Made by a program: the position numbers and the translations under genes. From assembly GCA_963623195.1 (NCBI GenBank), contig CAVFKA010000010.1:200974-264973 (forward strand): 64,000 nucleotides of DNA. The letters are read 5' to 3'. The notes under the pieces were generated by a model that worked only from the letters and a program-made list of their open reading frames with translations, did no database searches and was not told where the DNA came from. Origin of the DNA: a bacterium. Lineage in GTDB: Bacteria > Bacillota_I > Bacilli_A > RFN20 > CAG-826. Below are positions 1 through 64,000 of this stretch, piece after piece (positions within the stretch are counted from its first letter, which is position 1; every line of letters begins with the position of its first letter).

Positions 1-111
1 AAAACATCATCAAGATTTCTTTCAACAATAGGCTTGATTATTCAAAGATAATATATGAGAAAGAAATCACACTAAATTCAACTAAAAACGCCAAAATAGG
101 AGGTTATTTAT

Positions 112-1242
112 ATGTCTAAAGTTTCAAAATGGTGGAAAGAAAAAGATACAAAGGGGAAGATTGGCTTCATTATTTCCCAAATATTAGTCATTATCTCCAT
201 CCTTGCTTTGCTAGGCTTGATTTTCTGTCGTCAATTATTTGGCGATGAAATCGGCGATGCAATTCTTGGAGCCGGAGTGGAAAACGGATTTATCGCAATA
301 GGCAATGGCTTTATGTATTCAGGCAATAAATTGGTTATATCTTTCATCACCATCTTTATTACCATCATCATTACCTGCATTTTCAATTTTATTGTCAGAC
401 TTTGCACAAGAAACGGCAAAAAAGCAATGACAATCGGATCTTTGATTCGCTCTCTCATTAAATATATAGCCGTATTAGTCGATATTGCGATAATCCTTGC
501 AACTTGGGGAGTTGATGTTGCATCAATCGTGGCAGGACTTGGAGTTTTAACGCTTATCATAGGCTTAGGTTGTCAATCGCTCATTCAAGACGTTGTTTCT
601 GGTTTATTCATGGTTTTTGATGATTATTTCGATGTCGGAGACATGGTTATCATCGATGGTTTTAGAGGATATGTTTCTCAAATCGGTCTTCGCTCAATAA
701 AAATAGATGACAGAGTTGGCGAAATTAAATCAATCAACAACTCTTCAGTTACCTCATGCGTAAATCTTTCAAGAGAAGATAACTGGATATTCATGGAAAT
801 AGAAGCTTCATACGAAGAAGACCCAAGAAAAGTTGAAGCAATTCTTCTTAAGGAACTCCCTCTTCTAAAAGACAAGATTCCTCAAGCGATAATTCCTCCT
901 TCATATTTAGGAATGTCTGAATATCATGATTCAGGCATTGGATATAAGATTTATGCGACTTGCAAAGCCCCATACCGTTTCCAACTTGAAAGAGATCTTA
1001 GAAGAGAACTTTATCTCATCATGGTTAAAAACAACATCAATGTCCCATATGCCCATGTGGAAATCATTCAAGCAAAGGAAGGTTCAAAACCATCTGCCAC
1101 GGCAAGTGAGGCTGAAGCTTCTGAAGCATTTGAAAAATCAGTGAGAAAACCTGCCTCAAAAGCAAAGAAACGTTCCGTCTTCCAACATGTTAAAGACGCA
1201 TATGACGAAACGATTGAAGAAACGAAAAAAGACCTTAAATAA
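112..1242 (+). CDS. MscS-family small-conductance mechanosensitive channel
   Basis: 376-aa ORF. AGGAGG SD upstream of the ATG. N-terminal TM helices are followed by the conserved MscS TM3/beta-domain stretch (QSLIQDVVSGLFMVFDDYFDVGDMVIIDGFRGYVSQIGLRSIKI). Confidence 0.85.
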   Translation: MSKVSKWWKEKDTKGKIGFIISQILVIISILALLGLIFCRQLFGDEIGDAILGAGVENGFIAIGNGFMYSGNKLVISFITIFITIIITCIFNFIVRLCTRNGKKAMTIGSLIRSLIKYIAVLVDIAIILATWGVDVASIVAGLGVLTLIIGLGCQSLIQDVVSGLFMVFDDYFDVGDMVIIDGFRGYVSQIGLRSIKIDDRVGEIKSINNSSVTSCVNLSREDNWIFMEIEASYEEDPRKVEAILLKELPLLKDKIPQAIIPPSYLGMSEYHDSGIGYKIYATCKAPYRFQLERDLRRELYLIMVKNNINVPYAHVEIIQAKEGSKPSATASEAEASEAFEKSVRKPASKAKKRSVFQHVKDAYDETIEETKKDLK

Positions 1243-1246
1243 AATA

Positions 1247-1285
1247 ATACGTCCTCGATTTGAGGACGTATTTAATTTTATTTTT
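1247..1285. terminator. Bidirectional intrinsic terminator between convergent mscS-like and GGDEF genes
   Basis: Perfect 10-bp hairpin ATACGTCCTC-N5-GAGGACGTAT (1247-1271). It is flanked by an A-rich run on the left and a T-rich run on the right. Confidence 0.6.
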
Positions 1286-2633
1286 CGAATGTTATTTTGA
1301 ACCCATCAGTCTTTTTGGATTTATACATTGCATCATCCGCTTTCTTATAAAGGGTGTTAAAATCGCTTTCTTCTTCACCGTTAAAGAATGTGCATCCCGC
1401 TGAAATGAATATGTTTTTGCTAAGATCTTCTTCTATATGAATATTTTTGAAGAGATTTGCAACATCCTTCCAAGTAGATTCCGCTTCATCTTCATTGTTA
1501 ATATTAGGTATAAATGCGGCAAACTCATCTCCACCAAGTCTCATGATGATCGAATTGCTCTTATCGCCAATCTTTCTAAGGCATCTAGCAATTTCTTTGA
1601 TGACATGGTCTCCGGCTTCGTGACCATATGTATCATTTATTGCCTTGAAATGGTCAACGTCCATAAGACAGAAGATTCCAGGTGTTTTTTCTTTGATGAT
1701 TTCTTTTATTTTTCTTTCGCCTGTTCCTCTATTTAAGATTCCAGTTAATTGGTCTATTTCCGCGAGCGCTCTTAGCTCATTTTCCCTTCTTTTGTCATCT
1801 TCAATAACTTGAACGGTCCATAAGACATGATGAAGCTTACCATCAGGGGTAAAATCTTCTTTGATGAAAGATGCGCGAACCCAGCCAGAAAAGAGGCCAA
1901 TGAATTCGATTGAGATTGAGTTTTTCCCTTTCATTCTCTCTTCTAAGGAATCTAAAGAGCAAAAATCAAGAACTTCATCAACGAATGTAGGTTCAACGAC
2001 GTAATTAAGGATTGCTTTTGCATTAGCATCGAAATCATCTGTGTTTGGCACTTGCGAATGTCTTATATGCTCATTTGTTTTTATCTCAGTGAATGTACGC
2101 TTGATAACATCAACCCTGAACATCGAATAATAGACCTTTGCTAAGGCCGCATACGCTTTAGACATTCCAAGATTATGATCCTTTGTTCTATCGGCAACGA
2201 TTTGATCAACGTTACGGAAACCAGCAACTAGGCGAAGAGGCTCACCAACGCGTGAGATTCGAATATAATGAGCCAAATAATAATGAATGTCCTCATTATC
2301 GATGACTCTATAGGAAAGTTCCATTTGTTCTCTTCCATCAGAGAATGTTTTTATGATTTCTTTAGGACCTAATTTCGTTAAGAAATATTCCAAATCATCT
2401 GGGTGAACACGACCTTTTGTATATCTTTTTAGCATAGAAGAATATTCAAAATCATTCGCTTCAGAAACGATTCCCTCAGTGACGTATCCATTCAATTTGA
2501 CTATACGTCCCTTATCAATTTCAGGTTCAACGAGATAGACGTTCAAATAATTGATTGCCAAAGCTTTGAACATTCTAATGTAATCTGAAAGTTCTTCTTC
2601 GATAGAAATATGATTGTTTCTTATTTTTTCCAT
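1278..2633 (-). CDS. Diguanylate cyclase (GGDEF domain) with uncharacterised ~280-aa N-terminal sensor region
   Basis: 451-aa ORF with an SD (AGAGGGGAAG). The C-terminal GGDEF domain has an intact active-site motif (RLGGDEFAAF) and DxLTGxxNR (DQLTGILNRG). Confidence 0.85.
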   Translation of the reverse strand: MEKIRNNHISIEEELSDYIRMFKALAINYLNVYLVEPEIDKGRIVKLNGYVTEGIVSEANDFEYSSMLKRYTKGRVHPDDLEYFLTKLGPKEIIKTFSDGREQMELSYRVIDNEDIHYYLAHYIRISRVGEPLRLVAGFRNVDQIVADRTKDHNLGMSKAYAALAKVYYSMFRVDVIKRTFTEIKTNEHIRHSQVPNTDDFDANAKAILNYVVEPTFVDEVLDFCSLDSLEERMKGKNSISIEFIGLFSGWVRASFIKEDFTPDGKLHHVLWTVQVIEDDKRRENELRALAEIDQLTGILNRGTGERKIKEIIKEKTPGIFCLMDVDHFKAINDTYGHEAGDHVIKEIARCLRKIGDKSNSIIMRLGGDEFAAFIPNINNEDEAESTWKDVANLFKNIHIEEDLSKNIFISAGCTFFNGEEESDFNTLYKKADDAMYKSKKTDGFKITFEK

Positions 2634-2653
2634 GCTCTTCCCCTCTTTAGTGA

Positions 2654-3397
2654 TTATCTAAGTTTTAAATACTCTTCATCATTTACTGGTTCTAGCCATT
2701 CGTTTGAAGTTTCCTCGCCAGGAACTTCAATTGCCAAATGAGAGAACCACGAATCTTTTGTGGCACCATGCCAATGTTTTACGTTTGCTTTGATTACGAT
2801 TACATCACCCGGATGCATCTTTTTAGGTTCTTTTCCTTCTTCGACATACCATCCTTCACCATCTACGCAAATGAGGATTTGTCCTCCACCACTTTTTGCG
2901 TGATGAATATGCCAATTGTTTCTGCAAGAAGGTTCAAAAGTAACATTAGCAATAAAAAGGCTATCATTCTTAGGATCCGTTAAAGGTTTAAGATATGATT
3001 TCCCAATGAAATATTTAGCATATGCAACGTTTTCATCGCCTTGTCCAAAGAAACCGCCATGCTCTTTTGTATCAATTTCGTCTTGATAAACTTCTTTTGC
3101 CATTCTAAAAGCGGCCCAGGCATTTGGCCAACCTGCATAAAAAGCGATATGGGTGAGAATCTCAGCCATTTCTTCTTTACTTACACCATTCTTTTTTGCC
3201 GATTCTAAGTGATATTTCAATGAAGAATCGAGGATTCCTTTTCCAATAAGAGCTGATATAGTAACAATTGATCTTTCTTTCAAAGACAATTTATCTTCTC
3301 TAGACCAAACCTCTCCAAAAAGAACGTCATCGTTAAGCTCTGCAAATTTAGGCGCGAATTCACCTAATGCTTCATGCCCTGCTGTTTGTTTTTTCAT
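2654..3397 (-). CDS. Carboxymuconolactone-decarboxylase (AhpD-like) domain fused to a cupin domain
   Basis: 247 aa. The N-terminal half resembles the CMD family (LSLKERSIVTISALI...HLESAKKNGVSKEEMAEILTHIAFYAGWPNAW). The C-terminal half has a cupin-like His pattern (NNWHIHH...HWHGA). Only 3 nt separate it from the upstream gene's stop. Confidence 0.7.
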   Translation of the reverse strand: MKKQTAGHEALGEFAPKFAELNDDVLFGEVWSREDKLSLKERSIVTISALIGKGILDSSLKYHLESAKKNGVSKEEMAEILTHIAFYAGWPNAWAAFRMAKEVYQDEIDTKEHGGFFGQGDENVAYAKYFIGKSYLKPLTDPKNDSLFIANVTFEPSCRNNWHIHHAKSGGGQILICVDGEGWYVEEGKEPKKMHPGDVIVIKANVKHWHGATKDSWFSHLAIEVPGEETSNEWLEPVNDEEYLKLR

Positions 3398-3400
3398 ATA

Positions 3401-6283
3401 TTACGCCTTTCTTATTAATTCCTTCAAATCTTCTGGTATATCTTCAATTTCGAATTTTGGTTTGGAAACAAAATACCCTTGAACATAATCGCAACCGATT
3501 TCCTTGACGTATTTCAATTCTTCAATTGTTTCTACCGCTTCTGCGACAACCTTGATTCCATTGACTTTGCAATAGGAAACAATAGTCTTTGTAAGTTGTT
3601 TCTTTTTGTCGTCTTTATCGATACCTCTAATTAAAGATCCTTCGATTTTGACATATTTTGGAGAATAGTTAAGAATCATTGATATCGAATTAAAGCCAGT
3701 TCCGTAATCATCAATCGCATAATCGATGTTATTTGAAGTAAGCAAATCGACCTTTTTCCTCATGATATCATTTTGTCCGAAGTCTTCTTCGATAATCTCA
3801 ATCGTAAGTTTGTCGGCGATTCCTTTGTTCTTTTCGAAGAATTCGTTCCAAGCGACATCAGAGAGAATCTGAGAAGAGATTGAGTTGATGAATAATTTCT
3901 TATCCGTTTTCGATTCAATATATTTTTTTGGCGCATTGAATAAGGTTAAATACTCAATATCATATAAACGGTTATATTTCTTTGCTGCGTCAATGACTTT
4001 TAGAGGAGACATGTTAGGCACTGTTGGACGCATGAGGGCCTCATAGCCAAGCACTTCACCGCTATGAATATCGACAATTGGTTGATAAGCGTAAGAAATA
4101 AGGTTTTTTGAGATGATATCATTGAGCTCTTCATATAAGAGATTTTGCTTTTTGTATTCGTTGTATTCCTCATCATCAAACATGACGACTTTGTTCTTAC
4201 CTGAACGTTTAGCCTCATACATGGCAAAATCAGCTCTGTTTCTAAGCTCTTCTATTTCAATTCCTTTTTCATAGCCACAGACGCCAGAGGAGAAAGAAAT
4301 GTAAATCTCTTTTTCTTTGAAAACAATGAATTCTTCTTTGATTGTCTTGAGTTCCTCGATGAAATCTTTCAATTCATCCTCCGAGGAATAATCATAAAGA
4401 TAAAGGATAAATTCATCGCCTGAAAGATGACCGGCTAATAAGTTCTTATGTTTCTTAGTCAAAGAAAGGAGATATGAGCCGATTCTTCTTAGATAAGTGT
4501 CTCCAAATTCATGTCCATATCTATCGTTAATGAGTTTAAGGTTATCAACATCGATCATGAATAAAGAACCGTTTTTGCATTCATTTAGGATTCTTTCGAC
4601 CCTACTCATGAAACCACGGCGATTAAGAAGAGAGGTAAGAATATCGTAATCTCTTTCTTTTTCCACTTCTTTTTTGGCTAGATATTCATCCGTCAAATCA
4701 ATCAATGTGGCAAAAGATCCAGTATTTGAAAGACTTATTTTGAGTTGGAGGTAGTTTGAATCGATATAAAAAACAAATTCATTGTTTTCTAGGAGCATGT
4801 TTTCATCTATGCAATTAGAAGTTTTTTCATAAATTTTTAGCTCATTTAAACGGGAGATGAATTCTTTCGAAGATACCTTTTCATTCGTGTAATTCAGTTT
4901 CAATAGTTTATAAAAAGCGGATGTTGTCGTGACTTCGTCTTTTTCTTTTGAATATTCAAGGAAGGCCATCTTTGTGGATGATGCTTCGACTATTCGATTG
5001 ATTTTTTCACTTAGTTCTGTGTTTTTTCTAAAGTAGCTTTGAATTTCATCCGATAAGGAGTCAACTTCAGCAATTTTGGTTCTAGGAATATCATTAACAC
5101 CTTCTTCGCTGATTGTTCTAGCGACGCCTCTGATTGGCTTTGAAACCATCTCGGAGGTTATAACAAGAGCAATCATGGTAACCAAAAAGGCAATGCCTAA
5201 GGTAAGGCTAACTTGCATAGCAAGCTTATTTGAAGTTTTTAAAATTACCGATGAAGGCGATATTCCAACGACGAACCATTCATCTCCATAAGGGGATTCT
5301 CCGTTATAGATGTTGATTTCATCCTCGTAATAATATTCCTCTTCATCATAATTTTTAAAAGAGTAAATGTTTTCGTAATTAGTTTTCTCTAAAGAAATCT
5401 TCGAGGCGTCAGGCAAGGAATAATCAACATACTGCGTGAAAGCAGAATAATTGCCGTTTTGTCCTCTACTGATGAGAGCGAGGTTAAGATTATCTCCTTT
5501 TGAGATGCTAGACATATAGTTTCTAAGGTATTGTTCAGTTAAGCCGACACCCATAACTCCGATGACTTTGTTTTCATAAATCAAAGGCAAAGAGTATGTT
5601 AAAACATTATTTGAAGCAATATTTAGGGTACAAGTCCAATAACCAACGACATCTTCATCAAGATGAGCGTTCATATATTGATATGGATACTCATAGAAGC
5701 CTTTATTAGAGATATCCGAATATTTGTTATCATCAACATTAACCGAAATGCTAAAGCCTTGATCGTAATAAGAGTCAAACAAAACATATGGAGAATAGAT
5801 GACTTCAATTTCTGAACTATCAGATTTTAGAGGGTTTTTAGCTCTTAAATATACTGTCTCTTTCTCGCTAGAATATGTCGTATTTAAGACAAGGAAAGAG
5901 TCATTTACGTGGTTTTTTTGAATTAATTCAGGAAATATAGCGCTTTGGGAAAGAAGCAACGAATTTGTCTCGTTTTTGTTTGATAAAACTTCATCGATGC
6001 TCTTTCCGCTATTTTGCAAATAACTTTTCGTATTGGAAATAAATTGGTCGTAAAAGGAAGTAATATTCGACCATTTTGAAGACATCGAAGTCTCCATGTA
6101 GTTCTTTCTAAGGTTAACTGAGGTTTCAAAGTTGCCAATCAAAGACTTATTTAAAGTGTTTATCCCAACCTCAAAAATAAGGATGACGAAAATAACGATA
6201 CTCTGAGCCAAAACAATAAGAATCGGTGGAACGAATATCTTGAAGTTTATCGTATTATAGATTTTGTAATCTTTTTTCTTCAT
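3401..6283 (-). CDS. Membrane-bound c-di-GMP signalling protein: TM, ~330-aa extracytoplasmic (Cache-like) domain, TM, GGDEF(SGDEF), EAL
   Basis: 960 aa with two TM segments (aa ~15-37 and ~355-377). The GGDEF domain carries variant SGDEF (HLSGDEFILY). The EAL domain has EALMRP, DDYGTGFNS and QGYF motifs. Confidence 0.85.
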   Translation of the reverse strand: MKKKDYKIYNTINFKIFVPPILIVLAQSIVIFVILIFEVGINTLNKSLIGNFETSVNLRKNYMETSMSSKWSNITSFYDQFISNTKSYLQNSGKSIDEVLSNKNETNSLLLSQSAIFPELIQKNHVNDSFLVLNTTYSSEKETVYLRAKNPLKSDSSEIEVIYSPYVLFDSYYDQGFSISVNVDDNKYSDISNKGFYEYPYQYMNAHLDEDVVGYWTCTLNIASNNVLTYSLPLIYENKVIGVMGVGLTEQYLRNYMSSISKGDNLNLALISRGQNGNYSAFTQYVDYSLPDASKISLEKTNYENIYSFKNYDEEEYYYEDEINIYNGESPYGDEWFVVGISPSSVILKTSNKLAMQVSLTLGIAFLVTMIALVITSEMVSKPIRGVARTISEEGVNDIPRTKIAEVDSLSDEIQSYFRKNTELSEKINRIVEASSTKMAFLEYSKEKDEVTTTSAFYKLLKLNYTNEKVSSKEFISRLNELKIYEKTSNCIDENMLLENNEFVFYIDSNYLQLKISLSNTGSFATLIDLTDEYLAKKEVEKERDYDILTSLLNRRGFMSRVERILNECKNGSLFMIDVDNLKLINDRYGHEFGDTYLRRIGSYLLSLTKKHKNLLAGHLSGDEFILYLYDYSSEDELKDFIEELKTIKEEFIVFKEKEIYISFSSGVCGYEKGIEIEELRNRADFAMYEAKRSGKNKVVMFDDEEYNEYKKQNLLYEELNDIISKNLISYAYQPIVDIHSGEVLGYEALMRPTVPNMSPLKVIDAAKKYNRLYDIEYLTLFNAPKKYIESKTDKKLFINSISSQILSDVAWNEFFEKNKGIADKLTIEIIEEDFGQNDIMRKKVDLLTSNNIDYAIDDYGTGFNSISMILNYSPKYVKIEGSLIRGIDKDDKKKQLTKTIVSYCKVNGIKVVAEAVETIEELKYVKEIGCDYVQGYFVSKPKFEIEDIPEDLKELIRKA

Positions 6284-6285
6284 TC

Positions 6286-7665
6286 TTATCTAACGATTGC
6301 TTTCGTGGAAGTTAAAGAGGCGAACCATTCCTCGAATTTCGCATCACTTGCATAACTTTCAATGACGCTTGGTTCATAGTTTGCCGTTTTGATAGCGCTT
6401 AAGGCGTTTGAGCAATAATCCGTGAGGGCATTTTTTAGTGAGTTACGATAATTAGTGCCGTTTTCACCAACGACATTGGTGTACATCGTGTATGTATTGG
6501 TCGTTTCTCTAGCGACGGTGAATGATTTTTTGAATTTATCGTTCTTTTGAGATGAAATGAATTCATCGGTGAAGCCATCTTTTGTTGATGGGAAATACCC
6601 AGACATTGAGCAGAAACTGCTGATATTTTTTTTATTCGTTAACCATTTAAGGAAGTCAACAGAGGCTTTTTCTGTTCCTTCATCGGATTTAGTGACGCAG
6701 AAACCAGCGCCTTGCGAAACGGCATATTTACCCTTTCCTTCAAATGTTGGAGAGCACATGACATATGGTTCAATTTCATGTGATGAGTCATCTCCATCAA
6801 AGACTTTCGAAGGGAAATATGAGCTTGATGACGTTGATCCAATATAGGATAAGATAGAGCCAGCTTGAAGAGCGTTGCTTCTAAACTTGCCATCAGCATT
6901 GAAATATCCTCTTACCATTGGAACGGCATAAGAATCCCAAAGTTTTTTGAAAACATCGTGATCATAGTTGATTCCGAATTTGTTATTTGAATCGTAACCG
7001 ATAACGTCGATGCCTAGTTGTTTGGCTGAAATAACGAAATAATTATCGAGGGAATCTCTTCCAAAGAAAGCTTTTCCCGTAGCTTCGTAATATTTTTTAG
7101 AAACCTCGATTAATCCTTCGATTGTTTCTAAATCTGAATATTTGATGTTGAGTTCTGCGTGTTCACTCAAAAACTTATCGAAGTCGGTTTTATTAATGAA
7201 GAGAGCCTCGGTTGATTTAGCGACAGGCAAGACTTTTAAAGATGAATCTTGGCCTAATTTCCCTTCATTAAGGAAACCTTCATTGAAATTAGAGAGCTCA
7301 TCTTTGGAGAAATAGTTATCCAAAGAGACTATTTTGCCTAACTTATCTAGTTCAAATGCAGTATCTGGGTAAGCTAAGAACATCTCAGGCATGGCATCGG
7401 AGCCAAAATCCCCCTTAGCTGATGCGAGCAAGGCACTCAAAAGATCATTGACTTCCGATCCTTTTGAGGTGGTATTAACGACAATGTGGTTCTCCTTGCC
7501 TTGAGTATTGTTATATTCCTCGATTATCTTTTGAAAAGATGTCTCAGTATCGGCATTATAATAAGTCCATATCATCAATGAATATGTTTTTGTCTGCGTA
7601 TTGCAGGATGTCATTCCTAGCAAGGTTGTTCCAAGCAATGTTAGGTTACGTATTACTTTTCTCAT
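6286..7665 (-). CDS. Extracellular solute-binding lipoprotein (ABC-type, family 1 sugar-like SBP) with no cognate permease or ATPase nearby
   Basis: 459 aa. Signal peptide with lipobox (LLGMTS-C). Overall SBP-like sequence (LMIWTYYNAD..., KVLPVAKSTEALFINK). SD AGAGGAAC. Its stop lies 2 nt before the GGDEF-EAL start. Confidence 0.75.
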   Translation of the reverse strand: MRKVIRNLTLLGTTLLGMTSCNTQTKTYSLMIWTYYNADTETSFQKIIEEYNNTQGKENHIVVNTTSKGSEVNDLLSALLASAKGDFGSDAMPEMFLAYPDTAFELDKLGKIVSLDNYFSKDELSNFNEGFLNEGKLGQDSSLKVLPVAKSTEALFINKTDFDKFLSEHAELNIKYSDLETIEGLIEVSKKYYEATGKAFFGRDSLDNYFVISAKQLGIDVIGYDSNNKFGINYDHDVFKKLWDSYAVPMVRGYFNADGKFRSNALQAGSILSYIGSTSSSSYFPSKVFDGDDSSHEIEPYVMCSPTFEGKGKYAVSQGAGFCVTKSDEGTEKASVDFLKWLTNKKNISSFCSMSGYFPSTKDGFTDEFISSQKNDKFKKSFTVARETTNTYTMYTNVVGENGTNYRNSLKNALTDYCSNALSAIKTANYEPSVIESYASDAKFEEWFASLTSTKAIVR

Positions 7666-7736
7666 AAAAAGGTTCCTCTAAACAATTATGTGTATTTATT
7701 TTAGCACTTCTAGAAAGTTTTTAATATAGGTGAGAA

Positions 7737-7757
7737 AGAAGCCTTTTAAGGGCTTCT
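7737..7757 (-). terminator. Hairpin downstream of the CoA-transferase gene (weak terminator)
   Basis: AGAAGCC-N7-GGCTTCT stem. On the minus strand it is followed by TTCT only, a short T tail. Confidence 0.35.
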
Positions 7758-7763
7758 AATCGA

Positions 7764-9380
7764 TTATTTTGTTTTGAAAGATTTGTTTCCGTCGGAGAAG
7801 GACATGTTCTTTTCAAGATTTGGATATTTGCTGTTATATGTCGCAGGGCTTGGGAAACCAACCTCTCCAACTGCTTTTGTTTGAACATATGTCCTTGAAT
7901 GATTGAAATAATTTGGAAGAGGCTTATCCGTGATATTTGTTTTATCGGAGACTTTGTTTTCTTTTTCGCAAAGATCACTCATCTCATGAAGGAGAGTTGC
8001 CCCTCTAGTCAAGGAAGTCGTTACCTTTTGAACCTTGCCGCCTTTGAGGTTATCTCTAATCGCCATAAGGGTGCCAAGAGCAAGAATAAAGCCAGGAACG
8101 TAATCAAGAGGGACTCCATTTAGGTTTACTGGATTCTCTTTCGAGCCATTTCTAATTGAAAGACCGGTGATATCTTCAGCTAAAGGTGCCCAACCTGGTC
8201 TATCTTTCCAAACCGTATCAGAGAAACACATAAGGTTAGAATAGATAACATTTGGGTTGATTTTTCTTATTTCTTCTTCAGAAAGGCCAAACTTATCGAA
8301 ACATCCGTTTTGATATGAATAGGTGATTACGTCTGCTTCTTTGATTAGTTCTTTGATTCTTGAGAGGTCTTCTTCCTTATTTAAATCAAGTTGGATCGAA
8401 TCTTTTCCTGCCCAGCCATCAAGTTCGAGCATGGCTTGTTCTTGTTCTTTGAAGGAACCTCTTCTAACTAAGAGGACATCTGCGCCATATTCGGCTAAGA
8501 TTCTTGAGCATGCAGGCCCAGCGATAATGTGTGTCAAATCAAGGACTTTGATGCCAGTCAGTGGACCATTTTCCAAAGATGGAGAAAGTTTCATCTTGGC
8601 GTTATCGTTGGTTTCTTCGAATCTAATCAGCGGCATCTCTTTGACGGCTTTGCCAACTTCACTTGCTTCCCATTCGTCTCTTGAACGAAGAATACATGCG
8701 CAAGCCCCACAAGAGAAAGCAAGTTCTTCAAGCTCTTTTGAATCCCATTTAGCCACTTCTTTTTTAAGATATTTGATATCTTTTTTTGTGGACATGAGGG
8801 TGAATTTATCATAAGGCTTATCTAATTTCATTCCTTCGACAAGTTTCTTTTGCTGTGATTGATAATAGGTATGGAAAGAAATGTAACGACCATCTTTTGT
8901 CTTATATTTATAGAATGATCCATTTATCGCATTATCAACTCTTATTGCAGAGGCTAAGCGTGATTTTTTGAATTCTTTGTCGTAATAGTTGGCCATATAG
9001 AGCCTTATTGCTTGGAGTCCTGCATAGGAGATATCGCAATAGATATGGCCATCTTTGATATCATCTCCTCTAAGTTGGCCGATTTCGCTCGCTAGGTTGC
9101 TACAAAGAGATAAAACAGCCGCAATGACTGAACTTTGCAAAACCTTTTCATCAAGGAATAATTTATTTACGGCTTTCTTCCTTAATTTTGCTAAAACGAA
9201 AGCAATCACATGAGGAAAAGGGTTTTCGGCAAGATAATTCTTCTTGAATTCTTTCTCAGCCTTTTCTGAGGCGATAAAGGTTACAGGCAATTTAGAATCT
9301 ATCTTCAATAAATCAGATAGGTAGTCATAGATTATTTGCGCTTCTCTAGCTTTCTTCTCAAGTATTTCTTTTGTAGACAT
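7764..9380 (-). CDS. Family III CoA-transferase (CaiB/BaiF-like) with apparently permuted domain order
   Basis: The large Rossmann domain motif GPLTGIKVLDLTHIIAGPACSRILAEYGADV lies at aa ~285 instead of the N-terminus, with the catalytic-Asp region VPLDYVPG. Small-domain-like segments (YKTKDGRYISFH, SKELEELAFSCGACACILRSRDEW) lie N-terminal to it. The start is set at ATG 9380, which has a GGAGGAG SD. The ORF-track start at 9395 is a TTG that overlaps that SD. Confidence 0.7.
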   Translation of the reverse strand: MSTKEILEKKAREAQIIYDYLSDLLKIDSKLPVTFIASEKAEKEFKKNYLAENPFPHVIAFVLAKLRKKAVNKLFLDEKVLQSSVIAAVLSLCSNLASEIGQLRGDDIKDGHIYCDISYAGLQAIRLYMANYYDKEFKKSRLASAIRVDNAINGSFYKYKTKDGRYISFHTYYQSQQKKLVEGMKLDKPYDKFTLMSTKKDIKYLKKEVAKWDSKELEELAFSCGACACILRSRDEWEASEVGKAVKEMPLIRFEETNDNAKMKLSPSLENGPLTGIKVLDLTHIIAGPACSRILAEYGADVLLVRRGSFKEQEQAMLELDGWAGKDSIQLDLNKEEDLSRIKELIKEADVITYSYQNGCFDKFGLSEEEIRKINPNVIYSNLMCFSDTVWKDRPGWAPLAEDITGLSIRNGSKENPVNLNGVPLDYVPGFILALGTLMAIRDNLKGGKVQKVTTSLTRGATLLHEMSDLCEKENKVSDKTNITDKPLPNYFNHSRTYVQTKAVGEVGFPSPATYNSKYPNLEKNMSFSDGNKSFKTK

Positions 9381-9455
9381 ATTCTTCTCCTCCAAGGGAT
9401 ATTCGATAAGAATATTTTAACTTATAAGTAAAAATTTATCAAATTGAGTAAGTGA

Positions 9456-9920
9456 CTACTTTTTCATTCTCGTTAGGCTTTCTTGATACGCTTCGAGGAG
9501 ATATTTTTCATCAAAGCCGAAATCAGAATATCCTTCCTTGCAAGTTTCTAAATAAGTGTCTCTTGGAAGGCCAAGATTTCTATCTTCGTGCATAATGTAG
9601 GCAATTCCTTCGATATTTTCTTTCTTGCCATCCTCTTTTGTTAATTCAACATTGAAACTTTTGCGGTAATAAACGCTTGGATATCCTTCATAGATGTCTA
9701 GGGATCTCATATCATTCTCATCAACAAGCCAAATTCCTAAAGGGACTTCACGTTTTTCATCTTTTTCGATTGTTAGATATGAGCAATCGCTCACTCCTTT
9801 AAAAAGCAGGCGATATCCTTTAAGAATTGAAGTTCCGACCTTTTTAGCGTTCTTGCAACGCCCTTTCATTTGTCTAAGATTTAGATTTGAGCCATATGCT
9901 AGGTAATATGTTTGTTTCAT
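9456..9920 (-). CDS. Gamma-glutamylcyclotransferase-like (AIG2/GGCT family) protein
   Basis: 154 aa. N-terminal YLAYGSNLNLRQM motif and LDIYEGYPSVYYR motif typical of the GGCT/AIG2 fold. SD AAAGGAGG. Confidence 0.75.
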   Translation of the reverse strand: MKQTYYLAYGSNLNLRQMKGRCKNAKKVGTSILKGYRLLFKGVSDCSYLTIEKDEKREVPLGIWLVDENDMRSLDIYEGYPSVYYRKSFNVELTKEDGKKENIEGIAYIMHEDRNLGLPRDTYLETCKEGYSDFGFDEKYLLEAYQESLTRMKK

Positions 9921-9946
9921 TTTCTTTTCCTCCTTTATTTTTTCTC

Positions 9947-9974
9947 ATTATTGCACCTAAAAAATCTTTGTAAA
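9947..9974 (-). promoter_or_regulatory. Candidate sigma-70 promoter for the GGCT-like gene
   Basis: On the minus strand: TTTACA, 16-nt spacer, TGc-AATAAT (extended -10). It lies about 25 nt upstream of the SD. Confidence 0.4.
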
Positions 9975-10176
9975 TGCCTCTTTCCTAAATAAAGAAAGGA
10001 ACACTTATCAGTGTTATTTTTTTGAAATATTTTTCGAGGAATTAAAAGACGCCTTCATCAAAAACTTCTTGGTAAACATACATTTTTTAAAGAAATTCGC
10101 CTTTGGAATCTTAGAAAAACGTAGGAAGAAAAAGATGAATGCTAACAATATAGCGATCTTTAGACATTGAGAGGTT

Positions 10177-10740
10177 TTATAAACGTTCTCTAGAAGCGAT
10201 TATATCAACTTCATTCAATTTCCAAATCCATTTAGATGGAGAAAAAGTATTCCTTTCTACGAGAATTATTTCGTATCTTGCGCCAGGAAGTATGCTAGAG
10301 GAGCAAATTTTTATATCTGTCTCTTTCATCTTTTTTGCTAAAAATAAAAGTGCAGTCATCAAAAGCAAGAGGAATAATGAGATTGATAAGGCCATCCATG
10401 GAACATAGTGATAGAAAATGTTCCCGGTGATTATGGCGTATATAGAGAAGATTAAACCGCCCAATCCAATTAAACCAAAAAGGCATGAAAATAATAGCAT
10501 CAAAAGTTTATTGCCTTTAGCTACACCGCCACATATTATTACATCGATTGGTGTCTCTTCTTGAATGTCTAATCTTGCATTTTCTCCAGAGTATCCCTCC
10601 CACAAAGTGGTTTCTCCGCTTTTGATTATGCATTTTCTGTTTGAGCCATAGTTTCCGCCCAACGTGGTGTTTGCTTTTTTAAACCTAGGAAGTTTGATAA
10701 GGACTTTGTTCTCGTTTTGTTCTTCTTTTGCTAAAGACAT
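10177..10740 (-). CDS. Hypothetical membrane protein (soluble N-terminal ~75 aa, 2-3 TM helices, short C-terminal domain)
   Basis: 187-aa ORF with a good SD (AAAGGAGA). Hydrophobic core LLMLLFSCLFGLIGLGGLIFSIYAIITG...WMALSISLFLLLLMTALLFLA. No recognisable family motif. Confidence 0.6.
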   Translation of the reverse strand: MSLAKEEQNENKVLIKLPRFKKANTTLGGNYGSNRKCIIKSGETTLWEGYSGENARLDIQEETPIDVIICGGVAKGNKLLMLLFSCLFGLIGLGGLIFSIYAIITGNIFYHYVPWMALSISLFLLLLMTALLFLAKKMKETDIKICSSSILPGARYEIILVERNTFSPSKWIWKLNEVDIIASRERL

Positions 10741-10766
10741 ATTTCTATCTCCTTTGAATTTATCGA

Positions 10767-11000
10767 TTAATCATATGTTAATGTATCATCTTCAAAGAAT
10801 GCAACGGTGATTGTTTCCTTATTGTAATTTGCACTCGTTTTCCATGCTGATAGTCATTCTTTTCCTTCATCTTTTAATTCTTGAAGGCTCTTTTCTCTAA
10901 CGTTAACATTTTATTTTTCGATAGTGGCATGTATGAAGTCTTTATATTTAGCACTTCTACGCATATCTAAAGTTAATGCCACGCCAAATTCGCCAAACAT
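10767..11000 (-). pseudogene. 78-codon reading frame interrupted by in-frame TAA and TGA (gene remnant, unknown family)
   Basis: A single minus-strand frame reads MFGEFGVALTLDMRRSAKYKDFIHATIEK*NVNVREKSLQELKDEGKE*LSAWKTSANYNKETITVAFFEDDTLTYD*. No SD, and a stop codon immediately precedes the ATG. Confidence 0.3.
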
Positions 11001-11128
11001 TTATTTCGGCGTTAGCTTAATTCAACTCTTTATTTTGTCCACACCTTGTCAACCTTTTTTCATCATGATTGTTAAAACTAATCTTCTAGAATTTTCAAAA
11101 TCACATGCATAATAATTTTATTTAAATG

Positions 11129-11166
11129 AAAAATAAAAAGGGGTTAACTTTAACGGTTAATCCCTT
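11129..11166 (-). terminator. Intrinsic terminator of the TasA-like gene
   Basis: Minus-strand RNA AAGGGAUUAAC-N7-GUUAACCCCUU (11-bp stem, one mismatch) followed by UUAUUUUU. Confidence 0.65.
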
Positions 11167-11190
11167 TAGATTTAGTTGTATGTTGCAATA

Positions 11191-12774
11191 TTAATACGTT
11201 CCATCAGGAAGTAACGCTGTGTTTCCTAATGAAATATATTTTCCGCTTGTTGCGGTTCCCGTGCTCCAATCATTGCCATTTTCATAGACTGTGAAGCCAT
11301 CAGTTCCAGTTATCTTAACAACCTCAGGTGCATCGGCATCGTATTTTACTGGGTTAGTAATTTTATTGTTGCTAAACACGATCGTTGAGGATGAATCGGC
11401 ATTAGCCATACGAATAAATCTGCCATTGATTTGATCTACCGTATTACCACTGAAAATGAATCGTCCTTTGTTAACCTTGTTAGAAATTTGTAAGACGTTA
11501 TCGCTCACTGTGCTATCAGTAATGTTATTATTTTTAACTTTCAAACCATTCAAAACAGCGGAAGTATTGTTGAAACACACGGTTTGAACATATGAAGAAA
11601 TCGTGTTGCCAACTAAGGAAATATTGTTATATCCATTCATATTTGTATCAACAAAAGTTTTGTCCGTTGATCCGCTACCTGCATAGAAGAAATGGATATC
11701 TTTTGTATTATTCCCTACTGCCGTGCAGTTTTTGACGGTGAATCCATTAACAAGCAATGTTGCACTGCTTGTGCTAGCGTCGTTATCTATTATTTGAACA
11801 GGGTTTTGTTCAACATTGTCAAATGTAATGCCCTTTATTGTGACATCCTCTAATGATAGATATGAAATAAAACCACTATTTTCTCTACCCATTTCGGCTT
11901 GATTTGAAGCAGGGGCGCTTGACCACCATTTCAATCCAGCTTCAGCTTCGATGCCATCACAAGTAACTGTGGCGCCTTCTTTAGCTTCGATTGTTAGCCC
12001 CTTAATAGCCCTATAGTATCCTGGATAAGAAGAATCTTTATCTAAGTCAGTTCTTCTAGTTGACACATCTAAGTCTTGTCTTAAGTACAATGTGCTGTAA
12101 TCACCTTCTGTAAGTATGACTGTCGCCTCGCCTGTAATGCCATCTAGAATTTCTTGTGCGTTTGAAGGGGTGACCTCATATACTCCAGCATCTGCATTAC
12201 CTTGGATGGCTTCAACTGCATATGATAATTTGCAAGATGTGCCTTGATAATAATTTTCCGCTTCTAAAGGCATTTCAATAGAAACCGTGACGATCTTACT
12301 GTCTGCACCTACTGCATAGTCTTCATATGCGGTCCTTACGGTGCCTCCGTCAAATTCTTCATCGTCGATACTTATTTTTAGACCATCGAATAAACCTGTA
12401 TCCTCTAAGGCTTTGATAACGGTGCGATATTTAACGTTTACCGTCGAATTGTTTTCAATCTTGATATTAAAGCAAATCTTATCACCAGGTAAAATGTTGG
12501 TTAAAGCAATGGTTTGCGCTTGTTTATTTAGTAAGCATGTGCCTGATGCTAAGGAACCATCGACATCATCATATTGATTTGTCGTTGAATTCCATTGCTT
12601 GTGGGACGTTGAAATCTCGCCATCTACCACTGCAGTTACGTCCACCTTGCCTGAGGTGATCGCGACGTTTACCTTCGCCTCCGAGGTGAAGAGGGCGTAG
12701 GTCGAGCCGGCGATGACGGCCCCGCATCCCAGGATGCTAAGCAGAGCCGGGACCACGATTTTTCTTTTGTTCAT
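11191..12774 (-). CDS. Secreted protein: SipW-type signal peptide plus TasA/camelysin (M73-like) N-terminal domain, fused to a right-handed parallel beta-helix domain
   Basis: 527 aa with SD AAAGGAGAA. The N-terminus MNKRKIVVPALLSILGCGAVIAGSTYALFTSEAKVNVAITSGKVDV matches the TasA/CalY-type signal and first strand. LPGDKICFNIKIENNSTVNV and KLSYAVEAIQGN match later TasA-fold strands. The C-terminal ~330 aa carry repetitive N/G/V-rich beta-helix-like turns (VKNCTAVGNN, LVGNTISS, VKNNNITDS, FSGNTVDQ, FSNNKITN). Confidence 0.75.
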   Translation of the reverse strand: MNKRKIVVPALLSILGCGAVIAGSTYALFTSEAKVNVAITSGKVDVTAVVDGEISTSHKQWNSTTNQYDDVDGSLASGTCLLNKQAQTIALTNILPGDKICFNIKIENNSTVNVKYRTVIKALEDTGLFDGLKISIDDEEFDGGTVRTAYEDYAVGADSKIVTVSIEMPLEAENYYQGTSCKLSYAVEAIQGNADAGVYEVTPSNAQEILDGITGEATVILTEGDYSTLYLRQDLDVSTRRTDLDKDSSYPGYYRAIKGLTIEAKEGATVTCDGIEAEAGLKWWSSAPASNQAEMGRENSGFISYLSLEDVTIKGITFDNVEQNPVQIIDNDASTSSATLLVNGFTVKNCTAVGNNTKDIHFFYAGSGSTDKTFVDTNMNGYNNISLVGNTISSYVQTVCFNNTSAVLNGLKVKNNNITDSTVSDNVLQISNKVNKGRFIFSGNTVDQINGRFIRMANADSSSTIVFSNNKITNPVKYDADAPEVVKITGTDGFTVYENGNDWSTGTATSGKYISLGNTALLPDGTY

Positions 12775-12986
12775 TCTTTTCTCCTTTAAGGCCGTGAGGG
12801 GCCCTCTCTACAAATGGCCCGCCCCGGTCTTTTTTTCCTGGCACCGCTATGAATCGATGCCTTTTCGTGTGCTTAAATTATACCTATATATATTACAAGG
12901 GAAAAATTCAGCGAAAGGGCGTCTCATCCGATGGAAGCTAGGATTTATTATGTTATTTCATAGTCAGTCATAATGGAGGGGGATAG

Positions 12987-13016
12987 AAAAAAGCCCCGAT
13001 ATTCCATCAGAGGCTT
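12987..13016 (-). terminator. Possible terminator after tRNA-Cys
   Basis: Minus-strand hairpin AAGCC(U)C...G(G)GGCUU followed by UUUUUU. The stem is short and imperfect. Confidence 0.4.
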
Positions 13017-13029
13017 AGTTTCGTTTTAA

Positions 13030-13103
13030 TGGAGCATCCGGCCGGATTTGAACCGACGGTAAGTGAGTTGCAGTCACTGGCCTTACCACTTGGCTACGGA
13101 TGC
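13030..13103 (-). tRNA. tRNA-Cys (anticodon GCA), CCA encoded
   Basis: Manual cloverleaf of the 74-nt sequence. Acceptor GCATCCG/CGGATGC, anticodon stem AGTGA/TCACT, loop CTGCAAC (GCA), T arm GTCGG-TTCAAAT-CCGGC. Discriminator U73 (Cys identity element) and a 3' CCA. Confidence 0.9.
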
Positions 13104-13113
13104 AGCGTTATGG

Positions 13114-13142
13114 ATTATAGCATTCTACTTTGTTTGTTTCAA
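13114..13142 (-). promoter_or_regulatory. Near-consensus sigma-70 promoter for tRNA-Cys
   Basis: Minus strand: TTGAAA (13142-13137), 17-nt spacer, TGc-TATAAT (13119-13114). Only 10 nt separate the -10 hexamer from the mature tRNA 5' end. Confidence 0.6.
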
Positions 13143-13171
13143 CATTTTGAATGAGATAATCCATCACTTTT

Positions 13172-15019
13172 TTAGTTTGCTTTCTTTTCTTGACGACGTT
13201 TTTGACGTAAAGATTTAGAAATTCCTTTTCTTACTAAGAAATAAGCAAGGAGGGTGCAAAGAATTACCGCTTCAATGATGAGGATGATTGTTACAGCAAG
13301 AGGGACTGTGCCACTTTTGACTGATTCCCACATCGTAAGAACATATTCGTTATTATCGCCATAGTCTTCCATGACCATCAAAGAATCAACGATTTCATTT
13401 GGTGGATATTGGGCGAAGAAAGATCTTCCTGTGATGAACTCTTCGCCATTATCGAGAGTATACGTCTCATATTCGTCAGTATAGAAAACCGTATCGGTAA
13501 CATCTTCGTAATCTTCTAGAGATCCATCAAAGAAATAGCCAAGATCAACAGCTGTCCAGCCTAGGTCGTTCTTTTCTGAGTAATCATCCCATGAAGTGTA
13601 GCTTTCATCGCCAATTTTTCCATTACCTGTTTGGAAAAGAGCGTTGAATTCATCATCAGAGAGAGATTTATATTCATCAAGTCTGACTAGATTTTCATCT
13701 TCATCATATACGTAAGAATCTTCTTCTTCATCATATTGATAGAAGACATCCATTCTAACGTCATACCATTCTCTAGCAAGGGAGAGAACATCATCTCCAG
13801 CGATGGTTGAGGTGTAGCCAATATAATCCATATTTGCGGCTGCAATCTCAGGATCGGAAAGGAAATCAATGAACTTTTGGGCGTATTCTTGGGTTTGAAC
13901 AGTTGATGGGATGACCCATGCATCAAGCCAGATATTCGCGCCAATAGACGGGATGGAATAATATAGTTCGGTGCCGAGTTCCTCAGCTGAATCGATAGCG
14001 TATACGGCATCGCCTGACCAAGCAAGATTGATACCAGTTCTATTGCCGGTTTGAATGTCGGTTTTTCCTGAATCAACTTCAAGACCATAGGAATTGTTTT
14101 TCAAAGAGGTTAATTCTCTTTCGACCGCGTCTATGATATCTTGAGCGCTATAGGTTGAATCTTTTCCTAAGGATTTCATCAAATCATTGAATTCATCAAC
14201 ATGGGAAATATTGTTGAAAATGATGTTGATGTCTTTGTTATATGTTTCAGAATCTAGGGTTCCTTCAAGGTTTTGTTTGCGTAATGTTTCAAACTCATCC
14301 TTGAAAGCTTCAAGAAGGGCAATCGCGTAAGAATCACGCATGGAATCTTTGATTTGGAAGGTTCTTGTATATGAATCTTCCCATAAGGAAGAATATGTCG
14401 CCATATCTTTTTTGACGTCATCGCTAGATAAGCCACGTCCTTGATATGTGCTAAAGGTTGGGTTATACATGATACCAAGCGTACCCCACATGTAGCCACG
14501 CATATAATCGGTAACATGTTCTTCTTTATCGCCAATTTTAACGGTGATATCACCAAAGAGCTTATCGAAATATGGAGAGGCATATAGGGCGTAATTATCA
14601 TCTACCCATCCTTCAAAGCCATGTTGATAGAGGTTTTCTCTATCTGTTCCGCTTTTGAAAGGGACAAGGAGATTATTTGCCATCATCTTCTCGACCATGT
14701 AGTCGGATGTACAGATCAAATCATAGTTTTGAGCGCCTGTTTGAAGGTTCGAAAGCATGATTTCGTTTGTATCGAAAGTGGAATATGAGACTTCGATATC
14801 AACATTGTCTTCCTCTAAGACTTTTTCTTTGAAAGCAGAGATGATATCAAGAGATCCATCATCACCTGTGGCAATATAGTCTTCGGAATTGTAGATTGAA
14901 AGGGTTACCTTGCTTGCTAGAGCTTTTTGGGCATCTTTCCTAGCCTGCATATAGGTAGGAACGGTGTTTCCTGAAGCAAGAAGATAAGAAATTAATGACC
15001 AAACTAAGATATTTTTCAT
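13172..15019 (-). CDS. potD: Spermidine/putrescine ABC transporter substrate-binding protein, extended form with C-terminal TM anchor
   Basis: 615 aa and last gene of the pot operon (ATGA overlap with potC). PotD-like N-terminal block (KVTLSIYNSEDYIA). C-terminal hydrophobic helix (LAVTIILIIEAVILCTLLAYFLV) followed by a basic tail. Confidence 0.75.
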   Translation of the reverse strand: MKNILVWSLISYLLASGNTVPTYMQARKDAQKALASKVTLSIYNSEDYIATGDDGSLDIISAFKEKVLEEDNVDIEVSYSTFDTNEIMLSNLQTGAQNYDLICTSDYMVEKMMANNLLVPFKSGTDRENLYQHGFEGWVDDNYALYASPYFDKLFGDITVKIGDKEEHVTDYMRGYMWGTLGIMYNPTFSTYQGRGLSSDDVKKDMATYSSLWEDSYTRTFQIKDSMRDSYAIALLEAFKDEFETLRKQNLEGTLDSETYNKDINIIFNNISHVDEFNDLMKSLGKDSTYSAQDIIDAVERELTSLKNNSYGLEVDSGKTDIQTGNRTGINLAWSGDAVYAIDSAEELGTELYYSIPSIGANIWLDAWVIPSTVQTQEYAQKFIDFLSDPEIAAANMDYIGYTSTIAGDDVLSLAREWYDVRMDVFYQYDEEEDSYVYDEDENLVRLDEYKSLSDDEFNALFQTGNGKIGDESYTSWDDYSEKNDLGWTAVDLGYFFDGSLEDYEDVTDTVFYTDEYETYTLDNGEEFITGRSFFAQYPPNEIVDSLMVMEDYGDNNEYVLTMWESVKSGTVPLAVTIILIIEAVILCTLLAYFLVRKGISKSLRQKRRQEKKAN

Positions 15020-15894
15020 AATTTCAACCTCGCTTTGGCGTGTCTTCCTTTTCTGCCACTGCCTTTCTTTTTATTCAAAAGAATGAGGGCGAAAACGATA
15101 AGGGCAACCAATAAGAATATAATGGTGCAAAGGGCTCTAAGCTCTGGTGGCAATGGGTGTTTTTTGATGACGCCTTGAACATAGGTGGAGATTGTGGAAA
15201 TCTTTGAGGCGCCATTCAATAAGCCAGGGCCAGCCGTAAAGGCGGTGACGATGAAGTCATCAAGAGAAAGAGTTATTGCAATAAGGAAACCAGAAAGGAC
15301 GCCTGGGGCAATTTCTGGAAGAGTCGCCTTAAATAGGGCTTTTGTAGGGGAACAGCCTAAATCAAGGGCGGCCTCATATAAGGCTGGATCCATCTGCTCT
15401 AGCTTAGGTTTGACGTTAAGATAGACAAATGGGGTGCTTAATACAAGGTGACCAACAAGCAATGTCCAGAAAGAGAACGAGAGATCTTTGAAGATGTATT
15501 GTCTAATGAAGACAAACATGACAGTCAAGGATAAGGCGATAACGATTTCTGGGGTGACAACCGGGATTTGGTTAGCCATTTCCATCGTTCTTTTCGCATG
15601 TTTCTTAGATTCATATACGCCAATGGCGCCTAAGGTCCCTAAGGCTGTTGCAATCGAAGAAGAAACAAGAGCGATAATAATGGTGTTTCCAACCGCTCTC
15701 ATGATATCTTGGTTTTTGAAAAGATTGATATAAAGGTCAAATGTGAAGCCATTCCAAGTTCCTAATACATCAGTATTCGTGAAGGAAAATACAACAAGAA
15801 CAAGGATTGGAGCGTACATTATTAACAAAAGGATCCAAATATATGATTGGGCAAGGATCTTTTTAAGCAAAGCTTTTTTCTCTGTGTCTACCAT
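15016..15894 (-). CDS. potC: Spermidine/putrescine ABC transporter permease
   Basis: 292 aa, polytopic. ABC permease EAA-like loop (YEAALDLGCSPTKALFKATLPEIAPG). Operon position after potB. Confidence 0.85.
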   Translation of the reverse strand: MVDTEKKALLKKILAQSYIWILLLIMYAPILVLVVFSFTNTDVLGTWNGFTFDLYINLFKNQDIMRAVGNTIIIALVSSSIATALGTLGAIGVYESKKHAKRTMEMANQIPVVTPEIVIALSLTVMFVFIRQYIFKDLSFSFWTLLVGHLVLSTPFVYLNVKPKLEQMDPALYEAALDLGCSPTKALFKATLPEIAPGVLSGFLIAITLSLDDFIVTAFTAGPGLLNGASKISTISTYVQGVIKKHPLPPELRALCTIIFLLVALIVFALILLNKKKGSGRKGRHAKARLKL

Positions 15895-16736
15895 AATCCG
15901 CCTCCTCTTCTTTGAGCTGCGTCACCTTTGTCGAATTTACGGGTGATGAAGGATGTTATACCGATGATAACGAGCATGATGATGGCCATAAAGGAACCGG
16001 AATTCCATTGGCTATTTGTGAAGTTAAGATAAATTGAGTTGCCAAATAATGTTATTTTTCCCTCCGATAAGGTGTCGGAGATGACGTAAGAGGACATAAC
16101 TGGCATGAAAACCATCTCAGCGGCAGAAATGATGCCTGGAATGGTTTGAGGGAGGATGTTCTTATAGAATACTTTTATTGGGGAGCAACCAAGATCAGCT
16201 GCGGCCTCCATTTGGGAATGATCCAACTTCAACATTGTTGTATAAAGTGGGAGAATCGTGAATGGAAGGTAGTTATAGACCATACCAATAAGGGTTGCAG
16301 TCCAAGGATAATTTCCGCCAGAAATTCCAATCCAATCAAGCAAATCACGCGTGGCACCTGTACGAATGACGAAGTTTATCCACATAGGCATGATGAATAA
16401 TACGACAAGGATACGGTTGGAATTGAGTTTCTTATTTGCTAAGAAATATGCGGCTGGATATCCTAAAAGAAGGCAAATGATGGTTGTTTGGATTCCTAAA
16501 AAGAGAGAAATCAAGAGAACCGACCATTTAGTTGGGGTGGTGAAGAAAGAGATTGCCGCATCTAAAGATGGGACTCCTGCTTCATTGCTGAAGGCATACC
16601 AAACGATTAAGAGAATTGGTATGATGACGAATAACGCCAAGAAAAGAGCATAAGGGATGCAAAGATATTTTCTTTTGAGACGGAAAAATTTCTTGCTCTT
16701 GGATACTCTTCTTATCTCTCCATTAGTGGCGGACAT
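15888..16736 (-). CDS. potB: Spermidine/putrescine ABC transporter permease
   Basis: 282 aa, polytopic. EAA loop (MEAAADLGCSPIKVFYKNILPQTIPG). Overlaps both potA and potC. Confidence 0.85.
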   Translation of the reverse strand: MSATNGEIRRVSKSKKFFRLKRKYLCIPYALFLALFVIIPILLIVWYAFSNEAGVPSLDAAISFFTTPTKWSVLLISLFLGIQTTIICLLLGYPAAYFLANKKLNSNRILVVLFIMPMWINFVIRTGATRDLLDWIGISGGNYPWTATLIGMVYNYLPFTILPLYTTMLKLDHSQMEAAADLGCSPIKVFYKNILPQTIPGIISAAEMVFMPVMSSYVISDTLSEGKITLFGNSIYLNFTNSQWNSGSFMAIIMLVIIGITSFITRKFDKGDAAQRRGGGLW

Positions 16737-18246
16737 AGTTGTCTAACCCTTTCTTTAAGCGAATAGAGATCTTATTTGCTGGAATTTTGACTGAAACTTC
16801 ATCGCCAACATTCCAAGCATAGGTTGAGTTACAGACGAAATCGTCTTCATTTTCATTTCTGACGAGATATTGATAATGGTCGCCAATCCAAACGGCGGAT
16901 TGAATCTTTCCTTCGATTTGCCCTTCTTCGAGGTTATCGGAGAGTTCAGCGCAATCAAGATCGAAAGAGGCGATGACATCGGCATCCGTTAAATCATATT
17001 CACGGCCATTTTTTGGATCAAGGAGGTATCCATCCTCATTGATGGAAGATCCTTTGAGGAGTTTTGTGATATCAACTTCGAAAGGAACTTCGGAAATATA
17101 GACTTTGTTGTCTTTGCCAATATATGAATCTGGATAAGAGTTTTCTGTGAGTTCTTTTTCCATGATTTGAAGGTTTTCTTTATCAACCGAAATGGAGACT
17201 TTTGAACCGACGAGTCTTGCTTTATGTTCTCTGCAAGTGATCTCGGTTTTTCCTACCTTAAGTTCGTAAGAGTAGTCTTCTCCTTTGAAAACGCTAGAGA
17301 GGATTGTTGCATCAACGACTCCTTCTCCTGGTTCACCAAGGACGACATCTTCTGGACGGATAACGACATCGACTTTCTTATTTAGTGGGAAATCATCGAC
17401 ACATTCCCAAACAGAATTGAGGAAACGAACCTTCTTTTCGCCGCACATCGTGCCAGCGAAGATGTTTGATTCGCCAATGAAGTCGGCAACATAAGCGCTT
17501 GTTGGCTCATTATATATTTGTTCAGGCGTGCCAAGTTGTTGGATGCTGCCATCTTTCATGACGACGACCTTATCGGACATGGAAAGAGCTTCTTCTTGGT
17601 CATGGGTGACATAGATGAAGGTGATTCCGAGCTTTTTATGCATGTTTTTGAGTTCAAGCTGCATATCGACTCTCATCTTATGGTCAAGAGCGGAAAGAGG
17701 TTCATCTAAAAGAAGGACTTCTGGCTCATTGACGATAGCGCGAGCAATGGCGACACGTTGTTGCTGTCCGCCTGAAAGATTAGAGATGTCTCTATCTTCC
17801 ATTTCATCCAAATCTACGATTTCAAGGGCTTTTGCGACCTTTTCATCGATTTCTTTTGCTGAAAGGTGTTTATATTTTATTTTCTTATTGCCCTTACGAT
17901 CAGTTACTTCGTAAGGGATTTTCTTTAACTTAAGTCCGAAAGCAACATTGTCATATACGTCTAAGTTAGGGAACAAAGCGTAATGTTGGAAGACAGTGTT
18001 AACTGGTCTTTGGTAAGGCGGAAGATTAGTAATGTCTCTCCCATTAAGCAGGATTTTGCCAGAAGTCGGAATATCGAAGCCGGCGATCATCCTCAATGTC
18101 GTCGTTTTGCCACACCCTGAAGGGCCAAGCAAGGTGACGAACTCACCTTTTTTGATGTCTAAGCTGACATCGTCAACTGCGTAAAAGGTCTTGTCAAAAA
18201 CCTTACTCACATGTTGAAGAGAGATGATGACATTATTTTCATCCAT
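16723..18246 (-). CDS. potA: Spermidine/putrescine ABC transporter ATP-binding protein, long form
   Basis: 507 aa. Walker A GPSGCGKTT, signature LSGGQQQRVAIARA, Walker B LLLDEPLSALD. C-terminal regulatory beta-domain plus a ~140-aa extension. SD GGAGGT. Confidence 0.9.
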   Translation of the reverse strand: MDENNVIISLQHVSKVFDKTFYAVDDVSLDIKKGEFVTLLGPSGCGKTTTLRMIAGFDIPTSGKILLNGRDITNLPPYQRPVNTVFQHYALFPNLDVYDNVAFGLKLKKIPYEVTDRKGNKKIKYKHLSAKEIDEKVAKALEIVDLDEMEDRDISNLSGGQQQRVAIARAIVNEPEVLLLDEPLSALDHKMRVDMQLELKNMHKKLGITFIYVTHDQEEALSMSDKVVVMKDGSIQQLGTPEQIYNEPTSAYVADFIGESNIFAGTMCGEKKVRFLNSVWECVDDFPLNKKVDVVIRPEDVVLGEPGEGVVDATILSSVFKGEDYSYELKVGKTEITCREHKARLVGSKVSISVDKENLQIMEKELTENSYPDSYIGKDNKVYISEVPFEVDITKLLKGSSINEDGYLLDPKNGREYDLTDADVIASFDLDCAELSDNLEEGQIEGKIQSAVWIGDHYQYLVRNENEDDFVCNSTYAWNVGDEVSVKIPANKISIRLKKGLDNYVRH

Positions 18247-18553
18247 TTGAATACCTCCAATTTAACAGAAGCTGTTGCAAACAGGCTAAGTGATTTCGCT
18301 GCTTAAGAATCGAAAAAACTTAACGGCAAAAATATTGCTGTAAAATTTCAAAAAAAGCAAACATTTTTTTCATCAATTTTTTTGAGCAAAAAATCGTTAA
18401 AATCAAAAGTGAGCCAAGTATCGATATTTACAAGAGAAATGTTAACTTTTTTGAGTCAAAAAATTTTACGTTTTTTTGAACGAAAAAATGCGTTAAAAAT
18501 CCACTCAAAAATTTTGCGTGTTTTTTCAAAGGGTTTTTGAGTATAATTTTTGC

Positions 18554-19669
18554 ATGTTTCAAAAGAAAATTTTGCCACTAATATTAACGAGTCTCACCCT
18601 CTTCTCCTGTGGTGAGAAAAATGAGAATAAAATCTATATTCCTTTTGGGAAAGCGTATGACTCAAGCTTAGCTAGCGATACAAAATCTTTGTATTTGCAT
18701 ACGACAAATATTTCTTATGAAGACTTGAATAGGAAAGTTAAGAATGAGGATAACTTTATCTTATTAATATATGAATATAAGACATTAGAAAAGGGAGAGG
18801 ATATTGAATGTCTTTGCTATACGTCCTTTGCATATAATCTTAATATATATATAAAGAATAATAATGCAGAGATATATGGCATCGATCCAAGCGACTTTAA
18901 AGATAAAAATGATGTGTTTTCTTTAGATATCGTTTCAGGGGAGCAAACTTTAGCGATATTCTCTGAAGGAAAGGTGTTTAGGCAAGAAACGAGTGCCAAT
19001 AACGCCTTATCAACATTAGATAAGATTGACTCCTTCTTCTCTAACGTATCTTTCAGCGATATGTTATATCTTAGCAAAACTCAATTAGATTCGATGTTTC
19101 TTGAGGAAAAGACATTCACGGTTGGATATTTGAGAAAAACATGCTCTGATTGTGCTTACCTCATTAATGATTTCTTGAAAGATTACAACAAATCCTCCTT
19201 TAATAAGAAAATATACGTCATCGACTGCGATAGCGAAGGTATCCGTTATGAAAATGGTGAAGTCAATTCATCCACCTGGCAATCTTTCAAAGATGAATAT
19301 GGCTTATCGAATAAATACAGTGCAGAGTTTGGATATGACGATGGTTATGTTCCGACTTTCTTGACCTATAAGGTATCTTCCAAAAAAGAGCATTATGGAA
19401 ATTATGTTATCGATGGAGCCGTAACATATAATGATGAATTAGCCTTATCTGAGGGGGTTTGCACAATAAGAAACTCCTATTGGAACGGGAAGGAACATCC
19501 TTTCTTCTCCTCTTTGGATTCAAATGTAGAAACTAACTTGCTAAATAAAGAAATTCCTCAAAATGAATATGATAATTATGGCGATGATGGAATCTATTGG
19601 AAGAAAGATTATGCGAGAAATTACCATAATCCTATCATCAAAGGATATTTAGATTTCTATAGCAAATAA
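18554..19669 (+). CDS. Lipoprotein with thioredoxin-like CxxC region
   Basis: Start moved to ATG 18554, giving MFQKKILPLILTSLTLFS-C (lipobox LFSC). The ORF-track start at 18518 is a GTG with no SD. A CxxC sits in a Trx-like context (VGYLRKTCSDCAYLINDF...KIYVIDCD...GYVPTFL). Confidence 0.7.
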   Translation: MFQKKILPLILTSLTLFSCGEKNENKIYIPFGKAYDSSLASDTKSLYLHTTNISYEDLNRKVKNEDNFILLIYEYKTLEKGEDIECLCYTSFAYNLNIYIKNNNAEIYGIDPSDFKDKNDVFSLDIVSGEQTLAIFSEGKVFRQETSANNALSTLDKIDSFFSNVSFSDMLYLSKTQLDSMFLEEKTFTVGYLRKTCSDCAYLINDFLKDYNKSSFNKKIYVIDCDSEGIRYENGEVNSSTWQSFKDEYGLSNKYSAEFGYDDGYVPTFLTYKVSSKKEHYGNYVIDGAVTYNDELALSEGVCTIRNSYWNGKEHPFFSSLDSNVETNLLNKEIPQNEYDNYGDDGIYWKKDYARNYHNPIIKGYLDFYSK

Positions 19670-19692
19670 CTTATATATTTGTTACCTAAAAT

Positions 19693-19722
19693 AAAAAAAG
19701 AACGAATAATTCGTTCTTTTTT
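19693..19722. terminator. Bidirectional intrinsic terminator (lipoprotein gene / tyrS)
   Basis: A7-GAACGAA-TAA-TTCGTTC-T6. Perfect 7-bp stem flanked by A and T runs between convergent genes. Confidence 0.7.
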
Positions 19723-19741
19723 CAAACATGATTTCAGGTCT

Positions 19742-20995
19742 TTAGAATACACCAAGATAGTAATTCTTTTTGCCACGGCGGATGATAACATATTTGCCGG
19801 CGATGGTGTCGTTTTTGGTGATGACTTTATTAAGGTCTGTTACCTTTTCTCCATTGATTGAAACAGAATTTTGTTGAAGGAAGGTCTTAGCTTGGGTTTT
19901 AGATGTTGCCGCACCTGTTTTGACAAGTAAATCAAGAATTGGGGTGTCTCCATCAAGTGGGGTCTTTGAGTAAGAGCCAAGGACTTCTTCTATTTGTTTT
20001 TCATTTAATGTTTGGACTTCGCCAGAGAAGAGGACATTAGACATGGAGATTGCCTCATCGGCTGCATCTTTGCCATGGATGTCTTTTGTGACTTCGTATG
20101 CTAACTTCTTTTGAGCAATACGGGCACCTGGGTTAGCAAGGTGTTCTCTTGCGCAATCTTCAATTTCATCATGAGTTAAGAAAGTGAAGACTTTAAGATA
20201 TCTGATCGCGTCTTCATCAGTTGTATTGTAGAAGAATTGATAGAGTTGATATGGTGAAGTTAATTCTGGGTTAAGGAAAAGAGCGCCTTTTTCTGATTTA
20301 CCGAACTTCTTACCATCAGAACGGGTGATAAGACGGGCGGTCATTGCTTCAGCGTTGGCATCTTCTCCATAAAGTTTTCTGATTAATTGAAGACCACTTG
20401 TGAGATTGCCCCATTGATCGTTTCCGCCGATTTGGATTTTGCAATCGTAATTTTTATAAAGGGTTGCAAAGTCAGCAGATTGAAGGATTTGGTAAGCAAA
20501 TTCCGTGAAAGATATGCCCGCTTCAAGACGGGAAGAGACAATTTCCTTGCTTAACATGTAGTTAACGGAGAAATATTTGCCATAATCACGTAAGAAATCA
20601 AGCATTGTGATATTTCCTAACCAATCATAGTTATTGACTATGATGCCTTTTTCTGGGTCAGAGAGATCTAAGAATCTTTCTAATTGAGCCTTGATGGCGG
20701 CTGTGTTCTTAGCAAGTGTTTCCTTTGTTTGAAGGTTTCTTTCGGCTGATTTGCCAGATGGGTCGCCAATCATGCCGGTTGCTCCACCAACGACAGCAAT
20801 GATTCTATGTCCTGCTCTTTGAAGTCTCATAAGAGTGGAAATCATGACATAGTTACCAACGTGCATAGATGATGCAGATGGGTCAAAACCACAATAAACA
20901 GTTACTTTCTTATCAAATAATTTGCGGACATTTTCTTCATTCGAGTATTGTTCAATAAGTCCGCGATAATTTAATTCATCAACGATATTTTCCAT
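19742..20995 (-). CDS. tyrS: Tyrosine--tRNA ligase
   Basis: 417 aa. Class I HIGH-type motif (MHVGNY), KMSKS-type KFGKSE, C-terminal S4-like domain. SD GAGGT. Confidence 0.95.
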   Translation of the reverse strand: MENIVDELNYRGLIEQYSNEENVRKLFDKKVTVYCGFDPSASSMHVGNYVMISTLMRLQRAGHRIIAVVGGATGMIGDPSGKSAERNLQTKETLAKNTAAIKAQLERFLDLSDPEKGIIVNNYDWLGNITMLDFLRDYGKYFSVNYMLSKEIVSSRLEAGISFTEFAYQILQSADFATLYKNYDCKIQIGGNDQWGNLTSGLQLIRKLYGEDANAEAMTARLITRSDGKKFGKSEKGALFLNPELTSPYQLYQFFYNTTDEDAIRYLKVFTFLTHDEIEDCAREHLANPGARIAQKKLAYEVTKDIHGKDAADEAISMSNVLFSGEVQTLNEKQIEEVLGSYSKTPLDGDTPILDLLVKTGAATSKTQAKTFLQQNSVSINGEKVTDLNKVITKNDTIAGKYVIIRRGKKNYYLGVF

Positions 20996-21051
20996 AGATA
21001 TACCTCGTACGGTGATAATTTTACCTTATTAAAAATAAGAAACAATATTTA

Positions 21052-21081
21052 AAAGAAAAAAGACGTAGTTTTATCTACGCC
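21052..21081 (-). terminator. Intrinsic terminator after groEL
   Basis: Minus-strand GGCGUAG-AUAAAA-CUACGUC followed by UUUUUUCUUUU. Confidence 0.65.
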
Positions 21082-21104
21082 TTTAAATCTATCTTAGATT
21101 TAGA

Positions 21105-23026
<1,922 letters not shown>

Positions 23027-23072
23027 GTTTTCTACCTCCTTTTCTTAACGTTAAGTAATGTAGTTCTACTTT

Positions 23073-23099
23073 TTAGCACTGTCAAGTGGCAAGTGCTAA
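23073..23099. promoter_or_regulatory. CIRCE operator (HrcA binding site) upstream of groES
   Basis: TTAGCACTG-N9-AAGTGCTAA against consensus TTAGCACTC-N9-GAGTGCTAA. The inverted repeat is a perfect 8 bp and sits 47 nt upstream of the groES ATG. Confidence 0.9.
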
Positions 23100-23207
23100 A
23101 AAAATTTAAAAGGGCGAAAATTGTCGAAGAAAAAATTTAAAATTTTATAAAAAAGTTTCCCGTTTAAAACAAAGTCATTCCTTCATTAAAACGTCAAACC
23201 CTTTCTC

Positions 23208-23608
23208 TTATCTTTTTAAAAATTTGTTCCTTAAATAATCCGCTACTTCTTTTGAAATGAGATTCTCAATTTCGCAAATATTAATGCTGCTAGTTGCCTC
23301 ATCCAAATAACAATCATATAAAGGGTTTTGCTTATTTCTTTTATCCTTTAAATATAGAAGATTCTTTCTCAAAAATGGCGGAACGTTCTCCTCATATGCA
23401 TTCTTAGACGCTATAGGTTCTAATTTAATCGCAGCATTCACGGATATGCCCAAAGTTTCACATATTTTTAGAATGATTCTCAGTCTGCAATCAAGCAAAT
23501 TACTTTTTCCAGAAAAAAATATCAAACAAAGTGGTTTTCGAAATGCCACTCTCTTTGCTTAATTTGCAAACTGTATATTTTTTCGATTAATACGTCATTT
23601 AATGTCAT
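23208..23608 (-). pseudogene. XRE-family HTH regulator gene disrupted by two +1 frameshifts in homopolymer runs
   Basis: SD GGAGAA plus ATG at 23608 opens MTLNDVLIEK. The frame is lost at an A6 run (plus-strand T run 23578-23583). The next frame reads YTVCKLSKESGISKTTLFDIF and is lost at a T7 run (plus-strand A run 23513-23519). The third frame continues SGKSNLLDCRLRIILKICETLGISVNAAIKLEP... to the stop at 23208. Confidence 0.7.
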
Positions 23609-23710
23609 TATTTTCTCCATGATAATTATATCGGTTATCAGATATATACAAGGCAATTGTCAAGGATTGGGGTGAACGAGTTAACGCATTAAGATTGATA
23701 AAGCTTGGCG

Positions 23711-23742
23711 AAAAAATAAAAAGATGAGGCAGTACCTCATCT
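23711..23742 (-). terminator. Intrinsic terminator after the LacI-family gene
   Basis: Minus-strand AGAUGAGG-UACUG-CCUCAUCU followed by UUUUAUUUUUU. Confidence 0.7.
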
Positions 23743-23758
23743 TTTCTTTCTCTTCTTA

Positions 23759-24769
23759 TTAATATTTCGTTGAGTCTCTCTTGTTGAACTTCGCTTCTAA
23801 ACGGCATGTTTTCTCAGTGAGATTGTCATTGATAAGATCCGTGAGCATGAGCATTGAGCGTTTGCCAACTTCTGCCATATCAATATCCATGGAGGAGATT
23901 GTTGGGCGAACGATCTTGGCATATTTTGTGCCAACGAGGGAAAGAACCTCTACATCATTTGGAACATTGAGTCCTGCATCAGATGCGGCATTCATGATAG
24001 CGGCAGCTAAAGAGTCACGATATGTGATGTAATAGCCTCTTGCTTTTTCAGGATTATTTTTGAAATGCTCATAGAAATCAGAATATGTATGCGTATAGGA
24101 ATCATCACAATTTTGGATGTGATAATTTCTTCCGAGTTCGTCATGGACTTCAGTGAAGCAATGTTCGCAATGCGTCAATAGACGTCCTCCATCATGAACA
24201 TGGACGAAGGTCATTTCTTTATCTCCACCATCGTTATAGTATCTACGGATGATGTTCTTGAGTTCTTCGCCATAGGAGAACTTAATTGAACCGACCTTAT
24301 CGCCAGTTAAGACAGTATTAACGACGATTGTTGGAACAAAATATGAATTGATTTTCATGATGTCTTCTGTTTCAAGCTCATCATCGAAAATAATTGCGCC
24401 ATCGACGTGGGTGGTGATGACCTTCTCAATCATTGAGAGTGCTTCTTCACGAGAATGCGATGTTGTGAAAAGAGTCAGAACAAAGCCCTTTTGCTTGGCG
24501 ATTTCAGAAATTCCTGAAAGCATGTTTGAGATATAAACATAGTTGGCTCCAGGGATGATAATACCGATATTTGTGGTCTTATTTGTAGCAAGAGCTTGGG
24601 CTAATCCACTTGGTTTGTAGCCTAATTTCTTGATTGTGGACTCAACTTTAGTCCTTGTGGCTTCGGTGACGTTGCCTTGTTTATTAATGACGCGGGAGAC
24701 AGTTGCTAAAGAAACGCCTGCTGCTTGAGCAACTTGGTAGATGGTTACACGATCTTTTAGATTATTCAT
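23759..24769 (-). CDS. LacI-family transcriptional regulator
   Basis: 336 aa. N-terminal HTH (TIYQVAQAAGVSLATVSRVIN) plus a periplasmic-binding-protein-like sugar-binding core. Confidence 0.9.
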   Translation of the reverse strand: MNNLKDRVTIYQVAQAAGVSLATVSRVINKQGNVTEATRTKVESTIKKLGYKPSGLAQALATNKTTNIGIIIPGANYVYISNMLSGISEIAKQKGFVLTLFTTSHSREEALSMIEKVITTHVDGAIIFDDELETEDIMKINSYFVPTIVVNTVLTGDKVGSIKFSYGEELKNIIRRYYNDGGDKEMTFVHVHDGGRLLTHCEHCFTEVHDELGRNYHIQNCDDSYTHTYSDFYEHFKNNPEKARGYYITYRDSLAAAIMNAASDAGLNVPNDVEVLSLVGTKYAKIVRPTISSMDIDMAEVGKRSMLMLTDLINDNLTEKTCRLEAKFNKRDSTKY

Positions 24770-24863
24770 GGTTTTACCCCCAAAATTACAAATTCATTAT
24801 GAAACTTATTTGTAAATTTTCAATGTTTTTTTCATAATTTTTGCAATTTATTTTCTGCCTATT

Positions 24864-24890
24864 AAAAAAAGGCCCATTTTATCGTGGGCC
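24864..24890 (-). terminator. Intrinsic terminator after pncB
   Basis: Minus-strand GGCCCAC-GAUAAAA-UGGGCC followed by UUUUUUU. Confidence 0.7.
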
Positions 24891-24897
24891 AATCTTT

Positions 24898-26415
24898 TTA
24901 AAGGGTTCCGCCATGCAGGGTGCTATAGAGGTTTTCCCTTGTCTTATATACCTTCTCGGTCAAGTCAACGTAATGCTCATGTGGCATCTCAAAACGAAGT
25001 TCAGATTCCCACACTTTGTTTTCAAGTTGGTCTTTAACGAAAGCTTTTTTCTCCGATATTGAAGGAAGATCTTGGGCAAGTTTTCCATCAAGAATGAATG
25101 GAATTAAGAGTTTTTCTACCTTATATGGGATTATCTCGCGACGTTTATGGAAGGCGTCGTTAGAAAGATCGTAGATAATTATAGGTTTGCCCTCTTCAAC
25201 TATTTCATCATCCATCGAGATGATATCGCATTGTCCTTGTCCATTTTCATCAAAGACTCTCCAAGCCATAAGCTTGCCAGGGATTATTGCTTTCGAGGCT
25301 GAATCGGAACATTTCATTTTAGGAGAATAACTTCCATCTTCTTCTTTCACTGCAACAAGTTTGTATACTCCGCCAAAAACAGGGTCCGTTCTTGATGTGA
25401 TGAGGTTTTCCCCAACGCCATAAGAATCAAAATGGGCATCTTCATATATTTCCATTGAACGAATCTTTTTCTCATCAAGGGAATTTGACGCGACAAGTTT
25501 GATATATGGTTTCCCTGCTTTGTCTAAGGCTTTTCTTAAACGTTTGTATGAGCGGGATAAGTCACCTGAATCTATACGTGCTGCTTTTACGCGTTTTGTT
25601 GGATCGTTAGGATATTTAGCAATCAACTCATCATCTATCTTAATAAGATTAGGTAAGCCTGAGTCGAATACGGAATAGGTGTCTAAGAGAAGAGAGACGT
25701 TATTTGGATAGGTATCAGCAAAGGCTCTAAAAGCACTTAATTCATCAGGGAAGAATTCGATGAAGGAGTGTGCAACTGTGCCTACTGCCTTGACTTCATC
25801 TCCATATCTCATCTCAGCTAAGCAGTTAGCTGTTCCGATACATCCGCCAAGAATTGCGGCATAAGCGCCATCATTTCCAGCCGATTCACCTTGGGCGCGG
25901 CGTGTTCCAAATTCCATGACGTTTCTTTCTTTATGTGTTGCTAAGCCTGATATTCTCGTGGCCTTTGTGGCAATCAAGGAATGGAAATTCATTGTTTGGA
26001 GGAGGTAGGTTTCAATAAGAATGGCGCCAACCATATCACATTCGATACGAACCATCGGGACTTGAGGGTAGCAAACGCTTCCTTCTTTTAAGGCGTACAT
26101 ATCACCATTCCATTTATAGGTTGAAAGATATTCGAGGAATTCATCGGACATCCCTTTGGTCTTTAAATAAATAAGATCGCGCTCAGTGAAATGGTAATTG
26201 AGTAAGAATTTGGTTAGTTTATGTTGCCCACAGGCGATTGAATAGCCGAGTTTGTCAGGGTTTTCTCTGAAAAACATGTCAAAGACCATTCTTTTGTCTT
26301 TGAAACCATGGAGAAATAGGCAATTGGCCATGCTGAATTCATAGAAATCAGTCACCATGGCTGGATTGTCATATTCTTCATCGGGGATATATGGCTCTAC
26401 TTTGATGTTGCTCAT
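24898..26415 (-). CDS. pncB: Nicotinate phosphoribosyltransferase
   Basis: 505 aa. N-terminal TDFYEFSMANCLF and central GTRRAQG / GTVAHSFIE motifs of the NAPRTase family. Confidence 0.85.
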   Translation of the reverse strand: MSNIKVEPYIPDEEYDNPAMVTDFYEFSMANCLFLHGFKDKRMVFDMFFRENPDKLGYSIACGQHKLTKFLLNYHFTERDLIYLKTKGMSDEFLEYLSTYKWNGDMYALKEGSVCYPQVPMVRIECDMVGAILIETYLLQTMNFHSLIATKATRISGLATHKERNVMEFGTRRAQGESAGNDGAYAAILGGCIGTANCLAEMRYGDEVKAVGTVAHSFIEFFPDELSAFRAFADTYPNNVSLLLDTYSVFDSGLPNLIKIDDELIAKYPNDPTKRVKAARIDSGDLSRSYKRLRKALDKAGKPYIKLVASNSLDEKKIRSMEIYEDAHFDSYGVGENLITSRTDPVFGGVYKLVAVKEEDGSYSPKMKCSDSASKAIIPGKLMAWRVFDENGQGQCDIISMDDEIVEEGKPIIIYDLSNDAFHKRREIIPYKVEKLLIPFILDGKLAQDLPSISEKKAFVKDQLENKVWESELRFEMPHEHYVDLTEKVYKTRENLYSTLHGGTL

Positions 26416-26427
26416 ATTATATTTTCC

Positions 26428-27027
26428 TTAATTATTAGGATAGAAGAAATCTTCTCCCTCAGAATATCCTTCAGGGATAAATGCTTCTTTGTAGTTATCG
26501 GAGACTTTTAATTCTTTTCCAGAGCATAATGTCGCATCTACTGGAATGTTCTTGACGAGTTTCTTGCTAAAGAGGGAACCGTCATAGAGGATCGTTCCAT
26601 CAAGGGCAACAACGACCATCTTTCCAATTTCTAGGTTTTTATAATGGGAGACGGCTTGATATGTCTTTTCTCCATCTTTGAGGGTGACAATACTAGCCTT
26701 TTCATCAAGAGGGTGTTCCTCAAGATTGGAAATGGTAAGGACTTTGAAACCGGAATTTGAGGTTTCTTCAAGTCTTGGAGCATTGGAGTTCTCTAGCAAA
26801 TCGTTGATTGTCTTCAAAAGAAGGGTATCAGGGGCGAATATAGCTCCATGGGATTTAAGCTTTGCAATCCTTGAGACATTGAAAATGTTGATGCCGACTA
26901 ACTCTTTATTTGCATATAAAGTCGTGACGTCTCCATTAGTGATGATCTCATCAGGTTTTTTCTCAGGGTTGATAACGACGAAGAGAACGTCACCATTGCT
27001 TTCGAAATCATAAAATAAGCGATACAT
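26428..27027 (-). CDS. YtpR-like tRNA-binding-domain protein
   Basis: 199 aa. C-terminal OB-fold tRNA_bind pattern (EEHPLDEKASIVTLKDGEKTYQAVSHYKNLEIGKMVVVALDGT...CSGKEL). Confidence 0.65.
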   Translation of the reverse strand: MYRLFYDFESNGDVLFVVINPEKKPDEIITNGDVTTLYANKELVGINIFNVSRIAKLKSHGAIFAPDTLLLKTINDLLENSNAPRLEETSNSGFKVLTISNLEEHPLDEKASIVTLKDGEKTYQAVSHYKNLEIGKMVVVALDGTILYDGSLFSKKLVKNIPVDATLCSGKELKVSDNYKEAFIPEGYSEGEDFFYPNN

Positions 27028-27041
27028 ATTCTTTTGCTCCT

Positions 27042-27665
27042 TTATTTCTTCTTTTTCATCAAGATTCGATGAATTGATTTTCCAACTGAGCGGAAATTTC
27101 TTTCATATTCAGATGCAACATCGTTTTCTTCATCGAATTTATAGTCTTCTTCATTAAGATACATCTCAAATGGAGAAAGAGGGATTTGTTCAAGGGTGAA
27201 GGCATAGAGGGAATCGTTATCCGTCTTGATTCTCATCTCTCCGTCATCTTTTAATAGTTTAGAGAATTCCTCTAAGCGTTTCACGTGTGTGAGTCTTCTC
27301 TTTTCATGCCTCTTTTTCGGCCATGGGTCAGAAAAGTTAAGATATATTGTGTCGAATCTAAGTTTTTCGAGTTCTGGCAAAAGAACATCGAAGTCTCGGT
27401 TAATGACGCGAATGTTGCTTAAAGTTGATTCAACGATCTTTTTAGCCATTATTCCAGCAATGGATACTTCTCTTTCGATAGCTAGAAAATTGACATCAGG
27501 ATGTTTCTTTGCCATGCCAATAACAAAGTCACCTTTGCCAGATCCGACCTCAAGATGAAGTTTTTCGTTTTGGAAAAACGGATCGTTAAGATCAATGTTT
27601 TTCAAAACTAATTCGTTATGTTCTTCTAGAAAGGGGGATGCCCATTTCTTAAAACGTCCTCTCAC
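27042..27665 (-). CDS. trmB: tRNA (guanine-N7)-methyltransferase
   Basis: 207 aa. LEVGSGKGDF SAM motif and FSDPWPKKRHEKRRL TrmB signature. Confidence 0.9.
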   Translation of the reverse strand: MRGRFKKWASPFLEEHNELVLKNIDLNDPFFQNEKLHLEVGSGKGDFVIGMAKKHPDVNFLAIEREVSIAGIMAKKIVESTLSNIRVINRDFDVLLPELEKLRFDTIYLNFSDPWPKKRHEKRRLTHVKRLEEFSKLLKDDGEMRIKTDNDSLYAFTLEQIPLSPFEMYLNEEDYKFDEENDVASEYERNFRSVGKSIHRILMKKKK

Positions 27666-29017
27666 TTTAAGTTACCTAACATGTATATTGCACGAGCATA
27701 GATTGCGATATCTTGGATATAATCTTTGACATTCATATGTTCGTTTGGCGAATGCATTCCGCCTGGGCGTTTTTGCCACTCAGCACCGAAAGCGACTGTG
27801 TTTGGTGCTTCTTTTGCATATGTTCCGCCACCAATTGCGATTGGTTTGGCAAAGAATTGATGGGTTTCTTTCTTGAAAGCCTTCATCAAAGTTGAAACGA
27901 GTGGAGATTTCTTGTCATATAAGAGATATGGAGCGACTGAGTTAGTGACATAATCCATATTTACATAAGAAGAAAGGTTCTTGAGGGCTTCTTCTGGTTT
28001 GGCATTCTCGCCATATCTGAAATCAACTGTAAGAGTTAATGTTCCGTTCATGTATTTGACAACGCCGAAATTGTATGTTGATTCGCCAAGTTCGACTGAA
28101 TTGCTATAACCGCCAAAGATTTTGCCATTGTTATCAAAGATAGAAGCAAGTTTGTTTAAGAATTCATTCTTGTAGTATTTTCCAATTGTTTCAAAAGCGA
28201 TCTTAGCGGCAGAAGTACCAAGCTCAGGGGTTGAGGCGTGAGCGGTCTTTCCAACAAAACGAACCATTAAAAGTTCTTTTGTGGAGTTAATATCACATGA
28301 AATCTTGTTTTCTTTGAGATATTTGACGAATTTCTCATCTGGTAAAAGAGTTACTAAAAGAGAATCGCAAACGGCATTAGTGACTGTTCCGCCATCTAAG
28401 GCAATGATTGGGTTCAAATCTAATTTTTTAGATAAAACACCATGAGTGATGCCTTTTTCTGCATAGATAAGAGGCCAGTTTGCATCTGGTGTGAAACCAT
28501 ATTTAGGGGCTTCTCCGTGGAATTTCTCAAAATAATATTGAAGGCAAGAAGAACCCCTTTCCTCATCTCCACCTGAGACGATTTTGACACGGTATCCTTT
28601 AAGTAGGCCATTATCTTTGAGAAGTTTTGTAGCAAAAAGAGCGGCAGTTAATGGTCCTTTATCATCAAAGGAGCCACGACCATAAATCTCACCATCTTTG
28701 AGGGTGGCCGAGAATGGAGGATTATCCCATTTTCCCGAGACAGGAACGACATCTGAATGGCCATAAATGCCAATGAGTGGGGCATTTTCATCACCGATTT
28801 CAAGTTCGATGGCATATCCATCAACGTTGGTGACTTTAAATCCGTAATCTTTTCCAAGCTTAGCAAAGTAATCTAAAGCTTTTTTGACGTTTTCTCCGAA
28901 TGGTTGACCTTCTTTGATGGTGTGTTCATCATAAACTGAAGGGATTCTTATGAATTTTTGAAGGGCTAAGATTGCGTCTTTTTCATAGCCTTTCGCTAGT
29001 TTTTTGAAATTTGGCAT
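27662..29017 (-). CDS. pepV: M20-family dipeptidase (PepV-like)
   Basis: 451 aa. HSDVVP, GRGSFDDKGP and SGGDEERG motifs of the M20 peptidase/PepV group. Confidence 0.8.
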   Translation of the reverse strand: MPNFKKLAKGYEKDAILALQKFIRIPSVYDEHTIKEGQPFGENVKKALDYFAKLGKDYGFKVTNVDGYAIELEIGDENAPLIGIYGHSDVVPVSGKWDNPPFSATLKDGEIYGRGSFDDKGPLTAALFATKLLKDNGLLKGYRVKIVSGGDEERGSSCLQYYFEKFHGEAPKYGFTPDANWPLIYAEKGITHGVLSKKLDLNPIIALDGGTVTNAVCDSLLVTLLPDEKFVKYLKENKISCDINSTKELLMVRFVGKTAHASTPELGTSAAKIAFETIGKYYKNEFLNKLASIFDNNGKIFGGYSNSVELGESTYNFGVVKYMNGTLTLTVDFRYGENAKPEEALKNLSSYVNMDYVTNSVAPYLLYDKKSPLVSTLMKAFKKETHQFFAKPIAIGGGTYAKEAPNTVAFGAEWQKRPGGMHSPNEHMNVKDYIQDIAIYARAIYMLGNLK

Positions 29018-29029
29018 GTTTTCTCCTAA

Positions 29030-29719
29030 CTAATTTCTTCCAACTTTCGCTAACGCTTTAGAAACTAGTGGATTGATGATTGAGGCAAGTAAGGCCTCTC
29101 CTAACATTCCGAAAGCGATAACGATAACAAACGTATATGTGACTCCTTCTGCGACTGGCTCCGTTGAAGTGAAATAGGAGACCATCGTATCAGTGTAGAA
29201 AATAAATAAGTCACCGAATACAAGAAGCGTATGTGCGATGGTTAACAGAAACGAAAAACCTGCTATCGCAAACACGTTCCTATATAGTTTAGAGTTTTTA
29301 CGTAGTAAATCAAAGACTAAACCGGCTAAAAACCCAAAAATCGCTCTTGGAAGGATGGAAACCCACGGCACAACGAAGAGACCATTGAACCCCGTTGGGG
29401 TCATCATTGCCTGTATCCATGAGGTGAATCCGAAGGCTACTCCATATAAGAGTCCGCCTTTCCAACCTTTTTTATATGAACCAATTAAAACTGGAAGGTG
29501 AACGAGCGAAAAAGAGATCCCGGGGATGAAAGAAATATATCCGGCTTGAGGGACAAAGCCCATAACGACGATTAAAGCAACGATGAGCGCATGAAAAGTT
29601 ATATCTTGCACTTTAATGCCTTTTTCTTGATTTTTTGGGGTTTCTTTATGAAGCGAAATTAAAAGTAAGGCGATCCATATTAATAACATCGCCCAAAAAG
29701 CTATTGTGATGAAATTCAT
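29030..29719 (-). CDS. ECF-transporter substrate-specific (S) component, probably pantothenate (PanT-like)
   Basis: 229 aa with about 6 TM helices. Overlaps the coaX stop. Substrate assignment rests only on the coaX adjacency. Confidence 0.6.
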   Translation of the reverse strand: MNFITIAFWAMLLIWIALLLISLHKETPKNQEKGIKVQDITFHALIVALIVVMGFVPQAGYISFIPGISFSLVHLPVLIGSYKKGWKGGLLYGVAFGFTSWIQAMMTPTGFNGLFVVPWVSILPRAIFGFLAGLVFDLLRKNSKLYRNVFAIAGFSFLLTIAHTLLVFGDLFIFYTDTMVSYFTSTEPVAEGVTYTFVIVIAFGMLGEALLASIINPLVSKALAKVGRN

Positions 29720-30480
29720 TTCTTGTTCCTCTTATCGATTTCTTTTAGACCTAATAGAAGAAGATTGTCTTCATAGGCGAATTCCGGGAGATATTTTTTT
29801 ACGTATACCGCATTCCCACCAGTCAGTATTCTTTTTAGTGGTCTTCCTGCTTCTTTCTCAAAAGATGAGGCAAAGCCTTCGATGGAATAAATGTTTGTAA
29901 AAATTATTCCCGCATTCATTGAATCGTGCGTGTTTTTTCCAATCACATGATCGGGTGCAAGAAGGTTTACTTCAGGAAGAGCTGAGGCTTCTTTTGATAA
30001 ATTTGTCGCGCCCATTCCTAAGCCAGGGGCTATTGCGCATCCTCCGAAAGATTCGTTTTCATCGATATAGATGAATTTGTTTGCCGTTCCTAAATCGGCA
30101 ATAAAAAGGTTTCCTCCATATAAGGAAACAGCACCGATTGAATCGGCGACTAAATCAGCCCCCACTTCTTGAGGGTTATCTGTTTTTATGGCCAATCCCG
30201 TTTTAAGACGAGGGCCTAAAATCTTGGCTTTGACGCCAAATAGGGAAGAGACGATTGAACGGAATATCGGGCTTAAAGGAGAGACGACGGATGAGATGAT
30301 TGCTCTATCTATCTTCTCTTTTTCCAAGTGCCTTGTCATGATGAAGAGCTCAACTACGCTACGATATTCATCTAGCGAGCGAATAGGTTTCGTCCTGCAT
30401 TTATAAACACAGGTTAATTCCTCTCCATCCCATATTCCAAAATCAATCAGGGTATTCCCGATGTCAATTGTTAGTAACAT
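29716..30480 (-). CDS. coaX: Type III pantothenate kinase
   Basis: 254 aa. MLLTIDIGNT phosphate-1 motif and ADLGTA / GGNA motifs of the CoaX ASKHA fold. Confidence 0.9.
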   Translation of the reverse strand: MLLTIDIGNTLIDFGIWDGEELTCVYKCRTKPIRSLDEYRSVVELFIMTRHLEKEKIDRAIISSVVSPLSPIFRSIVSSLFGVKAKILGPRLKTGLAIKTDNPQEVGADLVADSIGAVSLYGGNLFIADLGTANKFIYIDENESFGGCAIAPGLGMGATNLSKEASALPEVNLLAPDHVIGKNTHDSMNAGIIFTNIYSIEGFASSFEKEAGRPLKRILTGGNAVYVKKYLPEFAYEDNLLLLGLKEIDKRNKK

Positions 30481-30566
30481 GGACTTATAATCTCCTACTC
30501 CAGTCTGAATCTTTTATTCAGTACCGGGCAGGAAGATTATATTCCTTTTAAATGTTTACTTGTACT

Positions 30567-30592
30567 AAAAAAGAGACCAAATTAATGGCCTC
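30567..30592 (-). terminator. Intrinsic terminator after leuS
   Basis: Minus-strand GAGGCC-N8-GGUCUC (one G-U pair) followed by UUUUUU. Confidence 0.6.
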
Positions 30593-30606
30593 CTTCTACT
30601 TTAATT

Positions 30607-33015
30607 TTATCCAACGACGATATTGAGGATTCTTCCAGGAACGTAGATGATCTTTCTTATAGTAACGCCTTCAAGGTATTTAGCGACTTTTTCAGATGCT
30701 TTTGCAAGAGAGAGTGCTTCATCTTGACTTGCGTCTTTGCTTAAGGTGATCGTATCACGGACCTTGCCATTGATTGAAACGCCGATTGTAACGGTATTAA
30801 TGACAAGTTTGGATTCGTCTACACTTGGCCAAGGTTCATAGGCAATCGTCGTATTATGACCAAGCTTTTCCCACATCTCTTCGCCAACGAATGGGCAAAT
30901 ACAAGAGAAAATCTTAACGAAATTCTCAATATATGGGCGATAAAGACTCTTCGCTTTATAGCAATCATTGATGAAAATCATCATTTGAGAAATTGCCGTA
31001 TTGAAGGAAAGGTCTTCGAAGTCCTTTGTTGCTTTCTTGACTAAGAAATTATAGGAATAATCGAGCTCTCCTGAATTTGTATCGGAGATTCTGCCACTAA
31101 ATGTTTCATCATCAACTAAGCGATATACGCGCTCGATGAATCTTGTTGAACCATCAAGGGCGGTTGTTGACCATGGCTTAGCCTCAGAAAGAGGACCGGC
31201 AAACATCTCAAATAAACGGAGAGAATCGGCACCATTGGAGGAGATGATATCATCTGGATTGATAACATTTCCGCGTGATTTGGACATCTTTTCGCCATTT
31301 GCACCAAGAATCATGCCTTGATGGTAGAGTTTTTGGAATGGCTCTTTGCATTTTACAACGCCGATGTCGTATAAGAACTTATGCCAGAAACGGGCATAGA
31401 GAAGATGCAAAACGGCATGTTCTTGACCGCCGATATACAAATCAACTGGCAACCAGTGCTCTAAGAGTTTTGGGTCGCCGATTGCACTATCGTTATTTGG
31501 GTCGATGTAACGGAGATAGTACCAAGAAGAACCAGCCCATTGTGGCATGGTGTTGGTTTCTCTTACTCCTTTCATTCCGTCAACTTCGGCATTTAGCCAA
31601 GAAGATGGTGCTTTAGAAAGTGGAGGTTTGCCATCCCTTGAAGGTTGGTAATTATCCATCTCAGGCAAGACAAGTGGAAGGTCTTTTTCTTTTAAGGCGA
31701 CTTCTTTGCCATCTTCTCTTGTAACCATTGGGATTGGTTCACCCCAATAACGTTGTCTAGAGAAGATCCAGTCACGGAGTTTGTAATTTGTGACTTCCTT
31801 GCCTGCTCCAATTTCTTCAAGTTTTTCAGTGATTGCGGCTTTTGCTTGAGCAATATTCATGCCGTTTGCAAAAGAAGAATTGATATGTGGGCCATCTCCT
31901 TCGAAGGCTTCTTTGGAGATGTCTCCTCCTTCAAGGACAGGGGTGATTTCAAGATTGTATTTCTTAGCGAAAGCATAGTCTCTTCCATCGTGGCTTGGAA
32001 CGGCCATAACTGCACCGGTGCCATAGCTTCCTAAGACATAATCGGCAACATATACAGGGATTTCTTTGCCATTTATTGGGTTTATCGCATTAACGCCAAG
32101 ATAAACGCCGCTCTTATCTTTAACAAGAGAGGTTCTAAGTAAGTCGGATTTATGGCTTGCTTCCTCAACATAAGCGTCAACTGCTTCTTTTTGCTCGTTA
32201 GATACTAATTTTTTAACAAGTGGATGTTCAGGCGCTAAACAACAGTACGAACAGCCAAATAATGTATCAACACGCGTTGTGAAAACTTTGAAAGTTTCAT
32301 CATGGCCTTTGATTTTGAAAGTGATTTCGACGCCTTTGGATTTGCCAATCCAGTTACGTTGCATCTCCAAAGTTGATTTTGGCCAGTCTAATCCTTCAAG
32401 GTCTTTCTCAAGTCTATCGGCATATTTGGTTATTTTGAGGACCCATTGACGCATTGGCATACGGATGACTGGGTAGCCACCTCTTTCAGATTTGCCATCG
32501 ATTACTTCTTCATTGGCTAAAACTGTGCCAAGTTCAGGGCAATAGTTGACTGGGATATCAGCGACATATGCAAGATCGTTTTCAAACATCTTGATGAAGA
32601 TCCATTGAGTCCATTTGTAGTATTTTGGGTCAATGGTCGCACATTCCTTAGACCAATCATAGGAAAAGCCCAAGGATTGAATTTGATTCTTAAAGTTTGC
32701 GATATTTGCTCTTGTGAAACCTTCAGGATGTTGATTCATCTTGATGGCAAATTGTTCTGCAGGTAAGCCAAAAGCGTCCCAACCCATTGGGTGAAGGACG
32801 TTAAAGCCTTGCATTCTTTTCATTCTCGCGACGATATCTGTTGCGGTATATCCTTCAGGATGGCCAACATGAAGCCCTTGTCCTGATGGGTATGGAAACA
32901 TATCCAAAACGTAGTATTTTGGCTTAGAAAAATCATAAGTGTCGCAATAGAAAGTATTGTTATCTTCCCAATATTTACGCCACTTAGTTTCAATTTCTTT
33001 ATGGTTGTAGCTCAT
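30607..33015 (-). CDS. leuS: Leucine--tRNA ligase
   Basis: HIGH (HVGHPEGY) and KMSKS motifs. Start set at ATG 33015 ([12 protein letters not shown]), which has an AAGGAG SD lying just after the glgA stop. The ORF-track start at 33039 overlaps glgA. Confidence 0.95.
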
Positions 33016-33028
33016 AAAAGACTCCTTA

Positions 33029-34468
33029 TTATTTAGCAATTATCTCCTCATATAAGGCACGATATTGCTTCGCACTGCGTTTCCAGGAATTATCTTTCTT
33101 TAACGCATTAGATACGATTTTATCGTAAATTGGAGTATTTAGGTATAAATCTTTTGCTTTTCCTATTGCATAGGAGAGTCCGTTGACATCGTAATTATAG
33201 AAACCAATGCCGTCAGCTTTAGTTACATTTGGCTCATCAAGCCCTTCAACTGTGTCGGCTAGACCTCCGGTATATCTAACAACCGGCAAGGTGCCATAAC
33301 GTTGAGAGATCATTTGGGAGATTCCGCATGGTTCAAAAAGGGATGGCATGAGGAAGAAATCACATCCGGCATAGATTTTGTGTGATAGTTCGTTATTGTA
33401 TCCAATATATATGCCAACACGATTTGGGTGTTGATCCCTTAATGTTTGAATTCTTCCTTCAAGTCCTGCTTCACCACTTCCTAAAATGACTAAGGAACAG
33501 TCATTATAATCGTTGAGGAAACCATACATTGCATCAACAATCAAATCGATGCCCTTTTGCCATGAAAGACGTGAAACTACGCCAAAGACAGGGCCTCTTC
33601 CTTTTTCAATTCCAAAGGTTTTGAGCATGTCTTTTTGACATTCTGCTTTACCTTCTTTCCATGATTTAGAAGAATAATGATCGCTAATGTATTTATCTTT
33701 TGCTGGGTTCCATTCTTCATAATCGATTCCGTTGACAATACCGACAAAATCATCTTTTCTAAGTTCAAGAATTCCGTTTAGTCTTTGATCGGAATACATA
33801 TCAAGGAGCTCGTTTCTATGAGTTGGGGAAACGGTCGTTATCTTATTTGCATCGACAATACCAGCTTTGAGGGAGGAGACCATATTGTCAAATCTGACGC
33901 GACCATTATCATAAAGTTCATCGCTAAGTCCCCAGAAATCATTTAGGAAGTAACGGTCAACCAAACCTTTGAATGCAGGGTTATGGATTGTAAGAACCGT
34001 ACGCATTGATGAATAGAATGGATCGTATGAATATTTCTCTTTAAGGAGAGTTGGAACCATGCCAGCTTGCCAATCATGAACATGAATGATATCAGCCTTG
34101 AAGTCGACAAATTTGAGAATGTTCATGCAAGCGAGAGCGAAAAATGCATATCTTTCGCAATCATCGTGGTAACCATAAATATTATCTCTATCGAAATAAT
34201 ATGAATTGCTTAAAAGATAATATCTAACACCATCAACGACGGTCGTATAAACTTCAGCATCTTGTTTTCTCCAAGATACATTGACTGGTAAAAGTCCAAC
34301 GTAGTCAAGTTTAGGATTTTTTCTTTTGATCGAAGCATAGTAAGGGGTGACGATAATTACTTCGTCCCCTTCTTTTGCTAATTCTTTGCTTAGAGCATAT
34401 GAAACATCAGCTAGGCCGCCTGTTTTGGAAAAAGGCAAAGCCTCAGATGCAAACATTGCAATCTTCAT
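33029..34468 (-). CDS. glgA: Glycogen synthase
   Basis: 479 aa. N-terminal [14 protein letters not shown] motif. ATGA overlap with glgD. Confidence 0.95.
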
Positions 34469-35583
34469 ATGATGGCTCCTTGATGCACATAGATTGGGGT
34501 ATCTTTATCCCCTTCGATGGTATGTCTATCGGTGACAATCGAGTATTTGTCGATGACAACGTTTGAAAGAGTGACTTTTTCGCCAATCTTTGTTCCACGA
34601 AGAACGATGCAATTGGTTAATTTTGAGCCTTTCCCAACACGGACTCCACGGCAAAGAATTGAGTTTTCAACTTGTCCATCAACAATGCAACCATTGGCGA
34701 TGAATGAATTTGAAATCTTTGATGTTGAGCCGTAAAGAGCTGGGCAAGTATCATGAGTAATCGTGTATATTGGCCAATCTTCTTTGAAAAGAGTCGAAGC
34801 GATCTCAGGATTGAGAAGTTCAAAGGAATATTCGATATATTTATCTAAAGAGTTGAAGTTACGTGCATATCCTTCATATTCATATGCATGAACTTTGAAT
34901 AAGCCTGTCTTAACGGCATAGCGAATAATATCTCCGATTCCCATCGAGAGAGAATGTTTCTTGCTTTCTTCGACAATCTTTGCAAGAGTTACGCGATTGA
35001 TAACCCAAGTTTCTAAGGAAACATTGACTTCTTTCTTACTTCCATCGTTAATTTGGACGTCTGTGACATATCCATCCTTGTCAACCACAAGGGAATAGCC
35101 TCCGACAAAGTTTTTGTCGCCGTCTTTGATTTTCTTATAAACAACGGTGACTTCTTCATTTCTTTCTCTATGTTCTTCGACAATAGGATTGAAATCAATT
35201 GGCGCGACAACGTGTGGAGTTTGGAAAACCAATGTTGAAGCACTTGAATCATAGAGCATGTAATCATTCTCTTTGATGTTGGCTAAATCCGTATTATATG
35301 GAGGGTTGAGAAGTCCATTTTCATTTAAAAGAATCGTTAACTTGTTTGTTTTTGTGTTATTGACCCATGAGGACATATTCCCCATATGTTTAAGAATGGA
35401 ACGTTGGTGGTCTTTGACAAGAATTCCAACCGTATCAATTCCGGAATTCGAAAAATTGGACATGACAATATCCATGAAGGCATATCTGCCTAAGAATGTT
35501 GTCGAAGCAAATGGACGGTTAGCCGTCAATTCACCAAGTTGAGGATCGTTATGTGTATCTAATAAACCAATTACGTCTTTCAT
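34465..35583 (-). CDS. glgD: Glucose-1-phosphate adenylyltransferase regulatory subunit
   Basis: 372 aa paralog of GlgC that lacks the GGxGxRL motif. Sits between glgC and glgA, as in Firmicutes. Confidence 0.85.
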   Translation of the reverse strand: MKDVIGLLDTHNDPQLGELTANRPFASTTFLGRYAFMDIVMSNFSNSGIDTVGILVKDHQRSILKHMGNMSSWVNNTKTNKLTILLNENGLLNPPYNTDLANIKENDYMLYDSSASTLVFQTPHVVAPIDFNPIVEEHRERNEEVTVVYKKIKDGDKNFVGGYSLVVDKDGYVTDVQINDGSKKEVNVSLETWVINRVTLAKIVEESKKHSLSMGIGDIIRYAVKTGLFKVHAYEYEGYARNFNSLDKYIEYSFELLNPEIASTLFKEDWPIYTITHDTCPALYGSTSKISNSFIANGCIVDGQVENSILCRGVRVGKGSKLTNCIVLRGTKIGEKVTLSNVVIDKYSIVTDRHTIEGDKDTPIYVHQGAII

Positions 35584-35584
35584 G

Positions 35585-36718
35585 TTATTTGGCTGCCTTT
35601 CTGTTAACGATTAAGTCGATTTCTTCTCCACCAACGTTAACTTGTGCTTTTTCTTCAATCAATGTGTCTGGGCCGATGATGGCGTTTTCAACTTTTGCGC
35701 CTTTCCCTATTCTTGCCCCAGGCATAATGACGACGTTTTTACAAACGGCACCTTCTTCGATAATGACTCCGCCTGAAATGACCGAGTGAGAAACCTTGCC
35801 ATATATTTGGGCGCCTTGGTTAACCAAAGAGTCTTTTACATCTGCTTTAGGACCGATAAATTGTGGAACTGAGCGCTTATCTTCAGAAAGGATGATGTTC
35901 TTACCGAAGATCGAATAGATGTTTTCACCAGTTTTATCATTCTTCAAAAGGTCCATATTTGCTTCATGGAGCGAAGAAATTGTTCCAACATCTTTCCAAT
36001 AGCCATGATAGGTATAAGCGATGAGTTTCTTTTTGTCTTCCATCATATTTGGAATGATATTTTTTCCAAAGTCATGCTCTGTATCTTCTTTTGCGTCGGC
36101 AATTAAGTATTGGCGTAACGTCTTATATGTAAAGATATAGATGCCCATGGAAGCAAGATTGCTCATAGGCTTCTTTGGTTTTTCTTGGAATTGAGTGATT
36201 CTATCCTTCTCATCGGTTACAAGAATGCCGAATCTTGATGCTTCTTCCATTGGAACTGGGTAAACGGAAATAGTGCAATCTGCACCACTTTCGATGTGTT
36301 TTTGAAGCATTTCGTTATATGTGCATGAATAGATATGGTCACCAGAAAGGATGAGAACATAATCTGGATTCATTCTTTCTAACCAATCTAGGTTTTCATA
36401 GATAGCGTCGGCTGTTCCCCTATACCACGAAGATCCTTCTTCTGTTTGTTTTGGGGAAAGAACGGAAGCTGATGATCTTACGCCATTGAAGCCCCATTTT
36501 TCACCATTACCTACGTATTCATTTAATTCGCTAGATTCATATTGGGTCAAAACGCCAACATTTCTAATTCCGGAATTAGCGCAATTGCTAAGAGGGAAAT
36601 CGATGATGCGGTACTTTCCTCCATATGAAACAGCAGGCTTAGCGACCTTTGAGGTCAAAGCCTTTAATCTCGTTCCTTTGCCACCTGCAAGAATCATGGC
36701 AACCATTTTATTAGACAT
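35585..36718 (-). CDS. glgC: Glucose-1-phosphate adenylyltransferase
   Basis: 377 aa. LAGGKGTRLKALT nucleotide-binding motif and a C-terminal left-handed beta-helix region. Confidence 0.95.
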   Translation of the reverse strand: MSNKMVAMILAGGKGTRLKALTSKVAKPAVSYGGKYRIIDFPLSNCANSGIRNVGVLTQYESSELNEYVGNGEKWGFNGVRSSASVLSPKQTEEGSSWYRGTADAIYENLDWLERMNPDYVLILSGDHIYSCTYNEMLQKHIESGADCTISVYPVPMEEASRFGILVTDEKDRITQFQEKPKKPMSNLASMGIYIFTYKTLRQYLIADAKEDTEHDFGKNIIPNMMEDKKKLIAYTYHGYWKDVGTISSLHEANMDLLKNDKTGENIYSIFGKNIILSEDKRSVPQFIGPKADVKDSLVNQGAQIYGKVSHSVISGGVIIEEGAVCKNVVIMPGARIGKGAKVENAIIGPDTLIEEKAQVNVGGEEIDLIVNRKAAK

Positions 36719-36892
36719 ATGGTCTTCCTCCTCTCGAAAAAATGAGATTTGATATGTTTATCTTTATCGATATGATTTTATCATAAATGCAAAAACAATT
36801 GTTAAAAGTCTTGTGAAAATTTAAAAATATTATCGTTTTACCCATTAAAAGAAGCCTTTTGCAAAAAGTTTTTCATAAAATTTATTTTATCA

Positions 36893-36921
36893 TTGTCAAA
36901 TATCTTTTATGGTGGTATATT
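36893..36921 (+). promoter_or_regulatory. Candidate sigma-70 promoter of rpmB
   Basis: TTGTCA (36893-36898), 17-nt spacer, TGg-TATATT (36916-36921). It lies about 36 nt upstream of the rpmB ATG. Confidence 0.5.
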
Positions 36922-36957
36922 CTTTCTTGCGATTTTACGCACGAAGAGGTGATAGTT

Positions 36958-37173
36958 ATGTCAAGAAAATGCCCAATATCAGGAAAAGGCCCAATGAGCG
37001 GTAATTCCCGTTCCCACTCTGTCTTAGCAACTCGCCGTAGATGGAATGTTAACCTTCAAACATATAAGATTAACATCAACGGTAAGATGGTTTCAGTTAA
37101 GATGAGCGCACGTGCCTATCGTAGCTTAAACAAATCAGTCAAAGCTGCTTCCAAAAACGAAAAAGCTGCTTAA
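36958..37173 (+). CDS. rpmB: 50S ribosomal protein L28
   Basis: Start set at ATG 36958 (SD GAGGTGA). MSRKCPISGKGPMSGNSRSHS...RRWNVNLQ is the L28 signature. The ORF-track N-terminal extension has no support. Confidence 0.9.
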   Translation: MSRKCPISGKGPMSGNSRSHSVLATRRRWNVNLQTYKININGKMVSVKMSARAYRSLNKSVKAASKNEKAA

Positions 37174-37198
37174 TTTGTTTAATTAATTATTGAGATTT

Positions 37199-37222
37199 AA
37201 ACGAGCGATTGCTCGTTTTTTT
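37199..37222. terminator. Intrinsic terminator after rpmB (shared with the convergent membrane-protein gene)
   Basis: AAACGAGC-GATT-GCTCGTTT followed by TTTTT. Confidence 0.7.
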
Positions 37223-37242
37223 CTTTATTTTTTAAATTGTTC

Positions 37243-37923
37243 TTAACTAGCAAAGAAGAAAAACAACGATGTTGCCATAAGGCTAAATTCAGAGAGGAAG
37301 AAAAGCAGCCATTCAGAGAATGCCATAACGAAATATTTAGGTCTCTCGTAATGAGATGTTCCATCTTTTTCTATTACTTCTTCTAATTTTGCGTAGTTGG
37401 CTAATTTAGGATTGCACAAAGGTGCAATGGATAAGGCCGCAAAAACGAAAGATATTATCGCGAAAGTTAATGCTAGAGCAGAATTATTAGCTAAGATCTT
37501 ACGAGAAATTGAAAGAAGAATAATTCCAGATGTTCCGTTTCTTATTGCGATGAAAGCACCGTAAAACATGAAAGTCGCGACTCTCAATTTTTCTTTTTTG
37601 AATGATGTATATGATAAAAATGTAAAGAAAAGTTCGACAATCACCTCAATAATTGCAACCATAAGAAAATAATAAGGCGAGGTCACTGTTTCATCATGAG
37701 GCAAGCAAAAAGCAAGTATGCCTAAAATAATATTTGATGAAATAGCTAAGAATTGTCCGATTCTTTGAGGCATTTCTTTTTTCTTAGGAAAAGCTTCATA
37801 GATAAAATATTGGCGAAAGTTAAAGGATTCTTCTCCTTCTTGCTTGTTGTTTTTTAACAAGAACAAGAACGTCAAAAAGAATATGGCTGATAGGCATAAA
37901 ACAATAATGAAACCTATTTGCAT
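37243..37923 (-). CDS. Hypothetical polytopic membrane protein
   Basis: 226 aa with 6-7 predicted TM helices. Overlaps the rpe 3' end by 10 nt, at the position where thiN lies in B. subtilis. Confidence 0.6.
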   Translation of the reverse strand: MQIGFIIVLCLSAIFFLTFLFLLKNNKQEGEESFNFRQYFIYEAFPKKKEMPQRIGQFLAISSNIILGILAFCLPHDETVTSPYYFLMVAIIEVIVELFFTFLSYTSFKKEKLRVATFMFYGAFIAIRNGTSGIILLSISRKILANNSALALTFAIISFVFAALSIAPLCNPKLANYAKLEEVIEKDGTSHYERPKYFVMAFSEWLLFFLSEFSLMATSLFFFFAS

Positions 37924-38597
37924 AATAATTTTTCCACTCTTTCTTTCATATCTTCGTGGCCGAATAGGTAAGAGCCAGCAACAAGAACGTCAACGCCGGC
38001 AAGCAAAGATTCTTTGCCTGTTGTCTCGTTTATTCCACCATCGATTTCCAATAATGGTTTCTTTTCGCTACAAGAAATCATCTTTTTGATTTCTTTTGCC
38101 CTTTCTAATGATTCAGGGATGAATTTTTGACCACCTTTTCCTGGTTCAACAGACATCAAAAGGATTAAATCTACCTTATTTATATATGGAAGGATATCTT
38201 CAAGAGGCGTCAAAGGTTTGATTGAAAGACCAGCATATAGGCCATAAGAGTGGATTTCATCGATCGTTTTTATTGTTTCTTCATAACTTTTGCTTGCCTC
38301 AAGATGGAAAGTAATTAAGTCAGCGCCTGCATTTGCATAATCCTTTATAAAGAGGAGAGGGTTTTCAATCATAAGATGAACATCGTTAAGCATATTATGA
38401 GATTTGCTCATTGCTTTAATCTCTTCAATACTAAAAGAAACATTAGGAACAAATTTTCCGTCCATTACATCAATATGGATGAATTTAGCTCCACATACTT
38501 CTGCTTTTTTTGACTCTTCTGACAATTTTGAACGGTCAGCGGCCAAAAGGGATGGAGAAACTATTGGTGTGTTTAAACTTTTAATATCTAATTTCAT
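37914..38597 (-). CDS. rpe: Ribulose-phosphate 3-epimerase
   Basis: 227 aa. SLLAAD, HIDVMDGKFVPN and MSVEPGKGGQKF motifs. Confidence 0.95.
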   Translation of the reverse strand: MKLDIKSLNTPIVSPSLLAADRSKLSEESKKAEVCGAKFIHIDVMDGKFVPNVSFSIEEIKAMSKSHNMLNDVHLMIENPLLFIKDYANAGADLITFHLEASKSYEETIKTIDEIHSYGLYAGLSIKPLTPLEDILPYINKVDLILLMSVEPGKGGQKFIPESLERAKEIKKMISCSEKKPLLEIDGGINETTGKESLLAGVDVLVAGSYLFGHEDMKERVEKLLCK

Positions 38598-39487
38598 TAT
38601 TTAAAGCCAAAGAAACGTGCTATCCAAGAACGTTTTTCCTTAAAGTTTTTATCATCTTTATAAGCGTTTTCAATCGCTTGATGCATCATCAAAGCTGAGG
38701 AATACCTCTCTTCTGGCCTTTTCTTGCAGGCTTTGAGGATGATTTTATCTAACGATTGAGGAATCGAGGAGAGTCTTTTTGACGCTTCAGGGAATTTTTC
38801 TTTTATCTGTTTTACGGCAATTTCTTCCGATGTTGACGCATCAAACGGAACAGATCCGGTGAGGATTTCAAAGAAAAGCACGCCCATTGCATAAATATCT
38901 GAGGCAACAGATGGTTCCTTGCCCATTAAGACTTCTGGGGCGCAATAATAAACCGTTCCGCTTACGGAATTTCTATCTTGTATCGTTTTTCCGAGCTCAT
39001 CTTTAAATGAGGCAATGCCAAAATCTGTAATTTTAATTGACCCGTCGGCTAAATAGAATAAATTATCAGGTTTAATGTCGGAATGAATTATTCCATGATT
39101 ATGAATGTAAGAGACGCCTGAAGTTAACTGAAGCATTACTTCACATGCTTCAGCTGCTGAAAGATTGTGAGAGGCAGATATATTTAATTTGTCTCTTAGG
39201 GTCCTCCCTTCAACATATTCATTGGCCATATATGGGCGGTCTTCTATTATCCCTTGGCCTTCCCATTTGACAATATTTTGGTTATTAAGAGTTGAGGCAA
39301 TACGGCATTCATGGTTAAAACGCTCAATATTTTTAGGGTCGCCCATCATATCCTCTCTCATCACCTTGAGAGCTACGGCATGTCTTAAGACAATATCAAA
39401 AGCTTCGTATACATCGGCCATTCCACCATGGGCAATACGACCAACAATACGATAACGCTCATCTATAACATCGCCAATTTTAATCAT
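38597..39487 (-). CDS. Hanks-type Ser/Thr protein kinase, catalytic domain only (PrkC-like, no TM or PASTA)
   Basis: 296 aa. VALKVM (Lys), HSDIKPDN (HRD replaced by HSD), DFG, APE. The protein ends just after the kinase domain. Confidence 0.85.
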   Translation of the reverse strand: MIKIGDVIDERYRIVGRIAHGGMADVYEAFDIVLRHAVALKVMREDMMGDPKNIERFNHECRIASTLNNQNIVKWEGQGIIEDRPYMANEYVEGRTLRDKLNISASHNLSAAEACEVMLQLTSGVSYIHNHGIIHSDIKPDNLFYLADGSIKITDFGIASFKDELGKTIQDRNSVSGTVYYCAPEVLMGKEPSVASDIYAMGVLFFEILTGSVPFDASTSEEIAVKQIKEKFPEASKRLSSIPQSLDKIILKACKKRPEERYSSALMMHQAIENAYKDDKNFKEKRSWIARFFGFK

Positions 39488-40250
39488 TAGCTATGCACTC
39501 CCAAAGGGCAATACCAATATTGTCAGAACCGCCTTGATGATTAGCAACAGAGATTAAAGAGATGATCTTTTGATCAGTTCTTTCGTCAGTTGAGATGATA
39601 TTTGCGATTTCTTTTGCATCAAGGTTGTTATATAAGCCGTCTGAGCAAAGTAAAATTGTTTCACCTTTATATTGTCTTTCTTCTATTGAGACTGAAGATG
39701 AATTGTAAACACCCAATGCATTTGTTAAAACGTGGCGATCAGGATGTGTTTTAGCACCATCTTCGGTTAATTTTCCCGTTCTGACGAGATAATCTACGTA
39801 GGTTTGGTCTTTAGTTAGTTGTTCTAGAGATCCGTCTTTAAGCATGTAAGCGCGGGAATCGCCAATATTTGCGATAAGCAAGTGATTGTCGCTAATTAAG
39901 GCTGCGACCATTGTGCAACCCATGCCAATTGATTCGGTCTTTTTCTCGGCTTTTCTTAATTTTTCTGAAAGAGTGTAGATTTTTTTGTTTATTGATTTAC
40001 AAGTTTTTCTAAACCAGTTCTTATCGGCAAAAACAAATGTGTGTTTTTTCTTTTTCTTGAAGGCATCAGCTAAGAGATCGATAGCCATTTTAGAGGCGAC
40101 ATCTCCTTTTTCTGCTCCTCCCATTCCATCACACACGACCATGAAAACTTCATTGTCGGAATTCATGAGAATCAATGCTTGGTCTTCATTTGTTTTTCTG
40201 ACCATGCCTATATCAGTTTTATAAGCATATGTACCATGGTAATTGCTCAT
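39480..40250 (-). CDS. stp: PP2C-family Ser/Thr phosphatase
   Basis: 256 aa. TDIGMVRKTNEDQ, DGMGG and GGSDNI motifs. Overlaps the kinase gene. Confidence 0.9.
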   Translation of the reverse strand: MSNYHGTYAYKTDIGMVRKTNEDQALILMNSDNEVFMVVCDGMGGAEKGDVASKMAIDLLADAFKKKKKHTFVFADKNWFRKTCKSINKKIYTLSEKLRKAEKKTESIGMGCTMVAALISDNHLLIANIGDSRAYMLKDGSLEQLTKDQTYVDYLVRTGKLTEDGAKTHPDRHVLTNALGVYNSSSVSIEERQYKGETILLCSDGLYNNLDAKEIANIISTDERTDQKIISLISVANHQGGSDNIGIALWECIAND

Positions 40251-40251
40251 A

Positions 40252-41295
40252 TTATTTTTCTCCTTTTATCGTTTTAGCACGAAGTTGCCCACATGCCGCG
40301 TCTATGCCCGTTCCCCATTCTTTTCTTACGGTGCAATTAAGGCCGTGAGAATTCAAATACTCCGAGAAACGCTTGATATTTTCTTTAGGGCTTCTTTCAA
40401 AAGGCTTCTCTTTTACAGGATTAAGCGGAATAAGGTTTATGTAGCAGAATACGCCTTTTAGAAGTTCGACTAGTTCTTTTGCATGCTCAATTTGGTCATT
40501 GAGTCCTTTGATCATGATATATTCAAAAGTTACCCTTCTGCCGCTAATTTCGACATACTCTTTAACGGCTGGTATAAGTTCTTCTAGGGGGTAAGCGTTA
40601 TTCACTCTCATCAAGGATGAACGGATTTTATTGTTTGAAGCATGCAAGGAAATTGCCAAGTTGATTTGAATTCCTTCATTTGCATATTTCTTGATTCCTG
40701 GGATGATTCCGCAGGTGGAGACAGTTATGTGTCTAGCTCCAATCGCTAAGCCTTTTGCTTCATTCATGATATGAACGAAGGCGGAGACGTTATCATAGTT
40801 ATCAAATGGTTCACCAGTTCCCATAACTACTACATGGGATACGTTTTCGCCTACCTCATATAGTTTTTGGTTCATGACGATAACTTCTCCAACCATTTCG
40901 GCTGCAGAAAGAACGCGTTCTCTCTTTAAGAGACCGGAGGCACAAAATTCACAAGCCATAGGACAGCCGACTTCTGAAGAGACACAGATGGCATTGCCAT
41001 AATCGTAACGCATCAATACGGTTTCGACTTTGGCTCCATCTTCCATTTCCAAAAGAAGTTTGATTGTGCCATCGCTTGCCACTTGTTCAGTGTGAATGGT
41101 TGGCAAAGTAAGGCAATAATTCTCTTTTAAAGTCTCTCTGAAAGTCTTGGAGATGTCAGTCATCTCATCAAAATCATAGACTTTTTTGATATAGATCCAT
41201 GTGTAAAGCTGAGTGGCACGGAATTTCTTTTCTCCAAGAGACTCCATTTCTTCTTCGAGGGCTTTTAATGTATATCCGAATAAATTCTTCTTCAT
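40252..41295 (-). CDS. rlmN: 23S rRNA/tRNA adenine-C2 methyltransferase (radical SAM)
   Basis: 347 aa. CPMACEFCASG radical-SAM cluster motif and a C-terminal GIDAACGQL motif. Confidence 0.92.
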   Translation of the reverse strand: MKKNLFGYTLKALEEEMESLGEKKFRATQLYTWIYIKKVYDFDEMTDISKTFRETLKENYCLTLPTIHTEQVASDGTIKLLLEMEDGAKVETVLMRYDYGNAICVSSEVGCPMACEFCASGLLKRERVLSAAEMVGEVIVMNQKLYEVGENVSHVVVMGTGEPFDNYDNVSAFVHIMNEAKGLAIGARHITVSTCGIIPGIKKYANEGIQINLAISLHASNNKIRSSLMRVNNAYPLEELIPAVKEYVEISGRRVTFEYIMIKGLNDQIEHAKELVELLKGVFCYINLIPLNPVKEKPFERSPKENIKRFSEYLNSHGLNCTVRKEWGTGIDAACGQLRAKTIKGEK

Positions 41296-41297
41296 AT

Positions 41298-42632
41298 TTA
41301 TTTATTGTCTGCTAGTGCAGTCTTACTTGAATTGAAGGAATCTTTGCCGATGATGATATCGATTGGGGTTCCATTTGTTAATGAATTGTTGTCTTTATGC
41401 AAAACGGCATAGTAAACGGAAGTTTCTCCTTCATCAAATGGGTAACGTTGTTCTTCGCTAACGAAATGGAATTCTGGGTGATTTGCTAAGAAATCAACGA
41501 TTGTTTGATGGCCTTCTTTTTTAGAGATGGTGTAAATCATATAGATCAATGTTCCATCTTCTGCGACAAATTTAGCGCATTCGTTAAGGGTTTCTTTTTC
41601 TTTTGCGAATAATTCATCCATGCCGCCTTTATTGAAATGCATGAGATAATCTGGTTGTTCTCTGATCAAGTCGAAATTTGACGAATCAGGTGTGACAATA
41701 ACCAAGTCTTGGGGACGTGAAATAGAAACAATCAAGGAATCAACGCTAGATCCAAAGAAATTGACGTTCTTTAATTCTTTTTGGCGAATCAAACGGGTGA
41801 CGTCAGCATATTTATCAAGGGATGGGACTCCAAGGTTTATGCCAATTGATGAACCATAATGTTCGATTGCTTCTTTGAGGATTGCTGAATCAGCATTTCC
41901 ATTATAAATAAACAATTCTCTTGGTTCTTCGATCTCGTATTTATCAATTATTTCTTTGACTATTGGTTTTTCCTTGAAGATCGTTCCATCTTTGACAAGA
42001 GGGTTCTTACGGAGGGAGCTCTTTCCTTCATAAGTTAAGATTCCGTCGACGTTTGTTTTCTTGAAATCTGGGTATTCCTTAATGACGGTTTCCGGTAAGG
42101 TAACCGATGTTCTGACACGAACATGAGAAACAAAAGGACGGTTATTCTTTTTAAGAATCTTGTATGTTACGCCATAGCCAAAGTGCTCAAAGATTTTGAG
42201 AACCCATTCAGGCGTGTTAAAGCGTAAAGAAAGATAACGGTTTGTTTGCTTAGAAATATCTTCAGGGATAAATGGACCATCATTATCGGTCTTATCGAAA
42301 ATTGGTTGAAGCGATTTTAAACGTTCAGCATCAACTTTTTTGTTCAAAATGGCCATCGTTTCTTCTTTTGAAAGATGCTTATAGAAGCAAAGATTTGCCA
42401 AAGCAAGATAGACTGCGCGTTTTTCAGCAGGCAATAAATCTTGATGATCTTTTAAAAGATATTCGAATAAAAGGTGGTGGCGAAGTTCGCAGCCAACAAT
42501 TCCAGCAACAAAAGTACGCATTGGGCGAATTTTAACATCTGCTTGGAACACCTTTCTTAAAGCTTCGTTAAATTGGGTATCATTGACAATTATGTCTTCT
42601 AATATTTGTTCGGATAAATCAAATTCTTGCAT
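41298..42632 (-). CDS. RsmB/Sun-like protein lacking catalytic cysteines (predicted inactive m5C methyltransferase homolog)
   Basis: 444 aa at the conserved rsmB position. It aligns colinearly with the RsmB C-terminal catalytic region, but motif I (DLCAAPGGKT) reads FIYNGNADSA, motif IV (DAPCS) reads VTPDSS, and motif VI (TCS) reads YTIS. Confidence 0.7.
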   Translation of the reverse strand: MQEFDLSEQILEDIIVNDTQFNEALRKVFQADVKIRPMRTFVAGIVGCELRHHLLFEYLLKDHQDLLPAEKRAVYLALANLCFYKHLSKEETMAILNKKVDAERLKSLQPIFDKTDNDGPFIPEDISKQTNRYLSLRFNTPEWVLKIFEHFGYGVTYKILKKNNRPFVSHVRVRTSVTLPETVIKEYPDFKKTNVDGILTYEGKSSLRKNPLVKDGTIFKEKPIVKEIIDKYEIEEPRELFIYNGNADSAILKEAIEHYGSSIGINLGVPSLDKYADVTRLIRQKELKNVNFFGSSVDSLIVSISRPQDLVIVTPDSSNFDLIREQPDYLMHFNKGGMDELFAKEKETLNECAKFVAEDGTLIYMIYTISKKEGHQTIVDFLANHPEFHFVSEEQRYPFDEGETSVYYAVLHKDNNSLTNGTPIDIIIGKDSFNSSKTALADNK

Positions 42633-42644
42633 TGTAATCTCCTA

Positions 42645-43214
42645 TCATTTGGCTAACTTTGATAACTTATCAAGTTCTTCTAAATCTTTTTCGTGGCCTT
42701 CAAAGGCGTCGCCTAAATAAAGTTGTTCAGGATCGTCGTAATCTAGATCGGCTCTATCGCGTGGATCGCATTCATCAGACGAAGAGCATTCCTCATCATG
42801 ATGGTGTCCACATGAACATTCATGGTCATGATGTTCGTCTTCTTGAACTTCAGCACGAACGTTCTCTTCAGTTAAGAAACGTGGGTAGTCAGTATTTATA
42901 TGCTCGTATGTTTTACCCTCAGCTATATATTCAAAATTGATTTCGATATTAATCGTAAAATCTTTTAGGGTTTCGATTAGGTAATCGGCTAATTCATGTT
43001 CAAACATCTCATATTTTCTAGGGAGTTTGACATAAACTAAAGTGTTCCAGGAAGTTTGTTCAACCCCTGCATGAAATAAAAGAGATTCGTATGGAGAGTA
43101 GAAATTAATTTCTTCTTCACTTGTTTCCAAAAGATTGGCGATGTTTGCCGTATTATCTTTGGAGTAATGACCAACGACATATTGGTCTAAACCGAGAATT
43201 TGAATTGTAATCAT
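42645..43214 (-). CDS. Small acidic protein with His/Cys-rich metal-binding-like segment (DUF1904-like N-terminal domain, tentative)
   Basis: 189 aa. The central segment is EDEHHDHECSCGHHHDEECSSSDECD. Family assignment is by recollection only. Confidence 0.5.
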   Translation of the reverse strand: MITIQILGLDQYVVGHYSKDNTANIANLLETSEEEINFYSPYESLLFHAGVEQTSWNTLVYVKLPRKYEMFEHELADYLIETLKDFTINIEINFEYIAEGKTYEHINTDYPRFLTEENVRAEVQEDEHHDHECSCGHHHDEECSSSDECDPRDRADLDYDDPEQLYLGDAFEGHEKDLEELDKLSKLAK

Positions 43215-43285
43215 TGATTATTGTGTTTTCCTTCTGAAAAAGTATATCACATCTTCCTATAAGGAAGAATACTTTAGATTGAAAA

Positions 43286-45487
43286 TTAATAATCTAATGG
43301 GTCAACGTTGATTTTAATGTCGACTCCTGAAAGTCCATTGAAACGATTTACAAGTTCTTTCAATTCCTTAACGATTTGATCTCTTTGCTTGAATTTCAAG
43401 AGAAGAACTCTTCGATATTTTCCATTGTTTAATGAGTAGAAAGGCGTGATTGGTCCTACTATTTCTAGCTTATCTAGATTGAGGGATTGAAGATCTTTTT
43501 TAAGTTCATATGCAGCGCCTAAAGCCTTGTCTTCTGAAGTGCAGTTAAACTCCAAAGTAATCAGATTGTAGTATGGTGGATACTTCGTTATTTTCCTTTG
43601 TTTCATTTCTGTTATGAAAAAATTTTCATAATCTTGCTTCGCACCAAGTTTTATTGCGTAATGAGAAGGGTTAAATGTTTGAATAATCGCCTCACCGGTT
43701 TTCTCTGAACGACCGCTTCTTCCAACCGCTTGCGCTATTAATTGAAAGGTTCTTTCGGCCGCTCTATATGTAGGAAGAGCGAGACCTATATCAGCTAAGA
43801 CTACCGCACTTAAAGTTACGCTTGGAAAATCATGTCCTTTAGCAATCATTTGAGTTCCGACTAAAATATCATATTTTTCATTATGAAAATCCTTTAAAAT
43901 TTTTTCAACGTTTTTTGAAACTTTTGATACATCGGAGTCCATTCTGGCCACTTTGACACCTGGATAGAGGTCTTCTAATTCTTTTACGACCCTCTCTGTT
44001 CCGTAGCCAATTCTTCTCAATCTAGTGTTACCGCATTCTGGGCATTCTTCAGGATATTGGAGAACATACCCGCAATGATGGCACTTGAGCATATCATCTT
44101 CTTGGTGATAAGTGAGATTCCCTCCACAACTAGGGCAGGTAAAAATATGCCCACATTTAGGACAATTCACCCCTGTCCAGTAGCCACGTCTATTGATAAG
44201 CAAAAGAACTTGTTCTTTGTTTTCTAACTTCTCTTTTATCTTTTCTTGAAGAGGAATCGAGATTTTCTCACTATTTTTCGAGAAATTTCTACGGTCAGTC
44301 AAATCGATGATTCTTGTGAGAGGAAGAGCTTTCTTATTTACCCTTTCTTTCATTTCCGTATATCCGTACACGCCTTTAAAGGCGCGGGCTTTGGTTTCCA
44401 AGGATGGGGTTGCAGATCCTAAAAGAACTTTGCAATTTTCTTGTTTGCCACGCATTATGGCCACTTCTCTAGCGTGATAATATGGCGAGTTATCTTGCTT
44501 ATATGATTCGACGTGTTCTTCATCGAGTATAATCAAACCTATATTTTTGAGTGGAGCAAAGACGGCGCTGCGTGCACCAACGACTATTGAAGCGTCTCCT
44601 TTAGCTATTCTTCGGTATTCATCGTATCTTTCCGCTGGGGTTAACTCAGAATGCAAAATGGCAATTTTATTCCCAAATCTTCTTGAAAAATATTCAACCA
44701 TCCTAGGGGTCAGGTTGATTTCAGGAACCAACATCAAAACGGTTTTCCCTTCGGAGAATATCTTTTCGGACAAACGAAGATACACCTCCGTTTTTCCTGA
44801 GCCTGTGACGCCTTCTAGTAAAATAACTTTCTTGTCAGAGGATAAGATTTCTTCATAAGCCACCTTTTGTGATGGACTCATTTCATGAATTTCTTCCCTT
44901 TCGGAAATTGGAATTTGGTAACGCTCTTTCTCTTTTAAGAGTATACGTATCCTCTTCTTTTCGATCAGTTTCTCAACAATTGAGGGAGAACCTGCCTCTT
45001 TTTTAAGAATTGGAGAGTTTCTTGAGATAAGACGAAGTATCTCTATTTGTTTATCGGTTAGTCCTTCTTCAGATGGATCCAATATTTCTAAATATTTCTC
45101 ATAAGCAATTTTCGGGCCCTTAGATGATGACATCTTTGGCGAGAGGGAAAGTGGAAGCATTGTTTGAATAACCGAAATGAGCGGAGAAAAATAATAATCA
45201 GCCACTTCTTTAGCTAAAGAGAGCATTTCCTCATCCATCAAAGGTTCATTATCGACTATGTCTTCATCTTTTATTTCCTTTAGCGCATAGCCTTTTTCTT
45301 TTTCTATTTCTTCTTCGCTAAGATTTGTGTCGCTTATTGAAAGAACAAAACCCATGGCTATATGGCCGTTAAAATCTATTTTTATACGAAATCTAGGACC
45401 AATATTTCTATTCCCTTTGTATATATAGGAAAAAGTTCTATCCAATGACCTAGTTCCGTATTCAGTTAAAACATCTATTATCTTCAC
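43286..45487 (-). CDS. priA: Primosomal replication-restart helicase PriA
   Basis: 733 aa. Walker A GVTGSGKT, DEEH box, and a Cys-rich zinc-binding insertion (CPKCGHIFTCPSCGG...CHHCG...CPECG). Confidence 0.95.
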   Translation of the reverse strand: MKIIDVLTEYGTRSLDRTFSYIYKGNRNIGPRFRIKIDFNGHIAMGFVLSISDTNLSEEEIEKEKGYALKEIKDEDIVDNEPLMDEEMLSLAKEVADYYFSPLISVIQTMLPLSLSPKMSSSKGPKIAYEKYLEILDPSEEGLTDKQIEILRLISRNSPILKKEAGSPSIVEKLIEKKRIRILLKEKERYQIPISEREEIHEMSPSQKVAYEEILSSDKKVILLEGVTGSGKTEVYLRLSEKIFSEGKTVLMLVPEINLTPRMVEYFSRRFGNKIAILHSELTPAERYDEYRRIAKGDASIVVGARSAVFAPLKNIGLIILDEEHVESYKQDNSPYYHAREVAIMRGKQENCKVLLGSATPSLETKARAFKGVYGYTEMKERVNKKALPLTRIIDLTDRRNFSKNSEKISIPLQEKIKEKLENKEQVLLLINRRGYWTGVNCPKCGHIFTCPSCGGNLTYHQEDDMLKCHHCGYVLQYPEECPECGNTRLRRIGYGTERVVKELEDLYPGVKVARMDSDVSKVSKNVEKILKDFHNEKYDILVGTQMIAKGHDFPSVTLSAVVLADIGLALPTYRAAERTFQLIAQAVGRSGRSEKTGEAIIQTFNPSHYAIKLGAKQDYENFFITEMKQRKITKYPPYYNLITLEFNCTSEDKALGAAYELKKDLQSLNLDKLEIVGPITPFYSLNNGKYRRVLLLKFKQRDQIVKELKELVNRFNGLSGVDIKINVDPLDY

Positions 45488-45504
45488 AGAAATATTATAG
45501 CGTT

Positions 45505-46086
45505 TTATTGCTTGTTTGACTCATTCTTGATGATAGAAGCGATTTCAGAAGCACATCTATTCAAATCATCATTGGTGACGGAGTATTTGTAATCAGAGAC
45601 AAGAGAGAGCTCTTTGTTTGCTTGGGAAAGTCTTTTTGCGATCGTCTCTTCTGTTTCGGTTGATCTTCCACGTATTCTCTTTTCTAATTCATCGATTGAA
45701 GGTGGGAGAATGAAAATAGAGCAAACATCATCCTTTCCAACGGATTTCATTACTTGCTCAGCTCCATTAACGTCGATTTCTAAAAGAACGTTGTATCCTT
45801 TATTACGCATCTCCTCGACCTTTGCTTTTGGAGTGCCATAATAATTATTTACATATTGATTTGATTCTAAAAGTCCGCCATTATTCAATGTTTCAAGGAA
45901 TTTCTCTTTTGTGACAAAGAAATATTCACGACCGTCTTTTTCTCCAGGACGGATGTTTCTAGTTGTCATGGAAATGGAAAACCAAAGATTGAGTTCATTA
46001 TTCTCCATGATTTTTTGGCGAATGGTGCCTTTTCCTACGCCAGATGGCCCAGAAATAATAATAAGCAAACCTTTTCTCATGAACAT
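45505..46086 (-). CDS. gmk: Guanylate kinase
   Basis: 193 aa. SGPSGVGKGT P-loop. The true start may be the second ATG at 46080 (MRKGLLII); neither ATG has an SD. Confidence 0.92.
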   Translation of the reverse strand: MFMRKGLLIIISGPSGVGKGTIRQKIMENNELNLWFSISMTTRNIRPGEKDGREYFFVTKEKFLETLNNGGLLESNQYVNNYYGTPKAKVEEMRNKGYNVLLEIDVNGAEQVMKSVGKDDVCSIFILPPSIDELEKRIRGRSTETEETIAKRLSQANKELSLVSDYKYSVTNDDLNRCASEIASIIKNESNKQ

Positions 46087-46148
46087 TAATTTAACATTTT
46101 TTAATTATGTGAGCAATATTTCAATGTTTTTTCGGTATAATTTCTTTT

Positions 46149-47573
46149 ATGAAAAACAAAACATTATCTTCGAATGATTTAAAAATATATCTAGATGAAT
46201 TAAAAGACTCTTTAGTTGGGAGACATATCTCTTCCCCTACAATGTATTCGAAAGACTCTTTTATCTTTCATGTATCCGGAAAAGGTTATTCCAATCTTGT
46301 TATTTGCCTTGATGGAGAATTTCCACGTATTTATTTGACGGATTCTTTATTTGAAGGTTCCTCTTTGGAAGATAAATTTTACACCTTACTAAAGAAAGAG
46401 ATTTCCAATGCCTACATTGAAGAGATTTCTCAAATTAACGGGGACCGTGTATTAAAATTAACCTTCATTACAACAAATGTTGTTTTCAAAGAAGAAAGAA
46501 AATTCTTATATATCGAACTTCTTCCTCATCATCCAAATTTAATCTTAACCGACGAAGACAATATTATAATTTCTGCATATAAGGTTTCCTCTTTTGATAC
46601 AAAAAGACCGATCATGAGAGGATTGCATTACCTTCCATTGGAAAACTCCTTTGTTTCCGATAGCCCAAGCGATTTTAATTTGAAGGAATTCCAAGATTTT
46701 TGCAAAGAAAAAGAAAAGAGTATCTTCCAAAAAAGAAAGAATGAGAAGTTTGGATTTGCAATAACCCATTATAAAAACAGGAAAAAACTGCTTGAAAGAA
46801 AGATAAAATATCTTGAAAACGATCAAAAGGAAGCAAAATTGCATTTAGACGATTCTCAAAAAGGAGACGCAATATATATCTGTTATTCGTCACTTAGCAA
46901 TCGCCAAGGTTCATTCGAATATGAAGGTCTTAAGATAGAACTTGATCCATCTAAATCATTGTCTCAAAATGCTGAGCGATATTACAAGCGAAGCAAGAAA
47001 GCGAAAGAGACGATTTTGAACGCCGAAAAATTCCTTTCTGAAACAAGAAAAGAATTAGATAACGTTAACGATATTTTGTCATTAATTGATGTTGCAAATG
47101 AGAATTCGCTTGAGACATATGCTAATTTGCTAAAAATTCCTCAAGGAAAAAATAAGAAAAAAGATGAAAAAGATTCATGCGGATTATCTAGTGATTCCAT
47201 ACCATATTTCATCACTTACAAGGAAACTAAAATACTTTTTGGAAAGAGTGCAAAACAAAATACGTTCTTAACATTCATGTACGATACCTCTAAAGAACAT
47301 CTATGGTTCCATATAGCCGGGCGAAGCGGATCTCATGTCATCATCAAAAATGACAGCCCAAGCGATGATGAAATTAGGATTGCTTGCGAAATATGCTTAA
47401 TCAATTCAGGACAAAGTGACGGAGATATCACTTACACAAAAAGAAAGAACGTCAAAAAAGGCCACGTTTTAGGAGAGGCCATATTAAAAGAGGCAAAAAC
47501 AATTCATTTGAAAAAAGTATCAAACGAAACAGTCGAGCTTCTTAAAGAAGCAAAACGTATCAAATTGCGTTAG
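46149..47573 (+). CDS. rqcH: NFACT-family ribosome quality-control protein (RqcH / FbpA-like), short form
   Basis: 474 aa. NFACT-N-like N-terminus, a coiled-coil middle, and the C-terminal NFACT-R/DUF814 motif (WFHIAGRSGSHVII). Positionally equivalent to B. subtilis yloA. Confidence 0.75.
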   Translation: MKNKTLSSNDLKIYLDELKDSLVGRHISSPTMYSKDSFIFHVSGKGYSNLVICLDGEFPRIYLTDSLFEGSSLEDKFYTLLKKEISNAYIEEISQINGDRVLKLTFITTNVVFKEERKFLYIELLPHHPNLILTDEDNIIISAYKVSSFDTKRPIMRGLHYLPLENSFVSDSPSDFNLKEFQDFCKEKEKSIFQKRKNEKFGFAITHYKNRKKLLERKIKYLENDQKEAKLHLDDSQKGDAIYICYSSLSNRQGSFEYEGLKIELDPSKSLSQNAERYYKRSKKAKETILNAEKFLSETRKELDNVNDILSLIDVANENSLETYANLLKIPQGKNKKKDEKDSCGLSSDSIPYFITYKETKILFGKSAKQNTFLTFMYDTSKEHLWFHIAGRSGSHVIIKNDSPSDDEIRIACEICLINSGQSDGDITYTKRKNVKKGHVLGEAILKEAKTIHLKKVSNETVELLKEAKRIKLR

Positions 47574-49320
47574 CCTCTTCTCCTCTTTTCTTATTTTTGA
47601 GATATTTAACGAGTATTATCACTCCTATAACCAATAAGCACAAAACAGTTCCAAATGTTGCGCCAAGCGTGTCTATTCCGACATCTACCCATGTACAGGT
47701 TCTTCCTGGCGTGAAATATTGAATTAACTCTGAAAAGCCACCAATTACAAAGTTGTATGAAACGGTCGTCAAAGAAGTAAATATCATGTATTTGTCTTTC
47801 ATATCATTGAAAAGGAAGAGGAACATAAATATCGCTTCAACCATAAAGAGAGAAAAATGACCAATAGATTTACGAACCAAAGTCAAAAATTCTTTCAGGG
47901 CATTAGTTCTGCTATCATAAGTTGTAAATTTAACCTTCAATTTTAAAGATGGATCGGATAATGAAGAAATCGTTCCTTCAAAATCGCCAAGATTGGCAAA
48001 TTTAAGAGAGCAATCAAGCGTGTCGTTCTTTGAAACGGTAATATTTCTTCCTTCTAAAACGATGTTAATATTCTCTTCGGAGAGACTAACAGTCCTATCA
48101 TTTCCGAGAAAAAGACCCCTTATCGTCAAATCTTTCTCAATTGGAACCGAGACATTAAGATTACCATCTTCATCTATATAGGTTGGAGCGCCATTCACTG
48201 TGACTCCGTTGATTCCGACTGGTTTTACGTTACCGAAAGAGAGAGGAATCGTCTTGCTGATTTTCTTATTAATTGTTGATTTAACCAACAGGGATACGTC
48301 TTTCTCTTCAAAAATGCCTTTTACTATGCAGGAATTTTTACTTTTTCTTAGCAAAAGAGCGCTACAATCAATATCGTTCCCCACCAATTCAAAATCAAAA
48401 GAATCATCTATATTTGCCTCATTAAAAGAAAACGTGAACGTTTGCCCGCCATTCAAATGATTGACATCATCAATTGCTAAGAAATCGCCATTTTGTTCAT
48501 ATTCAAAAGAATTAGTTGGAACAGCCATAGAGGATGAAGTTACCTTAACGTTATATTTATATGGGCCATAGCTTATTGTTGCTTCTCCTTCTTTAATGCC
48601 AGTAACGATTCCTTGGGAATTTATCGTAGCAATTTCTTCGTTTGAAGAAGAGCATGAAGCGTTAGACAAATCATAGTAACGTGGGGAGAGTAATTCATCT
48701 ACAACACCATCCCTTAAAAGTCCGAGTTGGATTTGATAAGATTCATTTTTTGCTAAGCTAATATTCTTATCAGAAAGAGACTTTAAAACGTCGTTATTTG
48801 GAAAAGAGCGGGGACATATATCAAAATTCAGCTCATATTTAAGACTATCCGAAAAAGAAATAGTCACAGAAAGGTCTTTTGATTTTTTAAGAGAGGTAAT
48901 GCTCATTTGATAATTATCAGAACCTAAATTCACGAGATTGTCATTGACGTTAAAAGAACTGTCAGGATCATTTTTTTCTATTTTAAAGGTATCTTTCTTA
49001 TATTGGTTATCAGCTAAAGATGGATATTCCAATTTAAAGCTGTAAGTTGTTGATGTACCAATAACGAGATTTGTCTTCCCATCATTTGTGTTTAAAACTA
49101 TATCGCTTGTGGTTGGAGTAAAACTAGTAGGTGCGACTTCTTGAGAAAACTTATCATCGGGCAGTATTTTCTGGAAAACATTTGCAACGAAATTAGATTG
49201 GGTGGAAGACATATTATCAGGCATTGCGCTTTCAATAAGGATCAAAGCCGATAAAGTAACCCAAAACGAGAAGAATATATAGGTTGATATTTTTTGTTTT
49301 TTCAAAGAAGGCTTAATCAT
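47560..49320 (-). CDS. VanZ-like membrane protein with a ~430-aa extracellular insertion containing Ig-like (Big_2-type) repeats
   Basis: 586 aa. An N-terminal TM segment is followed by a beta-rich region with a Big_2-like signature (SSNEEIATINSQGIVTGIKEGEATISYG). The C-terminal ~120 aa are polytopic with VanZ-like motifs (GHFSLFMVEA..., GRTCTWVDVGIDTLGATFG). Confidence 0.6.
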   Translation of the reverse strand: MIKPSLKKQKISTYIFFSFWVTLSALILIESAMPDNMSSTQSNFVANVFQKILPDDKFSQEVAPTSFTPTTSDIVLNTNDGKTNLVIGTSTTYSFKLEYPSLADNQYKKDTFKIEKNDPDSSFNVNDNLVNLGSDNYQMSITSLKKSKDLSVTISFSDSLKYELNFDICPRSFPNNDVLKSLSDKNISLAKNESYQIQLGLLRDGVVDELLSPRYYDLSNASCSSSNEEIATINSQGIVTGIKEGEATISYGPYKYNVKVTSSSMAVPTNSFEYEQNGDFLAIDDVNHLNGGQTFTFSFNEANIDDSFDFELVGNDIDCSALLLRKSKNSCIVKGIFEEKDVSLLVKSTINKKISKTIPLSFGNVKPVGINGVTVNGAPTYIDEDGNLNVSVPIEKDLTIRGLFLGNDRTVSLSEENINIVLEGRNITVSKNDTLDCSLKFANLGDFEGTISSLSDPSLKLKVKFTTYDSRTNALKEFLTLVRKSIGHFSLFMVEAIFMFLFLFNDMKDKYMIFTSLTTVSYNFVIGGFSELIQYFTPGRTCTWVDVGIDTLGATFGTVLCLLVIGVIILVKYLKNKKRGEEANAI

Positions 49321-49367
49321 TTTCTACCTTTATTCATTATAAAAGAAAATATGTTAATATATAAGAT

Positions 49368-50192
49368 ATGAAGAAGAGATTGCCTTTGATTATATGCTTG
49401 CCATTGCTCCTTGTATCATGTAATAAGAATGAATATTACGATTCAAGCAAGGATTTTCAGTTATGCCGCAATGGCGATTTGCTCTCTTTAAATTTTGAAG
49501 ATGCAACATATGAGGACATTTCAAATAACCTTGAGGCATCTTCCGCTATTTCCTCAATGGAATTGGGAGAAAGCGTAACTTTCGTTCGCACTTCTTCAAC
49601 CTGCCACTCATGTATCGATTTCGAACCAACATTCTTGAGTTTCATCAAGAATAATCAATTGGATATTTCAGTTTATTCCGACACTTCTAAAGCGAATCAA
49701 TACGCTTCCGAATATAGCAATTATCTAGGCGAAGATAATATCGAACATGATGAGGAACATACCTTTTTAAATAGAACGCCAACTTGGTATTATTCTTCTA
49801 AAGAAAAAGGATGCAAAATAGCACTATGGGGAGGAGGAAATGATTATTTCCTTAAAACATCCTTCCTAAAGTATGCCTCAATCACAAATATATATAAGTT
49901 TTCTTCCATTTCTTTTTTAGAAAAAGGCCTGGAAAATTCTTCAGGCGCATTAGTGTATTTGCTTGATAAAACTGATACATGGTCCGCTTCTTTTTATAAA
50001 AATACGCTATACCCATTAGCAATAAAGTCGAATAAGCCAACGTACATTTTAGATACGGAAAGAGTGAAAAAAGAAGATCTTGAGGATGTGCAAAAATATT
50101 TCTCTTCCTCTTGTTTAATTCTTGAAAAAGAAAAAGCTGGCTCCAATGATGAAACCAGCTTAAATAATCTTGTAAGTTCTTACTATAATTAG
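49368..50192 (+). CDS. Lipoprotein with thioredoxin-like CxxC region
   Basis: 274 aa. MKKRLPLIICLPLLLVS-C lipobox. TFVRTSSTCHSCIDFEPTFLSFI is a Trx-like CxxC context. Confidence 0.7.
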   Translation: MKKRLPLIICLPLLLVSCNKNEYYDSSKDFQLCRNGDLLSLNFEDATYEDISNNLEASSAISSMELGESVTFVRTSSTCHSCIDFEPTFLSFIKNNQLDISVYSDTSKANQYASEYSNYLGEDNIEHDEEHTFLNRTPTWYYSSKEKGCKIALWGGGNDYFLKTSFLKYASITNIYKFSSISFLEKGLENSSGALVYLLDKTDTWSASFYKNTLYPLAIKSNKPTYILDTERVKKEDLEDVQKYFSSSCLILEKEKAGSNDETSLNNLVSSYYN

Positions 50193-51412
50193 CTTTTCTT
50201 TGCTCTTACGAATTTATCAAATTCTTCGCCTTCAGAAATGCTTTTGAATTTCGCGAAGAAGTATTCATCTCCCATAGCATCCGCCATATGTTTAGGATAC
50301 TGTCCATGAGCGCACATATTTGAACCATATTTTTTATAGATTTCTTCTTCGGTATAAAGATAATTGAGCTCGTCACGACGTGAGATGGAAAAAGCGTAAT
50401 ATTTTTCCTTGTTCATATCTTGCAAATTCTTGTCATAGGCGATTATATCGGCATATATTTCATAGCAAGAAACTGAATTCGCAAAATTAAGCAGATCAGG
50501 TGTATAACCTCCAGCAGGTCTCATGTTGCATTCAAGCGCAACGAATTCGCCTTTTTTCGCAAATCCATCTTTATCATTTTTTAAGACAAAGAATTCAATA
50601 TGAAAGAATCTTTTTTTAATTCCAAACGATTTAACTGTAGCCTTCCCTGCTTTAAGGAATTCATCACGATTTACATCATTGAATTCCAAATCGAAGGGGG
50701 ACGTGTAGTAATATTCATCTTTAGCTTCGTTGACTACTTCCGCTACAGGGGTAGGGAAATGATCACATGTGCAGAAGACTACATCAGAATTCGAGTCACA
50801 AATTCCATCAAAAGAGATGATGGTTCCATCGATATATTCTTCAACGATAAAGGTTTCCTCTAATGTATCTTTTAAGAAAGAAAGAACTTCTTCTTCGTTT
50901 TTTAAAGAATGAGATTGGGCTGCCCCAACACCAATATTAGGCTTAGCAAAAAGAGGATAACCAACTTCTTTGGCAAAATCTAATACCTTTTCTATATCTT
51001 TTGGGCCATCAACAAGAATATAACGCATGGTTTTTACGCCTGCTTTTTGGAAATATTCCTTCATAGCTGATTTAGCCTTGATTTTTTCCATTTCCTCAGG
51101 GAAAAAGCCTGTCGTGATATTAAGTTCTTTTCTCAAACGAGAATCTTGATAAAGCCACCATTCGTTATTTGATTCTAAATAATCGATTTTGCCGTATTTT
51201 CTTTCAAAATATCGGCAAGCTTTAAGGATTTCATCGTAAGATCCAAGGCTTGGTAAATAATAATATTCAGTCAATGAACTTCTTAATCTTGGTGAAGTTT
51301 CATAATATGGAGTGTCGCCAATTCCTAAGACATTGATGCCTCTAGCTTTTAAAGACTCAACCCATTTGAAATATCTTTCTGGATAATTTGGGGATATAAA
51401 GATGAAATTCAT
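50189..51412 (-). CDS. ATP-grasp family carboxylate-amine ligase (substrate unknown)
   Basis: 407 aa. ATP-grasp layout (KSAMKEYFQKAGV..., YPLFAKPNIGVGA, IVEEYIDG, ECNMRPAGG). SD GAAGGAG lies 11 nt after the atpC stop. Confidence 0.7.
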   Translation of the reverse strand: MNFIFISPNYPERYFKWVESLKARGINVLGIGDTPYYETSPRLRSSLTEYYYLPSLGSYDEILKACRYFERKYGKIDYLESNNEWWLYQDSRLRKELNITTGFFPEEMEKIKAKSAMKEYFQKAGVKTMRYILVDGPKDIEKVLDFAKEVGYPLFAKPNIGVGAAQSHSLKNEEEVLSFLKDTLEETFIVEEYIDGTIISFDGICDSNSDVVFCTCDHFPTPVAEVVNEAKDEYYYTSPFDLEFNDVNRDEFLKAGKATVKSFGIKKRFFHIEFFVLKNDKDGFAKKGEFVALECNMRPAGGYTPDLLNFANSVSCYEIYADIIAYDKNLQDMNKEKYYAFSISRRDELNYLYTEEEIYKKYGSNMCAHGQYPKHMADAMGDEYFFAKFKSISEGEEFDKFVRAKKS

Positions 51413-51423
51413 GGTTACTCCTT

Positions 51424-51737
51424 CTAGTTAAAACTCTTTGATTCTTCTAATAATTTATTTGCTTCATCTGCTGAAGAAGCCTTAAGGGCTATTTCAGTCA
51501 AGACTATAGTTTTTTCTTTTTTTATTTCGAGAGCGCCAAAAGATATAGCAAAGAATATTTCTTCTTTGTTAGCCTTTTCGATTTTCAAGACACCTTTTTT
51601 AGCTAAAGGAGCAATTAAGGTGGTATGTCCGCCATAAATGCCTAATGGACCGTTGCTTGAAGGAACTAAAATATAATTTGCTTCTCCTTCAAAAACGCTT
51701 CCTGATGGTGTCAAAACGCTCAAATTAAATGAAGACA

Positions 51738-51738
<1 letters not shown>
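51424..51738 (-). CDS. atpC: F1 ATP synthase epsilon subunit
   Basis: 104 aa. Last gene of the atp operon and overlaps the atpD stop. Confidence 0.85.
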
Positions 51739-54043
<2,305 letters not shown>

Positions 54044-54049
54044 AAATTA

Positions 54050-55558
54050 TTAGTTCTTTCTTGTTTTCTTGAAAGTTTCGATTGCTTTAATAAGAGCTTG
54101 CTCTGTTTCTTTTGAGAAAGCTTTTTCTTTATTTAAAGCTTCGATAATTTCAGGTGTATTTGTATGTATGTAATGAATTAAATCATTTAAGAATGGTCCG
54201 ACTTGTTCAAATTCGAGATCATCTAGATAACGACGATTTACGGCAAATAGTTCAATGATTTCATCAAACATGTCCATAGGGGCCCAGTTCTTTTGCTTAA
54301 GGGCTTCCATGACAATTCCACCGTGTGTAAGAATACGTTTTGTCTCTGCATCCAAATCGGAGCCAAACTGAGCAAAAGAAAGATTTTCTCTATAATTGGC
54401 AAGTTCGATCTTGAGAGATTTAGAAACTTGTTTCATTGCTTTGATCTGGGCTGAAGAACCTACACGAGAAACAGACAAGCCTGAATCAACAGCTGGTCTT
54501 TGGCCAGCATTAAAGTAATCGCTGATAAGGAAGATTTGTCCATCAGTAATAGAGATAACATTAGTTGGAATATATGCGGAAATATCGCCTGCTTGCGTTT
54601 CAATTATTGGGAGGGCAGTAATTGATCCTCCGCCATATTCAGGGGCAAGTTTGCAAGCTCTTTCTAATAGACGTGAATGTAAATAGAAGATATCGCCTGG
54701 GTAAGCTTCACGGCCTGGGGCTCTTCTTAAAAGTAAGGAAAGCGTACGATATGCGACAGCATGTTTTGAAAGATCGTCAAAAACGATCAAAACGTCTTTG
54801 CCTTCTTCCATCCATTCCTCAGCCATGGCTATGCCTGAGAAAGGTGCGATATATTGTTGAGGGGCGGCTTGGGAAGCTGAAGCGTTAACGATTGTAACGT
54901 AATCAAGGCAACCTTTTTCCTTCAAACGATTGACGATATTGGCAACTGTGGAATTTTTTTGGCCAATTGCAACGTAAACGCAATTAACGTTTTTGCCTTT
55001 TTGATTAACTATTGTATCGATAGCAATTGATGTTTTACCGGTTTGGCGGTCACCAATGATAAGTTCTCTTTGTCCACGTCCGATAGGGATCATTGAGTCA
55101 ATTGCCTTAATTCCTGTGGCTAAAGGTGTATCAACCGATTTGCGGGTCATAACACCAGGGGCAATTCTTTCAATTGGACGGGTTTTTGTATATTCAATGG
55201 AACCCGCTTCATCAAGAGGCAAACCTAAAGGGGAAACAACTCTTCCTAAAAGTCCGTCGCCAACAGGAACTTCAACCACGCGATTGGTTCTTTTAACGAC
55301 ATCTCCTTCTTTTAAGGAACGGTCTGAGCCAAGTAAAACAGCACCAACATCATCATTATTTAAATTCATGACCATGCCATAAACATCATTAGGGAATAGC
55401 AAAAGTTCGCCTAACATAGCGCCTTTTAAACCGTAAACCGATGCGATGCCATCGCCAACGGAGATAACCGTTCCGACATCATTGCTTTCTATTTGCCCGG
55501 CAAATGATTTAATTTGTTCTTTGATTAATGTGCTAATTTGATTGGTGTCCAACTTCAT
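54050..55558 (-). CDS. atpA: F1 ATP synthase alpha subunit
   Basis: 502 aa. [16 protein letters not shown]-loop. Confidence 0.97.
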
Positions 55559-56100
55559 AAGGAGCCTCCTTTCAGTAATTTGTGACGAAGCGCATCAACT
55601 TTATTTTGAATTGATCCGTCGTATATTTTTCCATCGAGTACAATCTTTATTCCCCCAATAAGGTTTTGGTCTATCTTATTGATTAGATGCACTTTGGAAT
55701 TTGTTTTCTTCTCTAGAGCCTTCTCTACCTTAGATATCTCTTCTTTGCTAAGCGGGGTCACTGAATATAGCAATCCCTCTTTAATGCCAAGATATTCATT
55801 GGCTAAGGTACGGTATTCTCTAAAAATTTGATGAATCGAAGAAATTAAATGTTTTGAAACAAGAAGTTTCATAAATGGTAAAAGAGATGGGCTTTCAAGT
55901 CCTTTAAATGCCTTATCAAAAATTGAAAATATTTCATTTTGGGGCACTTTATAGGAAGAAAAGATTTCTATAAACTCTGGGTTATTAGAAAAGATTTCTT
56001 CAATCTCTTTCATTTCTTTTAAATATGTTTCGACCTTATTTTCATCCCTGGATAAGGAGAATAAGGCACTTGCATAGTTTACGAAAACTTCTTCATTCAT
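55555..56100 (-). CDS. atpH: F1 ATP synthase delta (OSCP) subunit
   Basis: 181 aa. Operon position between atpF and atpA. OSCP-like C-terminus ([16 protein letters not shown]). Confidence 0.85.
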
Positions 56101-56104
56101 ATAT

Positions 56105-56674
56105 TTAGCCTTTCTTCTCTAAATCTGATGTGATTTCATCAAGGATTTTCTTGTTGTCTTTTTCACTTACTTCGCGACCAAGAATCTCTTTGGAAGCATC
56201 AAGGGCAACATTAACGATTTCTTTGCGAATCTCATCACGTGCCTTTTCTTTTTCTTGCTCGATGTTTTGCATAGCTTTCTCTTGTTCAAGGGCAGCGGCA
56301 TTTTTAGCATCGGCAATAATTGAATTTGCCTGAATTTTGGCATTGTCTTCAGCTTTTTTGATGATTTCTTGAGCTTGTGTCTCCGCATCAGAGATTATCG
56401 CGGAAGATTGATTCACGATGCCTTCATAATGAGCTTTGGCATTTTCGGCATCTTTAATATTTCCTTCGATGTATTCTCTTCTTTTTTCCGAATATTTCTT
56501 CAAAGGCTTGTATCCGATGAAGAAAAGCAAAACGAAAAGAACGATCAACGCAAGGAGATTGATTAAAAGAGCCCAGAAATTGCCGAAAATCTTTTCTAAA
56601 AAATCCTCAGGTTGAAATGGTTTGGACGAAGCATCTTCTAATATGTATAGCAAAATGTTATTCATCCTTTTCAC
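56105..56674 (-). CDS. atpF: Fo ATP synthase b subunit
   Basis: 189 aa. Single N-terminal TM helix plus a long charged coiled coil. Confidence 0.85.
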   Translation of the reverse strand: MKRMNNILLYILEDASSKPFQPEDFLEKIFGNFWALLINLLALIVLFVLLFFIGYKPLKKYSEKRREYIEGNIKDAENAKAHYEGIVNQSSAIISDAETQAQEIIKKAEDNAKIQANSIIADAKNAAALEQEKAMQNIEQEKEKARDEIRKEIVNVALDASKEILGREVSEKDNKKILDEITSDLEKKG

Positions 56675-56679
56675 TCCAA

Positions 56680-56907
56680 TTACAAGACGAAAATAATTAA
56701 GATAGCAACAATCAAACAGTAAATGGATGTTGATTCGTCAAGAGCGATAGCAACGATCATGTTGCTTCTTAACTTACCAGCCATCTCTGGATTTCTTGTC
56801 ATGCCATCAATTGTGTGGCAAGCAATTAAGCTTTCGCCAATGGCGGCAATCATGCCGAATGCGACACAAATAGCGGCCGCAAGAGCTTTTAAACCTACAT
56901 CTGTCAT
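56680..56907 (-). CDS. atpE: Fo ATP synthase c subunit (Na+-type ion-binding signature)
   Basis: 75-aa helical hairpin with an RNPE loop. Helix 2 has ALDESTSIY and helix 1 has GES. Confidence 0.9.
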   Translation of the reverse strand: MTDVGLKALAAAICVAFGMIAAIGESLIACHTIDGMTRNPEMAGKLRSNMIVAIALDESTSIYCLIVAILIIFVL

Positions 56908-56919
56908 ATATAATTCCTC

Positions 56920-57816
56920 CTATAACATTTTGGTTTTCATTTCATTTTGTTCATATTCGAGCAGTTCTTTTGGAACAGGGCGGAAGGCAAGATAGATATT
57001 GTCTTCGTCCATTGGCTTCTCTTGAGCAATCCATAAGGATGAGAGAGAAGCGAATACCATGGTTTGAACAAACCCGGAGAACAAACTGAAATAAGCATTT
57101 AAGATACCCATAGGGATAGGTGAGAGAATACTTCCACTCCAATAAGGGAAGGAATTCCACCAAGATGCCCAATTGGACGTGGCATTGACAACTTCTAGAG
57201 AGGCGCCCATGCCAGTAAAAAGAGTGGCAGAAAGTGAAGAAAGAGCCCATTGCACAAGGGTGATGATAACGGTGCCTGCAAGAGCATTACCAAACATACG
57301 CATCGTGGTCGATATAATAGGAGACCACATAGTGATTAAGTTAACAGGCAAGAAAATAGGAACTGGATCGATATATCTTTTTAAATATGACCAGTGCTGA
57401 TATTTGATGGCGATTACATGAATCCAGAAAAACATGATTAACGAGAGACATAAAGGCCCAGCAAGCCAGTCCATTACGGACGGGAGACCGAGTAAGGAAA
57501 TATTGAAAGCAATAAATAAATAGGCCCATAAGGTAAAGAAATACCCGGTCCAAAGTTTAGATGAGTTGCCCATGTTTCCGATGGTGAAATTGGAAACATA
57601 GTCATAATATGCGTCTGCCCAGAATAAAATTCCTCTTGGGGCTTTCTTATAATCTCCATTTTTAACGGCTTTATTGGCTTTAATTCCAACAATGGATCCA
57701 ATTATTAAAAGAATAATGATGATAAGGAGAGATGAAAAAAGAGGGCCTGCAAGATGCTCGAGGTCGAAGGTCATCATATCCTTAAAACGTGCGGCTAAAT
57801 CAGTAGCAAAAAGCAT
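56920..57816 (-). CDS. atpB: Fo ATP synthase a subunit
   Basis: 298 aa, polytopic. Essential Arg motif MRMFGNALAG. Confidence 0.9.
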   Translation of the reverse strand: MLFATDLAARFKDMMTFDLEHLAGPLFSSLLIIIILLIIGSIVGIKANKAVKNGDYKKAPRGILFWADAYYDYVSNFTIGNMGNSSKLWTGYFFTLWAYLFIAFNISLLGLPSVMDWLAGPLCLSLIMFFWIHVIAIKYQHWSYLKRYIDPVPIFLPVNLITMWSPIISTTMRMFGNALAGTVIITLVQWALSSLSATLFTGMGASLEVVNATSNWASWWNSFPYWSGSILSPIPMGILNAYFSLFSGFVQTMVFASLSSLWIAQEKPMDEDNIYLAFRPVPKELLEYEQNEMKTKML

Positions 57817-58262
57817 TATTTTTCCTCAATACCCTTATCTTTCTTTGCAAAAACAAAATGAGTGACAAGAATTACGGCTGGCATCGGTAAAAGCGAAGCA
57901 AATGTTGTCCAAAAAGAGAACATATCGAATCCGCCAATCCATTCTGATTTGAAAGTGCAAACGCCAGAAAGGCCTAAAACGATCACATAAAGCAAAGGTC
58001 TCACGAAGCTAGATAAAACAATAATAGGCATGTTTTTGTTTTCGCCATCCCTCTTTGTTAAGGCGTCCGTCATTTTAAGTAGCGTGAAATAAGCTAACAA
58101 AGAAACGAGTGAGCCCAATAACCAACCATTAGGATATGAATAGCCTTTGTCGATGCCGAAAAAATAAAGAGGCATCAAGGCAAGATAAACCACTGCTGCT
58201 AAAACAACTAGCCAGAAGAATACCTTCATATCGCGATTAAGTTTCATGTAAAAATTTAGCAT
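57816..58262 (-). CDS. atpI: ATP synthase protein I-like small membrane protein
   Basis: Four TM helices and first gene of the atp operon. Start set at ATG 58262, downstream of SD AAAGGTGAG. The ORF-track start at 58271 is a GTG inside that SD. Confidence 0.6.
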   Translation of the reverse strand: MLNFYMKLNRDMKVFFWLVVLAAVVYLALMPLYFFGIDKGYSYPNGWLLGSLVSLLAYFTLLKMTDALTKRDGENKNMPIIVLSSFVRPLLYVIVLGLSGVCTFKSEWIGGFDMFSFWTTFASLLPMPAVILVTHFVFAKKDKGIEEK

Positions 58263-58501
58263 AATTCTCACCTTTGAAATTGTAACATTTTGATATATTT
58301 TTGGGTAATGTTTTTAATAAAATTTTTCGTTTATTTTTAAACTATAAAGTAAGATAACTTACTTACATTCGAAAATAAGCGATTTTTTAATAACTTTATG
58401 AAAGCGCTTGCATAAATATTTCAATTTTTATATTATATCTAGCAATGCATTTTTGCCTTTCGTAAGAAAAGAATATAATTTTAGTAAACAGGAGGAACAT
58501 T

Positions 58502-60157
58502 ATGCAAAAATTCAAAGTTAGAATTGGAAACGAAGAAAAAGAATTTGACAAAAAAGTTTCCATCTTGTCCTTACTTTCAGATGAGCAAAGAGCCGACAAG
58601 AACATCATTTGTGCAAAAGTTAATAATCGTGTCAGAGAATTAACATACGAAATTTATTACGACGCTGAAGTTGAGTTATTAGATTTAACTTCTTCTCAAG
58701 CCATGAAAATGTATGAAGCGTCCCTAAGATATCTTCTTTCTATGGCTTTTAGTAAGGCTTATCCAGATCTTCATATACGTTTAGCCTACAACATTTCGCG
58801 TTGCATTTCCGTTCATTTGCTTGATCCAAACGTCCATGCAAACAACGCCATGTTAGAAAAAGTCACGGAGGAATTGAATAATATTGTCGCAGCCGACTAT
58901 TCCTTTAGCCGCCTTGTTGTTCCTAACTCCGAGGCTGAAAAAATTTACGATGAAAGAGGGTTTGGAGATAAAAAAGACATTCTCAAATATCGCCCTGAAA
59001 AAACCGTCCATTTATATGAATGTAATGGCTATTTGGACTACATGTATTCACATTTAGTGCCATCCACTGGCTATATTCGTGATTTCAAAATTCATCTTTA
59101 TGGAAAAGGATTCTTAGTCCAATATCCACGTAGTGAATGCGGAGGAAAGATTCCTGAATTCGAAGACGCCCCAACATTTAGAAGAATCTTAAAAGAATCC
59201 CATGACTGGGCTAAAGTCGTTGGTATCTCAACTGTTGCAGGTATCAATAACGAAATAAAAACAGCCGGTGCGGCCGAACTCGTTAATGTTTGCGAACATA
59301 GGCATAACCGTCAATTGGTTGAATTAGGACAGATGATCGAAGACGACATCAAAGACATTAGAATCATTTGTATCGCCGGTCCTTCATCTTCAGGAAAAAC
59401 GACTTTTGCCAATCGTTTAAGAATCGAACTTCTATCTAGAGGCATCAAACCAATCCGTATTTCAACCGATGACTACTATAAGTCAAGAGAGAATACCCCA
59501 TTAGGCGAAGATGGCCTTCCAGATTACGAATGCATCGAGGCAATCGATATTAAATATTTCAACGAAAACTTAATTAGCCTCATCAATGGTGAGGAAACAG
59601 AGCTCCCAAGATTTGATTTCACAATTGGAAAACGTGTTTTCGGAAGAAAATTGAAACTCGAAAAAGACCAGCCAATCATTATCGAAGGCATCCATGCCCT
59701 CAATGATCGCTTGACTTATCAAATTCCAAAGTCACAAAAATTCAAGATCTTCATCTCGCCACAAGCCCAGATCAATCTTGATGACCATAACCCACTCTCA
59801 TTGACCGATTTACGTTTGCTTAGAAGATTAGTTAGAGATAAGAAATTCAGAAATTCTTCAGCTGAAGAGACCTTCTCTTTGTGGGCAAAAGTCAGAGCTG
59901 GCGAATTCAAATGGATTTATCCATATCAAGAAGGTTGCGATTATGTTTTCAACTCCTTCTTGCCATACGAACTCGCGATAATGAAGAAATACGCAATGCC
60001 GCTTCTTCAAAGCTTGTCAAATGATTCACCATATCATTCCGACGCACATCGTTTGATGGGAATGTTAAAATATTTCATAGATATGCCTGATGAATGGGTT
60101 CCTTCAAATTCCTTAATGAGGGAATTCATTGGCGGTTCATGTTACGCTGACGTATAA
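58502..60157 (+). CDS. Uridine/cytidine-kinase-family protein with N-terminal TGS / ThrRS-SAD-like domains
   Basis: 551 aa with SD AGGAGG. P-loop GPSSSGKTTF at aa ~295 followed by PRK/uridine-kinase-like blocks. The N-terminal ~250 aa resemble the ThrRS N-terminal modules. Confidence 0.75.
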   Translation: MQKFKVRIGNEEKEFDKKVSILSLLSDEQRADKNIICAKVNNRVRELTYEIYYDAEVELLDLTSSQAMKMYEASLRYLLSMAFSKAYPDLHIRLAYNISRCISVHLLDPNVHANNAMLEKVTEELNNIVAADYSFSRLVVPNSEAEKIYDERGFGDKKDILKYRPEKTVHLYECNGYLDYMYSHLVPSTGYIRDFKIHLYGKGFLVQYPRSECGGKIPEFEDAPTFRRILKESHDWAKVVGISTVAGINNEIKTAGAAELVNVCEHRHNRQLVELGQMIEDDIKDIRIICIAGPSSSGKTTFANRLRIELLSRGIKPIRISTDDYYKSRENTPLGEDGLPDYECIEAIDIKYFNENLISLINGEETELPRFDFTIGKRVFGRKLKLEKDQPIIIEGIHALNDRLTYQIPKSQKFKIFISPQAQINLDDHNPLSLTDLRLLRRLVRDKKFRNSSAEETFSLWAKVRAGEFKWIYPYQEGCDYVFNSFLPYELAIMKKYAMPLLQSLSNDSPYHSDAHRLMGMLKYFIDMPDEWVPSNSLMREFIGGSCYADV

Positions 60158-60162
60158 AAATT

Positions 60163-60187
60163 AGCCTTGGTTAACAAGGCTTTTTTA
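60163..60187. terminator. Intrinsic terminator after the uridine-kinase-like gene (bidirectional context)
   Basis: AGCCTTG-GTTAA-CAAGGCT followed by TTTTTT. Confidence 0.75.
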
Positions 60188-60224
60188 AAACAAATTTTAG
60201 AAAAATAAAGGAGACGTGTATGCG

Positions 60225-61340
60225 TTATTGCTTATTTTCGTTAAGTTTTTGCCAACGTTTTTGCATTACTGCGTATGCGGCATTTAACTCCGAGCGATAA
60301 AGGGATTGCATCCTAATGTAGGATTGTTGTTCTTCTTTGCTAGTTGTTGATAAATATAGTGAGGAAAAAACCTTTTCAATCCTAAAGAAAGACTCATAAA
60401 GATTGATAAGTGTTATCAAATAGAAATACGTCTTTCTTGAATATATGAGTAACGGAGAGGAGTGAGCAATTTCAGAAGACATCTCGTATACTTTTGAATA
60501 ATCACGAAGTTTAGCCGCTCTTTCAACGCCATCACGGAAATTAAGCTTGAAACCTTCTTCTTTTTCGATATCTGGTATGGCGTATAACCAGCCATATTCG
60601 ATGAAACGTTTCATGTCTTTGCTCTTAAGATCATGTTCTTTCATTTCGGATTTGATTTGCTCAAAAACCTTATCAGTCTCTTCTTTTGTAGGCATGCCAC
60701 TTCTAAAACAAAGGGCATATTGCATATGTTTGAGGTATCTTTCGATTGCTTTTTGCCCATATTTTACAAGCGACAAAAGGATGCATTCATTTTCATGAAG
60801 AGTTCTCCAAGTTGAGAATGCTTCAGTTTCAAATCCACCGATTAATAAAGAAACGATACATTGGGCCATTGAAAAACCTTTTTGCATTATATCGACGATC
60901 AAAGTTTGCTTTGGGTCTCCTTGTTTGTATCTTGCAAGCATTCCGAGAATGAAATTTATATATAAGGATATAGTTGATATTTCAGGTTGAAAGCGATTCG
61001 ATGAAGCTGAGTTCTTGTATGAGAGATGTTCGTTTGTATAATATTTATCCAAAGCAATCGATAATAAGAATTGTTCATATTGTTCATCATCGATGAGTTT
61101 TTCTTCTTTGTCTTCTTGGTGCGTTAGCAAATAAAAATAATGCTCATTTGCCAAGTAAAGGGTCAAAGTTATGTCATTAACATCCAAATTTGCGATTGCA
61201 TCGTTGCTTTCAGCGAAGCTTTTTGATGATTCTTTAGCGTCTACATAAAGCGAATATAAAAACTCCCTATTAAGTGTTGGAGGAATCTTCAACGCGTCCA
61301 ATAAAGCGTAATATTTTTCTTTTTCTAGAATGCTCGACAT
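60225..61340 (-). CDS. Hypothetical all-alpha protein, family not recognised
   Basis: 371-aa ORF with no TM segments and no catalytic motif I can name. No SD; a TAGAAT hexamer lies 6 nt upstream of the ATG. Confidence 0.6.
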   Translation of the reverse strand: MSSILEKEKYYALLDALKIPPTLNREFLYSLYVDAKESSKSFAESNDAIANLDVNDITLTLYLANEHYFYLLTHQEDKEEKLIDDEQYEQFLLSIALDKYYTNEHLSYKNSASSNRFQPEISTISLYINFILGMLARYKQGDPKQTLIVDIMQKGFSMAQCIVSLLIGGFETEAFSTWRTLHENECILLSLVKYGQKAIERYLKHMQYALCFRSGMPTKEETDKVFEQIKSEMKEHDLKSKDMKRFIEYGWLYAIPDIEKEEGFKLNFRDGVERAAKLRDYSKVYEMSSEIAHSSPLLIYSRKTYFYLITLINLYESFFRIEKVFSSLYLSTTSKEEQQSYIRMQSLYRSELNAAYAVMQKRWQKLNENKQ

Positions 61341-61441
61341 GGTTTTATTCTACATTCTTTTCTTAAAATTGAAATAGATAATATCAAAAAGTTCGTAACA
61401 TCCTTCTTTTAGGTTGTTACAAATGTATCAAATGGAAGATT

Positions 61442-61720
61442 TCATCTATCTTCTAATTCATAGCCGATAGCCATGTTTCCTGAAAGAGAGTTCAAATAAT
61501 GGGCGATTATATCCCCTTCATTTTTGTAACCAGAAATAATTATTTCCTTGTTAATGAAATGATTTTCTGGGTGTTTTTCCTTTTTGAAAATCTCTTTCAT
61601 TTCATCTAATGTCATTACCTCAAGATGCAAAGAAAATTCCTTTTTGAGTTTCGTGTAATAAGGAATTCTTTCTTTTATGGATATAACTACGTATTCTTTT
61701 TCAGGCAAAAACTTTATCAT
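61442..61720 (-). CDS. Hypothetical small protein
   Basis: 92-aa ORF 15 nt downstream of the glpK stop. A hairpin (GTAACAxCC stem) follows it. Confidence 0.5.
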   Translation of the reverse strand: MIKFLPEKEYVVISIKERIPYYTKLKKEFSLHLEVMTLDEMKEIFKKEKHPENHFINKEIIISGYKNEGDIIAHYLNSLSGNMAIGYELEDR

Positions 61721-61735
61721 GCCCTTATATTATAG

Positions 61736-63220
61736 CTACTTTTTTGGTTTGTAAGCACGAGTTGCTTTAACGGCCTCTTGCCAACCAGCATATAGTTCAT
61801 CCGCTTCTTCTTTGCTCATTTGAGGGCTAAAACGTTTAGAACATGTATGATTTGCTTCAATTTCTTTAAGATCTTTCCAGAAACCGCATCCTAATCCTGC
61901 TAAATATCCGGCACCTAATGCAGTCGTTTCAACGCATGCTGGCAATCTAACTTCAGCTTGTAAAATATCAGCTTGGAATTGCATGAGGAGGTTATTTGCT
62001 GATGCGCCTCCATCGACTTTGAGAACCTTTAAATCAAGTCCTGCGTCTTCTTGCATCGTTTTGATGACGTCAGTTGATTGATAAGCGATTGAATATAAGG
62101 CGGCCCTTGCGATATTATGGCGATCGGCTCCTCTAGTTAAGCCAAAAATGGCGCCTCTAGCATCATCATCCCAATATGGGGTTCCAAGTCCAACAAAGGC
62201 TGGTACGACATAAACTCCATTCGTGTCTGGTCTTCTTGTCGCATATTCCTCAGACTGTGAAGAATCCTTGAACCAAGCCATTTCGTCACGAAGCCATTGG
62301 ACAACGGCTCCTCCAATAAAGACAGACCCTTCAAGAGCGTATGTGATTTCTCCATTTATCCTCCAACCTATTGTTGTTAAGAGGCCCTTATCAGAAATGA
62401 TCGGTTTATCCCCGCAATTCATGAGCATGAAGCAACCAGTTCCGTAGGTGTTCTTAGATTGTCCTTTTTCAAAACAGCATTGACCAAATAAGGCAGCTTG
62501 TTGGTCGCCTGCGACACCGAATATATGGACTCCTCCCGCAAAGAAAGACGCTTCACCAAAATCAGCGTTGTTATCTTTGACTTCTGGCAACATGTTCTTG
62601 TTTATGCCCCACATCTTGAGGAGTTCATCATCCCAGCATAGATCTTTAATATTGAATAAAAGGGTTCTTGAAGCATTTGAATAATCTGTTGCGTGAACCT
62701 TTCCTTTAGTCATCTTATAAATAAGCCAAGTATCAATCGTGCCAAAAAGAAGTTCGCCTTTATTCATTCTTTCTTCCGCATGAGGTACTTTTTCTAAAAT
62801 GAAACGAATTTTTGAAGCAGAAAAATATGGGTTGATTCTAAGACCTGTTTTCTCATGGATGAATTCCATTTTGTCATTAAATCTTTCGCATATTTCCTGT
62901 GTTTCTTTTGATTGCCATACGATAGCGTTATGAATGGCTTTGCCAGTCTTTTTGTCCCAAATAACAGTGGTTTCTCTCTGATTTGTGATGCCGATTGCGG
63001 CTATTTCATCCATTGAAGCCCCAGAAACAATCAACAATTCATTGATGACGTCAACAACTGAAATCCAAATGGAATTTGCGTCTTGCTCGACCCAGCCTGG
63101 TTTAGGATAGAGGCAATCAACAGGACGTTGAGCCTGATATAATTTCTCTCCACTTTGAGAGATAAGAATGGCACGCGTTGATGTTGTGCCTTGGTCGATA
63201 GCCAAAACGTATTTCTTCAT
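61736..63220 (-). CDS. glpK: Glycerol kinase
   Basis: Start set at ATG 63220 (MKKYVLAIDQGTTSTRAIL) with SD GAAAGGAA. FGGY-family motifs are present throughout. The ORF-track start at 63265 adds 15 unsupported residues. Confidence 0.95.
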   Translation of the reverse strand: MKKYVLAIDQGTTSTRAILISQSGEKLYQAQRPVDCLYPKPGWVEQDANSIWISVVDVINELLIVSGASMDEIAAIGITNQRETTVIWDKKTGKAIHNAIVWQSKETQEICERFNDKMEFIHEKTGLRINPYFSASKIRFILEKVPHAEERMNKGELLFGTIDTWLIYKMTKGKVHATDYSNASRTLLFNIKDLCWDDELLKMWGINKNMLPEVKDNNADFGEASFFAGGVHIFGVAGDQQAALFGQCCFEKGQSKNTYGTGCFMLMNCGDKPIISDKGLLTTIGWRINGEITYALEGSVFIGGAVVQWLRDEMAWFKDSSQSEEYATRRPDTNGVYVVPAFVGLGTPYWDDDARGAIFGLTRGADRHNIARAALYSIAYQSTDVIKTMQEDAGLDLKVLKVDGGASANNLLMQFQADILQAEVRLPACVETTALGAGYLAGLGCGFWKDLKEIEANHTCSKRFSPQMSKEEADELYAGWQEAVKATRAYKPKK

Positions 63221-63323
63221 CTTATTTATATTCCTTTCGGATATGGTAAAGATATTATCGTACAATTTTGAGAAAATAAAAAGGCTTTGAATGATTCAAA
63301 GCCGATTATTATTTATCGATATA

Positions 63324-64000
63324 TTAGAAGTTTTTGCTTGCCAAGGCGTTTTCGATTTCGGAAACTTCCTTAACTATCTTGTTTGTAAGGACATCGCAGC
63401 CTTCATTTGTGATCAATAAATCATCTTCAATGCGGATACCGATTCCTTTATCTGCCATATATAAGCCAGGTTCATCAGAGATGATCATTCCTGCTTCAAG
63501 CGGGACGTCCTTGTATTCTCTTGAATTGACATTTAAATATGGATCATGGGTATCTAAGCCTATGAAATGCGATATTCCATGGAAGAAATAATTGGTGATG
63601 TCTTCCTTGTTTTCAATGAATCCAGCAGCAAGGCATTCTTTAGCGAGGTATTCTTCTGCTGCTTTTTGAAGGTCAGAGATTGTCACGCCTGGTTTTGCTT
63701 TGTTGGCAATCATCTTGTTGCAGCCAAGAACGATTTCATAAACTTGTTTTTGAAGAGGGGTGAACTTTCCATTAACAGGGACGGTACGTGTGACGTCTGC
63801 GCAATAGAAATTCTTTCTTGCACCCAAATCGGATAAGAGCAAATCGCCATCTTTAAGGGTATCCATTGGGGTTGGGTAATGAAGAACCGTGCCATGGATT
63901 CCTGAAGCCATGATTGTTGGGAAAGCTAAGCCTTCATAACCATTGAGATCATTTACTGTTTTAAGGAAAAGATCGGCTAATTCATATTCTTTCATTCCCG
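63324..64000 (-). CDS. Xaa-Pro aminopeptidase (M24B), C-terminal catalytic domain; 5' end lies beyond the window
   Basis: Pita-bread metal ligands in context (DLGARKNFYCADVTRT, HGISHFIGLDTHD, SDEPGLY, RIEDD). Homologs have an N-terminal domain, so the gene is truncated by the window edge. Confidence 0.85.
   Translation of the reverse strand, partial: GMKEYELADLFLKTVNDLNGYEGLAFPTIMASGIHGTVLHYPTPMDTLKDGDLLLSDLGARKNFYCADVTRTVPVNGKFTPLQKQVYEIVLGCNKMIANKAKPGVTISDLQKAAEEYLAKECLAAGFIENKEDITNYFFHGISHFIGLDTHDPYLNVNSREYKDVPLEAGMIISDEPGLYMADKGIGIRIEDDLLITNEGCDVLTNKIVKEVSEIENALASKNF

Follow-up and report, generated by a model that had tools for sequence, protein, structure and literature searches.

The TasA-like gene and its neighbourhood

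The window analysed here, a continuous stretch of 64,000 nucleotides, carries on its minus strand a TasA-like gene (11191-12774) that encodes a protein of 527 residues, starts at 12774 and has the sequence AAAGGAG upstream of the start. A scan of the 64-kb window for the head motif found this single member of the family. Homologous loci from other assemblies are referred to below by L numbers, and their paralogue types as P0019 and P0002. The features that matter for the argument are the following.

13030-13103, minus strand: tRNA-Cys(GCA), the upstream neighbour (ARAGORN, Rfam), with a terminator-like hairpin at 12994-13012 (terminator scan)
12877-12898, minus strand: putative promoter, consisting of TTGTAA (12898-12893), a 10-nt spacer TATATATAGG with (TA)n (12892-12883) and a -10 box TATAAT (12882-12877)
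12775-12870, minus strand: 5' leader, GC 0.53, with hairpin 1 (12861-12840), hairpin 2 (12827-12792) and the Shine-Dalgarno sequence AAAGGAG (12787-12781)
12727-12774, minus strand: head, codons 1-16 (MNKRKIVVPALLSILG), the n- and h-regions of a SipW-type signal peptide, GC 0.48
12658-12726, minus strand: head, codons 17-39 (CGAVIAGSTYALFTSEAKVNVAI), the core of the GC anomaly, GC 0.67, GC3 0.96
12657..12658, minus strand: head/body recombination junction at codon 39/40, placed by the divergence of L057 and a switch in substitution bias
11191-12657, minus strand: body, codons 40-527 and stop, a TasA/camelysin-like N-terminal domain with a C-terminal extension, P0002 paralogue type, GC3 0.33

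The protein resembles the TasA/camelysin (Peptidase_M73) fibre proteins in several respects. Its signal peptide, with the motif G-[ST]-T-[YW]-A-x-F, passes the NCBIfam model TIGR04088 for SipW-dependent-type signal peptides (21.2 bits against a cut-off of 19, residues 18-44), as do the paralogues in L009 and L058. Pfam PF12389 (Peptidase_M73, TasA/camelysin) is matched at 27.8 bits against a gathering threshold of 22.5, in an alignment limited to residues 70-115, and the TasA structures 8AUR and 5OF1 are matched at E = 3e-4, a weak but significant similarity of its jellyroll-like N-terminal domain. Orthology to TasA itself was rejected, the NCBIfam equivalog NF046066 scoring 21.7 bits against a cut-off of 450. 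Unlike TasA, the window protein is twice as long, with ~300 extra C-terminal residues, and its jellyroll is separated from the conserved N-terminus by an additional segment of ~36 residues. The donor strand of TasA comprises residues 28-38 (PMC9674648). As in TasA, the first mature residues are strongly conserved, and those equivalent to the donor strand are the most conserved part of the family; by analogy, the first mature residues of the window protein may serve as a donor strand in fibre assembly. Encoded by codons 17-39 are the C-terminal part of the signal peptide, a predicted SipW cleavage motif and 12 residues from the start of the mature protein, the candidate donor strand.

The genetic setting is only partly that of the Bacillus subtilis tapA-sipW-tasA operon. 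As in that operon, a P0002-type homologue in a related species lies in an operon with a SipW-like peptidase: in L002 and L008 the gene is found behind a SipW-like gene, without a leader of the window type, and the 255-aa SipW-like product upstream of the L002 homologue scores 52 bits, below the equivalog cut-off. Unlike tapA-sipW-tasA, the window gene stands alone with its own leader, and tblastn detected no SipW-like gene within the 64 kb. Its neighbours encode transporters, c-di-GMP enzymes and housekeeping functions. An integration island at tRNA-Cys was considered and rejected, since the flanking genes are of the housekeeping kind and include neither an integrase nor a mobile element. The tRNA-Cys is present in L057 and absent from L001, whose flank diverges from the window from 13012 onward. 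A repeat search around the head returned short chance matches only, with no significant flanking repeats and no inversion or att-like repeats.

Judged from its sequence, the TTGTAA-(TA)n-TATAAT element would function as the promoter, and the start of the leader is a predicted transcription start. Window and L057 have a promoter spacer of 10 nt, whereas that of L001, with three more TA units, has 16 nt; among the three alleles seen, the spacer is thus a simple-sequence repeat with length polymorphism between strains, as expected of a putative phase-variable promoter. Expression would then be set by a promoter with a strain-variable (TA)n spacer.

The GC-rich patch and the head/body junction

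The original prediction described an abrupt high-GC patch over the leader and signal-peptide codons, and such a patch exists: positions 12627-12826 are the 200-bp GC maximum of the whole 64 kb, at 0.59 (mean 0.377, s.d. 0.046; next highest 0.495), and the counts given earlier for successive 60-nt blocks (32, 40, 29, 35, then 22 of 60) were exact on recounting. The departure extends to third codon positions, for which a GC3 calculation had been proposed as a check. GC3 of codons 6-39 is 0.88, as compared with 0.35 ± 0.08 for the genes of the window, and is the maximum among 3329 34-codon windows drawn from 43 long ORFs of the 64 kb (mean 0.354, s.d. 0.084); by gene segment, it is ~0.9 in codons 16-45 and ~0.33 in the rest of the CDS. 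The CAI-like index of codons 6-39 (0.462 against 0.754 ± 0.072 for the window) falls in the lowest 0.1% of 34-codon windows, and the head draws on codons that are very rare in the window, such as CTG (1% of Leu codons, used twice in the head), CCG (5%), GTG (6%), GGG (6%), TCG (8%, twice) and GCG (10%, twice). BLAST found no second copy of the patch elsewhere in the 64 kb. Leader and head with the same patch are also present in L001 (GCA_963629545.1) and L057 (GCA_963627825.1).

The patch is not homogeneous. It consists of the 5' leader (GC 0.53), the head, whose codons 1-16 (0.48) and 17-39 (0.67, GC3 0.96) behave differently, and codons 40-58 (0.54). In the last part the differences from a low-GC homologue show no GC bias (5:3), and on this comparison the moderate GC of codons 40-58 is a family feature common with the low-GC homologue and lies outside the anomaly.

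A mosaic junction had been proposed without a precise position; comparison with L057, L009/L006 and L002 places it at codon 39/40 (12658|12657). L057 is 98.9% identical to window positions 18772..12657 over 6.1 kb, through the ABC transporter, tRNA-Cys, leader and codons 1-39, and is unrelated thereafter. Past codon 39/40 its head continues into the last 42 codons of a P0019-type paralogue, and this tail is 83% identical at the amino-acid level and 84% at the nucleotide level to the P0019-type C-terminus in L006 and L009, a segment conserved among the P0019-type relatives listed. L006 and L009, from a related species, carry a P0019-type gene with a leader homologous by alignment to that of the window and a head of ordinary GC (head GC3 0.46), in which 38 of 39 residues are identical to the window head (MNKRKIVV...). 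The body of the window gene has its counterpart in the P0002-type gene of L002 and L008, at 84% nucleotide and 90% amino-acid identity over the full length. Substitutions between the window and L002 are 21 GC-ward to 1 AT-ward in codons 1-39 and 87 to 109 in codons 40-527 (Fisher p = 1.8e-6). Synonymous divergence is saturated between the window and L009 heads; between the tails of L057 and L009 it amounts to a dS of 0.73. By these alignments the gene is a mosaic whose segments have different closest relatives and meet at the breakpoint 12658|12657, head and body being of different affinity. As stated earlier, the reading frame runs seamlessly across the boundary: it is unbroken, and homology to the family head extends over the entire head. 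The 61-aa head used as a protein query retrieved three short proteins only, among them P0122, the protein of L057.

The original prediction went on to propose that leader and signal peptide had been imported. The composition step does coincide with the junction, but what is resident at the locus is the leader with the head: in L057 both adjoin the tRNA-Cys and ABC-transporter flank without a break, the whole at 98.9% identity. The part of another paralogue type is the AT-rich body. Moreover, on the same alignments the GC-rich state of the head is older than its fusion to the window body, because it is also found in L057, whose fusion differs. The 3'-side composition step of the patch is thus a recombination junction. 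In the scenario that we favour, the head comes from the resident P0019-type paralogue at the tRNA-Cys locus and is continued, from codon 40 on, by the body of a P0002-type paralogue with host-like AT-rich codons. The amino-acid sequence of the head is nearly invariant across the family and would therefore provide nucleotide homology for in-frame exchanges. A comparable behaviour is seen in the CAVJPU genome, where five of six paralogues have upstream sequences 63-100% identical and heads 82-94% identical, on bodies that are mostly ~60-70% identical; judged from these identities, head and leader form a shared, concertedly evolving module there. We infer that the head serves as an interchangeable export-and-assembly address.

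The genes downstream in the window showed no synteny with the flanks of L002, L009 and L057, and no tRNA-Arg lay within ~20 kb; these comparisons did not locate the 3' junction of the body replacement, and no source copy of the body was found. No full-length P0019-type orthologue in the window's species was closer than the CAVIJK copy.

Origin of the GC-rich core

Comparison of orthologous loci, also suggested earlier, showed that the close homologues L002, L006, L007 and L058 lack the GC bias of the head. Codons 17-39 resemble instead a P0019-type gene, L060, that lies in a locus of GC 0.54 and has a head GC3 of 1.00 and a body GC3 of 0.74: identity to it is 90% over 69 nt, including an identical run of 35 nt, as compared with 75-84% to the low-GC heads. 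Codons 1-16, on the other hand, are closest to the low-GC L006 head (83% at the nucleotide level, against 60% to L060). Among the informative sites of codons 1-16, 14 are like L006 and 3 like L060; for codons 17-39 the numbers are 4 and 14 (Fisher p = 6e-4), and at fourfold sites the choice between G and C agrees between the window and L060 in 11 of 13 comparable cases (p = 0.011). Relative to L006, codons 17-39 have 13 GC-ward differences and no AT-ward one; read from the codon listing, transversions make up about half of the changes away from an L006-like sequence. L060 differs from the window at 7 of 39 head residues, and in leader and tail it lies further from the window lineage than the low-GC relative does.

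These comparisons suggest that codons 17-39 are a short conversion tract from a GC-rich (~54% GC) P0019-type relative. Import from a high-GC source, as originally predicted, is thus plausible for codons 17-39 but not for the whole 270 bp; any import would be a short tract, of ~70 nt or more, because the low-GC relative is closer than the GC-rich one to the leader, to codons 1-16 and to the tail of L057. A short tract copied from a ~54%-GC P0019-type homologue onto an otherwise native leader and head would account for the extreme GC3 of codons 17-39. As in horizontally acquired conversion tracts, the window head shows a sharp composition step, codons and composition atypical for the host, and saturated synonymous divergence, and codons 17-39 are more similar to the GC-rich relative than to the closest low-GC relatives. 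Unlike typical conversion tracts, this one is very short (~70 nt visible) and lies in a family with GC3-rich heads anyway. The resemblance to L060 could in part reflect a family-wide nucleotide preference or convergence, because other GC3-rich heads, in CAVJPU and CAYPED, share the same codon choices (GTC ATC GCC GGC TCG). Searches for the GC-rich head gave no match in two scans of JGI metagenomes (a GC3-degenerate pattern and a head pattern, 0 hits each), in viral contigs scanned with the 35-mer common to L060 (0 hits) or in plasmid and phage collections (blastn, distant mode), and a scan of GTDB species representatives gave no GC-rich head of the window type. Overall, we consider the patch to be the head module of a chimeric TasA-like gene with a core tract that was probably imported, and put the probability of this explanation at roughly 0.6.

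It is also possible, if unlikely, that the bias arose in situ. The head would then be a recombination hot spot among paralogues and strains, enriched in GC by biased gene conversion with no foreign donor, and the chimera would still be real. Heads are in fact GC3-richer than bodies in 15 of 23 assemblies (mean +0.056, Wilcoxon p = 0.03), and by +0.13 to +0.40 in several mid-GC genomes, with the excess reaching +0.40 in CAVJPU, +0.26 in L060 and +0.20 in the same-species paralogue L058, a hint of some force acting on heads in general, as opposed to a single import event. The concerted evolution of leaders and heads among the CAVJPU paralogues, two independent rearrangement junctions at codon 39/40, the G/C choices common to GC3-rich heads of separate lineages and the close kinship with the low-GC orthologue, which shares 38 of 39 head residues and a homologous leader, all fit this explanation. 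However, the head of L058 has a GC3 of just 0.57 and is 79% identical to that of the window, so that the two heads are not being homogenised, and the bias is confined to 69 nt instead of extending over the whole homologous head and leader, the S:W ratio of the leader against L006 being 23:14. Transversions are numerous among the changes, and synonymous divergence has reached saturation. The effects of biased gene conversion reported in bacteria are weak when set against a rise from 0.45 to 0.96.

It appears improbable that selection acted on the nucleic acid or on translation. Codon choice might slow early translation for SipW targeting or lower initiation, or the messenger might form a regulatory or stabilising structure. 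Rare-codon enrichment in signal peptides has been described in E. coli, and the cluster seen here is extreme (the CAI-like index of 0.462 against 0.754 ± 0.072) and coincides exactly with the signal peptide. Hairpin 1 of the leader is conserved in the comparison with L006/L009, where its pairing is kept through two double-sided compensatory changes (GGCAUCG/CGGUGCC versus GACAUUG/CAAUGUC). Yet the bias stops at the recombination junction, which corresponds to no functional boundary of the signal peptide, and L002, L006, L007 and L058 encode the same peptide without it, which argues against a conserved requirement of the family. Selection on nucleic-acid structure, the alternative offered in the original prediction, found no support and was rejected as the main cause, because leader and early coding region are no more stable than dinucleotide shuffles (z = -0.87 for the window and -0.02 for L006); in a scan of 12000-13400 against Rfam 15 the tRNA-Cys alone passed, the best leader match being the KDPG-aldolase RNA with 16 bits (gathering score 54.6; E = 5.7).

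A constraint from the opposite strand is very improbable. The patch is crossed by a plus-strand ORF for 86 residues (12713-12973), although chance alone is expected to give GC-rich sequence long ORFs. On the plus strand, T-runs (TCTTTTTTT and TTTTCGTG) behind both leader hairpins resemble intrinsic terminators, but no plus-strand gene lies upstream for such terminators to end, and the third-position periodicity of the minus strand would be left unexplained. Finally, the sharp boundaries, the origin of related sequences from metagenome-assembled genomes and the breaks of several contigs near the TasA-like gene might recall an assembly or binning artefact that joined a GC-rich fragment of another organism into the contig, but this is scarcely credible and was dismissed, because the identical patch recurs in L001 and L057, making three separate assemblies with two different downstream fusions, and the window lies inside a 268-kb contig with the frame intact and the head homologous to the family head all along.

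Relation to mosaic surface genes and repeat promoters

Mosaic surface and secreted genes built on a conserved 5' region are well known, for instance the type IV pilin variants and the N-terminus/C-terminus swaps of polymorphic toxins, and in the Mycoplasma vsa and vlp families one conserved 5' end with its signal peptide is joined to alternative bodies. The window family is similar in that a promoter-proximal block of leader, signal peptide and first mature residues is found in frame with alternative bodies, in that the junction lies at the end of the conserved block, and in that the arrangement varies from strain to strain. Unlike these systems, it has no site-specific recombinase, inverted repeats or silent cassettes near the window gene, and its exchanges, unlike those of programmed switching, are fixed differences between strains. 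Programmed cassette switching by an invertase or shufflon, or by a diversity-generating retroelement, was considered and set aside, because the head lacks significant flanking repeats and the neighbours are the transporter, c-di-GMP and housekeeping genes named above. The gene is a mosaic of a known kind, the product of a recombination-prone gene family, and mosaic genes, conversion tracts and repeat promoters are all well-known classes of mechanism. What the analysis adds is the dissection of an intragenic GC step into a precise in-frame recombination junction and an older, short GC-rich tract, in a poorly studied gut-bacterial family whose leader and conserved N-terminus, with signal peptide and probable donor strand, behave as an exchangeable unit.

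If this behaviour is general, head/body recombination could reshuffle the repertoires of matrix and fibre proteins, and the TA-repeat promoter may phase-vary them. A bolder proposal, which we regard as doubtful, is that the (TA)n promoter, leader, SipW signal and first mature residues constitute a portable expression, export and assembly cassette that is swapped among bodies and among species (38% versus 54% GC), with its copies switched by TA slippage. If this were true, cassette swapping would generate combinatorial diversity of matrix subunits with one common donor strand in a large family of TasA-like proteins, of fibres or of the surface, in gut Firmicutes, and the raised GC3 of heads would be a trace left by recurrent cassette exchange.

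The promoter has a parallel in Haemophilus influenzae, where the phase-variable hifA/hifB fimbrial promoters have a (TA)n tract in the spacer between the -35 and -10 boxes. At the window locus, a (TA)n tract likewise lies between a TTGTAA/TTGAAA hexamer and TATAAT, with a spacer of 10 or 16 nt, in what is a putative promoter. As a further likeness to hifA/hifB, a homologous (TA)n tract with its -10 box is found upstream of the genes of four other contigs (L006, L009, L058 and L060), each of which begins inside the TA tract.

Extent of the GC-rich patch

The GC patch at the 5' end of the TasA-like gene is real and lies far outside chance. In 200-bp windows, 12627-12826 is the top GC peak of the 64 kb (0.59; mean 0.377, s.d. 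0.046; second-highest value 0.495). GC at third codon positions (GC3) is about 0.9 in codons 16-45 and then about 0.33, and of the 3329 34-codon stretches taken across the window's 43 long ORFs (mean 0.354, s.d. 0.084) none exceeds codons 6-39, at 0.88. The head of the gene (codons 1-39) uses codons that are scarce in this genome, namely CTG (1% of Leu codons, used twice), CCG (5%), GTG (6%), GGG (6%), TCG (8%, used twice) and GCG (10%, used twice), and its CAI-like index is 0.462 versus 0.754 ± 0.072. The original prediction had described the patch accurately: a recount of its GC values per 60-nt block (32, 40, 29, 35 and 22 of 60) gave identical numbers, and computation confirmed both the GC peak and the GC3 excess. 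Leader and GC-rich head recur in two other assemblies, L001 (GCA_963629545.1), whose gene is about 98-99% identical to that of the window, and L057 (GCA_963627825.1); since the patch is seen in three assemblies, an assembly artefact is ruled out.

Features at the 5' end of the TasA-like gene
11191-12774, minus: TasA-like CDS, 527 aa; ribosome-binding site AAAGGAG 5' of the start
12898-12893 to 12882-12877, minus: putative promoter read from the sequence, TTGTAA, spacer TATATATAGG, TATAAT
12870-12775, minus: leader, GC 0.53
12861-12840, minus: leader hairpin 1, pairing kept relative to L006 via two double-sided (compensatory) base-pair changes
12827-12792, minus: leader hairpin 2, from fold prediction
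12727-12774, minus: head codons 1-16, GC 0.48
12658-12726, minus: head codons 17-39, GC 0.67, GC3 0.96

Compared with L006, a gene of the P0019 paralogue type from the relative CAVIJK, the leader shows 23 GC-ward and 14 AT-ward differences, codons 1-16 show 5 and 2, and codons 17-39 show 13 and 0. The skew is strongest in this last segment, and the true anomaly is therefore about 70 nt long (12658-12726); the patch of about 270 bp originally described exists, with a strong signal in codons 17-39 only. On the plus strand a T-run follows each leader hairpin (TCTTTTTTT, TTTTCGTG; window 12792-12861), so that for antisense transcription the pair would resemble intrinsic terminators in tandem. GGA motifs are present after hairpin 1 and within the Shine-Dalgarno sequence.

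The junction at codons 39/40

Sequence comparison shows the gene to be an in-frame chimera, in which a resident P0019-type head and leader are joined at 12658/12657 to a body (codons 40-527) of the P0002 paralogue type. L057 is 98.9% identical to the window from 18772 to 12657, through four ABC-transporter genes, tRNA-Cys, the promoter, the leader and codons 1-39, and is unrelated past 12657. In CAVIJK, the leader of the full-length P0019-type gene is homologous to that of the window and aligns with it at the -10 box, the positions of the two hairpins and the ribosome-binding site; 38 of the gene's 39 head residues, MNKRKIVV included, are as in the window, at a head GC3 of 0.46. Codons 40-527, on the other hand, match the P0002 paralogue of the same CAVIJK genome (L002/L008; 84% nucleotide and 90% amino-acid identity), which has no such leader and closes an operon that also encodes a SipW-like peptidase. 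Of the differences from L002 in codons 1-39, 21 are GC-ward and 1 is AT-ward, compared with 87 and 109 in codons 40-527 (Fisher p = 1.8e-6). No such bias persists past codon 40 (5:3), and L002 shares the moderately raised GC seen in codons 40-58. Synonymous divergence (dS) is saturated for the head versus L009 (P0019-type, CAVIJK), 0.73 for the L057 tail and 0.89 for the body versus L002.

The L057 gene has 81 codons (L057:6001-6485), the head and only 42 more, and this tail matches the last 42 codons of P0019 in CAVIJK (L006/L009) with 83% amino-acid and 84% nucleotide identity. As this C-terminus is conserved among the P0019-type relatives listed, the L057 gene is a P0019-type gene with an internal in-frame deletion, which appears to have formed across NVAT...NSG microhomology. 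Because this head is joined to another partner in L057, the GC-rich head is older than the head/body fusion. The mosaic junction that had been predicted is thus borne out and placed by the L057 and CAVIJK comparisons, but its polarity is reversed: leader and signal had been taken as the imported part, whereas the identity to L057 through the head makes the head the resident and the body the newcomer. The GC-rich state was also there before the fusion. The gene is a mosaic of a known kind, made by recombination in a conserved 5' module.

After the L057 gene come a terminator and an incomplete tRNA with anticodon ACG, a tRNA-Arg by eye. In the window lineage, the roughly 20 kb downstream contain no tRNA-Arg, so that synteny between strains also breaks at codon 39/40. 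The upstream flank of L001 (L001:1-162, compared with window 13013-13180) diverges from window 13012 onward, lacks tRNA-Cys and had no match among the other sequences retrieved for comparison; it could be a second genomic context of the gene or a strain rearrangement.

Origin of the high GC in codons 17-39

The segment is probably a short xenologous tract. A GC-rich homologue would have donated a short conversion tract to codons 17-39, with the near-invariant peptide CGAVIAGSTYALFTSEAKVNVA providing nucleotide homology. This fits the affinity to L060, a P0019-type gene of a GC-rich organism on an ENA contig (locus GC 0.54, head GC3 1.00, body GC3 0.74): codons 17-39 are 90% identical to L060 versus 75-84% to low-GC heads, share a 35-nt identical run with it and make the same G-versus-C choice at 11 of 13 comparable fourfold sites (p = 0.011). 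Informative sites like L006 and like L060 number 14 and 3 in codons 1-16, and 4 and 14 in codons 17-39 (Fisher p = 6e-4). The high-GC source originally proposed is plausible on these grounds, but L060 is rejected as the donor, as 7 of its 39 head residues differ and L006/L009 are closer in both leader and tail. GTC ATC GCC GGC TCG is also found in other GC3-rich heads (in CAVJPU and CAYPED, assemblies with several family members), and searches of JGI metagenomes, viral contigs, plasmids and phages yielded no copy of the GC-rich head.

A possible alternative is an in-situ GC-biased process acting in a recombination-prone leader and head module. Head GC3 exceeds body GC3 in many genomes (mean excess +0.056; positive in 15 of 23 assemblies; p = 0.03), by up to +0.40 in CAVJPU, by +0.20 in the same-species paralogue L058 and by +0.26 in L060. 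Among five of the six CAVJPU paralogues, identity is 63-100% in the upstream sequence, 82-94% in the head and mostly about 60-70% in the body; such near-identity of the upstream 100 nt and head despite divergent bodies indicates a concertedly evolving module there. In several genomes of 39-54% GC (CAVJPU L005, L026, L029, L038, L046; CAYPED L030, L033; L060), head GC3 is 0.55-1.00, exceeding that of the gene's own body by 0.05-0.40. Selection on nucleic-acid structure, offered as an alternative in the original prediction, is rejected (fold z-scores -0.87 and -0.02; no Rfam match), as are a family-wide rare-codon requirement, given close homologues with the same peptide but without the bias, and programmed switching, with no repeats and no recombinase found near the gene.

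Protein, promoter spacer and neighbours

Residues 18-44 of the 527-aa protein match TIGR04088 (SipW-dependent-type signal peptide), and the protein also matches Pfam Peptidase_M73 (camelysin/TasA family), both above the curated cut-offs; its score for the TasA equivalog model is far below cut-off, and its similarity to the TasA structures 8AUR and 5OF1 is weak. The TasA jellyroll aligns at residues 68-120 (HMMER), so that the protein carries an additional segment at its N-terminus. In Bacillus subtilis TasA, SipW removes the signal peptide and residues 28-38 then become the donor strand joining subunits (PMC9674648). By analogy, codons 1-39 would encode the signal peptide and the first 12 mature residues (LFTSEAKVNVAI), the family's most conserved segment and a candidate donor strand. 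The head is plausibly the carrier of an export and assembly address, which would explain its amino-acid conservation and its tolerance of in-frame exchange.

The most interesting by-product of the analysis is the promoter spacer, in which (TA)n fills the gap between a TTGTAA/TTGAAA hexamer and the TATAAT -10 box (window 12877-12898, minus; L001:275-305; L057:5876-5900). The spacer measures 10 nt in both the window and L057; that of L001 has 16 nt (three more TA units; near-optimal). The same arrangement precedes homologous stand-alone genes in four other contigs (L006, L009, L058 and L060, the last of 54% GC), and each of these contigs starts within the tract, as heterogeneity in its length would predict. 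A spacer differing by three repeat units and four independent contig breaks in the tract suggest repeat-mediated phase variation of these TasA-like genes.

The window, part of a 268-kb contig, is ordinary chromosome (GroEL, TyrRS, LeuRS, PriA, ABC transporters, c-di-GMP enzymes), and domain annotation of its genes revealed no integrase near the TasA-like gene. In a collection of about 15 billion proteins, its GroEL (21105-22721, minus) is the sole member of its cluster at ≥90% identity; the organism is thus poorly sampled and lacks close sequenced relatives there. The TasA-like gene has its relatives in metagenome-assembled genomes from the gut, some of which bear the label Faecalibacillus or Coprobacillus. 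Downstream of the gene lie GGDEF (1278-2633) and GGDEF-EAL (3401-6283) genes of c-di-GMP signalling, and in a related species an EAL-domain membrane protein is encoded directly 3' of the P0019-type gene (L009:2030-3979); this arrangement may reflect regulation of matrix genes. The 543-aa ORF at 7764-9395 (minus; TTG start) has a family III CoA-transferase domain only at residues 279-471 and no Pfam match in its first ~278 residues, and may thus have a wrongly set start or be a fusion. In the adjoining ABC transporter, the solute-binding protein (13172-15019, minus) is unusually long at 615 aa, with an acidic, D/E/Y-rich C-terminal part and a hydrophobic, membrane-anchor-like end.
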